A stretch of DNA of 64,000 nucleotides from Ministeria vibrans ATCC 50519 (lineage: Eukaryota; Protista; Filasterea), in the NCBI GenBank assembly GCA_943704425.1, contig CALSCP010002461.1, positions 33,823 through 97,822 of the forward strand. The letters are read 5' to 3'. The notes beneath the pieces are model-generated. The model made no database searches, was not told where the DNA came from, and saw nothing but the letters and a program-made list of their open reading frames with translations. Made by a program: the position numbers and the translations under genes. The stretch's first letter is position 1; each line of letters opens with the position of its first letter. Of this stretch, positions 1 through 64,000 are shown in pieces.

Positions 1-690
1 GACGTGCGCAGCAGCAGGTCGCGATACATGCGTGTCGTCTCGTAACTGCGATGTACAGCCTGCACAGTTCCCGCCAGCCGTCGCATTGTCGGGTCCATGT
101 TGGTGAACACAAATTCGAACTTGGATTTCTGCAATCAATCAGAGGCAAGCCAAGCAAGATGATCAGTGAAAATAAACTGCGCTGAATATTCACCCTTGCA
201 GCCAGCAATAGTCTGCCTTTTGTCCTGCACGACGTATACGTACATCAAATTTGGTCAGCACGGTCAATGCTTCGGACTTGCCGCCAACGCGACTCTCAAT
301 GTGACGCAGAGTGAGCATTGTGATGGTGCCCAAGCCAATACCTGTCACACCCCCCCCAAAAAAACACACACAAGAGCACCCGTCAGCGCTGCTCTCTCCC
401 CATCCACACACTGCCAATGCGCCCATACTCAGGTTGATGCGTTTGCGCCGGTCGCTGATCCACAGCAGACGCATGTTCGTGACGTAGACAGTGCCCAGTT
501 CACTTGGGTTTCCTTTCGTGTCCTCCACATTCTTCAACTGGTCAAACAGCTTCTCGCCCGTGCGCAACAGCACAGACCTGCAACGGGGGTGCGTGCGTGA
601 GAGGGATGCGGCAGTACAGTCCCATTTCTGCTACTTTTTTGATTGGTTAAAACGAATCTCTCGATCTTGCCAGATCCCTTCCGCGTTCAT
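1..690 (-). CDS. BBS5: Bardet-Biedl syndrome 5 protein (BBSome), runs off window start
   Basis: Spliced reading: MNAEGIWQDREIRFNQSKK|SVLLRTGEKLFDQLKNVEDTKGNPSELGTVYVTNMRLLWISD..INLS|IGLG..EALTVLTKFD|..FEFVFTN..VQAVHRSYETTRMYRDLLLR. The WQDREIRF, VEDTKGN and FEFVFTN motifs are typical of BBS5. Start codon uncertain. Confidence 0.92.
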
Positions 691-878
691 CTGTACACAG
701 CAAACGAAGCGGGAGAGAGTCAGAAGTGCAAATTATTTTAGAGGCTGTAAAGTTAAATATGAGAAAAATTAATAAAATGAATAATAATAAGATAAGCAAA
801 ACGAAAAGCAGCACACTACTTCCGTCGTAACTCGTAGACATTATTATATTAATCTATTGAGTGAGTGTTTTATCTTTA

Positions 879-2717
879 CTATTTCTTGAAGATGTCTTGA
901 ACAACAATCTCAAAGACGGAGCAGGGAAGCGACAGCTTGAAGTTCTTAAGGACGTGCGGATGGACAGCACCTACAACGCCAATACGACGGCCACGCAGCC
1001 ACACAGCGGCACTCTGGTTGCCGAAGAAAAGCGGCTCATCGTCACAGCCTGCAATGTGGTACCCCTCGTCCGAGTCGGGAGTGTACGCAATGTTGAGCAC
1101 CTACATAAATGATGGTTTTAGTCCAACTCATATAGAAGACGCACACGCGCGCCGTATCGTACCTGCATGATGCGATCAAGGAGACCATGAATCGTCTCAA
1201 ACTCGGCGCGCTGACCCATGTGAAGGGCGGCAATGCGTCGTTCGTTGCGCGACTGGGTCTCGGTAGTGGCGTCGTGGAGGACGACGTCGCCTGCTTCGAA
1301 GAGGCGCAGAGGCAGGGGCAGGCGCAAGTTGCTGGCACACGTCTTGAAAAGGCCCGGCAGTAGCGACGTGCGCACTTCTTGGAACTCGAGAGTTTTGGGG
1401 TTTGCAATTTTAATGGGTCGCAGAAGGGGGGACTCGGTGCGACGCATGTGGGTGAAGTTGTCGTCGTGCGAGAGGAGAGTGAAGTTGAGCGCCTCGGTGA
1501 AGCCAGCAAGGGCCAGCTCGGTGCGCAGCTGGTCGGTAAGCTTGTTGAGCGGCTGCATGGAGCCCGTGGTGACAGTCGGGGGCAAAATGCGTGGGATGTT
1601 GTCGAAACCATAGGCGACGGCGACGTCTTCAGCCACATCGCACACGTGCAAAATGTCCGGACGGGTTGGGGGCACCTGTACCTCAATGGTTTCCGCATCG
1701 TCTGCACTCACACTCGCACGCAGCATCATCTTGGCGAGCAGCGAAGCAACGCGGTCCGGCGTGAGGTCGGGCAGGTCAACGAGACGACGCACGTCGCGCA
1801 TGGTGATCTGTGTGTCGCGCTCGGTCAGCACGGGCGTCTGTGTGACGGGTGTGCTACCGTCCGCATGCACCACGTCGCACGGCTCAATGGAAAACGGCGT
1901 CGTGCAGTACTCGGCAAACATGCAGCACATGATGTTGAGCACAATGCGTGCGCGTGTCAGGTCCGTCGCTGTGCACTCGATGAACACATCGCGTGTGTTG
2001 AGGTCAATCTTGGAGCGCTCGCCATTGATGATGGGCGGCATGCTGAGCACATGTCCGTCTGCATCGTGAATGACCGGGTAGACGGGAGAGTGACTGATAA
2101 TGGGCAGGTAGGGACGCAGGTGCATGTACGCTTCGTCTGTCGCGTACAGCTGCATCAGCTCGCGTGCAGTCGTTTCGGCCGTGCGCGACAGAGCCACAAA
2201 CTTAATGTCGTCAGGTGACTGTGCACTGTATGTGAAGGGTCCGCGGATCTTGCTGAGGTCGTGCGTCCCAATGGCGACCAGCGTACGCTTGCGACAGATA
2301 TTTTGATGCAGCTGACGCACCAAGAACGAATAAGAAACGATCATACTAATGGGTTGCACACAAATGGAATTCTCACCTTGTCCTGAAGATCAATAAAGCT
2401 CTGGTAGCGAGCGGGTGTGAAGGAGACGCCACGAAGCACAGCACAGACGGCATGGGGACGGATGGAGGCGGTGCTGGGCTCGATGGTGAGGCGCTGGCGA
2501 GCAGAGCCCTCGGGCGGTGCCCCCAGAGTGTAGGCGGGTGGCGTGATGAGGCCCAGGAAGACGCGCAGCGCCCGCGTGAGGCCCTCGAAGCACAGCAGGT
2601 CGTAGCGGTTGGCGGGAATGTCGATCTTGAAGACAATGTCGCCCAACGGCGCGGCGGCAGCGGACGAGGGCGCCTCCGACGCGTCGCTCTTGGACTTCTT
2701 CTCCTTGGGCGCTTTGC
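879..2717 (-). CDS. FARSB: Phenylalanyl-tRNA synthetase beta subunit, exons 2 to end
   Basis: KIDIPANRYDLLCFEGL, FIDLQDK|LHQNICRKRTLVAIGTHDL, LSMPPIING, VPPTRPDILHVCDVAEDVAVAYGFDNI, NPKTLEFQEVRTSLLPG, GAVHPHVLKNFKL. The N-terminus is absent locally (see 18850-19024). Confidence 0.96.
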
Positions 2718-2946
2718 CTTAACACACAACCAACAAGCGCCAGAGTCAGCGGCCACGTGCGAGGGGCAGGGCAGCAAGGCAGGGTGGATGGTGATGATGG
2801 GGGCGTGGCGGGTGGAGGGCAGGGAGTGCGTCGAGAGAGGCGCAACAGAAAGAGCAATGCGCATGAGACATCGCAGAGAGAAAAAGTGATTGTGCACTGC
2901 CATTTTTTAACTTTGTTTTTGTCTTTTTTGTTTTGTTTTTTATTTT

Positions 2947-2956
2947 NNNNNNNNNN
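2947..2956. other. Assembly gap (10 N)
   Basis: N run between the FARSB intron sequence and an OSTF1 intron. Confidence 1.
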
Positions 2957-3001
2957 CCCTCCCTCCGCGTGCGACCCCCTCCCCCGCCCCCTTCTCCGTA
3001 G

Positions 3002-3848
3002 TCCGATGAGCTTGCCTTTGACGAGGGCGATCTGCTGTACATCCTCGACAAGCCCGATGCCAGCTGGTACAAGGCCCGCTGCGGCTCCAGAGAAGGCCTC
3101 GTGCCCATCAACTACCGTACGGCAGACCACCGCTCTCTCCAACGCCTCTCTCTCTCTCTCTCGCTCTCTCTTTCTCTTTCTCTCTTTTTTTATTGTTTGT
3201 ATGTGAGAGTTTGTCGATTGCGCTTTCTCACTTTGTGCTCTCTCTCTCACACTCTCTCTCTGCGCAGTCGGCGAAAGCGCAGAAGAAATCGAAAACCCCC
3301 TGCATGATGCTGCTAAGCGAGGCAACATCAACTTCTTAAGAGACCTGCTGGCGACCAAGATGTCGCCCAACGCACTGGACAAGGTAGGGCGCACCCGTGG
3401 GCCGGGCGGGCCGGGCGACGCTTGCGTACTCACTGTCTCTGTCTGTCTGACTTCTTCCAGTCTGGGTCAACGCCGCTGCACTGGGCATCAACGGGCGGCC
3501 ACATTGAGTGTGTTGATGCGCTTCTTGAACTTCCGGTTGTTGCAGTGAACGTGCAGGTAAGAGCGAGATGTGTGTGTCTGAGTGTGTCGTTGACATTTTT
3601 TTCACTAGAACAAACTGGGCGACACACCATTGCATAATGCGTCGTGGAAGGGCCATGCGGACGTGGTGAAGGCACTGCTGGCGCATGAAGCGGATGCGTC
3701 GCTGACCAACAACGAAGGACAGGTACCGCTCGACCTGGCGCGCAATGCGGATGTGGGGTCGCTTCTGCAGACCGCCTCGGTCAGTGCTGCACAACTTGCT
3801 GAGTTTACAGAGCGGGAGGGGGATGAGGAAGACGAGGACAGTGACTAA
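3002..3848 (+). CDS. OSTF1: Osteoclast-stimulating factor 1-like (SH3 + ankyrin repeats), 5' exon missing
   Basis: SDELAFDEGDLLYILDKPDASWYKARCGSREGLVPINY (SH3), then NPLHDAAKRGNINFL, STPLHWASTGGH, GDTPLHNASWKGH (ankyrins) and acidic end DEEDEDSD. The first SH3 strand presumably lies in or beyond the gap. Confidence 0.9.
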
Positions 3849-4054
3849 GTAGTGAATCAACAACAATCGACAAAGTTATCACAAAGCACAAAGCGCAATA
3901 GATTAGAATGTCTCCGCTCCCTCTCGACACTCCTTTAGCTTAAAAAGTGGTTCTGAGCTGTTTGTGTTGTCGCTTTTCGTTTGTGATTGATAAGGAACAA
4001 AATAGAGAATCAAAAGCTATAATTCGATCACAGATCACAATTAATCATTTTGTG

Positions 4055-7000
4055 ATGATCTCTGTCTTGCTTGCCGCCCTTGTGGTGACTGCGGTACGTC
4101 GTGTGCGCACCCCCCCTCCCAGCTAACCCTGTCGGCTGTTGCCATGCAGAATGCCGCTCATCTTGACGTGCGCGTCAACCACGCGACGTTCGCCTTCGAC
4201 ATCATGCTCAACGGCGAGCGGTGGCTGACCAGCACGGGCGTGGACGTCCACTGCAACCGCAAGCAGTACGATTCGGTCGCAGGTACGCTCAAACTGTCGT
4301 CGCCCGTCACGACCTTCTCTGGCTCCGACAAACTCGGCTCATTCAACGCGACCACTGCCCAGTGGGCCGCCGACGACACCCTCTTCTCCGCCACCATCTT
4401 TGCCTACGCCGACAAGGCCGTTTTCCGCCAGCATTTCGTCAACGTATCCTTTTTTGTTATCGCTTGTTGTTATTGTTTTTTTTCATTTTCCGTTTCCGCT
4501 GTAGGGCGCCAGCGGAACGTCCACCGGCGACCGCGAGGGCGTCATGGCGTCGTTCCCACGCTTCCTGTTCGAGACGCCGGCTGCGCGGCGCGGCTACTTC
4601 GCCTACAACGACGATATGGTGGGCGATGCGCCGCACTTTGGCCAGTGGGACGAAAAGAGCAACCCGCCCACCGGCATCAAGGGCACCTCGCCCCTCACCA
4701 TGTTCAAGCAGGATCTCTCCGTCTCCTCCGTCATGAGGTACCTAAAAACAAAAACAACAAAAGGAAAAGCTCATTTTGTATGATACATATTATACATAAT
4801 AATTATTATAATTATAATAATTATAATAATATAATAATAATGCTCAATCATTATACTTACAAAAAGTTGATGGTAATAATAATAATTTATTTCTTGCAGT
4901 CCGTTTGCGAACTTTATGGTGGCTAATGCGGCTATTGTGAGCTCAAACGGCAACCGCACGCTGTGCTACGGCCCACTGGGCTCGCTCGAGAGCATCCCAG
5001 CGGCGTTCTCGCTTGAAACGATTGTCGTGGCGTTTGCGGGAGGCCCAACGGACGCAGTGCTGCACTGGGGCGACCAGATGCTCACGCAATACGAGAAGAC
5101 GCGCAAGGGACCCGACTTTGACCTGACGCTGACGTATCTCGGGTACAGCACGGACAACGGCGCTTACTACTACTACAACACGGAACCGGACATGAACTAT
5201 GAGGACACGCTGATTGCCGTCAAGAAGTACGCAGACAGCGAACACATTCCGTACAAGTACATTCTGCTTGATTCATGGTACGCTCACGAAACTGGAAAGA
5301 AGGGAGGGGGGGGGCAGTGAAAGAGAGAGAAAGACAAGAGAGAAGTTATGGGATGAGAGAGAAAGAGGGAGGGATTTGTTGTAGTGAGTGAGTGCGTCTG
5401 GGATTCTTGAGGCACTCACATTGTCTCCGCACTGCATTATTTAAAGGTGGTATCCTAAGGACTCGACTGGAGCAGTGACCGAGTGGGTGTCTATGCCCTC
5501 TGTGTTTCCCAATGGTCTCCAGTACCTGTACAACCAGACTGGTATGATGAGCGTTGAAAGAGAGAGAGAGAGTGTGTGTGTGTGTGTGACTCACCTCGTG
5601 CTTTTGTGTGTGTGTGTGTGTGTGTGGTTGCTCAGGATGGCCAGTGCAGGGTCACAACCGGTACTGGAGCAGCGAGACGGTCTACGCCAAGGCCAACGGA
5701 GGACCGTACAACTTCCACATTCAAAAGGCAGAAGGTGGTAAGCGTGCCATTGCCGCCCCTGACGACCAGATGTTCTGGGATTGGCTGCTTCAGAGCTCGA
5801 AAGAATGGGGTCTTGTCAACTATGAGCAGGATTGGTACGCATATACTGAAGTGCACTCGAGATTGCGTGGTTCAGTGTCTCACTTACGTGATTCACCTTT
5901 GACTCTGATGTAGGCTTGATGACGAGTACGACTGGTTCGACGGGTTCACGACGGACGCAACTTTAGCGCGACGATGGCTGATGCAGATGGGCACGGCAGC
6001 CAAGAGCAACGGCCTCACCATCCAGTACTGCATGTCTCACGTGCGCCATATGCTCCAGTCTATTGAGGTTTGCACTGCCACTACTCACTTGTCAGTGCCA
6101 CTCACTTGGTCCTGTAGATCCCGGCTGTGACGAATGCGCGTGCCTCTAGTGACTACCATCCTGGTAATCAGCAGTGGATCGTGGGTGTGACGTCTCTGCT
6201 CGCTCACGCCATTGGAGTTGCACCGTCCAAAGACAACTACTGGACCACCATGGTGCAGGTACAACACAAATATACACATATTCACAGTCAGTTACGCGCG
6301 CCATCCAACTCATTTTTTTCTTCTTCTCGCAGCCTGGCAGCAAGTGGGGTCCATTAACCAAGGAGCCGTACAACCGCCTAGAGAGCGCCATCAGCTCGCT
6401 GACCCGCGGTCCCGTTGCCCCCGCTGATAAGGTGGGTCACTCGGACACGGCTCTGATTGCCAAGCACTGCATGCCCGACGGACGTCTGCTGCGTCCCGAC
6501 CACCCGGCCTGGGTGCTTGACCAGTGGGTTCTCGACCAGTCGCTGCAGACAGGAAAGGGTCCTCAGGGCCAGCTCTACCACTCCGAGTCGCGTCTCGCGC
6601 AAGAGCACTACGCCTACGTCATTGCCGCCGAGCTCACCGCCGACTACTCTCTCGACCCGTCTCTCCTCGGCTACGAAGCCAACACGGCCCTCCTCGCCCT
6701 TGGTGTCAATGCCACCGCCGAGACCGCTCCCATCCGCGTCTCCTCTTCTGCACCCCTTCAGTTCTCTGTCTGTGGCAAACACGACTTTGAGCTCTTCACC
6801 CTCTCGCCCATTCTCTCCAACGGATGGTACCTCACTGCATCCAGCTGTGCATTTAGGATAACTTACTTTTTTTTTTCTTCTCTTTTCTCCTCCCTCTTCA
6901 GGGCCTTCTTGGGCGAGATCCAAAAGTGGGTGCGCGTGTCGAGCGACCGCTTCCGCGACCTCACCGAAACCAGCGAGGGCGTCGCAGTGGAGCTGGTGGG

Positions 7001-7127
7001 TGTGCCAGGAGAGACGGTTGAGCTCCTCTTCTTTGACTCCTCCTCCGACAAGTCCATGACTGTCAAGTGTGTCTTTGGCGCAGAGCACTCTCTCACTGCC
7101 AATGTGCCCGCCGGAACGTGCACTTGA
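4055..7127 (+). CDS. Secreted uncharacterised glycoside-hydrolase-like (TIM-barrel) protein, multi-exon
   Basis: Signal peptide MISVLLAALVVTA|NA; motifs YLGYSTDNGAYYYY, IPYKYILLDSWWY, VFPNGL, HNRYWS, WGLVNYEQDWL, QYCM, RASSDY resemble clan-D-like glycosidase folds. Family assignment is tentative. Confidence 0.65.
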
Positions 7128-7290
7128 GAAAAAGAAATAATATAAATATTTTTTTTTGGGTTTCCCACAATAATAATTTTAATTTTGGTTGGATTAGAGT
7201 TAGTATAATTATTTTTATGTACTTGCACTGCAATATCTTCTCTCTCACACATATCTCTCTATCTCTCTGCCATGCTCTCTCACTCTCCCG

Positions 7291-10200
7291 CTACAGTGTG
7301 GTTTCGTCAGCACCTCCAGTGGCAACAGCCTCCTCAGCACCGTCGGCCTCTCCGCCACCGACAGCAGTTGCATCACCCCCATCCACACCACCACCACCAT
7401 CGCCACCCGCCGGACCCATTGCCTCATTAAGCAACTGGTTCAGAACGAGCGTGAGCCATCGAATGCGTGGCAGGTCTTGTGCCCAGGGGCTTGCCAGAGC
7501 CGGTTGTACAGCCGCAAGGCAATCTTCCACCGTTGCAAACGCAACCATCAACGGCTCGTTGTAGCTCGCTCCCGCATACAAGATCCACAGAGCATTCAGA
7601 TCGGCCAAAAGCTGCTCGCTCGTCCGCAGAATGGTCATCGCAGGCAGCGTCAAACGCCACTCCTCTTCATCAGTCGGCACTCCATTCCGCTCGTTGCCAG
7701 TGGCATTGTTGTCTTCATTGTCGTCATTTTCGTCGTCGTCATCCTCCTCCTCCTCGGGTTGCAGTCGCTCTTCGTCATCGACACGGTGACCCTGACCAAA
7801 GAGATCCGCCAGACGAAGCAAACAGTTCAGCGCACTCGACATGACCTCCTCGGCAACACTGCCCAGCGAAGTGCACGTCTGCGACACCAACGGCGTCAGC
7901 GAGCGCAACCAAGTTGTGTTTATTTCGTTCAAAATCTTCTCAGAGCGCTCCCGCTCGAGCTGCATCTGGTCGTGGTCGTCGAGGGTGTGGCCCGTCACAA
8001 GAGCCATCCGCTCCGTCGAAACAGCACTCACAAAGAATTGCTCAAAGGCAGGCATGGCCACCAGCTCGTGAACGACCTGGTCCCAGTTGGCAACTAGCGG
8101 CGACTGACGCAACGCAATCAGCGGCGCCATTCGCTCCTCGAGCCCCACATGCAGTGACTCATTGAGCATGGCCGTCCATAGCTGTAGTGCCGGCTGGTGC
8201 AACTCTGCCACACAGGAGAAGGCATTCGAACACGCGCTCAACAGTAGGCTGTAGTACGAGCGGAACTGACGGTCCGTGACGGTGTCCACCTCAACGTCCT
8301 CGCCACGCGGAGCATTCAAAAAGGGTCGCGCAACGTGCATACACAACTGCGTGTAAGGACTGCTGAGCTCACGTCCACGCATTCGCTGCGAATCCATCGG
8401 TGCCGTACCCCACCGTCCCCCGGTGAGCTTCGCCTTAATCTGCAGGAATAACACTCGTGCATTGTCACGCTCCGCCTGCACTACCCCCTTGGCACCACCT
8501 TCATTTTCATCTTCCTCTTCGTCCTCTCCGTCTTCTTGGTCATCGTCATCGTCGTCGTCGTCATCATCGTCGTCTTCGTCTTCTTCCTCCTCATCCTCAT
8601 TCCGCATTCGGTACAGACGACGACGCTCACGGCGCGTCATGCCGTAACGCATAGCACGATAAAAACGCGTGTGTGCCTGTCGCGCGACCTCAATCACATC
8701 CCGCAACGCACTCGCATCCACCTGAATCATCACCTCCAGCAACTCCACAACGACTTCGCGCAATTCAGTCTGCGTGTGCGTGTTCAACACGCTCATTAGC
8801 GACTGAATGACAAATCGCCGGTGGTTCCAGTTCTTGGCGGTGTTGTCCAAATACACTAGACACAAAACGAATGTGAGAAACAACACAAAATAGGAGAAAA
8901 AAAATATATCAAATACCTTGCAATTGTTTAGGACGCTCCGTCATCAGCGTATTATTTGTCAACCGACCCAGCACTACAATTATGAGAAAATAAATAAAAT
9001 AAAATTTATTTATTATTATTATTATAATTTATTATTAGGAATGAGAATAAAACAAACTAATTATTACCATTGGTCATTGTCTGGATCACCCCAATAAGAC
9101 CATTGAGGGTCGCTGTATCACGACATGGGTCCTTCATCATCTGAACAATCGCTAATAGCGCCTTGTAGCCGCCCGAGCTGAAGAAGAGACCCGCCTCATC
9201 AATGCCAGTGACACACACCTACATTCACCAAAAATAATCGATTTAATTATTAGCATTGCTTTTTTCCTTCTCAATTTTTTTTATATATTTTTTGATTTTT
9301 TCAGTTTGGTGTACCTCCATGAGAGCAACGAATCGGGTTGTTTGGCGACTGACCCACTCGGCAGCAACCATCTTGGAAATGAGGTACTGGCGTACGGGCG
9401 CGGCGGTCTTGGCAAGGTAAAGAGCGAGTGCGTACATAGCGTCGGAAAGACCGGAGTAGACGCTGGTGAAAAGCAGGTAGTCAAAGGCCCAGTTGCAGTT
9501 GTTGTGCTCAACCCATGCGAGGGTGAAGGCCATGGACGACTCGCAGAGAATCAGGACAATCTTGTAGAAGCGCGACGACACGCGGTCGTTGTACTTGACG
9601 CTCTTTTCGGCGGTGTTGTGCGAGATGAACGAGCGAATGAGTCGATTGGTGTGCGCTGGTGATTCCGTGATGGGCTTGATAAACTCATCGAGTTTCTGCT
9701 CGGCGCACGACAACCACAAGAAGAGAAGCTCCGCCTTGTTCTCGTCCGACTCGTTCTGCTGGGCGTCAATGCATTCGTACAGACGCCACAGCTCATCAAA
9801 GTACTTGGCGCCAAACGAGCGACGCTCGTCGTTCGTGAGCAGCACCTTGCGCAACGAACGGAACAAATGCTGCATGTGAAAGATCGAGATGCGCTCGCCG
9901 CGCAGCGTGCCGTCCGTTGTGATCCACGGCATTCGCATTTGCGCCATCTTCTCGGCGAGCATCTGAATGAGCATGGAGCGCCACAGCGCATAGCGATGCG
10001 CTGCCGTCTTGAACCCGTGGCGCGTACGCACCTCCTCCACCGTGCCCACCGCATCATGTTTCTTGCACGCCGTCACGTACGCCGTCACAATCAGGTCAGC
10101 ACCACTGCGTGCCAGAATGCGGTCGGGCGCAACAAGCCACGGGAAGAGCCACTGATCGTGCAGCTTAAAAAGTGTTGCCGACGCCTCAACACTGTCCTCC

Positions 10201-13200
10201 ACAAGACGCTGCAGAATCTTCATCATCTCCTGCGCCAGCTTGCCCTGGTCCAAATTGACAGTTACCACACGAATGAGTTGCGCAACGGCCAGCTCCATAC
10301 GCGCCCCAACCACGTCGTCTACAGTGAACAGCAACCAGTGCAAAACCACGTCAACGAGCCACTTGAGGTTCTCGACATGCTCCTCATTGAGCGCCTCGGA
10401 CATGCCCGTCATGATGAGCTGCGACACTTCCAAGTTGTTGTGCGAGATGATCTGGAAGATCTTCTCAAGGTCCTTGTCACAGTACTGCTCCTTCAAGCAC
10501 TTGGTGAAAAATTCAAGAGTGCCACCAAAGAGCAGTTGCATCTCCAGCTCGGTCACCAGACGCGCATCGTCAGCACCGTTGCGCCACGCAGCGGCCGCCA
10601 CTGCCTCGGCCACAGTGCTCTCATGCGACTTGACCATCACCTTGGCTGGTGAGGCACTGGACGGCGCTGCGCCCTGCACAACACTAGACTGCTCGTCCTC
10701 CTCGACAAGGAAACCACCCGACTCGCTCACAACCACATGGCCCGTACCAGCACCACCGGCAGGAGACTTGATGGACGACGGCGCCGCACTGCTCTTGTTG
10801 TTGTTGTTTTTGCTGTCTGCTGTGGCTGTCTTGTCATCCATCGAGCTCGTGTCCATGTCGGTGCAGCCCGCGTCGTACTCGACGGTCGCACCGTCATGGT
10901 CACTCTCGTCGATGTTGTTGTTGTTGTTGTTGTTAGCGCAACTGTTCTCCGTCGCAATGGCCGTGTCAGCAGCGGCATTGGCCGAGCGGAACTGTTTGAT
11001 GAGTCGCTCATGCTTGAGCAACACCAATGCAAGCTCGCACACCACCTCAGCGATAGGCTTGAGTTCGACCGACGTGAACTTGTCGCCCATGACAGTCACC
11101 TTGGCCTGCTCCTCGGCAGTCCGCAGCGCGTACAATGGCGAATCTCGCTCAAGGAAAAAGTCGACAAGAATGCGCACGGCACCCAAGTGCAGCAGCGCAT
11201 ACTGCTCCTCAATGCCCTGCTGGTGCAACTTGTGAATAAGCAGCAGGAACTGATCGAGGGACCGCCAGTGCGGGGGAGCCTCGGGCACACAGGCAAGCAC
11301 AGCAGCCATGAAGCGCATGATGAGCGAGCGTGGTCGTGTCTTCACCACAATGCTCTTCGTCTCCTCGTCGCGCTCCTCCACCTGCTCCGTCTCGTGGTAC
11401 CAAGTGACCTCGGAGGGACGCACAAGCGACACGACGTGATTGACGAGCGACAAGAAGTGATCACGCACATCAGCCACCGAGCAATTGAGGAACATGTGTC
11501 GAATCCACGCACCATTCTCGTCCGTCATCATCTCGAGAAACCACAGACAAGCAGGCAAGTGGCGGGCATAGTACTTCTCGAGCATCGACACCCACTCGCC
11601 CAGTGCTAGAATGGTGCGGTCCTTACTCACAGCGAGTGTCTCCACCACGTAGTACGTCGCCAACTTGATCTTGTAGAGCATCACGTCAAAGGGACGACCG
11701 TCGTCCCACATAAGATCGCCTGAGGGCGGGCGCTCGTAGGCCGTCGAGATGTCCTTCATGCAGTCCTCCCCATCCGACACCACCTTGTCAAGGTTTGCTT
11801 GGGCACTTGCCGCGTCACCATCGTCACCAAATGCGGCGACGACCGCTGCCGAGATGGACTCGGGTGTGGGTGTGATAGAACTGCGCAACATGTCACGCAA
11901 GAAGCCCGAATAGGCACTGTCAAAGACGTGAGTGTCACGCCAGAAGGCCATATTCTGCTTCCAGATGGACTCGCGAATGGTGGGGTCCAGTGGTGCAGCT
12001 TGCTCGGGTGTCAAGTTAAGTGGATTCACTGTGTCATCGACGGACATGGTCGCCTCATCGGACGGGACAGTGGCAGGTGCAGGAGTGTCGTCAATGCGCT
12101 CGTAAAACAACATGTAGGCACTGTAAGGCTTGGGTGCCCACTGTGAGACCATTTTTTGCTGCATCTGATCCCACTGTTCAAGCGACTGTACTCCGCCATA
12201 GCACTGGTCGGCAATAAAGTCAGCGTCAAACTCCTCGACAGTGGAGTCATTGAACTGGTACCACGACAAAGGTTGACCTGGAAAGCGCGGCTCGCGCTCT
12301 CGCACAAACGAGTAGTAGTGACCCGAGTCAGCAGTGCCAGTGTGCACCAGAATACCCGACAGCTTAAAGCGGGTGTCGCCCTTGGCGACGGGCAGGGCGG
12401 CAAGAGCGGCTGCGGTGGTCTGGGCACGGGCAACGGCGACGGGGTCGGGCTCGCCCTGTGCAGAACCCACAGCATGCGCAGCGGCACTTGCGGCCGCCTC
12501 AGCGTCACGTCGTTGGATGCCGACGAGCGTGTACGGTTCCATGTCGAGCACTTCAGGAAACTCAATGTGGTCGTTGATCTTGTAGCGACGCAGCGTGTCA
12601 AAGTCAAACTCGAAGCGCTTCAAGTGGACAATGAGGGTGCGCGGAAGAGTCTGCACACAGGCACGCTTGAGTGCGGCCACCTTGCGGTCACACTTGGAGC
12701 AGTGGTACTTGTTGTCTCCATCGAGCATTTCACCCTCGCAGTAGAGCGCCAGGGACTCCAGCAGTGACTTCTTGTTCTTGACGTCGCACTGAATGGCAAA
12801 GTAGGGCTCTTCGCGTTCGCTGATATGATCGCAATCACGCGAAATGACTTGCTGCACAAGTTTGCCACCAAAATGATACTTGAAAAGGTCTCGACGGGAC
12901 GGCTCGATGGCATTTTCAAGGCGATCAAACAGCATGTTGAAGAACTCGTCCACGTCCATTTGCACCGCACAGTTCATGGGTTGCCCGTCGTAATCTTTGA
13001 CGGCATTGCAAAAAGAACGGGTGTCGTAGGCGCGCTTCTCGCTCTCAAGCAGATGCGAATAGAGGCGTTGCAGCTGGTAGAGCAGGGAGTCACCCTTGTC
13101 CTCGTCGGGATTGGCTGGCTTGGCAGCGAGGAGGCCGCGTCGGAAGGCGGGTACCATAAAGAACTGTTGCAGGAGGGAGTTCATGTAGCAGGTGGCACCC

Positions 13201-16200
13201 TGGTTTTGAAGGCCAACGTATCCCGAGGAGGCGCGCTGCTGGAACTGCACCGAGTAGTACCAGCCGACGGAGCGCATGGCACGCGAGTGGTGCGCACACA
13301 GACGAGAGTAGAGCAGTCGGAAGTTGTCGGGAGAACCGACGATGAGCGTCTTGAGCAGACTGAAGGCGGCGCGACGCGTCGTCTCGTGCTTGCAGACGGG
13401 CGGACCGGACGGGCCGTGGTTCTCGACAGTGGGAATGTCAAAGAGACATCGATCGAAGAGGTCGTCAAGAACACGCAGTTGCTGCCCGACGTGGACCTTT
13501 GATGAGGTGGGTGAGCGACGCAAAAGCGTCTCGAGGAAGTAGAAGAGGCCACAGAGAACGTGGTCCTGTACGGTCTGATCATTGCGCTCGAGTACAGGTC
13601 GTCGACGAATGGCTGCCGCAGCCTGCTGACAGAGACGCTGGGACTCTTGCGGGTCGGCGTGCTCGGCGACAAGGTCGCACAGCAGGGAGAAGTACTGCTC
13701 ACACGAGTCGGCAGCCGTACCTTCCTCCACGAGAGGTAGAAAGTCAATGAGCTGCCGCGACAGCACGTTGACCATGTCGAGCATGCGCTGGTTCACAGCG
13801 GTGGTGGTGGTCGCCGACGAATCAGCGGGATCCCCCTGTCCAGCGTCGCCCTCCACGACCACCATGGCGGCAGCAATGGGAAGACGTTTCCAAAGCGCAC
13901 GCAGCGCCCACGATACTTGCATGCGAGTGTCTTCGTCGCCGGACAACAAGACGGCATGAAGCCACTGGGCAAGCTTGGGCTGTGCGCAGAAGGCCTGGAG
14001 TTCGCGCACTGAGCTGAGGCACAGACCCACAATGAGAGCCATAGTCTGACCACACACACCCTGTTGGCCAAGCTCGCCCAGATTGACAACGGTTGAGTCG
14101 ACCGCACCGTTGGTGTCATCGTCGTCGTCGGGGACGGGGGAAGGGAGCAAGGGACCAATCTGGGGTCCATCCACAACATCAAGGTCCATCGGCAACACAT
14201 CGTTCGAGTCGCTCACCTGCCGTTGGTGCAGCACAGTGGCTTTGACAGCACGATCGGGCAGCGACAACATTGAAGCAAGGTTCATTTCGGCGACACTCAT
14301 CAAAAGGTGCACAAAGGGCTCGTCACCACTGAGGCTTGACAGGGCACAGCCAGGGCGAAGCGGCAGCTCCTGAACGGTGCGTGCCGAAGAGGCATCGCGG
14401 TCGTCAGCGTAGTCAGCGCGAAACGAGAACGTGCCAAGCAGCTTGAGGAGGAGGCGAAGGCACGAGCGACGCAACTGGCGATCAATGGTACCCATGGAAG
14501 AACCGGCGGCGGACGTAAGACGCACAGCCTCACCAGTGCGCAACAAATGTACCAGATGGTGTACACCACCACGCTCCTCGAAGCGTGTACGCCAAGCGGA
14601 ACACACGCTGTTCGTCTCGCCCTTGGCCTGCGCCAGACTCTCGACAATTTGCAGACAGTACAGCAACTTGAAGGTGCTGGCACCATCGAGGAGAGCCGAC
14701 CAGCCCGTAGTGGGGTCTTCGGGGTTGTCGGGGAGCGCACGCAGACGCTCGAGCATGGCACGGTTGGTGGGCAGCTGCATGATAATTTCCCAGGCGACCT
14801 GGGCGAGCCCGTCGCGTGGATGACGCAGAAGTGCAAACAACTGGTCAAAGTGATTCGCTTGCGAGAGCATTCGCATTGGAATGGCCGACGGTGGCTCGTC
14901 AATGACCATTTCGGACATCGTTGGCTCGGTGGGAATGTCGCCGTCCTTGACGCCATCTGCGACGGGTGGTGTTGTCGGGGGTGTATTGTCGTCGGACATG
15001 GACGTATCCTTGGTCACGGGACGCACAACGCCCGCCGAAGTCACCTCCATGACATCGCGCGAGGCGGCCGTCGTCGAGGGCGACAGGTACATGGTTTGAA
15101 TGACCTCCTCGTCGACGACACCCACCTCGGCAAGGGTGCGCGTCTCCCACTCGCGCATGCAGTCCTTGCCCTTGCAAACAAAGCGAAAGGAACCGTTGGT
15201 ACGGTTCATGCGACGACGCAACTCGATCGAGGCTTGTGCGAGCGCATCACCAAAAGTGTCGTTACTGTAGAACTCGAGTTTGTGACGCACCATGCTGGTC
15301 GAAGTGAGTGAGAAGACAAGGCGAATGGGGTTGCCACGAGCGCGTGCACCGTGGCGCACCGTATTAGACTCGGCGAGCTCACGAGCATGCTTGTGCGAAA
15401 AGGTCTCGAGGAAGAGACGGATGAGCTTGAGCGAGCGTTCAATGAAGTAGCTGTGTTCCTGCGCGGCGGCCGGGTCGCTCTGTTCAGCGGCCCAGGCGGC
15501 CGCCAGGCGACGCATGCTTTCTTCGACAAACTCTTTGCGTCGCTCGCGCACCTGATCGCTGTTGAAGTTGTCGGGTGCCAGATTGAGATACAGTTGAATG
15601 AGCAGTGTGGACGAGTCTTTGGCGACAGTCTCGTCGGTGGCCGACAGAGCAAACATCCAGATTTGCTCGAGACCAATAAGATTGGGCGAGAGGACCAACG
15701 GCTCGCCGCCGTAGTGGTCAGGCTCGCGGTAGTGATTGGCACGACGATTGACACGGATGAACATCTTCTGAACAAGCCTGTAGGTGACACCAATGACATG
15801 GCGGAAATCCATGTTGGGCACACAGACGCGGAAGAGATGCTCGAGAACATCGGTCGACAGGGCATTGGCGCGACCCGACAGCTGCGACTCGAACCAAAGG
15901 ACGCATTTCTCTTGCTCCTCCTCGGTGAACGCGTCGATGACACACGAGTTCCAGAGTGCCTCGGCGTTGCTTGGCGTGAGCTGCACGGGAAACTCGAGGG
16001 TGGATTGACCAATAATGAAGGCGAGAAACTCGAGACGACCAGCAAGATGAACGCCATAGTAATCGCGGCAGATGAGTGGGTGCATCTTGGCCAGAGCAAC
16101 ACGAGCACTGCGATCTGTCTCACGACCATTGAGCATGCCAATGCGGAAGAATTCGGGCAGTGCGTGTTCCTTGAAGTGCACCAGGTCCTCAAAGAGCAAG

Positions 16201-18370
16201 TCTAGAAAGTTGTTGGCCTTGAGAAAGGACGCAATGACCTCGGCAACGGTGGGCACACGGTCGGGGTTATCAAGGTCCAGGTGGGTGTCAAGAGCAGCAT
16301 CGGCAGCAGAAGTATTAGCAGCAGCGGTAGCTGCAGTAGCTGCTGCATCGAGGGACGAAGAGGAGGGCGATGGGGCACCGCCGGAGGAGGCGGTGACATT
16401 TCGCAAGCGCTGTTGTGTGTGTGCCGACGTGACGGGGAAGGAGCTGAAGATTTTCATCATTACCAGGAGCGAGTCGTAGACGGTGGTGTGACGACGGACA
16501 TTGTCGAGGCAACGTTGGAGAAAGAGGGTGGCGAAGGGACGAGCACCCCTCAGCTCAAGGGCATTGGAAAGCATGCGACGTGCGTGGTGCGCGAGGTCCG
16601 AAGAGACCGCCGTGTCATCTTGAACGAGAGTCCAAAAGATGTCCAGTCCATAGGAGTGGTTTGATACGGGCTGGTCGAGACCGGGCGAAAAGGCGTCTGT
16701 GGTGATGCGATTGACAAGCTGAAGCGTCTGCAGATCGTACGACTCGGTAGTGAGCTTGGCAATGCGGTTGTAGAAAAGATGATCCACTTGATCGGGTTGT
16801 AAGTCACCCGGCAGTTCGCCCAGCACCGAAAAGAGCACATGTTGATACGACTCGTGCTGTCCCTACATAAAACAAATGAGTGAGTGAGTGAGTGAGTGAG
16901 TGTGTATGAAATGTGAACTAAGCAATTTTTCCGATACCTCCATGGAACCCCAAACCAAATCGAGATCGGCGGTGGTCAGCGAATTGGTGGAGGCAAGAAG
17001 ACGAAGAATGTCAACGGAGCGACGCACCACTTCGGTGTGAACGTGGTCACGGAACATGTGTGTGAGAAGATCGTTGTCACGCACAAACTGGACCAGGTGT
17101 TGGGGTGTGAGCCAGAAGACGGGAGGCTCGCGTGCGGGCTGTTGCGGTTGCATTGGACGATGATGAGGGTTCTGCAGTTGATACTGGCGCTGACGTGCGT
17201 CGGCGCGTGCAATGTCTTGGGCGATGTAGACATTTTGGATGTGTTCGCGAAACTCGCTCATTGCAAAGACACGCTTGTCCATGATGGAGGAGCGGAAACA
17301 GCGGTTAGCAAGTTCCAGGGCGAATCGCTCGGCGGTCTCGGCGGCCTCATTAAAAGGCAAGGTAGAATGGACGAGGTCGGTGAAGACGAGACGCACGCGA
17401 GCGAGCGACTGCTTGTCCTCGACCTTGAGTTGGTCCTCGGAGAGCGCGAGAATGAAGGAGGAGACGAGAGGCACAATCTTATGGGCCAAGTTGGTGGCAA
17501 AGGCCGAGTCGAGGTGATTGGCAGGGCGAGACAAGAGGAGCAAGAGGGCGCGAAGGCTGCCGAGCGAGAGGAAGTGTTTCTTGTTGGCGACCGAGAGGCG
17601 AAGGCGTTCGACGGCATTGGCAAAGCCATGAAGGGTGTGAAAGACGTTGATGTTGTCGAGGAGAAAGGAAGGGGTGTCGTCGTTGGCATTCGGGGTGCGG
17701 GTGACAACGCGCAACTTTGAGCCATTGGCGGCGGTGGAGGAGTGCGAGTAGTGAGGGCCCGAATGGTGCAAGTAGAAGGCATTGTACTTGTCGAAGAGGA
17801 GGCGCGACGTGATCTCGTAAAGGAGGGGGAAGTCGCATGTCTTGATCGACTGTGCAACAAAGGCAACGGCAGCTTGGAAAAGATCCTGAACGGCGATTGC
17901 CGCCTGGTCGGTGTGCTGAGGGTTGCGCTTGATGAGTGCGACCAGACAGGTCGGAAGGCCCTCATTGAGAAAGTATGAATGGGCGTCGGAAAGAGGCGCC
18001 TGGGGGTTGAAGTTTTTGGTGACCTCGTTAAACATGGCGCGCACAGTGTTGCAAGCGAGGAGAGCATCGTCATCTACAGCAATAATACAATAAAATTAGA
18101 TTGTTGTTGTCGACGAGACGCAATCTCCTTCTTCTTCTTCTTCTTCTCTCTCTGTCTCACCTCGCTTGAGAATCTCGCTGCAATTGAAAACGCGCTCTTT
18201 GCATTCGTCAAGGGCTTGTCGAGCTGCTGCCTGAGCTGCATCTTGCATATCTGTCAAGCGGGACGAACAAGATGGAAAGTAGTGAGAGGTTGAGGAACAT
18301 TGAGAGAATAATATCTCACGCGCCAGTCGGGCGCGACTGTTGGGTGGGGGGGGAGGGGAGGGCGGGACAT
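7291..18370 (-). CDS. USP34: Very large ubiquitin-specific protease, USP34-like (USP9X/24/34 group)
   Basis: Cys box GYVGLQNQGATCYMNSLLQQ (about 13170-13225), QMDVDEFF, HLKRFEFD, His box HTGTADSGHYYSF (about 12305-12345), SAYMLFYER. The C-terminal NCNWAFDYL region resembles USP34. Start is either Met 18248 or 18370. Confidence 0.85.
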
Positions 18371-18775
18371 CGTTGGCTCATACTGAGACAGGCAATCGAG
18401 GAGGGGTGGGGTGCAAGGGAATGAGAGGGAAGAGAGCGAAAAAATAAAATAAAAAATATAATAATGACTGTCATTTGGACAGAAAGAATGAGAATGAGCA
18501 GCTGTTGAGTGAGTGGACGGAGAAGAATGCAATGCGGGGGAAGGGTTGGGGGGTGGGGTGAATGAAGGGGCGCAGAGGACGAGGAAGGAGAGGCAAAGGA
18601 GAGTTGATGTTCGTGAAACGGTCGACTGGAGTCGTGTCGACACGCTCGCACGCGCATCGTGGGGGGCGCCAGGGGGCAGCAGACGGTGGGAGAAACCGCA
18701 CTGGGGCATTCGAGATGGACGCGGCAGGACGCCACAGCGCAGCGCGAGAGAACAGGAGACGGACGAAGATCATCA

Positions 18776-18810
<35 letters not shown>

Positions 18811-18849
18811 AAAAGGGAAAGGAAAAGAAAAAAATGAGTGCGCGCTGAC

Positions 18850-19024
18850 CTTTCTTGGTCTTCTTGTCGGCAGCAGCGGCAGCGGCAGCGACAGCAGCGG
18901 GATCAACCACATCGTCGAGTTCAATGCCAAACTGGAAACAGAGCTCTTCCACTTCAGGATTGGTCATGGCCGGACGTCCAATGGCTGCCAGGAAGGGCGT
19001 CTTGTCGACAGCTACAGTTGGCAT
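18850..19024 (-). CDS. FARSB: PheRS beta first coding exon, remote from the rest of the gene
   Basis: MPTVAVDKTPFLAAIGRPAMTNPEVEELCFQFGIELDD is the canonical eukaryotic PheRS beta N-terminus. The 175-nt exon ends in phase 1 at AAA G|GTCAG. Confidence 0.9.
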
Positions 19025-19130
19025 CTTGGCGGTTTCGATCGGCACAAATTTATGTGTTTAGTGAATTAGTGTGGTGTGAGAATATTCAAAGTATCTAATG
19101 ACTATAATAATTATTCATCATTGTTTTTGA

Positions 19131-20453
19131 ATGTCTTTTCTCTTATTCTTTGCCCTCCTGCCTCTTCACCTGGCTGGCGCCCTCGACTGCTCAATCACAG
19201 ACTATGGCGCTGTGGGGGACAACTCTACGCTTAACACAATCGCCTTCCAGCGTGCTATTTCGGACTGGTACAGTTGTGCGTGTGAGTTGTCAACATCTCA
19301 ATGCCCCTCTGTCTCTCCTTCTCTCTCTGTGTGTGTCTCTCTCGTCACCTATAGCCACTCACGCTCGCCACTTGCCTCGACTGTGATTGTGCCGTCAGGT
19401 GGCATCTTTGTGACTGCCCCGTTCAACCTCACATCCAACATGACACTGCGTGTGGACGGCACACTGGCCGGCTCAACCAATGCGATGGACTACCCTCTCG
19501 TCCGTTCCTTACCGGTCTCAAGCAAACCCATGTGGCAGGCTCTCGTTGCCGTCTACTACGCCGAGAACGTTGCCATTGTGGGCACAGGCACCATAGACGG
19601 TCGAGGAGCGCCGTGGTGGCGAAATTTCACGGCGGGCACGCTGAAACACCAGCGTCCAAAACTCGTCGAGCCAGTCTACGTGCGCAACCTCACCATTGCC
19701 AACGTGACCCTACGCGACTCTCCCTTCTGGACACTGCACCCAACCTTTTGCCAGGACGTCGTTATCCGCGGCGTGACCACCCTGGCTCCACGGCCCGTGG
19801 GCAACACAGACGGCATAGACGTGGACGCGTGTCAGGATGTCCTTGTGGAAGAGTGTCATGTGGACGTGGGCGACGACGGCATCTGCGTCAAGAGCGGCAC
19901 CGACTTTTCTGGCAAAGCAGTCATGGCGGCGCGCATTCTCATCCGCCATTGCAACATTGTGTCGCGCAACTTTGCCATTGGCTCGGACACAAGTGGCGGG
20001 ATTGTCAATGTCACGCTCGAAGACACACGCATCGGAAACGACCAAGGCTCATCGCCGTGGGCCATTAAAATCAAATCTCACGAGGCATATACCACCGCCG
20101 TGCGCAACATTACCTTCCAGCGCATTCAGATGGGCCGCATTGCCCCGAACACATACCAACAGCCCAACGGCGGCACAGCCATCCAGATGTACATGACATA
20201 CGGTTCACCACCATCACCATCACCATCCCGTGTCCATACCATCTTTGCACCCATCTTCAGCGGCATTGCTTTCATCAATGTCACCGCAACCAGTGCCGTG
20301 GCGCCTGGTTCCCTTGTGGGACTCGCCCAGTCGCCCATTCACCAGCTTACCCTCCAAAACGTCGACATTCCGTCCGCTCACTCGTGGCACTGCCAATTTG
20401 TCGACCCACCCCGTGTTGCCCGCAATGTCACTCCGCCATTTTGTAAAACATAA
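19131..20453 (+). CDS. Secreted GH28 polygalacturonase-family enzyme
   Basis: Signal peptide; ITDYGAVGD, PFNLTSNMTL, GTIDGRG, SPFWTLHP, NTDGIDVD, GDDGICVKSG, IKIKS; one short intron near 19268-19354. Confidence 0.9.
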   Translation: MSFLLFFALLPLHLAGALDCSITDYGAVGDNSTLNTIAFQRAISDWYSCACELSTSQCPSVSPSLSVCVSLVTYSHSRSPLASTVIVPSGGIFVTAPFNLTSNMTLRVDGTLAGSTNAMDYPLVRSLPVSSKPMWQALVAVYYAENVAIVGTGTIDGRGAPWWRNFTAGTLKHQRPKLVEPVYVRNLTIANVTLRDSPFWTLHPTFCQDVVIRGVTTLAPRPVGNTDGIDVDACQDVLVEECHVDVGDDGICVKSGTDFSGKAVMAARILIRHCNIVSRNFAIGSDTSGGIVNVTLEDTRIGNDQGSSPWAIKIKSHEAYTTAVRNITFQRIQMGRIAPNTYQQPNGGTAIQMYMTYGSPPSPSPSRVHTIFAPIFSGIAFINVTATSAVAPGSLVGLAQSPIHQLTLQNVDIPSAHSWHCQFVDPPRVARNVTPPFCKT

Positions 20454-20558
20454 CAAACTCACAAAATAATGTTTTTTTTCCGGTATACTTATATTGATTT
20501 GTAATGTACTACGTGAGTGGAGTGAGTGAGTGTGTGTGTGTGTGTGTGTTTGGTTCGT

Positions 20559-22381
20559 TCAGCGTCGTCTGTCGCGGTCTCGGTCATAATCTCGTTCTCG
20601 CTGGTACGACGATGAAGATGAGGAAGACGACGGTCGGTCTCTCTCTCGGTAGTGTCCGCGTGAGTCTCTTTGTGAGTCTCTGTGCGAGTCTCGGTGCGAG
20701 CCTCTGTGTGAGTCCCTGTGAGAGTCTCTGTGCGAGTCCCTGTGAGAGTCTCTGTGCGAGTCCCTGTGAGAGTCTCTGTGCGAGTCCCTGTGAGAGTAGT
20801 CTTTGCGTGCATCTCCGTCGCGCGAGCGCTCATGAGGGGCATCGTCTGCGTACTTTGCACGCTCCTTCTCTCTCTTTCTGCGCTCCCTGCGCGCCTCCTC
20901 CTCATCAAACACCATCGCATAGTCCTTGCCGCCATGCTGTCCATGGCCACCCTTGCGCCCTTCCTTTAGCACCATCCGCGCACCTCCACCTCCTCCGCTC
21001 TTGTGCCCGCCTGCACCCCCCACACGCGACACACTCTGACTGAAATCCACCATAATCCGTCGGTCGTCAATCAGCACATTGTTCATCTTGAAATACGCCT
21101 CTGCCAAAGTACAAAAAAAACGGGTTATCACACACAATTCAAAAAAAAAGCTCCTACTCACCTTCACAGTCCTTTTCCTTCTCAAACTCCACAAATGCGT
21201 ATTGAAGAGAATCGCCCGTTTTCGCATCGCGAATAATCTCACAACTGAAAAAAGCAGTTGAATCACTTAATCACTCACTCGTGTACATATATATATACAT
21301 AATTATATATATTATATATATATTATACACTACCACCCACAGATACCTTTTGATTGGTCCAAAACGACCAAAAATCATTTCCAAGTCGGCGTCGCGGGTG
21401 ACGGGATTGAGCTTACACACAAAGAGAACTGTGTCGGGCGGTCGCACATCCGCATCTGCAATGTCCCCAACCATCTCCAGAATCTGCGCCCGCGCCTGCG
21501 CCTCCCGCTGTGCTATCAGCTCCGCCATCTCTTCTTCCGTCCTACACAACAGCAGCAACAGCATTGAGAAATTTGTGTGGTTTCTGTCTCTCTTATTTTT
21601 TTCTCCTCCCTCGTACGTACTTTCCTTCAAGATCATCAATGTTCTCGTCGTCGGCAATGCGAACAGTCTGCAATACACAACCATTGATGTTAGGGAAGGG
21701 GGGCGGGGGGGGTTCGTTGCTATTCGATTCGATTTGTCTCTTTCTCACGAATGTCTCACCTTGAGCTGTTCGTCGGTTGGCTCGGGGGAGCGCGAGGGCG
21801 CGCGAAAGTTAGGAGGATCGTCAAAGGGATCGTCGAGGACAATGGTGTGCTTGATGCGGATGTCCTGGTAGGGCCGGTGGTCTTTGTCGGTGAAGGCAGC
21901 ATTGATCTTGTCCAGCGTCGCAAACGACTCGTCCTCGACCACCCGCCCAAATACGGTGTGCCGTCCATCGAGGTAGTCGAGGTTGTCGGCAAGCGTAATG
22001 AAGAACTGCGAGCCGTTGCAGTCGGGCCCGCGCGACGCCATGCTCACCGTCCCGCGCTGCGTGTGCTTCAGATGCTTGTGCTTCTCGTCGACGAAAAACC
22101 GCTTCGCTGCGCCCTGCAGCTGCCTGGAGAGGACACACAAACACAGTCAGTCGCCGCACACACACACATACACACACGTGCGTCGCTACCCGTAGATGGA
22201 GTCGCCGCCATCGGCACGCCCCAGCGGATCGCCCGTTTGCGCAATGAAGTTTTGCTCGACGCGATGAAACGGCGAGAAGTTGTAGTACTTGGCGGTGCAC
22301 AGCTTAAGGAAGTTGGTGGTCGCTGTCAACGTACACACACGAGAGAGGGGAGAGAGGGGAGGGTGAGGGAAGAGAGAGATA

Positions 22382-22473
<92 letters not shown>

Positions 22474-22579
22474 AGAGAAGGAACAGATTGACACAAACGT
22501 TCGTCGTACTAATGGGACAATCATCCACAAAGAGATCAATAGTAATGTCCCCAAGGGAGGTTTCAATAAGGACCGACAT
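20559..22579 (-). CDS. PPIL4: Cyclophilin-RRM protein PPIL4 / CYP59-like
   Basis: [73 protein letters not shown]; [13 protein letters not shown]; [24 protein letters not shown]; R/D/H-rich tail. Confidence 0.95.
20655..20800 (-). repeat. Coding tandem repeat (HRDS)n in PPIL4 tail
   Basis: 12/24-bp units such as gagtccctgtgagagtctctgtgc on the + strand. Confidence 0.9.
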
Positions 22580-22680
22580 TACCAAACAAAAGAAAAGAAT
22601 TTGAAGGTGAAGACAAACAATTTCCCTTTGAGTGTTGAGATTTGAGTGAATATTGAATAAAATTATTATTTTTTTGTGAG

Positions 22681-23635
22681 ATGAATCGTCGCCCTGACCA
22701 TCTTCCTCCGCTGACGGGCGCTCGATCAAGTCGTTCGCGGCGCCTTCAGATGTTAGAACAGGACATTCAGGCGGAGGAGAAGGTGCTGCGTGCTGTCCCT
22801 CATAATCAGTCGAAATTGCGTCGCCGGGCAACGACGACGGGGGCACCTCACTCAGTGTCGCTCGCGTCGACTCCCGCACCCGCTCCCGTTGCGGCAAACA
22901 GACACCATCGGCTTCAAAGGGCCCACTCGCAAGAGTTGCTTGGCTCGTCGGAGACTCTGGTGCGGCGCGACAATTCAATGGAATGTGCAAGGAATGGAGC
23001 GCATTCCGTCACCGCAAACTCCTTTGGCGAGCGTCTGTCGGCGCTCCAAAGCCGCGTACAGGGCGCACAGGGTGACCAGTCACGCTTGGCCGGCCTGGAA
23101 ATGCTGATCAGGAGCGAGGAGAGCGAACTTGTCACACAACTCAAAAAAGAACAAAAGCTTCTTCACCGCCTCGAAATGACCTTTTCGTCGGGCCGCTCCT
23201 CCAACGAGATGCGACACAGCCCCCGAAGCACCGAGACGACGCCGTTGGAGCCCACAGCAACGTCACGCCAGACGTTACAGCTCAAGCGCGCCTTCTCAAC
23301 CCCCACCTCGAGCTCCTCCTCTCCCTCCTCCTCCTCCTCGCCCGGCTCACCCTTCAGCCCCTCGTCCACCAAGCAGCCGCCCGCTCGTCGACGTCGACGT
23401 GCCAACACCAGCGACATTGCCAGTCCCGCGCCCGACATGCACATGGCGCATGAGCCGGTAATGACGAGCTCACTCGAGAGTCGCTCCACCAGCATTCCCG
23501 AAGTGGACGAGCTAACCGGAGGAAATATTAATGGAACCCAAACACGTGCACCCACCGTCAAGAAGAGCTCGTCTCTCCTGTCGCTATTCCGTCGACGCTC
23601 ACGCCGTTCCCCCGAACCCAATCTTCTCCAGCGCC

Positions 23636-23669
<34 letters not shown>

Positions 23670-24294
23670 CGAGGCAACTCCTCATGATCAGCATATGGAC
23701 GTCGACGTGTCTCCCAGCACTAGTGACAACTCCGACGACGGCACCTTTTATCCAGCCCCATTCACGCTCTCAACAGCGCCCCCACGCCTTCCCCCCGTAC
23801 CTAACCGTAAACCCACCCGTACCCCTCCTCCCATCACCCTCCCTTTAAATATGGCAACCGCAACGTCCTCGCCAGTTCCTCCCCCCAAAATAGCCCTCAA
23901 GTCAGTCGCATTTACCCTCAATGACGAGTTCCCCGCACACCAGTCCCTCCCGCTCAAAGAGTGTCCCGAATGCGGTCGTCGCTTTGCTCCTGAGCGACTT
24001 GCCCGCCACTCAGTCGCATGTGCAAAGCAGAAGAAACCTCGAAAGCAATTTGACGCGAAAAAGATGCGCTTGCAAGTAACAACAGAAAACACAAATCCAC
24101 AGTTCTATATATATATACTAACTCAATACGTGGTGACATAGGGCACCGAAGCAGAAGCACTGCAAAAGCAACAGAAAGTACAGAAGACGGTCAAAAGCAC
24201 CGAGGGGAGTAAGGGAACACACAAGAAACGTGATTGGCGCAAAGCACACGAAGACTTTATTGCGACCATCAGAGCTGCACGCAGAGCTCAGTAG
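22681..24294 (+). CDS. C2HC zinc-finger protein (ZC2HC1-like) with long disordered N-terminus
   Basis: CPECGRRFAPERLARHSVACAK..RKQFDAKKMRLQ|GTE..DWRKAHEDFIATIRAAR matches the ZC2HC1 family signature. Confidence 0.8.
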
Positions 24295-24386
24295 TATAAG
24301 AGAGATAAAAAGAGAGAGATAGGGAAACAAAGTGATAGAGAGAGCTACATCATTAATAATAATATTTATTGCTATTTTTAATACAC

Positions 24387-25714
24387 TCAATTCGGGCTTG
24401 GACCAAAGGCACAGTGGCCCATTGGGTATGAACCGGTGGGGAGTGTGCCGGTGACGTCGAGCGACTGGCGGCGGTAGTCGTAGGTATAAGCCATGTAGAG
24501 GGACGCATCGGCGGCAGTGGATTTCTTGAGGGGTCCCAGGGCCATTGTGAGGCGCATGGTCGACTGGTCGAGTGCAGACCATCCGTTGAGCTGCAGCGCG
24601 TCGCTGCTGATGGGCCGCGTCTGCATCACCTGCTGGTCGCCCGCCGAGGGGTTCACCATCAGCACGTTGCATTCGCCTTGGAAGGTGCACCGTGGGCTCA
24701 CGTACAGATACGACTTCTTGTCGAACGACCAGTCGAGACTGCGCCGATCCACTGTGCTGTTGAGCGCACTACCCAACTCGATGCGCTGTGTCTCCTTGCC
24801 TGTGAGCACTGAATACGACACCAGAGCAAAGGAAGCGGGCGTAGTGGAATCTTTTCTCAGCGTGAAGGTGAACCAGTGGTTGTCTGGTTGCCACGCACAG
24901 CGGGTGGGCAATGGACTCTCGCTATATAACCAAAAACAGACCCTTAAAAGTCGCACTTGTTTCCAACTTCCTCCTACCTCTCGTCGTGAATGAGGGGCGT
25001 CTCGCGTGTGACTTCACCCGTGATAGGATCAACCAGGATGAACGACTTGATCGTCTGCGAGTAGGTCCACACAGGGGCGGTGGAACTCGACGAGTCAAAG
25101 CCCAGACACGTACAGCCATCGTGGTCAACTTCAGGCACAGGCAGCGACGCGTCCTTGCGGTGGATCGCCGCCTCCTTCACCGTCGGGTGGTCGAAGGTAG
25201 ACACGCGCATGATGGCACCGCCAGGGTTGGAGGGAGCGATCTAGATGAGAGAGAGGAAGCGGCGCCAATTGTTGGGTATGGGTCTAATGACAAACAGAAA
25301 CAGCAGCACTGTACCTGCACCATTGCGGAAGACGACGCGTACGCCGAGTAGGAGATCTGCGACGCATAGCTATTTCCCATACGGAGTTCGGTGTACGGCT
25401 CAAAGCTGCCGTCGGTGCTGTTGAGAGGATAAACTCCACGGAACAAACTGCCGCGAATCGTCTAATATTAAGAAGAGGAGAGAACGAATGTCATCTGAGG
25501 GACAGGGAACGAAGGCGACAGACCGGCGCGTGCAGGTGTGGCGGGTGTTCTGCCTGCACACGGCCGGCGCGCGCAGGTGTGGGTGCGGGAGGGGTGTTGG
25601 AGCAGAATTTCAGCAGAATAGACTTACGTCGAATACTTCGCCATAGAGCACGTCGGCTGCGACTGGGGACGCCACCAGAGCAATTGCAGCAAGTGTGGCC
25701 ACAACCGAGTTCAT
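24387..25714 (-). CDS. Secreted hypothetical protein, 4 exons
   Basis: MNSVVATLAAIALVASPVAADVLYGEVFD|TIRGSLFRGVYP..AMVQ|IAPSNPGGAIMRV..; GT-AG junctions in frame; beta-rich sequence. Confidence 0.65.
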
Positions 25715-26488
25715 CTCAATTCTCAGGGACTGATAAAGAAATTGAAATGAAACTGTGTGTGTGTGTGTGTGTATAAAACTTATCAAAGAAGCAATTCAAT
25801 AATTAATGGGATTTTGGGTTGGGAAAATCCCGAATAATAAAAATAATTATATTTTTTTTAAAAATATAATAATAATGTTCATGTTCTCACACTGTTACCT
25901 CTCGAGATTTGGTTGAGTTTGCAAGGCTGAAGGTGGTCTGGTGGTCTCACTGGTCTGGTGATTGTCAGACACTCTGGCTGTTTCTTCGCGTGGTGACTGT
26001 ATCATAAGTGGGTTGTATTCTTCTTCTTCTTCTTCTTATAAATATTATCATCGTCAGAACATCGTCAAAATGAATTAATATGTAAATCGAAGAATATCAA
26101 AATGCACCCATTGCAACAGGCAAAGAAGAGCAAGAGCAAGAGGTTAAAGGACAGAGAGTGCCGAGGTGCCGAAGTGCAGCGGCCAAAGGTGACTTACACT
26201 TCACTTACACAGCAATGGTCGCTCCATCGACTTCATCGACTGGCGAAGCACAAAGACAGCGTGGCACTCCCGTGGCACCCGACCTCCACCCTACCTACCC
26301 CGAACTTCGAGACGACCATGTTTGCTAACGAGATCATGCGTTTTCTTGATCTTGGTCATCTGAGCTACGAGCATAGTACTTGATACCGCAAGTGTAGTAC
26401 GAATACGAAGTCGTCATTAACTTTCTTTATTATTGATGCTACTATAATAATTATTGTGTTAATAAAAGTCGATAATACTATGAATTTT

Positions 26489-29400
26489 TCAAATGTCCGA
26501 CTCGTTCAGTTGCGGTTGTGGTGGACGGATCGGTGCCTTTTTAACGGGTCGCAAAGGGACCACGCGAGTGGTGTCAGCTACAAAGCCACTGGGCTTGGCT
26601 GCAGTCACGAGTGGCTTGGGCTTGGGAGCGGCAGCAGGACGGGCTGGCTTGCCAGCAGTAGGTTTGACGGCCACAGCAGGTTTTTTCTCGGGAGTTGGCT
26701 TGGGCGTCGTCGGTGTGGCCTTGGGTTTGAGAGGGGGCACCGCGGGTTTGCGGGGAGCTGGCTTTCCGACAGATCGAGCGGGGGGGGCGGCGGGACGCGA
26801 GGGAGGCGGCGACTTTGTGGCGGTCGGAGGGAAACAAACAGGCGGGGGTGGAGCCTTCTTCTTGATGGAAGCCGACGGCGCCGTGACGTGTGCCGGAGCG
26901 GTGCGCGGCAAAGGTGGACGATTACTGTTGGTGTCGTTGGAGCCTGCTGCAACGACTGGCGGCCACTTGGAGGCAGTCGCCTTTGCGGTGGAAGGGGGCG
27001 GTGGAGGAGCACGACCGGCACCCGACACGTTGTTGTTGTTGGTGGGTCGAGAGGGAGCGGGTCCTCGTGGAGACGTAACCATCGTGGGCGGGGGTGAAAC
27101 GGCAGTGAGAAGTGAACGGGGTGCGCCAAGCGAGTAAGAAGAGCCTTGGTCGGCCGCAATGAGCGTCGGTTCCATTGAAATCTGGTAGCAGTCTTCGCCG
27201 TTGCGCACGGCCGAGCGGGACAAGCTAGACGACGAGCGAGAGGCGCGTGGGTGTAGACGTTTGACCCAGTTGGGAGTGCCATTCTTGCGCACATGGAGCA
27301 CGCCCAGGACAAGAAGCACAACAACAATTAGAGCAATGACAACGCCAGCAGCAATGCCGGCTGCTCCACCACCACTACCGCTGTTCTGGGGCGACGTACC
27401 TGCAGATGTGTCGACGCTGTATGAGTACGACTGGGTCTGACTCGACGAGAGACGGTACACAGAAACGTAGTAGCGGCCTGCGACGCCGCCTGCGCTCACA
27501 TAGGTGTTGCCGGTGCCCTCGGAGGACGCGTCAAAGTTGGTCAGGGTTGCGATGCGGTTGCGAGCCAGCACGAAGACGACTTCGTTGGAGCCGGTGTAGG
27601 CGAAGGAGACGTTGACAAGCGTTGACGCACCCACATCGGACGCGAGCACGTACTGATGCACAAGTGTCGAGCCCGTCAGTGAGCTGGAGACGGTCTGCTG
27701 AGCAGAGATGAGCGTGGGCCCCGTCTGACATTGCGCACCCGAGTAGCCCACCTGGCAGGCACACGCGGAGCGACAGCACGAGCCGGCGGCAAGGGATGCG
27801 TCATGGACAAGGGTGCCGCAGCCTGCGGCACATGTGTTGGCAACCGCCTGGCAACGTGTGTTGACGCAATCGTACTCGCATGTGTTGAGGCCTGCTGCGT
27901 CGCACTGGGTGCGCGACGAGCAGGGCACAAGGCCCGCGGGGAACACATCAAACGTCTTCGTGTTGATTGAGGAGGAGGTGTACGCGGAGCGGAACGCGCG
28001 CGCACTCACAGTGTACGCCGTGTCACGAGCCTGCAGCGTAAACGCCGAGTCGGTGTACAGAGTACTGCTTTGCGTCGGCGTACTCCCGTCGAGGGTGTAG
28101 TAGATGTCGGCGAGGGGCGTGGCCGTCTCGAGCGACACGGCGACACTGCCGTCGTGGATACCGCCTGAGGGCGTCATGGCAACCGGATTGACCACGGGCG
28201 TAGAGTTCGTGGGGCCATCAACACACTCGCCAAACATGCACACCTTGTTGCTGCCTGACGAGCCGCATGGCGACCCGTTCAGGGTAGGCGCGTTGCTGGT
28301 CGAGCAAGTGCTACTGCCAATTTCGCCGCACCAGAGATTCTTACACTCAATCTGGTTTGACGGGCAGTTAGGCGTGTGCTGATAGTTGACGCCCTTCTGT
28401 GCAACGCACTGGTCGTCGAGGTCGTAACACTGGCCGGGGAGCGAGCCGCACGGGTACGACGGGATAGTGACGGCAGGGTTGGTCGGGATGTTGTCGAGGC
28501 AGGTGTAGAGCGAGAGACGCGCGTTGATGACGGAGACGGAACAAGATGAGAACTGGTAGGTGTAGTCGGTGGAGCCCGAGGTAGAGCTCATGACAAAGTT
28601 GTTTGCGTTGCACGTGTTGGACGAGCCGTCGTGCGACGATCCAAAGTTGTGGCCCATCTCGTGTGCAACTGTGTCGCCCACCACGAGACCCGTGTCCTCG
28701 TTGATGCTGCACGATGACGGTAACGAGCACATGGATCGCAGAGGCGCATAGCCAATGGTGGGGTCCATCAAGTCCACGCGCGTGATTAATACCGCATTGT
28801 CGTGGCCCACCGACGCCTGCTGCGCCATTTGCCAGTCACAAAAGTTGTCCAGCGTCATGTCTTCATCTGTGACCACCACAAATGGATCGGTGGTGCGGTG
28901 CGCCGAGAGCTGCTTGAGACCCAGTTCGATGGGCGGATCAAAAGCCGAGTCGGCATAGCGTGCATTGGCGATGGCCAGTGCAAACGTTGCGTACTTGTCG
29001 GCATCCGCGGCCACCTGGTGGTAAGTGTTGAAGGCAACGTCGGTCACAAGCAACACTTCGACAAGCTTGGGCGTGCCCGCACGCCGTCTGTCGCCCATAT
29101 GCTGCTGCTGCTGCTGTTCAATGCCAAGGTTCAAGCCATATTCAAGTGACATGCGAGTAGAAGTGGTCGCCGTGCGACTGCTGCTGCTGCTGCTGCTGCT
29201 GCTTTCGGCAAGAGCGCAGGCACGACGTTTGGACGGACTCGAGTCGGTCGCGTCAGCATACGGCCTGTAGACGACATGCTGCGACGCGATGGCGTGCTGT
29301 GGATCAAGACGGGCCTTGATGTCGGCCACGTGAGCGCGGTGCTTCAGGTACATGCGCGCCGGCTCGATATGATGGGTGGAGCCATTGAGAGTGAGGACGC

Positions 29401-29886
29401 CAAGGATCTCGCCGTTACAGGTCGCCACCACCGCCGCATTTGGCTTGTGTGGGTCCTGCCCGCGCACCCTGCCCGAATAGTAGCAGTGTGCAAACGGCTC
29501 GGTGCTCTCAGTCTGCGTTTTGAATCGGCAACAGAGCGACAAGATTCACTTTTTAGTTCTCACTAGATTCTTTTTTTTTTTTCCTTTTTTTTTCCAACCT
29601 TGTTTCCGGACACAAGACGGAATTCGGGGGCAATAAGGGAACGGTGGAGTGCCAGATCAACTGTAACACTGCTTTGCGCCATGTCCGCCAGCGGCAGGCG
29701 CAAGGAGAGTCGCGTGGGGTGGAGCGGAGTGCCTGTTTGACGACGAGACCGCAAAACCGCCGGCACGTCGATGGGGGTGACGACGTAGCGGCGGACGTGC
29801 GCCAGAGGTGTCGTGTACCCGTCCGTGTCGACGCGCGCCGCAACGGCCGCCGTCAAAATAGCGGCGAAGATCACGGACAATGGCAT
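26489..29886 (-). CDS. Membrane-anchored M12B (ADAM/ADAMTS-like) metalloprotease
   Basis: Signal and prodomain (HCYYSG, HIEP), basic cleavage site RRRA, zinc motif HEMGHNFGSSHD (28628-28663), Met-turn FVMS, ADAMTS-type Cys-rich domain (YDLDDQC..CKNLWC..GSPCG..CMFGEC), IYYTLDGSTP Ig-like module, EGF (CQVGYSGAQC), TM helix, Pro-rich tail. Confidence 0.88.
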
Positions 29887-29959
29887 AAATAAAACTAATA
29901 ATGAGTAAACTGCATATTCAACTATTCAAGTTTGTTTTAAACTTTTAATAAGATTAATA

Positions 29960-30136
29960 TTTTTAACAGAAATAATAATGATAATAATAATTAATAATAA
30001 TAATAATAATAATATGATTATTATTATTATTATTATTATCATTATTATTATGATTATTGTTATTATGATTATTATTATTATTAATAATTATTATTATTAT
30101 TATTAAAAATACGTCATTATGATTATTATTATTATG

Positions 30137-30177
<41 letters not shown>

Positions 30178-30180
30178 GTA
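29960..30180. repeat. (AAT)n/(ATT)n microsatellite
   Basis: Long imperfect trinucleotide tract in an intergenic region; a similar tract fills the intron at about 31150-31430. Confidence 0.95.
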
Positions 30181-30466
30181 CATTCTTCTCATGGGTGTAT
30201 CAGTGGGTTCACTGAGTCTATGAGCTTCTTTCGGGACGTTCTCGTGTTGAAGTCTAAGTATTGTGCTGCTCTTTGTCTTGTATATAGTTTTTGTTTTCAC
30301 ATTGAGTACAACTCTCGATTCTCTATTTAATTTCTTATTATTATTATTATTATTTATGACGCTCCGGTTTCTTAGAAAGCGGTAATGTGTTGTTTGTGTT
30401 GTCATCTCTTTTCGTTTGTGATTGATAATAAATTAAAAACGTCTTCTTCTTAATACTTATTCATGA

Positions 30467-31180
30467 TCATGATGGCGCAGCAAGCGAGTCCAACACTATT
30501 GCCCTTCTCCAGTCCACCCAATACTTGTTCAGGAGCGCTCCCCAGTAGACGATCATGACGGTGCAATAACCAATGGCGCATGTGTTGATGAAAAAGAGGT
30601 CGATGGCCATGTTGGGAGTGCGATCAAGGAGCGCGTCGAAATGCACAGGCACGGACACAATGAAGACGATCCAGAAAATCTTTTGGAGCAACAGGATGGT
30701 GACGGGAACGAGCATCATACCTCGTTTGCGAGCATGCTGTGGCCGTGCAAGCGCAATGTAAAGCATGTACTCCACGATGGTGACAAAGTTGGTGATGTAG
30801 AGCGCGCTGGTGAACGGTATGTTCGTCTCATTGTGATACTGCACCGCTTGAGCAAGCGTGATCATGAGCACAAGGAAGCCCAGGCCAAAGGCAAAGGCAA
30901 GCCGCATTGCGCTGTTGGTGCGAAACCCTCGTGGTAAAGCCCAGCAGCAGACATTGCGATCAAACGGCAACTGCGGAGAATCGGGATCTCGACGATTCAA
31001 ATGTGCGGATCCCCAATATTGATCGAGCACGAGCGACCCCACAAGCACAAATACTATGCTCAGTTGTAATGAAAGTAATGGATAGCCATTGATCTCAAGG
31101 AGGCTCCTATAAGCAAGTAGAGGAAGAATATTAAAAAACTGAAAAAGTCATAATTATTATTATACTTTTTAATTATTCTT

Positions 31181-31224
<44 letters not shown>

Positions 31225-31250
31225 TCTTATTATTATTGTTATTAGTATTG

Positions 31251-31307
<57 letters not shown>

Positions 31308-32677
31308 GTATTAGGATTTTATTATTATTATTATTATTATTAGTATTAGTATTAGATTGTTATTATTGTTATTATTATTATTAGTATTAGTATTGTTATT
31401 ATTGTTATTATTATTATTATTATTATTATGTTGCCTTACTTGGCTTGGAGAATGTCAACAACAGTCGTCGCAATGGATCCGCCGGTAAAGCCAATAGAGA
31501 GAATGACGGCCAGTGTGAGAACAAGGTACTGGGAGCGATCCTTGATGAAATGGTAGGTGTACGACAGCTGATCGCGCAATACAACGCGTGTGTGGGTGTC
31601 GAACAAACGATCTTTCACCTGCTCAGTGCGTCGTGCAAGATTGACGACGCTTGCCAAGTCGTGTGTCGTAAAAAACATGATCCACAAGCAGAGCGAGAGA
31701 CGGTAGGCAAGGGAGGCAAATGTGAAGAAGCGATCGACAGGCATCCAAATGAGTTGCGGCACAAACGCGGAGAGCAGATCGTCGAGGAAGAAATAGCAGC
31801 TCAGTGCAAAATTGAGGTAGACCATGTACACGGCGGCACTCAAACAGCGACCAGCTGCGCCGCTAAGGGCCCCCGAATCTTCCGCACGCTTCAGCAGCGC
31901 GTATCGCGTGAGGATGTTGGTGAAGGCCAAGTAGGCGCACACGAGAGCGATTGGAGAGAGGATGTCATGCACCGAGCGCAACGAGTGGGTGACGACAAAC
32001 ATGACGTTGGCCGTGCAGTTGGGTCCTGGCGCTTGATCCAATATTTTACCCACTGGCGATAAAGTGCACAGCGTCACAGTCGGAAATGCTGCCAGGTACA
32101 CGTTGGCGAAGTCAACGTAGAGAGTGGCCAGGAGGAGCACGCAGGGCACCAATGCAGGCAGGCGCAGCGATGACTTCAGAGTGACTTCTCCAAAGAATCG
32201 TGTGGCAGAGTAAGGTGGCTCGAACGGGATTTTCCTTAGATCCACAATGGGATATGAGCGATTCGGAATGGTCTTTGCTTTGATGGCATTGCGCTCGTCG
32301 GCCATTTCTCCGCTGCCCGTCTCAAGCTTGGCGCAGAGCATCATGTACACTAGCACACCGACATGGATGAGGATACTGAGAGTAAGCAGCACAGTGGTAA
32401 TGCTCAGAGACGCCTTGAGATCTCGCATGGTGCCACCACCGCTCACGAGTGCGCCGGCCGCAAGGAGAACAAGAAACCCCACAAAAAAGGTCCACATCAG
32501 AGTTTTGACCTCCTGACGCTGATCAACACGGTTTGCCTCGTCTTCCTTTGCCACCGTAACATAGGACGCACGAAGTGTTTGACTCACTTCGATTGGACGG
32601 GACGAAACAGATGGGTCATAGGTGTGTGGTGCGGGGTTTGAGCACAAACTGACGCGTTCTTCGTCCATATTCGGCAT
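30467..32677 (-). CDS. Polytopic membrane protein (about 10-12 TM), possibly otopetrin-like
   Basis: Two ORFs join in frame (LQA AA|G SLLEINGY; donor near 31438, acceptor near 31108); many hydrophobic segments; weak resemblance to otopetrin motifs. Confidence 0.6.
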
Positions 32678-33281
32678 GACTTCGTCGCTGCGTAGACGTA
32701 CGTTGCTGTGCTAATGCAGTAAAGGGAGAAAGCGTACTGAGGCGATAAAGAGCAAAGGAGACTAGAGGGGCGTGAGAACAGTGAAAAAAGTGTGAACACT
32801 CAATAATGATAATAATAATAATAATTATTATTATTATTGTATTGTTGTTTTTTTTTGGACGAAGTGGACGAATAACTTTCCCAGTCCTTTACAGTTCTCC
32901 CAAAATCCGTTTTAGTGAAACAAGAGCAGTAGGTTGATAAGGTTGTGTAATTAGACGATAAGACGAAGTAGTTAGTAGTGTTGGTTCTTATAAGCTGTCA
33001 TGTTTAAAGCATCTTCTGTGGATATCCATTATCCGCACAATTTTTTGCAAGACCTTGCAAGTGTATGATAGAGACGAGTCCATCACAAAACCAAATAATG
33101 TTGCCAGAGTAGTGAGTGGTCTTATTTATCACAAAGATTGGTGCCAACTCACAACTGCCAAGTACCTCATTTATCTCATCTCACTGATAAGCGAAACTTT
33201 TTCTCTCACAGTGAACTTGAACGAAGTGAACTTCACACAGTTTTATAAATTTCAATTTTATTCAACAAATATATAATAATT

Positions 33282-34407
33282 ATGCGTCTCGTACTCTGCC
33301 TTGCTGTAACTGCCGCACTGGCATTGGTGGCGCGTGGCGAGCCGCCGATCGATCTTGAATTTGGGCCGGTTGTGGTTGACGCGACTCCCGTCGACGCGCA
33401 GGGGAGCCCCCAGAGCCCCCCGTGCCGTCGGTGTGCGGGTGTGCTGTTGGAGGTACGCATTGCCGCCGCACAGTGGGCTCCGTCGGGGTCCAGGGTGTCT
33501 GAATGACGGCCGTTTTGAAAATCTTACAATCACACTCTCTGGACAGTCTATAAAAAACAAAAAAAAAAAAGAGATTGCTTATCGCAAGCACGCGTATGTG
33601 TGTACGATGGGGTGTGCCTGGTTGGTACATGTACACTGCACCGCAAGCCCTCTGCGAGCAGGCGTCTGTGGTTGCGGTTCAGCTCCGTTTCAATTTTAAT
33701 ATACTCTCTTTGATATGTCTTTGTCTTCTCAGCTCACGACCCTCGCGGCCAACCTGACGCTGGAAGACGTCAAGGCGACGCTTGCCAGTGTGTGTGGGGA
33801 CTTGCCTGAGGATATCCAGGTAAACGCAAGCACATACAAGCGAGACAGAGCGCTTTTTCATCATTCCTATTTGCAGAGCGAGTGCACGGACTACAGCAAC
33901 GAATTTTCACTGCCTCTCTTTGAGACTATCACGGGAAAGTACGCACACACACACACACACACACACACGCGCGCGCGCGCGATCAAAGAAAACGCACTGT
34001 CGCGACTGACTTCCCTGCTTCTTGTGCGCTCACTCAGACTTGCGCCTTCTGCTGCGTGCAAGATGGCCCAGATGTGTGGCGGCGCTGCCACAGACGCACA
34101 GGCGTCGCTGAGCACGAGCGAGGCTGCACACCCAACGGTCAAACACTTGCACGGCAAGCACTGGCACCCGTTCCGCGCCTTCCGCCACTTCCTTCACAAC
34201 AAGGTTCACAGGCACCACGGCATGGCGTCGTTCCTATCGCATCTTTTCACGCGCACAGAGCAGCCCTTGCACCACTGGGTTCACAAGCACAAGAACCTTT
34301 TTGCCATGTTCAAGCAAGCCAACACCGACAAGGCTCTTGCGTCGTTCCATGCCAAGCAGGCCGAGGAGAAAAAGGACAGCGAGAGCGTCTCGACTATGAA
34401 CGTTTAG
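33282..34407 (+). CDS. Secreted saposin-like protein with His-rich C-terminal extension
   Basis: Signal peptide; spliced CRRC..LLE|LTTL..LASVCGDLPEDIQ|SECTDY..|..AACKMAQMC gives the six-Cys saposin B pattern. Confidence 0.8.
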
Positions 34408-34758
34408 TATTCGTATGAATTCTTCAATGCACTATTATAATATTTTTAAGACAGATTGATTTATCACACTCGAGCCAAACAATCTCCCGTTCATACGCAA
34501 AGTGGCAAACGGTATTGGATAAGACACGTAAAATTTTATCGATACAAATAAAAACTAAACCATCATTCATAAGTAGTGCATGACCAGATTTATTTACCAC
34601 ATTAATTTTATTTACTCACCTCTACGCTACCAAACCCAACTCGTCGTAATAATTATTATTGTTTTTATCAAAATATTATAATAATTATTATTAATATTAC
34701 TCGTCGTAATCATATTTTAGAATCACACTTTTTCTTCGCTCTCGCCCTCTCGTTACGC

Positions 34759-37462
34759 ATGAAGCTGTTTGCAAAGTGGCTGCGCCCAGTTGAGAAACAG
34801 ACGCCAGGGTCGACACCAGTGGACCTGTACGAGGCGGGACCGCCCATCCTGCAGGCAGACGCCATGGAGCAGCCCGTGACGTGGGCCACCACAACGGCGC
34901 CCAACAATGTTCCGCCTGCGCCCAAGACATCGGCCGAGATGCGCGCCACGCGTCGCCCCAAGGCCGGCTTCACCACAGTCGAGTTCCCCGTGCGCATGCC
35001 TGGCGAATCCGAACCCATTCTCGTCGCTATGCAAACGGCTGACTCGAAAAAACACATCAATGGTGTTCCGTCGCCTAATCGCTCCCACGCTCACCCCACC
35101 CACGACCCGCTCGAGGCTGGATACCGTGTTGAGGAGTTTGACACGCTCCTTGCCTTCAAACACGGCCCTATAGTGCCAGAAGGCTACACTGACAGACGTT
35201 TTGAGTTTGGTACGAAAAAAAATTTTTTTTTTGAATTGTTTGTGTGAAACATTCCCGTAACACATTATGGCATGCCGCATTCTTTTGACTGCATCTCTGT
35301 TGTATCTGTGTTTTAAATGTCATGGAATGCATCGCGTGTCGCAGCGCTTTCCTGAACAGCGTCGATTCGTCGTGATGATGAAAGCAGTTGTTTGCCCCCC
35401 GTCCCAAACTCGGAAATGCGCCTATTACGCCCCACGCTCGCCCGTTTATGATGTTTAGCAGCGCTATTTCATTGTTCTACTGCGCAGCAGGCGACACAAT
35501 GCAGCCGTCCATTTCCCAAACTCGCGACGAACCAATTTTCCCATTCGTCATTTTTCTGTTTATCATCTTCAAACGCCGACACTCACACCGTGAACACATC
35601 TCTAAGCTGCATGCAAGTGACCATCTAATGCACACTTCTTTGTTGCCAGTGTTGCGCGTATTCTCATTTTTTTTTCGTATTTGTCTTGTCTTTGCTTCAT
35701 TGATGTATTCAGAGGCTCCAATGTATAGCGACATTGAGGAGCATATCACTTGTGACGACGAAGAGGAACTCGCCAAGCACGACAAGTGGTTTACGTACCA
35801 CCATCCCAAACACGAAGGCAGGTGGAACCCACCACGCCGCCTGGTCAGTCCTCAACACTCGCCCAAAGTGCGCTCGCCCGTCCGCAAAGTCCGTCTTGCC
35901 ACCACTGCAGCGGCAACCTCGGGACACCCTGTCTTTGGTGACAAGTCGCCTACCAAACCAGCGGGTCCACGCTCGCCACAAAAGATTGTCGCTCTCATGG
36001 ACAGTCCTATGCGTGTCAAGAAGAAATTCACCTCGGTACCCAAGATTGAACTGAGCAAGCCCATCGCAAAGCCGGCTGTCGCAACTTGTGCAAGCCCACA
36101 GCGCGCTACCGTCTCACGCTGTGGCACGCCCGAAGACACACTGCGCTTTGCTCAAGTGCTCGTGCGCACACCCGAAGGTGAAGGAGCTCACACTACCGAT
36201 GACAACAACGACGACGACGATTGCACAAACTCCTTTCTGCAAGACCTCGAAGCAGCCGCCGCGTCCACGCCCCTCAAGACTTCCCACTCGCCGTCCATCA
36301 GCACGGGATGCACCGCACAGCTTCAGCGCAAACTGGCTTTGACCGATACGGCCCGCCAGCACCTAAACTCCCCAAACTCTCCCAATGTCAGCGACCGCTC
36401 GCCCGCTCGCCAGCGCTTCATCTTCGACCTCAACAACGCCAGTGGAGATGCATCCACTCCAGTAGCACCCACAACAACAGCAACAACAGTAGAAACAGCC
36501 ACACGTGCGCCCCACACTCCCACGAGCAAGTTTGTGACTCCCCCACGCGCACTGCGCTCCTCCACCACCACCCACCACCAACAACAGCCCACCATCCTCT
36601 CCGCCTCACCTCTTCGTCGTCGTCTGCTTCACCAGCTTGATGCTGCCAGCCCCGGCTCTCCTCTTGCATCGGGTGCCAAGCGCGTTTTTTCCGCCATTCT
36701 TGGCGACGACACCGCACCTTCCACCACCAAAGAGAACGACGCAGCGACCCCTCCGCCCGCGCCCACTGCGCCTCCCGCCAAGAAATCTCGTCCCTTTGCG
36801 TCGTCCTCTTCTTCTTCTACAGCATCCTCCGCCAACGCGGCTGCCGAACGACCCTTCAAGAAGTCCAAAATTGACGCAGTGTGGGACAAGGAAGTAGACC
36901 AAATGTTGCGCAGTCACAACGACAAAGTCAAAGAGGCCTACCGCGCCAAGCAGGCACCCGCTCCCGCTCAGGGCCTCTCCCGCAAGCGCCCTGCCGCCGC
37001 CACCCTATCATCGTCGACATCCGTCGCCTCCCACGTCACCCGCTCCAAATCAACTGCATCTACCAAACTTCACGCGCACGCCGCATCTACCGATGCCGCA
37101 GCATCCCTATTGTCTGCCACCACTGTGCCCGCTGCTGCGCTCCTCGAGGACAACGACATTGTCCAAATGATGCGCAAACACAACGAGAAGATTCTCGCCA
37201 AGAAATCCCTCTACGATCACAATGGCCGTCGCGTCCGCACCAACACAGACGCAGCCAAAACTGACCAACCTGCTCCGAAAAAGGCCCGCCTCGTCACAAC
37301 GGCCGTACATGTCACCAAAACCGCAGCGCCGCCCTCAAAAAAGGTATTTTTCATATTTGTTTTTTCTTCTCTTTCTCCCATTCGTCTCTCTAACTTGTTC
37401 TTTCCCTTCTGATTTAGGCCTACCGCCCACCTTCGAGTCGCTTCTCTGAGACATACGTCTAA
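34759..37462 (+). CDS. Disordered, S/T-P-rich protein with a TPX2-like Aurora-binding motif
   Basis: Exons about 34759-35209, 35713-37342 and 37418-37462; the first junction creates FEFEAPMYSD..DKWF. Confidence 0.6.
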
Positions 37463-37623
37463 ATCAACTGTATTCCTTTTTTTTAACTTTCCATATATTT
37501 TTCTCTTTCCCAATAGAATAAAAGTACTTATTAGTATGGCTTTTGAAAACCCTTCTTATTGAAAGATGCATTATTATTATTAATAATTATTATAATTCAC
37601 TCTACAAAGATATGTTCCAACAG

Positions 37624-39669
37624 TTACTTCTTCTCGGTCATGTTAATGCCCAGCATGCCCAGAATATTACTGGTGGGCCCAGGAAGTCCAGCCTGCGACG
37701 AATACGATTCAAGCAGTGACGAGAGCATGTTGAGATCAATGTCGACAGGCGTCCTATCGTCGGCACTGTCCGTGGTTGTTGACGCGGCGGTGGTAGCCGA
37801 TGCAAAACTTTCCTGAAGTGTGGAGTCGCGCAGCTGTTCATCCATGGCACTGTAGTACTCCTGTGTGTCCGCATCACCCACTTGCTCTTTCATCACCAAC
37901 TCCCCTTCGTCCTCGTCCTCCTCCTCGCTGTTCCCATTTACGAATGGCCCTTTGAGACTCGCCATCATCCCGTCAAAGTCAAAGGACACATCCCCACTCC
38001 CTTCCCCTTCCTCCGCCGCCACTTCCACTCCGCTAAACTCACTCACCCCCGACAAAAACCCTTTGAGGCGGTCCATCGACTGCGCCATCATCCGCCCATC
38101 CTTCACTTCCTTCTCCTTCTCCTCCTCCTCCTCCTCTTCATCGCCGTCAATGAGATCCTTCTCTGTCATCTCACTCTGTCTGTGCCGCTCCAACATCTCC
38201 TCCAGTCCCGTCGGAGTCACCTCCAGCCAGGCCAAGTCATCGTCGTCGCTTGGCCGTCCCTCGCGGTCCCCCGCCACCTCAGCGATCTCGCCTGTCCGCC
38301 CAAACAACTCTCGCGCACGCGCATTAGCCACCTCCCGCCACGTCAGCGCATCCGGTGTACTGGTCACACTACTCTCATCCTCGACCGTACGCCCATAGTG
38401 TTCCACTGCAGCACGCCACAGCTCCCTATAGAGCACAGTGCCCTCAGGCTCTCCACGAAAATACCCAGAGGCCCTCAACAGCGTCACATACTTGTCCCAC
38501 GCCGCACCCGACGGCATGGATGATCGAGCTTCCTCTCCTCCATCTCCGGGCGAACCCTTCTTCTTGGACTTGTACTGCGATGCCAATAGAATCTCAAAGC
38601 CACAGGCAAGCTTGATGCCCAGCTCCCACGCAGCCATATACTCGGGAGAGTCGGGCGGCATGCCAAATGTCTTGGGTGCACCCAGTCGCTCGCTGGAGAG
38701 TTGCACAAAGAGCATGCGGTTGAAGGCGACGCGAACAGGCACGAGGGGAGTAAGAGGCGCAACAGCTGTGGGAGCGCGACACGCGCGCATGTCAATAGGA
38801 TCACGGTCGCACAGCACACGCACTGCCGCAGCTACAAGTTGCGGCTCCGCAAGGACGACTTGCGCAACGCGTTGGGGTAGCATGAGACATGCGTGGTGTG
38901 TGTGCGGCACGGGAACACGACCGTGGCGTCGCGCACACGACACTGTCTCTATGCGCTCCCAGATGCACTCGTGAAAACGAGTGTCAGCACGTGTGTCGAG
39001 CGACGCGTCGGCAAGCAGTGCAAGACATGCTTCAATGGGAGGCGGAGTGATGCCCGGGAACACTGTGATTTCCCGCGGTGTGCGCGGCGGCGGGATGAGA
39101 TGAAAGGAGCCGGCAAAGAGCCACACTCGCCCCCGCCCAGTATGCTCGCCTTCAACCCAGCGGGGCAACACATTGGCACACTCGATGAGCAGGAACTCGC
39201 CCTCGCCGTCGCTCAGTCGCACGGCAACGTCTCGGCCATGCCGCTCACTCACCTCCACACACAATGCCACCACTGCCCATTCTTCGTCGATGTTGTTCTC
39301 TGTCGGATCGAAGACGCCACGCAGCGTGTGCCCGTCGCTCCTGTACAGCTCTGGCGCCCGCCCACTCTGCCAGATGACGCCGGCAAAGCGTTCGCCGACA
39401 AGACGGCAAAAGTCGTCGCGAAAGGTCCTCAACACGTCGTCAGGGCGATCGCTGGTGGGCATGGCGTGCACAACAATCTCCATGCATGTCTGGACGACGC
39501 AGAGAGTGAAAGGGGAGAAGAGGAAGAAGAAGAAGAAGAAGAAGAAGAAGAAGAAGAAGAAGAAGAAGAAGAAGAAGAAAGAGAGAGCGTGTGTGTATGT
39601 GTGCGTAGTAAGAAACGGGGGAGGCGTGCGTGTCGTGCGTACCGAGAGTGTGCCGGGATTCGCATCCAT
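37624..39669 (-). CDS. ECD: Ecdysoneless (ECD/hSGT1) homologue
   Basis: NIDEEWAVV, DGEGEFLLIECANVLPRWV, ELGIKLACGFEIL, GYFRGEPEG, YYSAMDEQL, PVDIDLNMLSSLLESYSSQAGLPGPTSNIL; first intron contains (TTC)n. Confidence 0.93.
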   Translation of the reverse strand: MDANPGTLSVRTTRTPPPFLTTHTYTHALSFFFFFFFFFFFFFFFFFFFLFSPFTLCVVQTCMEIVVHAMPTSDRPDDVLRTFRDDFCRLVGERFAGVIWQSGRAPELYRSDGHTLRGVFDPTENNIDEEWAVVALCVEVSERHGRDVAVRLSDGEGEFLLIECANVLPRWVEGEHTGRGRVWLFAGSFHLIPPPRTPREITVFPGITPPPIEACLALLADASLDTRADTRFHECIWERIETVSCARRHGRVPVPHTHHACLMLPQRVAQVVLAEPQLVAAAVRVLCDRDPIDMRACRAPTAVAPLTPLVPVRVAFNRMLFVQLSSERLGAPKTFGMPPDSPEYMAAWELGIKLACGFEILLASQYKSKKKGSPGDGGEEARSSMPSGAAWDKYVTLLRASGYFRGEPEGTVLYRELWRAAVEHYGRTVEDESSVTSTPDALTWREVANARARELFGRTGEIAEVAGDREGRPSDDDDLAWLEVTPTGLEEMLERHRQSEMTEKDLIDGDEEEEEEEKEKEVKDGRMMAQSMDRLKGFLSGVSEFSGVEVAAEEGEGSGDVSFDFDGMMASLKGPFVNGNSEEEDEDEGELVMKEQVGDADTQEYYSAMDEQLRDSTLQESFASATTAASTTTDSADDRTPVDIDLNMLSSLLESYSSQAGLPGPTSNILGMLGINMTEKK

Positions 39670-39931
39670 CGCAATGTCACACGAATAAAAATAAATTGAA
39701 ATGACTAATGACCGTAATCAAGATCTAGAGCAATCAATGAATGAAACAAAAAGGTAGAGAAGCAGGAGCAGCTGAGCAGCCGCTGAGAAAAGTCTGTCGA
39801 ATCACTTGGGAGCGCTGACTGGTCGACTGAGCGAGTGAAACGACAAATACGTACAAAATATTGTATGAAATACAGATCACTCATACACACGCTTCATCAA
39901 AGAGGCAGGTGTCACACTACAAGGTCGCATT

Positions 39932-39955
39932 CTACTGTTTCGGTTGCTTGTTTTC

Positions 39956-40044
<89 letters not shown>

Positions 40045-40471
40045 AGTGATAGAGAGAGAGGAGCGAGAAAGAAACAAAGTGATAGAGAGAGAGAGAAACA
40101 AAGTGATAGAGAGAGAGGAGCGAGAAAGAAACAAAGTGATAGAGAGAGAGAGAGAGAGGAGGGAGAAAGAAGCAAGATAGAGAGAGATTGAAGTGAGAAG
40201 GAGAGAGCTCAACACAACGACGCTCTCACTTGGCGCTGCAGCGTCCACATCCTCAATGGGGTCTTCGGCAAACATGGCGGCAGAGCCCGGGATCATCGGG
40301 GCGACTGTTCGGATGACCTACGGGCAAGTGAGAGCGGGGGGAGAGTGTGGGCGGTGGGGCACACTCAGCGCGTACGTTCATCTGAATGTACACAATGCAC
40401 AGGGTGCCGCACGACATTGCAGTCGTGAACAAAAGCGATCGGAAGTAGTCACGAGGTGTTCTAATGATCAT
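39932..40471 (-). CDS. Putative 68-aa single-TM microprotein, 3 exons
   Basis: Exons 40376-40471, 40230-40317 and 39932-39954 with GT-AG sites give MIIRTPRDYFRSLLFTTAMSCGTLCIVYIQMN|VIRTVAPMIPGSAAMFAEDPIEDVDAAAP|KNKQPKQ*. Confidence 0.45.
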
Positions 40472-40593
40472 GACGTTCAAAAATTGTGAGATTTTGGATC
40501 CAACAATTGGCAATTTCCAAACTCATCCATGACAGTGCAGATCAACTCAATGATCTCTCAAACACACTTTGTGCACCAGAAAACGCCCTTGCA

Positions 40594-43500
40594 ATGCTGC
40601 TCGCACTGGCGGTGTGTCTCGTTGCGTTTACAGCGACGCAGGCGCAGCAGGCACCCCAGCCGGCGTGTAATGTGTGTCGCTGTCGATCATTGGAGTCATC
40701 GCCAACGAAACTTGAGCTGGACTGTACGAGCCGCGGGATCACCACCATCCAGGTATCTCTGTTTGCTGCACACACACCCTCCCCTGAGCTGCGCTGACAC
40801 CACAGCTCTCTGTAGCAACTTTCGTTTGCTCACTTGGATGTGCAGAGTCTCAACCTCAGTTTGAATGCCATCACATATGTGGGCGCAGCGGCCTTTGCGA
40901 GCATGCCTGGCCTCACGACACTCGACTTGACCTTCAACGCCCTCCGCGCAGTCGACGCCGACGCCTTTTCCAACACATCGTTGACAACACTGAATCTGTC
41001 GCAGAACACAAACCTCGCACGGCTCCCATCGCGCGTGTTTGCCTCCCTGCCCGACCTGACGTCTCTCAACATGAGCTACACCAACATACAGCAGCTGCCG
41101 CCCCACCTGTTTGAGCACAACCTCAATCTCACAGTGTTTGTTATGCTCGACGAGAGCGGGAGTGGTCTCGCTCAGCTGCCGCCCGACACCCTCTTCTCCA
41201 TGAACCGTCAGCTGGAAGTTCTCAAGCTCGCAATGTGGATTAAAATGCCCGAACGTAACGCGACGTTATTCTTTACAAACTTGCCGTCGCTGCGCTACCT
41301 GTACGTGTGGGGCCTGAACCTTCCGTACATGTCGTCGGCCGACTTTGCCGGTCTGCCCTCCCTCACTCAGCTAGAGTTACCCTTCTTGATACTGTTCATC
41401 AACACCCCACTGGACCTATTTGAGCCTCTAAACAGCACTCTGCGCGTCCTCAATATGTTTAACAGTAACCTGCTGTACAACTCGTCGTCGCTTGGCGAAG
41501 TGTACGGCGTCATCAATCCCGCACTCTTTGCACCTCTCCGTCTGCTCACCTCCCTCTACTTCTCATGCAACGTCATCATCAGCACACAGCCTCTCGAGAA
41601 CCCTTCTCTCGTACATCTCGGCTTTGCGGTGTATGACTCCATCACCAACACAAGCACCGTCCTGAGCGCGCGTCTCACCGCTCTCACGAACCTCACCATC
41701 AGCGAGACCACCTTCACAGAGCCCAGCCTCGACTTCTCCATGCTCCCCTCCCTCCACTCCCTCATTCTCTCTGATATCTCCCTCTCCAGCGTGTACGCTG
41801 TCTCTCTCTTCTCCAACTCCTCCCTCGCCACCCTCCACCATCTCCGCATCTTCTCCTGTCTCGACTGCCCCACCAACACCATCCCTCCTCTTCTCCTTCG
41901 CGACACTCACTCCCTCGAAGTCTTCAACTTCCAACAGTCCACTGCTACCCTTCTTCCCCCTTTTTTCTTCGACTCTTGTCCCCATCTTCGCTCCGTCGGT
42001 GTCCAGGGCAACTTTCTTTCCGTCCTTCCAGGTCTCAACACCCAATCTACCCCAATCGCCAATCGTCGGTTAATCTCACCTTTTGTGTTTGTTTCCTTTC
42101 GTTTTTCTTTGCACTATCATCATAGATAATCTCTTTCGGTTTAATTCCGAACTCATTCTTTTCGATGCGGGTACCTTTAACATTTTTATCTGTACTGAAA
42201 TGACTCGCACTGATTGTTTTTTTTGTTCGTGTGCCTATGTGGGTTTAGCGTATAATAATATTCAAACCATTCCCGACAACCTTTTCCAGTACACAAAGTC
42301 CATTGAGAGCATTACTCTGAAGAGTTTTTTTGGATCTCATTTAAGTGAAGGTATTTCCCAACACATTTTTTTTGTTTTTGTTTTTGTTTTTGCGGACCTC
42401 TCACATGTCCAGCCTATCACGTTCTCACCATTATCTCTCTTTCCTCTTTTGTTTGCTTTCTCTTCTCACACGTACACGTTTCTTTCTCTCAGATCTGTTC
42501 CAGGGTCTGACCAACCTGACTTTACTTGACCTCAGCTTCTGCAACAACCTGATTCCTCCCCCTCGTCTCTTTCACAACCTTCACCGTCTTCTCCTTCTCA
42601 ATATCGATCAGACTTTCTTTAACAACTCCTGGCTTGACTCTCTTCCTTTTCGCGATCTTTCCTCTCTGCAAGCCCTTGCCATGTCTTCTAGCCGTGCATC
42701 AGTTCTCGGTTAGTCAGTCACTCACTTTCCCGTCAACACTAATGTATTTTGCATTGCTGTAGGTCCGGTGGGGCTCTTTGACGCAACTACACTCTCCAGT
42801 CTCACGATCTCTAATGCTGGTTTTACGACTGTTGTTCCGGGGGTATTTGGTCCCTTAGGACCAAGTGAGAAGCACTGCAAAGATCACTGAAGAGTGGTGA
42901 TTGTTTTGATTTTTTTTTGTTTTTTCTTCATGTAGCTCTAACATCCTTGTGCGTATCAAGTTGTCAGATTTCCTCACTTGAACCGTTTACCTTTGCCGAA
43001 CTCATCTTACTTGAAAATCTTGATTTATCAGGTACAAAACATAATAAAAATAAGAAAATAAATAAGAAAATAAATAAGAATAATAATAATTTTATTATTT
43101 TTTCAGACAATGCACTGACTGAAATTGAAAGTGGACTGTTCGCACCACTGGTGTCTCTGCAGACAGTCAGTCTGGACAACAATCACATCCGGCAGTTAGG
43201 GTCTGTGTTTGGCTCTGCTCCCTCGTCCATTCCACTGACTTCCTTCTCTGCTACTTTCAACAATATTTCCTTTGTTGACCAGTCGCTCTTTATTCCCGTA
43301 ACGACAATGACATAATTAATCTCCCCAATCAAATTGCTCTATGTGTGTTCTTGACTGATAACCTGGTCACAAAAATAATACGTCTTAATTTTAGACGAGT
43401 TCTATTGAGTCGATTCTGCTCAAATCGAATCGTATCAACTCATTCAACTTTATCGGAAGCAGTCCGATCATTCTTGATTTGAGTTTCAACGAACTGACGA

Positions 43501-44722
43501 TTCTCTCTTTCAACGATTGGTCTATCGTTGAGAGCCGTCTTGTTGTGCTTGATTTGAGTGAAAATCTGCTGTCACAGGTGTGCGAAAAACAACGCTGTTC
43601 TCTCTCTCTCTGAACTCTCATACTCACTTCACTCACGCACCCTCTCGATTGTTATGTCTCATTAAATGTTAGGTTCCAGCTGTTGCTAGTCAGTCAGAAC
43701 TTGTGATTGTCTTTGGCAATCCGTTTCCCGGTCCGTTTTGTCCCGGTGGCACGTTTGGCAAGTTTCCCGTGTGTTCTGTGTGTGCAAGAACATGTCAGGA
43801 TAAGACAACGGAAAAATAGGAACCTCTCCCAATTCATTGTATCACTCTTGTTTTAGGTCTCAACAATTATTATGAGTATAATGGTGTCGTGGGACAGCCC
43901 GCGGGCTGTAGTGCGCCAGGAGATAAGTCGTGTTGCACTGAGGGATATACCGGTACGACGGATGATACTACTCACCAGGCGCTGATCAGTCTCTACTTTC
44001 GTTCGTTTTGTTTTTTTTTTGTTTTTTCTTGTTTTTTGTTTTTTTGTTTTTTCTTCTTCTTTAGGGGAGCAATGCAAATATGTGGTGTCGTGTGCGGCGC
44101 AACCTTGCAACACCGACTTAATCTACCCTTTGCCTAACCAATGCCTGACTGTCAATGTCACGGATAGTCCTGTACCCGCCGTGCGTCCTGTCTGTCAGTG
44201 CACTGTCCCGCCCTTCAGTTACGATGGGCAGTATGGCCCTTCGTGTGTCGCCGAGTGTCCCTCATTGACGTATCCCGTCGACCATGTGCCTGAGATTGGC
44301 TCTGCAGCGTGTCTCCCGTGCAATGTGGCGTGTGTGTATGGGTGTTCTGGGGGCTCCGTCAACGACTGCAACTACTCCAATCCGCCAATTGCACTTGAAG
44401 TGGGTGTTGGCGTGGGACTCAGTGTGCTGATTGTTGGCATAGTGATTACGGTCATTGTGGTGCGGTACATGCGAGGGAAGCAGCTGAAGCAATCGGAGCT
44501 GTATACGCGGTTGCTCGATGAGAAGGATGAGCGAGTGAGAGTGCTGGAGGGGTCGTGGAGTATCGACGCAAAGGATGTTGAGATTCTGGAGCGGATTGGA
44601 CGGGGGTCGTATGGCGATGTGTTTCGAGCGCAGTGGGCTGGAAAGGTGGTCGCCATGAAGAGGGTAAGACGCATGCAGTGTGATGAAAGAGGAAGATTTC
44701 CAGTGTGAGCGTGTGTGTTTGT

Positions 44723-44785
<63 letters not shown>

Positions 44786-45765
44786 CATGTTGTTCTGATT
44801 TTGTTTTAGTTGTTGCATGCGGTGCTGGAGATGGACGAGTCGTCAAAGGCGCAGTTTGCGCGCGAGGTGGACTTTCTGCGGAGTCTCAAACATGCGAATC
44901 TGGTGCACTTTTATGGAACGGGAGTGTATGAGGATGCGACACCATTTATTCTGCTGGAGTTTGTTGAACGGGGGTCGCTCAGGAGTGTGTTGGATGGGGA
45001 AGATGAACTGGACTGGCCGTTGCGAGTGCGCTTTGCACTGGACATTGCGCGTGGGATGCGCCATTTGCACTCGCGCACGCCGCCTCTGTTGCACCGAGAC
45101 CTCAAGAGCGAGAATTGTCTTGTGGACGCAAAGTGGACTGTCAAGGTAGGGAGGGATTGTGCAAGTGGAGTGTGGCTGAGCGTTTTCCATTCAGGTGTCC
45201 GACTTTGGGTCAAGTCAGCTTGCGACAGCGGCGGGTGCGACACGGCCGATTCGTCTGCCTGAGTCGCGCACAGGCAGTCGCGCGTCGTCCACTCGCACTG
45301 CGTCACGCCACACTCGTGAGATGAGTTTGATTGCGTCGGGAGTGAGTGAGGCGAATCCCGGGTCGCTTTTGTGGATGGCGCCGGAGATTTTGAATGGCGA
45401 GCGGTTTATGCGTGCGTCGGACGTGTACTCGTTTGCGATTGTGCTCTGGGAGATTATGACGTAAAAGCAAAACAAAACAGAACAGAAAGCAAAAAGAAAT
45501 AGCCATAATGTTTTGTCATTTGGGACATGCTATGAGTCACTAAACATTGTGGTGTAGACGGGATATTCCATTTTCGGCTGAGCCATCGCTTTCGGCGATC
45601 ACGAGCACTGTGTGCTCGGGCGGCCGACCCGCTGTGGCCACACACACAGACGCACCACCGGCGTACGTTGCCTGCATGCGACACTGTTGGACGCACGCTC
45701 CCCTCTCGGCGCGCCCGTCCTTTGCGGAAATTGTGCCCGCACTGTTGACCATCGAGGAAGAGTAG
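40594..45765 (+). CDS. LRR receptor-like kinase (TKL group), copy A
   Basis: Signal, LRRNT ([15 protein letters not shown]), many LxxLxLxxN repeats, Cys-rich/furin-like stalk, TM ([21 protein letters not shown]), kinase [32 protein letters not shown]. Confidence 0.92.
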
Positions 45766-45952
45766 CCCGACGATATTTCCCTTTTCATGTTTGTTTATGT
45801 TTGATATGTCACGATTCACGAATGAAAGTCAAAAGATTAGTATTATTTTCATTTTTATATGTGTATTAATATTTCTCTCTCTCTCTCTCCTTTTTGAGTA
45901 AACTTTTCGACTTCATTTATTCCTAGTATTATTTTCTGTCACGAGGGTGGTC

Positions 45953-48208
45953 ATGCGACATGCTCTGATCGTGTGGCTCATTGCATGCACCCTGGCTCAG
46001 GCACAGCAGCCGGCGTGCGACGTGTGTCGATGCCATCCGGATGTGTCATCGCCTTCTCTTCAAATCGACTGCTCCAGCCGAGGCATCACCTCCATCCAGG
46101 TACGCGCGACCCCTAGCCCTTACGGACCGTCCGAGTGTGCACAATCATCTGAATTGCCTTGTTTTCTTCTCTTTTTTGGTAGCAATTGGATTTTGAACAC
46201 TTGAACATTCAAACTCTCAATTTAAGTCTCAATGCCATTCCATATGTGGGTTCGCACGCCTTTGCGAGCATGACGAACCTGACGAAGCTAGACTTGACGT
46301 TCAACGCGCTGCACGCAGTCGACAAGGAGGCGTTTGCGAACACATCGCTTGTCTCACTCGATTTGTCACACAACGCAAACTTGGCAGATCTCCCACCGTC
46401 GCTGTTTGCCTCGCTCGCGGGCCTCGCCTTCCTCAACATGAGCTTCACCAACATCCAGAGGCTGCCGACCGACGTCTTTGCGTACAACTCCAACCTGACG
46501 ACTCTCATCATGGACGACAACGATGGCCAGGGTCTGCTCACCTTACCTGCCCCCGACACCTTTGCCAACACCACGCGCCTCGAGTCTCTCAAGCTGTCCC
46601 TGTGGATCGAATCAACTCAGCGAAACCATTCGCTCTTTTTCAGCAACCTGCCGTCGCTGCGCGAGCTCTACCTCTCCGGCTTAACTCTACCCTACCTGTC
46701 CTCCTTCGACTTTCGCGGGCTACCACGTCTCACCCAACTCGAACTCCCCTTGATCGCTGTCACTTTGAATGTCCCTTTAGACGTTTTTGCGCCCCTCAAC
46801 AGCACGCTGCGCGTCCTTAACCTGCGATACAGCCAGTTCCTCTACAACTCGTCGGCAACGGGCATCGTCTACGGTGTCATTGACCCGGCCATTTTCGCTC
46901 CGCTCCGCATGCTCACTACCCTTCAATTTACCTGCGAGACGATCATCAGCACACAACCCCTCGAGAATCCTCTTCTTACCGAGCTCAACTTCGAAGTCCA
47001 ATCGTCCATCAGCAACATGAGTGTCATCCTGAGCGACCGTCTCCCTTCCCTCCACATTCTCGCCGTCTACTTCACTAACTTTGACGAGCCCTTTCTCGAC
47101 TTCTCCATGGTTCCCTCCCTTCAAACCCTCCTTCTCTCCGCCGTTTCCGTCCCCGGCGACGAGCAGTTTTTCTCTAACACCTCTCTTGCCCATCTCCGCA
47201 ACCTCACTATTTTCTCGTGCTCCGACTGCTACGCCACTTCAATTCCTCCATTCCTCCTGCGCGACACTCCGTCCCTCGAAGTCTTCAGCTTTGCCAGTGC
47301 CAGTCTCAATTTTCTTCCTCCACACTTCTTCGACGCCTGTCCTCGACTGCGCGTTGTCTCTCTGCCTTCCAACTCTCTCCAAGCTCTCCCACGTATCACA
47401 CAACCTATGCCATGTTTTATTTTATACTGTGCCATTTCTCTCTCTCTCTCGTTCCTTTAGAAAATCTCTTTCAGTTTTCTCCAAACTTGATTTTCTTTGA
47501 TGTCGGTGAGACACAAAACCAACAACACCATTCTGCCCTCCCTTTCATACACTAATGACGACCCTTTTTTTTATTAGCAAACAATGGGCTGCCGTCCATT
47601 CCCGACGGTCTATTCCACGACACAAAGGCCATTGAGAATATCAATTTGCAGAGTTTCGCGGGAGCGACTCTGAGCGAAGGTCTTGCGACATACGAATGCC
47701 TGAATATCACTCGAACATGCTCATAGTGACTTGAATTCTCATTCTTATTGCCCTATCTCTCTTCTGTTCCCACTCACTATACCATTTCCTGCTCTTTTTT
47801 TTTAGATCTCTTCCAAGGATGCACCAACCTGACCACAATCAATCTGAGCTTCAGCACCTTTCTCTCTCCTCCAAACCGTCTCTTTCGCAATCTACCTAAT
47901 CTCGTGTCCCTCTCATTTAACGATGTCAACTTTGACAATCAGTGGCTGCAGTCACTGCCCTTTCAGGGCCTGACGTCTCTCCAGTCGCTCGTTCTCTCTT
48001 CTAATAAAGCGACGATTCTAGGTCAGGTCACACTCGCTAATCCATTGAAACTCACATCATAATATTCCTTTTTTGTTTACAATGCAGGTCCTGTGTCGTT
48101 ATTTGAGTCTACTCCGCTCGCCACTCTCATCATTGAGGATGCCGGCATTACCAGTGTTGTTCCGGGAGTATTTGGCCCTTTGGGAACGAGTGAGCGAAGC
48201 AAAAAGAG

Positions 48209-48242
<34 letters not shown>

Positions 48243-50013
48243 TCTCAATTTGCTGTCTGCACGTTTCTATGTCTCTTCTTCATCTCTCCCTTTTATCTCA
48301 CGTTGTGTGTTTTTTTCTTTTAGCTTTGACGTCACTCTCATTGTCCAGTTGCCAGATTACTGTTTTGGAGCCGTTCACCTTTGCTGAATTGGTTGCTTTA
48401 GAAGCCCTGGATCTCTCAAGTAATCCAATTTTACAAGCTCTACTAAATAGTCAACTAACCATGTTACTTCAAGACAACGAACTGGCGGAAATTGAAAGCG
48501 GGCTGTTTGCCTCATTGGTCTCACTGCAGACCATCAACCTCAACAACAATAACATCAGTCGTTTGGGCGCTGCCTTTGGTTCTGCTCCCTCCTCCATTCC
48601 CCTGACTTCTTTCTCCGCCACATTCAACAACATTTCCTTTGTTGACCAGTCGCTCTTTATTCCAGTTAGTGATTCTCTTTTATTTCACGGAATTTGCGTA
48701 TTGATGTACCATTCTTTCTGTTGCAGACAAGTAACATTCAATCGCTTCTACTCAAATCAAACCGAATTAGCACAGTGGACTTTGTCACAAGCACTCCGAC
48801 CATTCTTGACCTGAGTTTCAACGAGCTCAACTTTCTCTCTTTCAACAACTGGAACAGCTATGACAACCGTCTTATTGTGCTCGATTTGAGTGAAAACCTT
48901 CTCTCCCAAGTAACACACTATCAAACTAATGTGACAATTCTAAACGTGATGATTAGGTTCCCGTGGTTGTTCGCGATGCTAAATTGGTCATTGTCTTTGG
49001 TAATCCATTTCCCGGTCCTTTTTGTCCCGGTGGCACGTTTGGCGAGTTTCCCGTGTGTTCCGTCTGTGCTACGGAATGTAAGGCAGTCTCAAGACATTCT
49101 TAATAAGAGTTCCAAAATCCTTCACGTTTAACTTTCTTGTGATTATTTTTGTAGGCCTTGACATGTACTATAGCTACACCGGAGACGTGGCCACACTAGC
49201 AGGATGCAGTGGGCCCGGTGCGAAGGCATGCTGCAATGTTGGATTCACTGGTATGAAGTTCCATAGAAGTTTGAGTGATTGCGTTTCAACTCTGCACTGG
49301 TGCTGTCCTTTCTCGTGTTTTTTTTTTCTTTTTTGTTTTGTTTTGTTTTTTTTCTTCTTCTGTAGGGGAGCAATGCAAATATGTGGTGTCGTGTGCGGCG
49401 CAACCTTGCAACACCGACTTAATCTACCCTTTGCCTAACCAATGCCTGACTGTCAATGTCACGGATAGTCCTGTACCCGCCGTGCGTCCTGTCTGTCAGT
49501 GCACTGTCCCGCCCTTCAGTTACGATGGGCAGTATGGCCCTTCGTGTGTCGCCGAGTGTCCCTCATTGACGTATCCCGTCGACCATGTGCCTGAGATTGG
49601 CTCTGCAGCGTGTCTCCCGTGCAATGTGGCGTGTGTGTATGGGTGTTCTGGGGGCTCCGTCAACGACTGCAACTACTCCAATCCGCCAATTGCACTTGAA
49701 GTGGGTGTTGGCGTGGGACTCAGTGTGCTGATCGTTGGCATAGTGATTACGGTCATTGTGGTGCGGTACATGCGAGGGAAGCAGCTGAAGCAATCGGAGC
49801 TGTATACGCGGTTGCTCGATGAGAAGGATGAGCGAGTGAGAGTGCTGGAGGGGTCGTGGAGTATCGACGCAAAGGATGTTGAGATTCTGGAGCGGATTGG
49901 ACGGGGGTCGTATGGCGATGTGTTTCGAGCGCAGTGGGCTGGAAAGGTGGTCGCCATGAAGAGGGTAAGACACATGCAGTGTGATGAAAGAGGAAGATTT
50001 CCAGTGTGAGCGT

Positions 50014-50086
<73 letters not shown>

Positions 50087-51066
50087 CATGTTGTTCCGAT
50101 TTTGTTTTAGTTGTTGCATGCGGTGCTGGAGATGGACGAGTCGTCAAAGGCGCAGTTTGCGCGCGAGGTGGACTTTCTGCGAAGTCTCAAACATGCGAAT
50201 CTGGTGCACTTTTATGGAACGGGAGTGTATGAGGATGCGACACCGTTTATTCTGCTGGAGTTTGTTGAACGGGGGTCGCTCAGGAGTGTGTTGGATGGGG
50301 AAGATGAACTGGACTGGCCGTTGCGAGTGCGCTTTGCACTGGACATTGCGCGTGGGATGCGCCATTTGCACTCGCGCACGCCGCCTCTGTTGCACCGAGA
50401 CCTCAAGAGCGAGAATTGTCTTGTGGACGCAAAGTGGACTGTCAAGGTAGGGAGGGATTGTGCAAGTGGAGTGTGGCTGAGCGTTTTCCATTCAGGTGTC
50501 CGACTTTGGGTCAAGTCAGCTTGCGACAGCGGCGGGTGCGACACGGCCGATTCGTCTGCCTGAGTCGCGCACAGGCAGTCGCGCGTCGTCCACTCGCACT
50601 GCGTCACGCCACACTCGTGAGATGAGTTTGATTGCGTCGGGAGTGAGTGAGGCGAATCCCGGGTCGCTTTTGTGGATGGCGCCGGAGATTTTGAATGGCG
50701 AGCGGTTTATGCGTGCGTCGGACGTGTACTCGTTTGCGATTGTGCTCTGGGAGATTATGACGTAAAAGCAAAACAAAACAGAACAGAAAGCAAAAAGAAA
50801 TAGCCATAATGTTTTGTCATTTGGGACATGCTATGAGTCACTAAACATTGTGGTGTAGACGGGATATTCCATTTTCGGCTGAGCCATCGCTTTCGGCGAT
50901 CACGAGCACTGTGTGCTCGGGCGGCCGACCCGCTGTGGCCACACACACGGACGCACCACCGGCGTACGTTGCCTGTATGCGACACTGTTGGACGCACGCT
51001 CCCCTCTCGGCGCGCCCGTCCTTTGCGGAAATTGTGCCCGCACTGTTGACCATCGAGGAAGAGTGA
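45953..51066 (+). CDS. LRR receptor-like kinase (TKL group), copy B
   Basis: Same exon structure and domains as copy A; kinase exons offset by 5301 bp. Confidence 0.92.
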
Positions 51067-51275
51067 NNNNNNNNNNNNNNNNNNNNNNNNNNNNNNNNNN
51101 NNNNNNNNNNNNNNNNNNNNNNNNNNNNNNNNNNNNNNNNNNNNNNNNNNNNNNNNNNNNNNNACCACCGGCGTACGTTGCCTGTATGCGACACTGTTGG
51201 ACGCACGCTCCCCTCTCGGCGCGCCCGTCCTTTGCGGAAATTGTGCCCGCACTGTTGACCATCGAGGAAGAGTGA
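51067..51275. other. Assembly gap followed by a duplicate of the kinase 3' end
   Basis: N run at 51067-51163; 51164-51275 repeats about 50955-51066. Confidence 0.95.
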
Positions 51276-51340
51276 TCGTATGATGATCAACAGGTGATTT
51301 GTTGTTGTTAGCATTAAAATTGTAGTATTATAGTAAGATG

Positions 51341-51382
<42 letters not shown>

Positions 51383-51649
51383 GAGTTATTGAGTCGATTG
51401 TCTATTTATTTTGTTTGGAAGTCTACTATTGTGTTGCTCTTTGTTTTTACTATAGTTTTGTTTTTATATTGAGTGATTCTCTATTTATTTATTTCTATTT
51501 TTCTTATTTCATTTCTCTTCTCCTGGGTGTATCAGTGGATCTATGCGCTTCTTTTGGGACATTCTCGGCAGAAGTATTGTAATAAATGTACTTTTTGTAA
51601 GATTAGGTATAGATTTATTTTTCTTAATAAGTATTTTTATTATTATTTG

Positions 51650-52165
51650 ATGTCGGAGGTCAAATCGTATCTCACACACGACAACGGAGGACGACCGTTC
51701 AAGGTGTGCATTGAATCGACAGGCGAGGTGAATGTGTTCTTGGCGGATGCACAAGATAGTGCGTCTCTCTTGACTGTAACTCCGCAACGGACCTTTGTGG
51801 GCGTCAGTCCGCTGAACGCAATGACGGAGTCGAGCGGGGGGCACGGGCCAGAGTTTGACGGCAACAGCGTGCTGCTGGTGCTGGGAGAGACGGAGGCGGT
51901 GTATGTCGGGACAGCGCTGTTCGCCTTCGCCACGGCCGCCCCCATTGTCGCCTACACGTCGCCTGTGGGCAACAGCGACGTCCCGTACGCCGCCGCCACC
52001 GACGCTCTTGGAAATGTCTATCTCATGCTTGAACGCGTTGTGCTGGGGGCGGACGCAGTTCCCGCCGAGTGCGACGACGTCTATGATCTGTACTATGAGC
52101 ACGGAGAGACGCTCAACACACGCCCCCTCGCTCCGACTGAGATCGTGCCTCGACGTCGCTCCTAA
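51650..52165 (+). CDS. Intronless hypothetical protein resembling a giant-virus (Nucleocytoviricota) family
   Basis: YLTHDNGGRPFKV, FVGVSP, GGHGPEFDGNSVLL, YTSPVGNSDVPYA, NVYLMLE; GC-rich ORF in AT-rich flanks; family recalled from memory. Confidence 0.7.
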   Translation: MSEVKSYLTHDNGGRPFKVCIESTGEVNVFLADAQDSASLLTVTPQRTFVGVSPLNAMTESSGGHGPEFDGNSVLLVLGETEAVYVGTALFAFATAAPIVAYTSPVGNSDVPYAAATDALGNVYLMLERVVLGADAVPAECDDVYDLYYEHGETLNTRPLAPTEIVPRRRS

Positions 52166-52299
52166 CGAGTCAGTGTTGTCCCTCGTGTGCTGGCGCTGGC
52201 CCTTCATTTCCCTGTAGACCCTCTGTAATGTACAATCAAACTTCAAAGGAATTCCCCATTTCCAAAAGATATTCAATCAATAATATTTTTCGAAGCAAC

Positions 52300-52579
52300 A
52301 TGAAGAATGTCTTTGATCTCGCTCACAAAGTCGTCGTGTCGGGGCTGATCGGCATCTCGGCATTGAGCTGTGCGTACATGACTGCGTCGGTAAGGTCGTT
52401 GTCGTCGAGTGCAGAGTCCCACCGACGCCCGTCTCGTCTGTCCCCCTTCCCAGGTGGCGTACATGCTGCTGGTCGACGAGCCGCTGGGGCCACACAAGAA
52501 GGCTGTCGAGCCGGCCGCCCTGGACGCCGGACTGGTCGACCAGACGCAGGCGCTGGCCCCTGGAGGAGCGGCGAAGTGA
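52300..52579 (+). CDS. Small single-TM protein, COX14-like
   Basis: MKNVFDLAHKVVVSGLIGISALSCAYMTAS|VAYMLLVDEPLG..AAK*; the D-x-x-H-K/R-x-x-V-x-x-L-x-G pattern resembles Cox14. Confidence 0.5.
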
Positions 52580-52717
52580 GTTCCCGTCAGACCGATGTGC
52601 GAGAAGTGCCCGTCTCTCTCTTTCACGCCCTCCCGTCTCTCTTTGCCGCCCCGCATGCCCGCCAGCTCCACTGTCTTTGACCATTGTAACACCATACAGT
52701 ACATAATTATATCACAT

Positions 52718-52753
<36 letters not shown>

Positions 52754-52776
52754 TAATTTTAATTTATTATTGCGTT

Positions 52777-58777
<6,001 letters not shown>

Positions 58778-59043
58778 CAAAAAAGGTTTACTCAACACAA
58801 TTCCCGCTCGATCGAATGAATATTCAATACTGAAAAGTGGAGAAGAAGCATCTCATTTATTCATAATACAATAATATTCACAATACAATAGAGCTCATTT
58901 GACATTTCTTTTGTTGCAGGACACAGGGTATACATGATTATGTAGAAGAAGAAGAAGAATACAACCCATGAAAGAAAATGGAACATAAACATAAACAATA
59001 TGATTTCTTTCTATTAAGTTATGCATATTTTTATTTCATTCCT

Positions 59044-59548
59044 TCAGCTCAATTGGTCCAATTGCTCTTGTACTGTCTCTAACTGATTGTAAAAGTCGAC
59101 AAGCTCATCGTGTGTAAACTCCAACAGAGTGTTCTGCAAAGACACATGATAAGTCCCACACAGACACGATGTATATACTCTTTCTCTCTGTTTGTTTTTT
59201 TTTTCCTCCTCTCCCTTGTACCTCTCCGCTCGTCTTCAACTCAATCTGCGCCATGGGAATCTTCATTTTCGCCTGCGACATCTACAGAGATACAAAACAA
59301 AACCACACAATTTAGACGTGGCAACATATGCGTCACATGGTAAAGAGGTGTCTACCTGAGCCATTTGCAAGTTCAGCCGCCAGTTGGTGCCCTCCGCCAC
59401 CGTAGGACACAGCGACCGCTCTCTCATCTCCCCAACCACTGCCCCTCCGTTCTTTTTCCACACTTTTGCAAATACATCGGCACTGGCGACGCCCACAAGA
59501 GACAACTGTGCTGCGAACGTGTCAGGTGACGCTGCATGGTACGCAGCC
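59044..59548 (-). CDS. COMMD10: COMM domain protein 10, C-terminal three exons only
   Basis: AAYHAASP..VWKKNG..WRLNLQMAQ|MSQAKMKIPMAQIEL..|NTLLEFTHDELVDFYNQLETVQEQLDQLS*; the expected N-terminal half was not recognised. Confidence 0.85.
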
Positions 59549-59561
59549 TGAAAGAAAGAAA

Positions 59562-59650
<89 letters not shown>

Positions 59651-60158
59651 CAAAGTGATAGAGAGAGACAGAGAGAGAGAGTCAAGAGACGCGCTGCTGC
59701 TTCCCTGGCCCTACCCACGCCCAGCGGACCCCCGACGACCGTCCGCCATCGGCAAACTGCGGAAGTCCCTGCAGCGACGTGGCGCCAAAGCACCGCCAGC
59801 AGTGGTTATCGCCCTCTGAGCCTGTGCAGTCAGCGCAGTCAGACAGTGCGCTCTTTTCCCGTTCCTTTCCTCTCCAAAGCAAAACAAATCACAACTTCCA
59901 CAATGACCAACCTTCTTTCCACGCACACCACGTGCAGTGATGCGATCCCATGTCGTAGCGGAAGAGACACTGAAGAAATACACAAAAATACAGCAAAACA
60001 AAATAATAATAATAATTATTATTATTATAATAAATATAATTATTTTATTATTTATGTTGAGTACACTTTTCACTCCATCTATTTCTTATTATTATGAATA
60101 TTAAACTTATTTATAATAATAATTATTAAGAATTGTTATTATACACAAAGACGTTTTA

Positions 60159-62373
60159 TTAGACAAAGTTGTCACAGGTGTCGCGGAGAGCACATAACAT
60201 CTCATAGACGTCCGAGTCGTAGGCATTCTTTTGGCGCCACAGCGAACGGTCCAAGAGCGTCTCTTGAACACTTTGAGCCATGTCACAGTCATATTCACAG
60301 AGCTCAGTGGCAATTTGAAGGGCGATGAGGGTCAAGTGAGGTGCATCAGAGTCAGTGAGAGGCTGTTGAGGGGTGTCTGCATGAAGGACGTGCGACAGTC
60401 GACTGAACTGAGTGTGTGCGTGTGAGTTGCGTGTGAGCGTTCCCATTGGCCACTAAAAACGCATTTGATGTGTCAGAGGGATAGGATGATTGTGATGCGT
60501 TCTTACTTGAATGACATTGTCTCGGAGAGCGATAATGAGAATGACAGTGAGAGGAAGATTTGAAGGGTGCGCGTGAGAAAGAGAGAGGAGAAAGGGATAG
60601 GGAAGAGAGAGGTGAGGGTGGATGAGAAGGGACGAGAGAAGGACGGTGGAGAGGGCGGAGAGGAGCGGGGGATCACAGTCGGCGTTGAGTGTGGTGATGA
60701 GTGGGATGAGGTGTGAGTGGATGAGGGTGTGTGTGTCGGAGGCGCTGAGGTCGGGAAGGAAAGACGGAAGGATTTGGAGGAGAGAGCGCCAGAGCACGAG
60801 AGAGTGAGGAGCATAGTGAGTGATGAGGTGGGCAGTGGGAAGAAGGAGGGAGGTGAAGAGCGAGTCGTCCTGTCCTCCGCACGTCTCACGCATCCAGAGG
60901 GTGAGCACACGCACAAGAAGCACACGCACCGCATTGGTATTAGCATTGTCACTGGCAGGGTCCGTGTCATTGCCAGGAGCATTGTCATTGCCACCAGGGT
61001 TATTGTCATTAGGAGTAGGGTTGAGAAGGAGGTGTGTGCTCTCGCGTTGGACTGTGTCTGCAATGCAGAGCAGTGCGTCGCGAAGGGGTCTCTGCATCTC
61101 AAGCACAGTCGTGTCAGAAAGGTCTTCTACGAAAAGAACTACTTTCAGTCACCAATTTCGCTGCAAGGGCTTTCTCTTTTTGAGTACCGTTTGAAATGAG
61201 ATGATGGAGAATGGAGAGAAGTGAAAGGAGGAGAGAGGAGGAGTGAAGGGAAAGGGACGCAATGGAGTGTGAGTCGTCAAGAAGCATGTGAAGTTCAATG
61301 CCAACTCTGACGCAGATGAGAAGAGGAAAGGAGGGAGGAGAGAGAAAAAGTGAGGCGGAGGTGGACGGGGAGAGGACACAGAGGAGGGAGTGCGTGGAGT
61401 GGAGAGCGGTTGTGAGTTGGACGGGGGTTTGGCGACGCGCACTGAGAATGTGGGTGAGGGTGGTGCGCAGGTGGGTGAGCCAGGGGGAAGGAGGAGAAGG
61501 AAGACGGAGTAGAGAGGTGGGGGTGGTCGTGAGGAAGTCGGTGAGGAGCTGGAGGCAGGCCGTTTGGTCGTTGAGCTGCGGCGCGGTGGGCGGTGGCGAA
61601 GAGTCAAGGAGTGCGCTGAAGCTGAGACGCTCGAGAAACAGTGGAGGCGAGAGGAGGGCACAGACTTGAATGAGAATTTGACGGGCACGGGAGGCGTCCG
61701 CATTGCCGTTGGTGGCGAGTGCGGAGGGTAAGAGTGCGTCGAGGGTTGTCTCACACAACCGAGTTGCTGCGTCCTTGTGCTGTGTGTCGTTGAGGAGACG
61801 CGAGAGGGACACGACGAGGGCGGCAGCGTCGTCGGCCAGGGAGGACTCCTCGGCATGAAGAACAAGGGCAACGCAGCCGGGAAGCATGGAGCCGAGCAGT
61901 GCGCTCGTGAGAGTGTCAACGGTCGTCTCAGCGACGTTTTGGCGCTGGTCCACAATGGCTTGTGTGAGTGAGGAGAGAACCGCCAGAGCCACCGCCTTGT
62001 ACGTGGTTGGAGGACATCCTTCAGGGACCTTCTCTACACACGGGAGAGGGTGAGCAAAGGGCGGGGGGGGGAGCGCACGGGTTGATTTACGCGTGGAAAG
62101 GAGTCGCGCAAAGAAACGGAAGTCCAGGTGGTCTAAATACAACGGAATGGGGCGCGTAAGAGCAGTGGATGGGGGGCCGAGTCGTGTGTACCAATGACTT
62201 GAGCGACATTTTGCCAGTTGGACGACTTGAGAATGCGCAGTAAGAGCAACAGACCGGCAAACTGTGATGGAAATGTATAAGAAGCGACACATGTCGGAGG
62301 GCCGTCGAAGAACCTTTTCCTCGTCCGATCGGGATGCTTTAAGGAGAGGTACGCATGCTTCTAAGCTCGCCAT
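60159..62373 (-). CDS. NCDN: Neurochondrin-like helical-repeat protein
   Basis: MASLEACVPLLKASRSDEEK, LDFRFFARLLST, VPEGCPPTTYKAVALAVLSSL and VRVLTLWMRET align by eye with neurochondrin motifs. Confidence 0.75.
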
Positions 62374-62474
62374 ACTAGACGAATGATTTGAAAATAACTG
62401 CGATCGCGAATTCGCGATCAATATTATTCAAAACGATTACGATTATTAGAATACGAAAATAACATTGCTTATGG

Positions 62475-62887
62475 TCAAATTTCACTGTCCTCAGAGGGAG
62501 CTGAGGGCTCAACGGGCGGGAAAGAGTCCTCTCTGATGGGGGGATCAGAAGGGCCAGAGCCAGACGCACCGGCGGATTCGGATTCTACAAGAGCAGCTTT
62601 TTTGGAGAGAGGTTTCTCGACTGGGAGTTGCGAGGGAGAAGACGACTGGGCTTGTGAGGGATGCTGCTGTGATGGCGGTGGTGGTTGTTGCGGTGGCGTA
62701 GGCTGTTGTGCTTGTGGTGGTGGGGGAAGGTGAGGAATGGGCGCGACGGCAGTGGCATAGGGAGGCGGTTGTTCGTCGTAGTACATCTGAGAAGAAAGAG
62801 AGAGAGAGAGAGAGGAGAGAGAAAGAATAAGAGGTGAGCATGGCACAGTTGACATTGCTATGCATTACGGGCTGTTGTTGTTGTTGT

Positions 62888-62922
<35 letters not shown>

Positions 62923-63900
62923 GTACCATTGCTGGTTGGGAGGCGCGCCATGCTGTGGCTGTTGGGGAGCATAGTACTGTCCAGAGGGCAAAGGGGCACC
63001 CGCACCCCCGCCCAATGAGCTGGGGTGAGAGGGCGGAGGGGGGTAGGGCCCTTGCGGAGCATAGCGACGCACTTGCTGTTGGTGCTGTTGGTGCTGCTGT
63101 GCGAACGGAATGCGCTCGGCAAGGAGGTCTTCACGGGCTTCGCGGACGAGCGAGGGCAGACGGAAACCATCTGCAAGCCAGCCAATGCCCAGCAGACCGA
63201 CTAAAACAGACAATAGGTCAGTCCAACACACAAATGCAGAGAGAGAAAGAAGAAAGAAACAAAGTAGTAGAGAGGAAACCAAGTGATAGAGAAAGATCAT
63301 ACAAGAGAAGAAGTAGAGCCAGAAGAAACAGGGACGGCCCAGATAGAGATGATGAAAACCCAGCAGTCCCAGTGGGTTTGCCCACAGCAAATATGCTTCT
63401 CCCATGAGAATCTCTCGTTCTGGAACCTTTTCGCCCTTGATTTGCTTTTCGCGCGTCACTCGGCATTTTCGAACGAGTGATGGGAGACGGAAAAGGTCAA
63501 CAACAAGACCGAGAAGGAGATAGCCAAAGGTAAAGAAGTAGAGAATGGCCCACAGGGGACGGTTGAGGTATGCATGGTGAGCGCCAGTCAAACACAGTGG
63601 GTTAAGCAGGAGCATATCTACAGATTAATGCACAGTCATCAGCCAACGAAATCTTTTGGCACTGGCTTTGCTGTTGGCGCTTACAGGCTACGTTGAAGTG
63701 TTTCTCTTCACCGACAATCTCGCCGGTCGGAGTAAACGTGGGTGGTTCGCGCATGGTCCGGATGAAACGAGGAAGACGAAACATATCGGTGATGACTCCC
63801 ATTCCAAAATAGCCAAAGGTGCAAAAGTACAGGAGACCCCACAGGTACTGTTCGCGGTAGAAATGATGGGCACCAAGAAGGCCCATTGGAGGAATCCAGC
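62475..63900 (-). CDS. Multi-TM2-domain membrane protein with Q/P-rich tail, 5' end beyond window
   Basis: Three TM2 units (GLLGAHHFY..LYFCTFG..DMFRLP; GAHHAYL..LYFFTFG..DLFRLP; GLLGFHHLYLG..DGFRLP); tail has PPPY and PSAP. Confidence 0.85.
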
Positions 63901-63906
63901 TGTAGT

Positions 63907-64000
<94 letters not shown>

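Follow-up and report, generated by a model that had tools for sequence, protein, structure and literature searches.

In de Bruijn assembly, a homopolymer longer than the word size is reduced to a shared node, and a negative gap between contigs appears as a minimal stretch of N. Separated exons are also encountered as genuine arrangements. In metazoan host/nested pairs, host and nested genes interfere transcriptionally (PMC11694760, PMC3192792), while in Giardia the two halves of a trans-spliced gene bear a specific 26-nt complementary sequence (PMC8494341). The window analysed here, a 64,000-nt stretch of the Ministeria vibrans assembly, carries a gene for the beta subunit of cytosolic phenylalanyl-tRNA synthetase (FARSB), the first exon of which is separated from the remaining exons by 16 kb containing three other genes. 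This separation is, with high probability, a scaffolding artefact.

Exons, domains and copies of FARSB

FARSB is encoded on the reverse strand. Exon 1 (18850-19024) begins with the ATG at 19024, and its 175 nt comprise 58 codons plus one base, giving a phase 1 end that is followed by a GT donor at 18849-18848. Exon 2 (2377-2717), preceded by an AG at 2719-2718, starts in phase 1 and encodes the C-terminal half of the B1 domain and the beginning of B3_4; exon 3 (1163-2311) encodes B3_4, B5 and the CLM domain, and exon 4 (879-1100) includes the stop codon. The position and phase of exon 1 and the phase 1 acceptor, as proposed in the initial annotation, were both recovered, and the junction of the two exons reads as claimed there, KKTKK-G-KAPKEKKSKSDAS...DIVFKIDIPANRYDL, with the B1 domain being completed by both sides.

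Exons 1-4 combined contain 628 codons and no internal stop. A Pfam profile search run exon by exon placed positions 1-46 of the 83 of PhetRS_B1 in exon 1 (E 2e-10) and positions 50-82 in exon 2 (E 5.6e-12). Exon 3 matched B3_4, B5 and positions 1-155 of tRNA_synthFbeta, of which positions 164-212 followed in exon 4. Read in a single frame, the order B1, B3_4, B5 and catalytic-like (CLM) domain is that of eukaryotic cytosolic PheRS beta, and the closest relatives of the exons are eukaryotic FARSB sequences with 52-63% identity. A single PhetRS_B1 domain is cut by 16 kb, an arrangement far beyond chance. A separate start for exons 2-4 was considered and rejected, as exon 2 has no Met and an in-frame TAA lies directly upstream of it; an ATG-led ORF in the intron sequence preceding exon 2 was likewise discarded as an alternative start, being out of frame with that exon.

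Exon 1 is present in one copy in the assembly, together with two divergent relatives of 55-57% identity; neither a second near-identical exon 1 nor a contig bridging it to exon 2 was found there. Additional FARSB copies occur in the assembly, type B on contig C1793 and type B' on contig C1463, which may represent other organisms in the sample, or paralogues. In the compact copy on C1793, the linker between the B1 halves is likewise interrupted by a phase-1 intron, of 270 nt, and the intron of the copy on C1463 is ∼290 nt long. The exon 1 sequences of types B and B' diverge by ∼16%, and both types are found in part on tiny contigs. As far as sequence can tell, this suggests an origin from other organisms rather than paralogy. 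GC3 values are similar among the FARSB and FARSA copies (0.77 vs 0.73). No identical protein emerged from a large protein search, in which the type B copy in an ENA metagenome was the best match (63%), and JGI metagenome contigs yielded no relative above 54%. The initial annotation had argued that FARSB is essential and that a complete mRNA must therefore exist; given the further copies on C1793 and C1463, this argument is weaker than it was stated.

Boundaries and gene content of the intervening block

In the sense of FARSB, exon 1 is followed by a 5' half-intron of 41 nt (18809-18849, reverse strand), which is pyrimidine-rich and opens with a GTCAG donor, and then by a run of 32 A (T32 in FARSB sense) at 18777-18808, the proposed false contig junction. 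The block beyond it, proposed to be misplaced, extends over 15.8 kb (2957-18776) up to a 10-N scaffold gap at 2947-2956. On the other side of the gap lies a contig of 3,766 nt, referred to as contig Z, which is enclosed between two gaps and holds FARSB exons 2-4. Its 3' half-intron (2718-2946, reverse strand; 229 nt) displays a CTGAC branch-point-like motif, a pyrimidine-rich tract and an AAG acceptor. The N10 is the sole gap and the A32 the sole run of at least 15 nt in the span between the FARSB exons, which agrees with the earlier remark that a gap at 2947 and a poly-A run at about 18777-18808 bracket the block. The A32 begins 41 nt past the donor of exon 1 and the N10 lies 229 nt ahead of the acceptor of exon 2, so that the half-introns sum to 73 + 229 = 302 nt.

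Exon 1 and the block are joined without any N. Neither boundary of the block is bridged by a gene or a unique overlap, whereas two further gaps are bridged, one of 59 N by the exons of BBS5 and one of 97 N by an overlap of 112 nt. The 5' exons of BBS5 occupy 1-630 of the window on the reverse strand, and the gene continues leftwards over the N59 gap, located 820-878 nt left of the window; BBL5 positions 202-240 are matched on the window side of this gap and positions 241-262 on its far side. The continuity of the BBS5 exons anchors contig Z to its left neighbour, the anchorage being on the left only. The N97 gap (51067-51163) has an exact 112-nt duplication on both flanks, which puts its size off by ∼209 nt. 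Other gaps in the assembly sit in homopolymers or microsatellites, and gap sizes are unreliable. When the flanks of the block (18300-18900 and 2560-2946) were searched in the assembly, they proved to be unique save for a 73-nt match to contig C1090; the distal 62 nt of the 3' half-intron (2885-2946) recur without a mismatch at the beginning of an intron on that contig. An introner family as the source of this repeat at the end of contig Z was rejected, as only two copies exist.

The block contains the three genes named in the initial annotation, a same-strand USP34 and an antisense pair formed by OSTF1 and a glycosidase-like gene. The OSTF1-like gene (3002-3848, forward strand) consists of an SH3 exon from 3002 and ankyrin exons up to 3848, and its first coding exon is missing. 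The SH3 exon (3002-3108) covers positions 11-47 of the 48 of SH3_1, has no in-frame Met and carries a stop codon directly upstream. An exon for SH3_1 positions 1-10 was absent from both strands of the window, and no contig with it was found, the exon being too short for a genome-wide search. The possibility that exon 1 sits on a small contig swapped with the block was also tried and rejected, since no OSTF1 exon is present to the right of exon 1. The glycosidase-like gene (∼4055-7127, forward strand) has no Pfam match. The USP34-type giant deubiquitinase (18246-7291, reverse strand; UCH domain, E 4e-51) is a multi-exon gene of ∼11 kb on the same strand as FARSB, with its first ATG exon at 18246-18160 and its last exon ending at 7291. 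Its first acceptor (18250) is 600 nt from the donor of FARSB exon 1, and the phases of the two are compatible. USP34 and OSTF1 are each single-copy in the assembly.

Recurrence of the anatomy at other genes

Two other split genes, a FAS1-domain gene on contig C1730 and NAT10 on contig C324, are built like FARSB. In the direction of transcription, the 5' exon and a short half-intron lead to a homopolymer of 32 nt; behind it come the foreign block, a gap of 8-10 N and a second half-intron, which runs into the 3' exon. The FAS1-domain gene has an A32 at 12679-12710, followed by a block of 4.85 kb, in which PLK1 and an NMNAT-like gene are located, and then by N9 and A25. The Fasciclin profile stops at position 118 of 123 directly ahead of this block, and within the block only positions 1-70 of the 121 of the cathepsin C exclusion domain are present. 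Here, too, a gene is cut short where the block meets the gap. In NAT10, a T32 at 41215-41246 is followed by a 2.74-kb block and then by N8 and T29; positions 2-55 of the helicase profile lie ahead of the block and positions 60-176 beyond it, and the intron is of the GTCAG donor type, as in the 5' half-intron of FARSB. The minimal gap at the other block boundary is thus N10 in FARSB, N9 on C1730 and N8 on C324. After removal of the blocks, Pfam profiles continue across each of the three junctions, leaving introns of 302 nt in FARSB, ∼117 nt in the FAS1-domain gene and at least 101 nt in NAT10. The recurrence of a 32-nt run with a short gap at two other genes is most likely an assembler signature, not biology. 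The Pfam matches of both aconitase genes are compact.

Among the 12 A/T runs of at least 20 nt in the 206 kb of genome examined, 5 are 31-32 nt long, a pile-up suggestive of an assembler with k=31. A 49-nt A run is, however, present elsewhere in the same scaffold; not every long run has therefore collapsed, which counts against the artefact. FARSB also matches the pattern less neatly than the other two genes. The contig behind the gap opens with the same homopolymer in the FAS1-domain gene (A25) and in NAT10 (T29), whereas contig Z opens with an A-rich tract and not with a T run.

Origin of the separation and comparison with known systems

The artefact is favoured as both boundaries of the block are weak points of the assembly, and as OSTF1, the gene at its gap end, is truncated, with neither a start codon nor SH3_1 positions 1-10. 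It is further favoured by the total of the half-introns, 302 nt, which is a normal intron size close to the 270 nt on C1793, by the same anatomy at two other split genes, by the small size and one-sided anchorage of contig Z, and by the additional scaffold fault known from the N97 gap with its 112-nt duplication. Directly observed are the anatomy and its recurrence, the gene cut off at the block end and the unreliability of the gaps. The word size of the assembler and the order of the scaffolding events are what we infer from the sequence. The word would be ∼31 nt, homopolymers of that length or longer could not be read through, and all long runs would collapse to one shared node. At this node, an unrelated 15.8-kb contig (USP34 ... 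OSTF1) that also starts behind a long run may have been attached to the contig that terminates with FARSB exon 1. The true continuation would be the 3.8-kb contig with exons 2-4, whose link to exon 1 was presumably retained, and which would then have been placed after the intruder, behind a minimal 10-N gap. The true link between exon 1 and exon 2 is most likely an ordinary phase-1 intron of ∼300 nt with a long poly-T tract. Further observations run counter to the artefact: exon 1 passes into the block without N, no other place for the block was found in the assembly, nor a bridging contig or a second copy of its flanks, and both FARSB parts are collinear on the same strand, as a real insertion would also leave them.

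A real nested arrangement of FARSB around the block is unlikely. In its plainest form, which we regard as very unlikely, FARSB would be cis-spliced over a 16.1-kb intron hosting the three genes. In its favour, neither FARSB part is damaged, the two are collinear and their splice signals are usable, exon 1 runs into the block without N, the assembly gives no other placement, and the size of the N10 is unreliable enough to conceal the missing OSTF1 exon. Yet the genome is compact (∼30 Mb) and other introns here measure just tens to hundreds of nt, whereas this one would enclose a gene of 11 kb on the same strand, which has several acceptors and an end of its own, the first acceptor being 600 nt away and in phase; a true 16-kb intron with such a multi-exon gene would be hard to splice. 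The incompleteness of OSTF1 at the gap and the recurrence of the run and the short gap at two other genes also speak against it. The same recurrent, assembler-like anatomy weighs on the idea that the FARSB halves are transcribed apart and joined by spliceosomal trans-splicing, as in Giardia Hsp90 and dynein, which is extremely improbable. Exon 1 does adjoin a short divergent promoter region common to the GH28 gene, exons 2-4 and OSTF1 are arranged head to head, each of the separate pieces offers a canonical site (GT and AG, respectively), and the U32 behind exon 1 pairs with the A-rich far end of the 3' half-intron at 23 of 26 positions by A-U and G-U pairs only. Duplex energies and complementary-run scans, however, revealed no specific complementarity between the half-introns, but low-complexity pairing only (U32 against the A-rich tract and an 11-nt run of T/A only); among the 276 tiles of the window, the 3' half-intron comes 246th in pairing with the 5' half, and a U-run/A-rich pair would be equally expected if the two were neighbours in one short intron.

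It is highly unlikely that this FARSB copy is not expressed from its four exons, either because it was broken recently and type B on C1793 supplies the function, or because a second exon 1 lies in the N10 gap. The additional copies of FARSB and FARSA, similar in GC3, and the uncertain true size of the N10 are compatible with this reading, but all four exons are intact and conserved, the divergence of B and B' and their tiny contigs suggest other organisms, USP34 and OSTF1 have no second copy, and no near-identical second exon 1 occurs in the assembly. We consider it quite improbable that the anatomy is both real and recurrent, with multi-gene blocks residing in homopolymer-bearing introns of FARSB, NAT10 and the FAS1-domain gene, and the exons being joined by very long cis-splicing, by trans-splicing or through 5' exons shared with the first gene of the block. 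If this were true, an essential synthetase spliced across three genes in a compact genome, and recurring elsewhere, would constitute a remarkable mode of gene expression. Among the three readings left side by side in the initial annotation, misassembly, there called a serious alternative, has gained from the weak boundaries, the truncated OSTF1, the normal intron sum and the recurrence, while a real 16-kb intron and trans-splicing did not find support.

Gene models on this assembly would be wrong wherever such misjoins occur. The predicted FARSB would miss its first 58 residues, or its exon 1 would become an in-frame extension of USP34, and the OSTF1 model would lose its start. A/T runs of 31-32 nt are best treated as unverified contig joins, the place of the displaced true neighbour being indicated by short runs of N at a distance of a few kb. 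The rule of a run plus a short N gap offers a simple way to find and undo many split-gene oddities before they are read as biology.

As compared to known systems, the locus resembles metazoan host/nested pairs (PMC11694760, PMC3192792) in having complete genes on both strands between two exons. The known cases, however, belong to genomes with long introns, whereas the FARSB genome is compact, its host gene would be a housekeeping synthetase, and one of the nested genes would be a multi-exon gene of 11 kb on the strand of the host. Like the trans-spliced genes of Giardia (Hsp90 and dynein chains; PMC8494341, PMC4006730, PMC5224939), FARSB is divided in two, its first part being followed by a GT and its second preceded by a branch point, a pyrimidine tract and an AG; unlike them, its halves pair through a U run and an A-rich tract only, and lie 16 kb apart on one strand rather than hundreds of kb. 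A misjoin in a short-read de Bruijn assembly differs from the locus in the 49-nt run inside a contig and in the FARSB contig standing behind the gap without the same homopolymer. The two are alike in the word-like 32-nt run paired with an N8-N10 gap, the truncated gene, the normal intron that is restored and the occurrence at several loci, and another gap in the window holds an unmerged 112-nt overlap.

The FARSB gene model and its interruption

The combined four exons of FARSB, all on the minus strand, gave 628 codons with no internal stop. Exon 1 (19024-18850; 175 nt, with ATG at 19024) ends in phase 1 and is followed by GT, and exon 2 (2717-2377) continues in phase 1 behind an AG at 2719-2718; exons 3 and 4 occupy 2311-1163 and 1100-879. 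When the exons were queried singly against Pfam, positions 1-46 of PhetRS_B1 (83 positions) were found in exon 1 and positions 50-82 in exon 2, and B3_4, B5 and a catalytic-like domain were found in exons 3 and 4. A single PhetRS_B1 domain is interrupted by 16,132 nt in an assembly of 29.7 Mb and 2,860 scaffolds with small introns, which confirms the split gene described in the initial annotation. The contig is not of human origin. The encoded protein shares just 52-55% identity with animal, Syssomonas (EukProt entry Colp12) and Capsaspora proteins.

The three other genes claimed between exons 1 and 2 were also recovered: an OSTF1-like gene with SH3 and ankyrin exons (3002-3848, plus strand), a plus-strand glycosidase-like gene with no Pfam match, and, on the minus strand like FARSB itself, a giant USP34/USP9X-type deubiquitinase. 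No second copy of USP34 or OSTF1 was found in the assembly. The USP34 gene is 11 kb long, and its first acceptor at 18250 lies 600 nt from the phase-1 donor of exon 1 (18850) and in frame with it (G + AT, then ATG), so that gene predictors may emit a spurious FARSB-USP34 fusion. OSTF1, to the right of the N10 gap, starts at position 11 of the SH3_1 profile, with a stop immediately upstream and no in-frame Met, and no exon encoding the start codon and the first strand is present anywhere in the window. The missing start implies either that considerably more than 100 nt are concealed in the N10 gap, or that contig Z, the small contig carrying FARSB exons 2-4, is not truly adjacent to the sequence on the right of that gap.

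Recurrence at the FAS1 and NAT10 loci

Comparable interruptions were found on two other contigs of the assembly. The FAS1-domain gene of C1730 has an exon ending at 12725 (...NGVVYVIND; Fasciclin profile reaching 118 of 123), followed by 14 nt, A32, a 4.85-kb block, N9, A25, 40 nt and a further FAS1 exon (VLLPEN). In NAT10 on C324, the exon before the block ends with ...GFDALDMQ (helicase profile 2-55) and is followed by 26 nt, T32, a 2.74-kb block, N8, T29, 43 nt and an exon resuming the profile at position 60. The FARSB order, in gene sense, is exon, 41 nt, T32 (18777-18808), block (2957-18776), N10 (2947-2956), 229 nt and exon. All three loci have a run of exactly 32 nt and a gap of 8-10 N, and block removal restores a normal short intron at each. 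The first block gene has the host orientation and opens with an acceptor site at FARSB and FAS1, and apparently also at NAT10. The gap-side block end cuts a gene in both cases examined, namely OSTF1 at FARSB and cathepsin C on C1730, where only positions 1-70 of 121 of the exclusion domain are present beside PLK1 and an NMNAT-like gene. Among 12 A/T runs of at least 20 nt in 206 kb of genome, five measure 31 or 32 nt, as against about 7% of runs expected by our estimate for two adjacent lengths if runs were even over 20-49 nt.

An acceptor lies 2-7 nt before the start codon in USP34 (18246-18250) and PLK1 (C1730, about 12615-12625), each preceded by an intron-like tract containing a long homopolymer; these could belong to 5' UTR introns or, less likely, be spliced-leader acceptor sites. 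C1730 also carries a T31 run (16246-16276) and an N10 gap (18994-19003), which bracket a 2.7-kb segment carrying an eIF2-gamma-like gene; immediately past the gap begins an AlkB-like exon. No split gene could be shown around this stretch (16246-19003), which may be a further displaced contig. A T31 run at 52720-52750 of the window lies about 27 nt past an ABC-transporter stop codon (minus strand), and on the misassembly reading would count as one more unverified join between contigs.

Probable misassembly and the quality of contig joins

In a de Bruijn assembler using 31-nt words, homopolymers beyond the word length share one node, from which an entering contig can exit into any other locus, and a single pass through a longer homopolymer produces a pile-up of run lengths at 31-32 nt. 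We infer three steps at FARSB from the assembled sequence: the exon 1 contig would have fused at the shared node to a contig that begins, upstream of USP34, past a different long run; contig Z would still have been linked to exon 1 through read pairs, and would hence have been placed beyond the inserted contig, separated from it by a minimal gap. A single assembly error very probably accounts for the split, as it explains the collinear same-strand FARSB parts, the N10 gap with the truncated OSTF1, the half-intron sum of 302 nt (73 nt after exon 1 including the homopolymer, 229 nt before exon 2) and the recurrence at other genes. Against it stand a 49-nt run within another part of scaffold C2461, and the A-rich beginning of contig Z, whereas the FAS1 and NAT10 contigs begin with the same homopolymer as the block boundary. 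It also counts against this reading that neither a bridging contig nor an alternative home for the block was found in the assembly.

The window makes up the final 64 kb of scaffold C2461, which measures 97,822 nt. Contig Z is only 3,766 nt long and is bounded by gaps of N59 (left) and N10 (right). BBS5 continues across N59 (Pfam BBL5 202-240 on one side, 241-262 on the other), indicating that the left join is reliable; the gap lies in a BBS5 intron (C2461:32820-33120) and has a long (AAT)n microsatellite on each side. No gene can be traced in this way across N10. The final 62 nt of contig Z (2885-2946) recur without a mismatch on C1090 (C1090:6760-6833), where they comprise one exon base and the initial 61 nt of an 82-nt intron in an unrelated gene rich in Glu and Lys; the whole assembly has just these two copies. 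Contig Z thus terminates in a repeat, which might be a duplicated intron element of small size or else a repeat at which the contig broke off. The 112 nt on either side of the N97 gap (51067-51163), which falls within the 3' end of a kinase-like gene, form an exact direct duplication (50955-51066 and 51164-51275); the two contigs overlap and were left unmerged, so that the gap and one of the copies are artefactual. Homopolymers and microsatellites house other short gaps, and gap sizes of the assembly are not trustworthy.

The FARSB split is most likely not real biology. In practical terms it yields a guideline for handling this assembly: A/T runs of 31-32 nt should be treated as unverified joins, and the true displaced neighbour should be sought past a short run of N at a distance of a few kb.

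Compact FARSB copies and alternative readings

A second FARSB (type B; C1793:35652-39806), whose identity to the window copy is 64% over exon 3 and 57% over exon 1, has exons 1 and 2 separated by a 270-nt phase-1 intron within the same linker. Its variant B' is dispersed over C1463 (C1463:6069-9221) and three tiny contigs, with about 84% identity to type B in exon 1; this difference of about 16% suggests that the sample contained other organisms, in preference to an origin as paralogues. Type B and a FARSA-like gene are arranged head to head, and several PheRS-alpha core matches occur (C1463, C1667, C2558, C1704, C945), which would reflect either a mixture of related organisms in the assembly or a duplication of PheRS. 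The type B open frame is also present, with one residue different from C1793, on a 1.5-kb metagenome contig (ENA ERZ23497388 scaffold_9249; sample SAMN09406007), indicating that the type B organism or a close one was sampled independently.

The initial annotation had weighed a nested intron, trans-splicing and misassembly, of which the evidence supports the last. A real cis-spliced 16-kb intron is very improbable, as splicing must bypass all acceptors of the same-strand USP34, the nearest being in phase and close to the exon 1 donor. That the window copy is broken and rescued by type B, or that a second exon 1 is concealed in the gap, is highly unlikely in view of the intact FARSB exons, the single copies of USP34 and OSTF1, and the divergence among type B variants, which points to other organisms. 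Trans-splicing of two FARSB halves, as in Giardia, is extremely unlikely; among 276 tiles of the window compared for pairing with the 5' half, the 3' half-intron came 246th. Giardia trans-splicing requires a specific 26-nt complement (PMC8494341), whereas pairing at FARSB is limited to the U32 tract with an A-rich tract (23/26).
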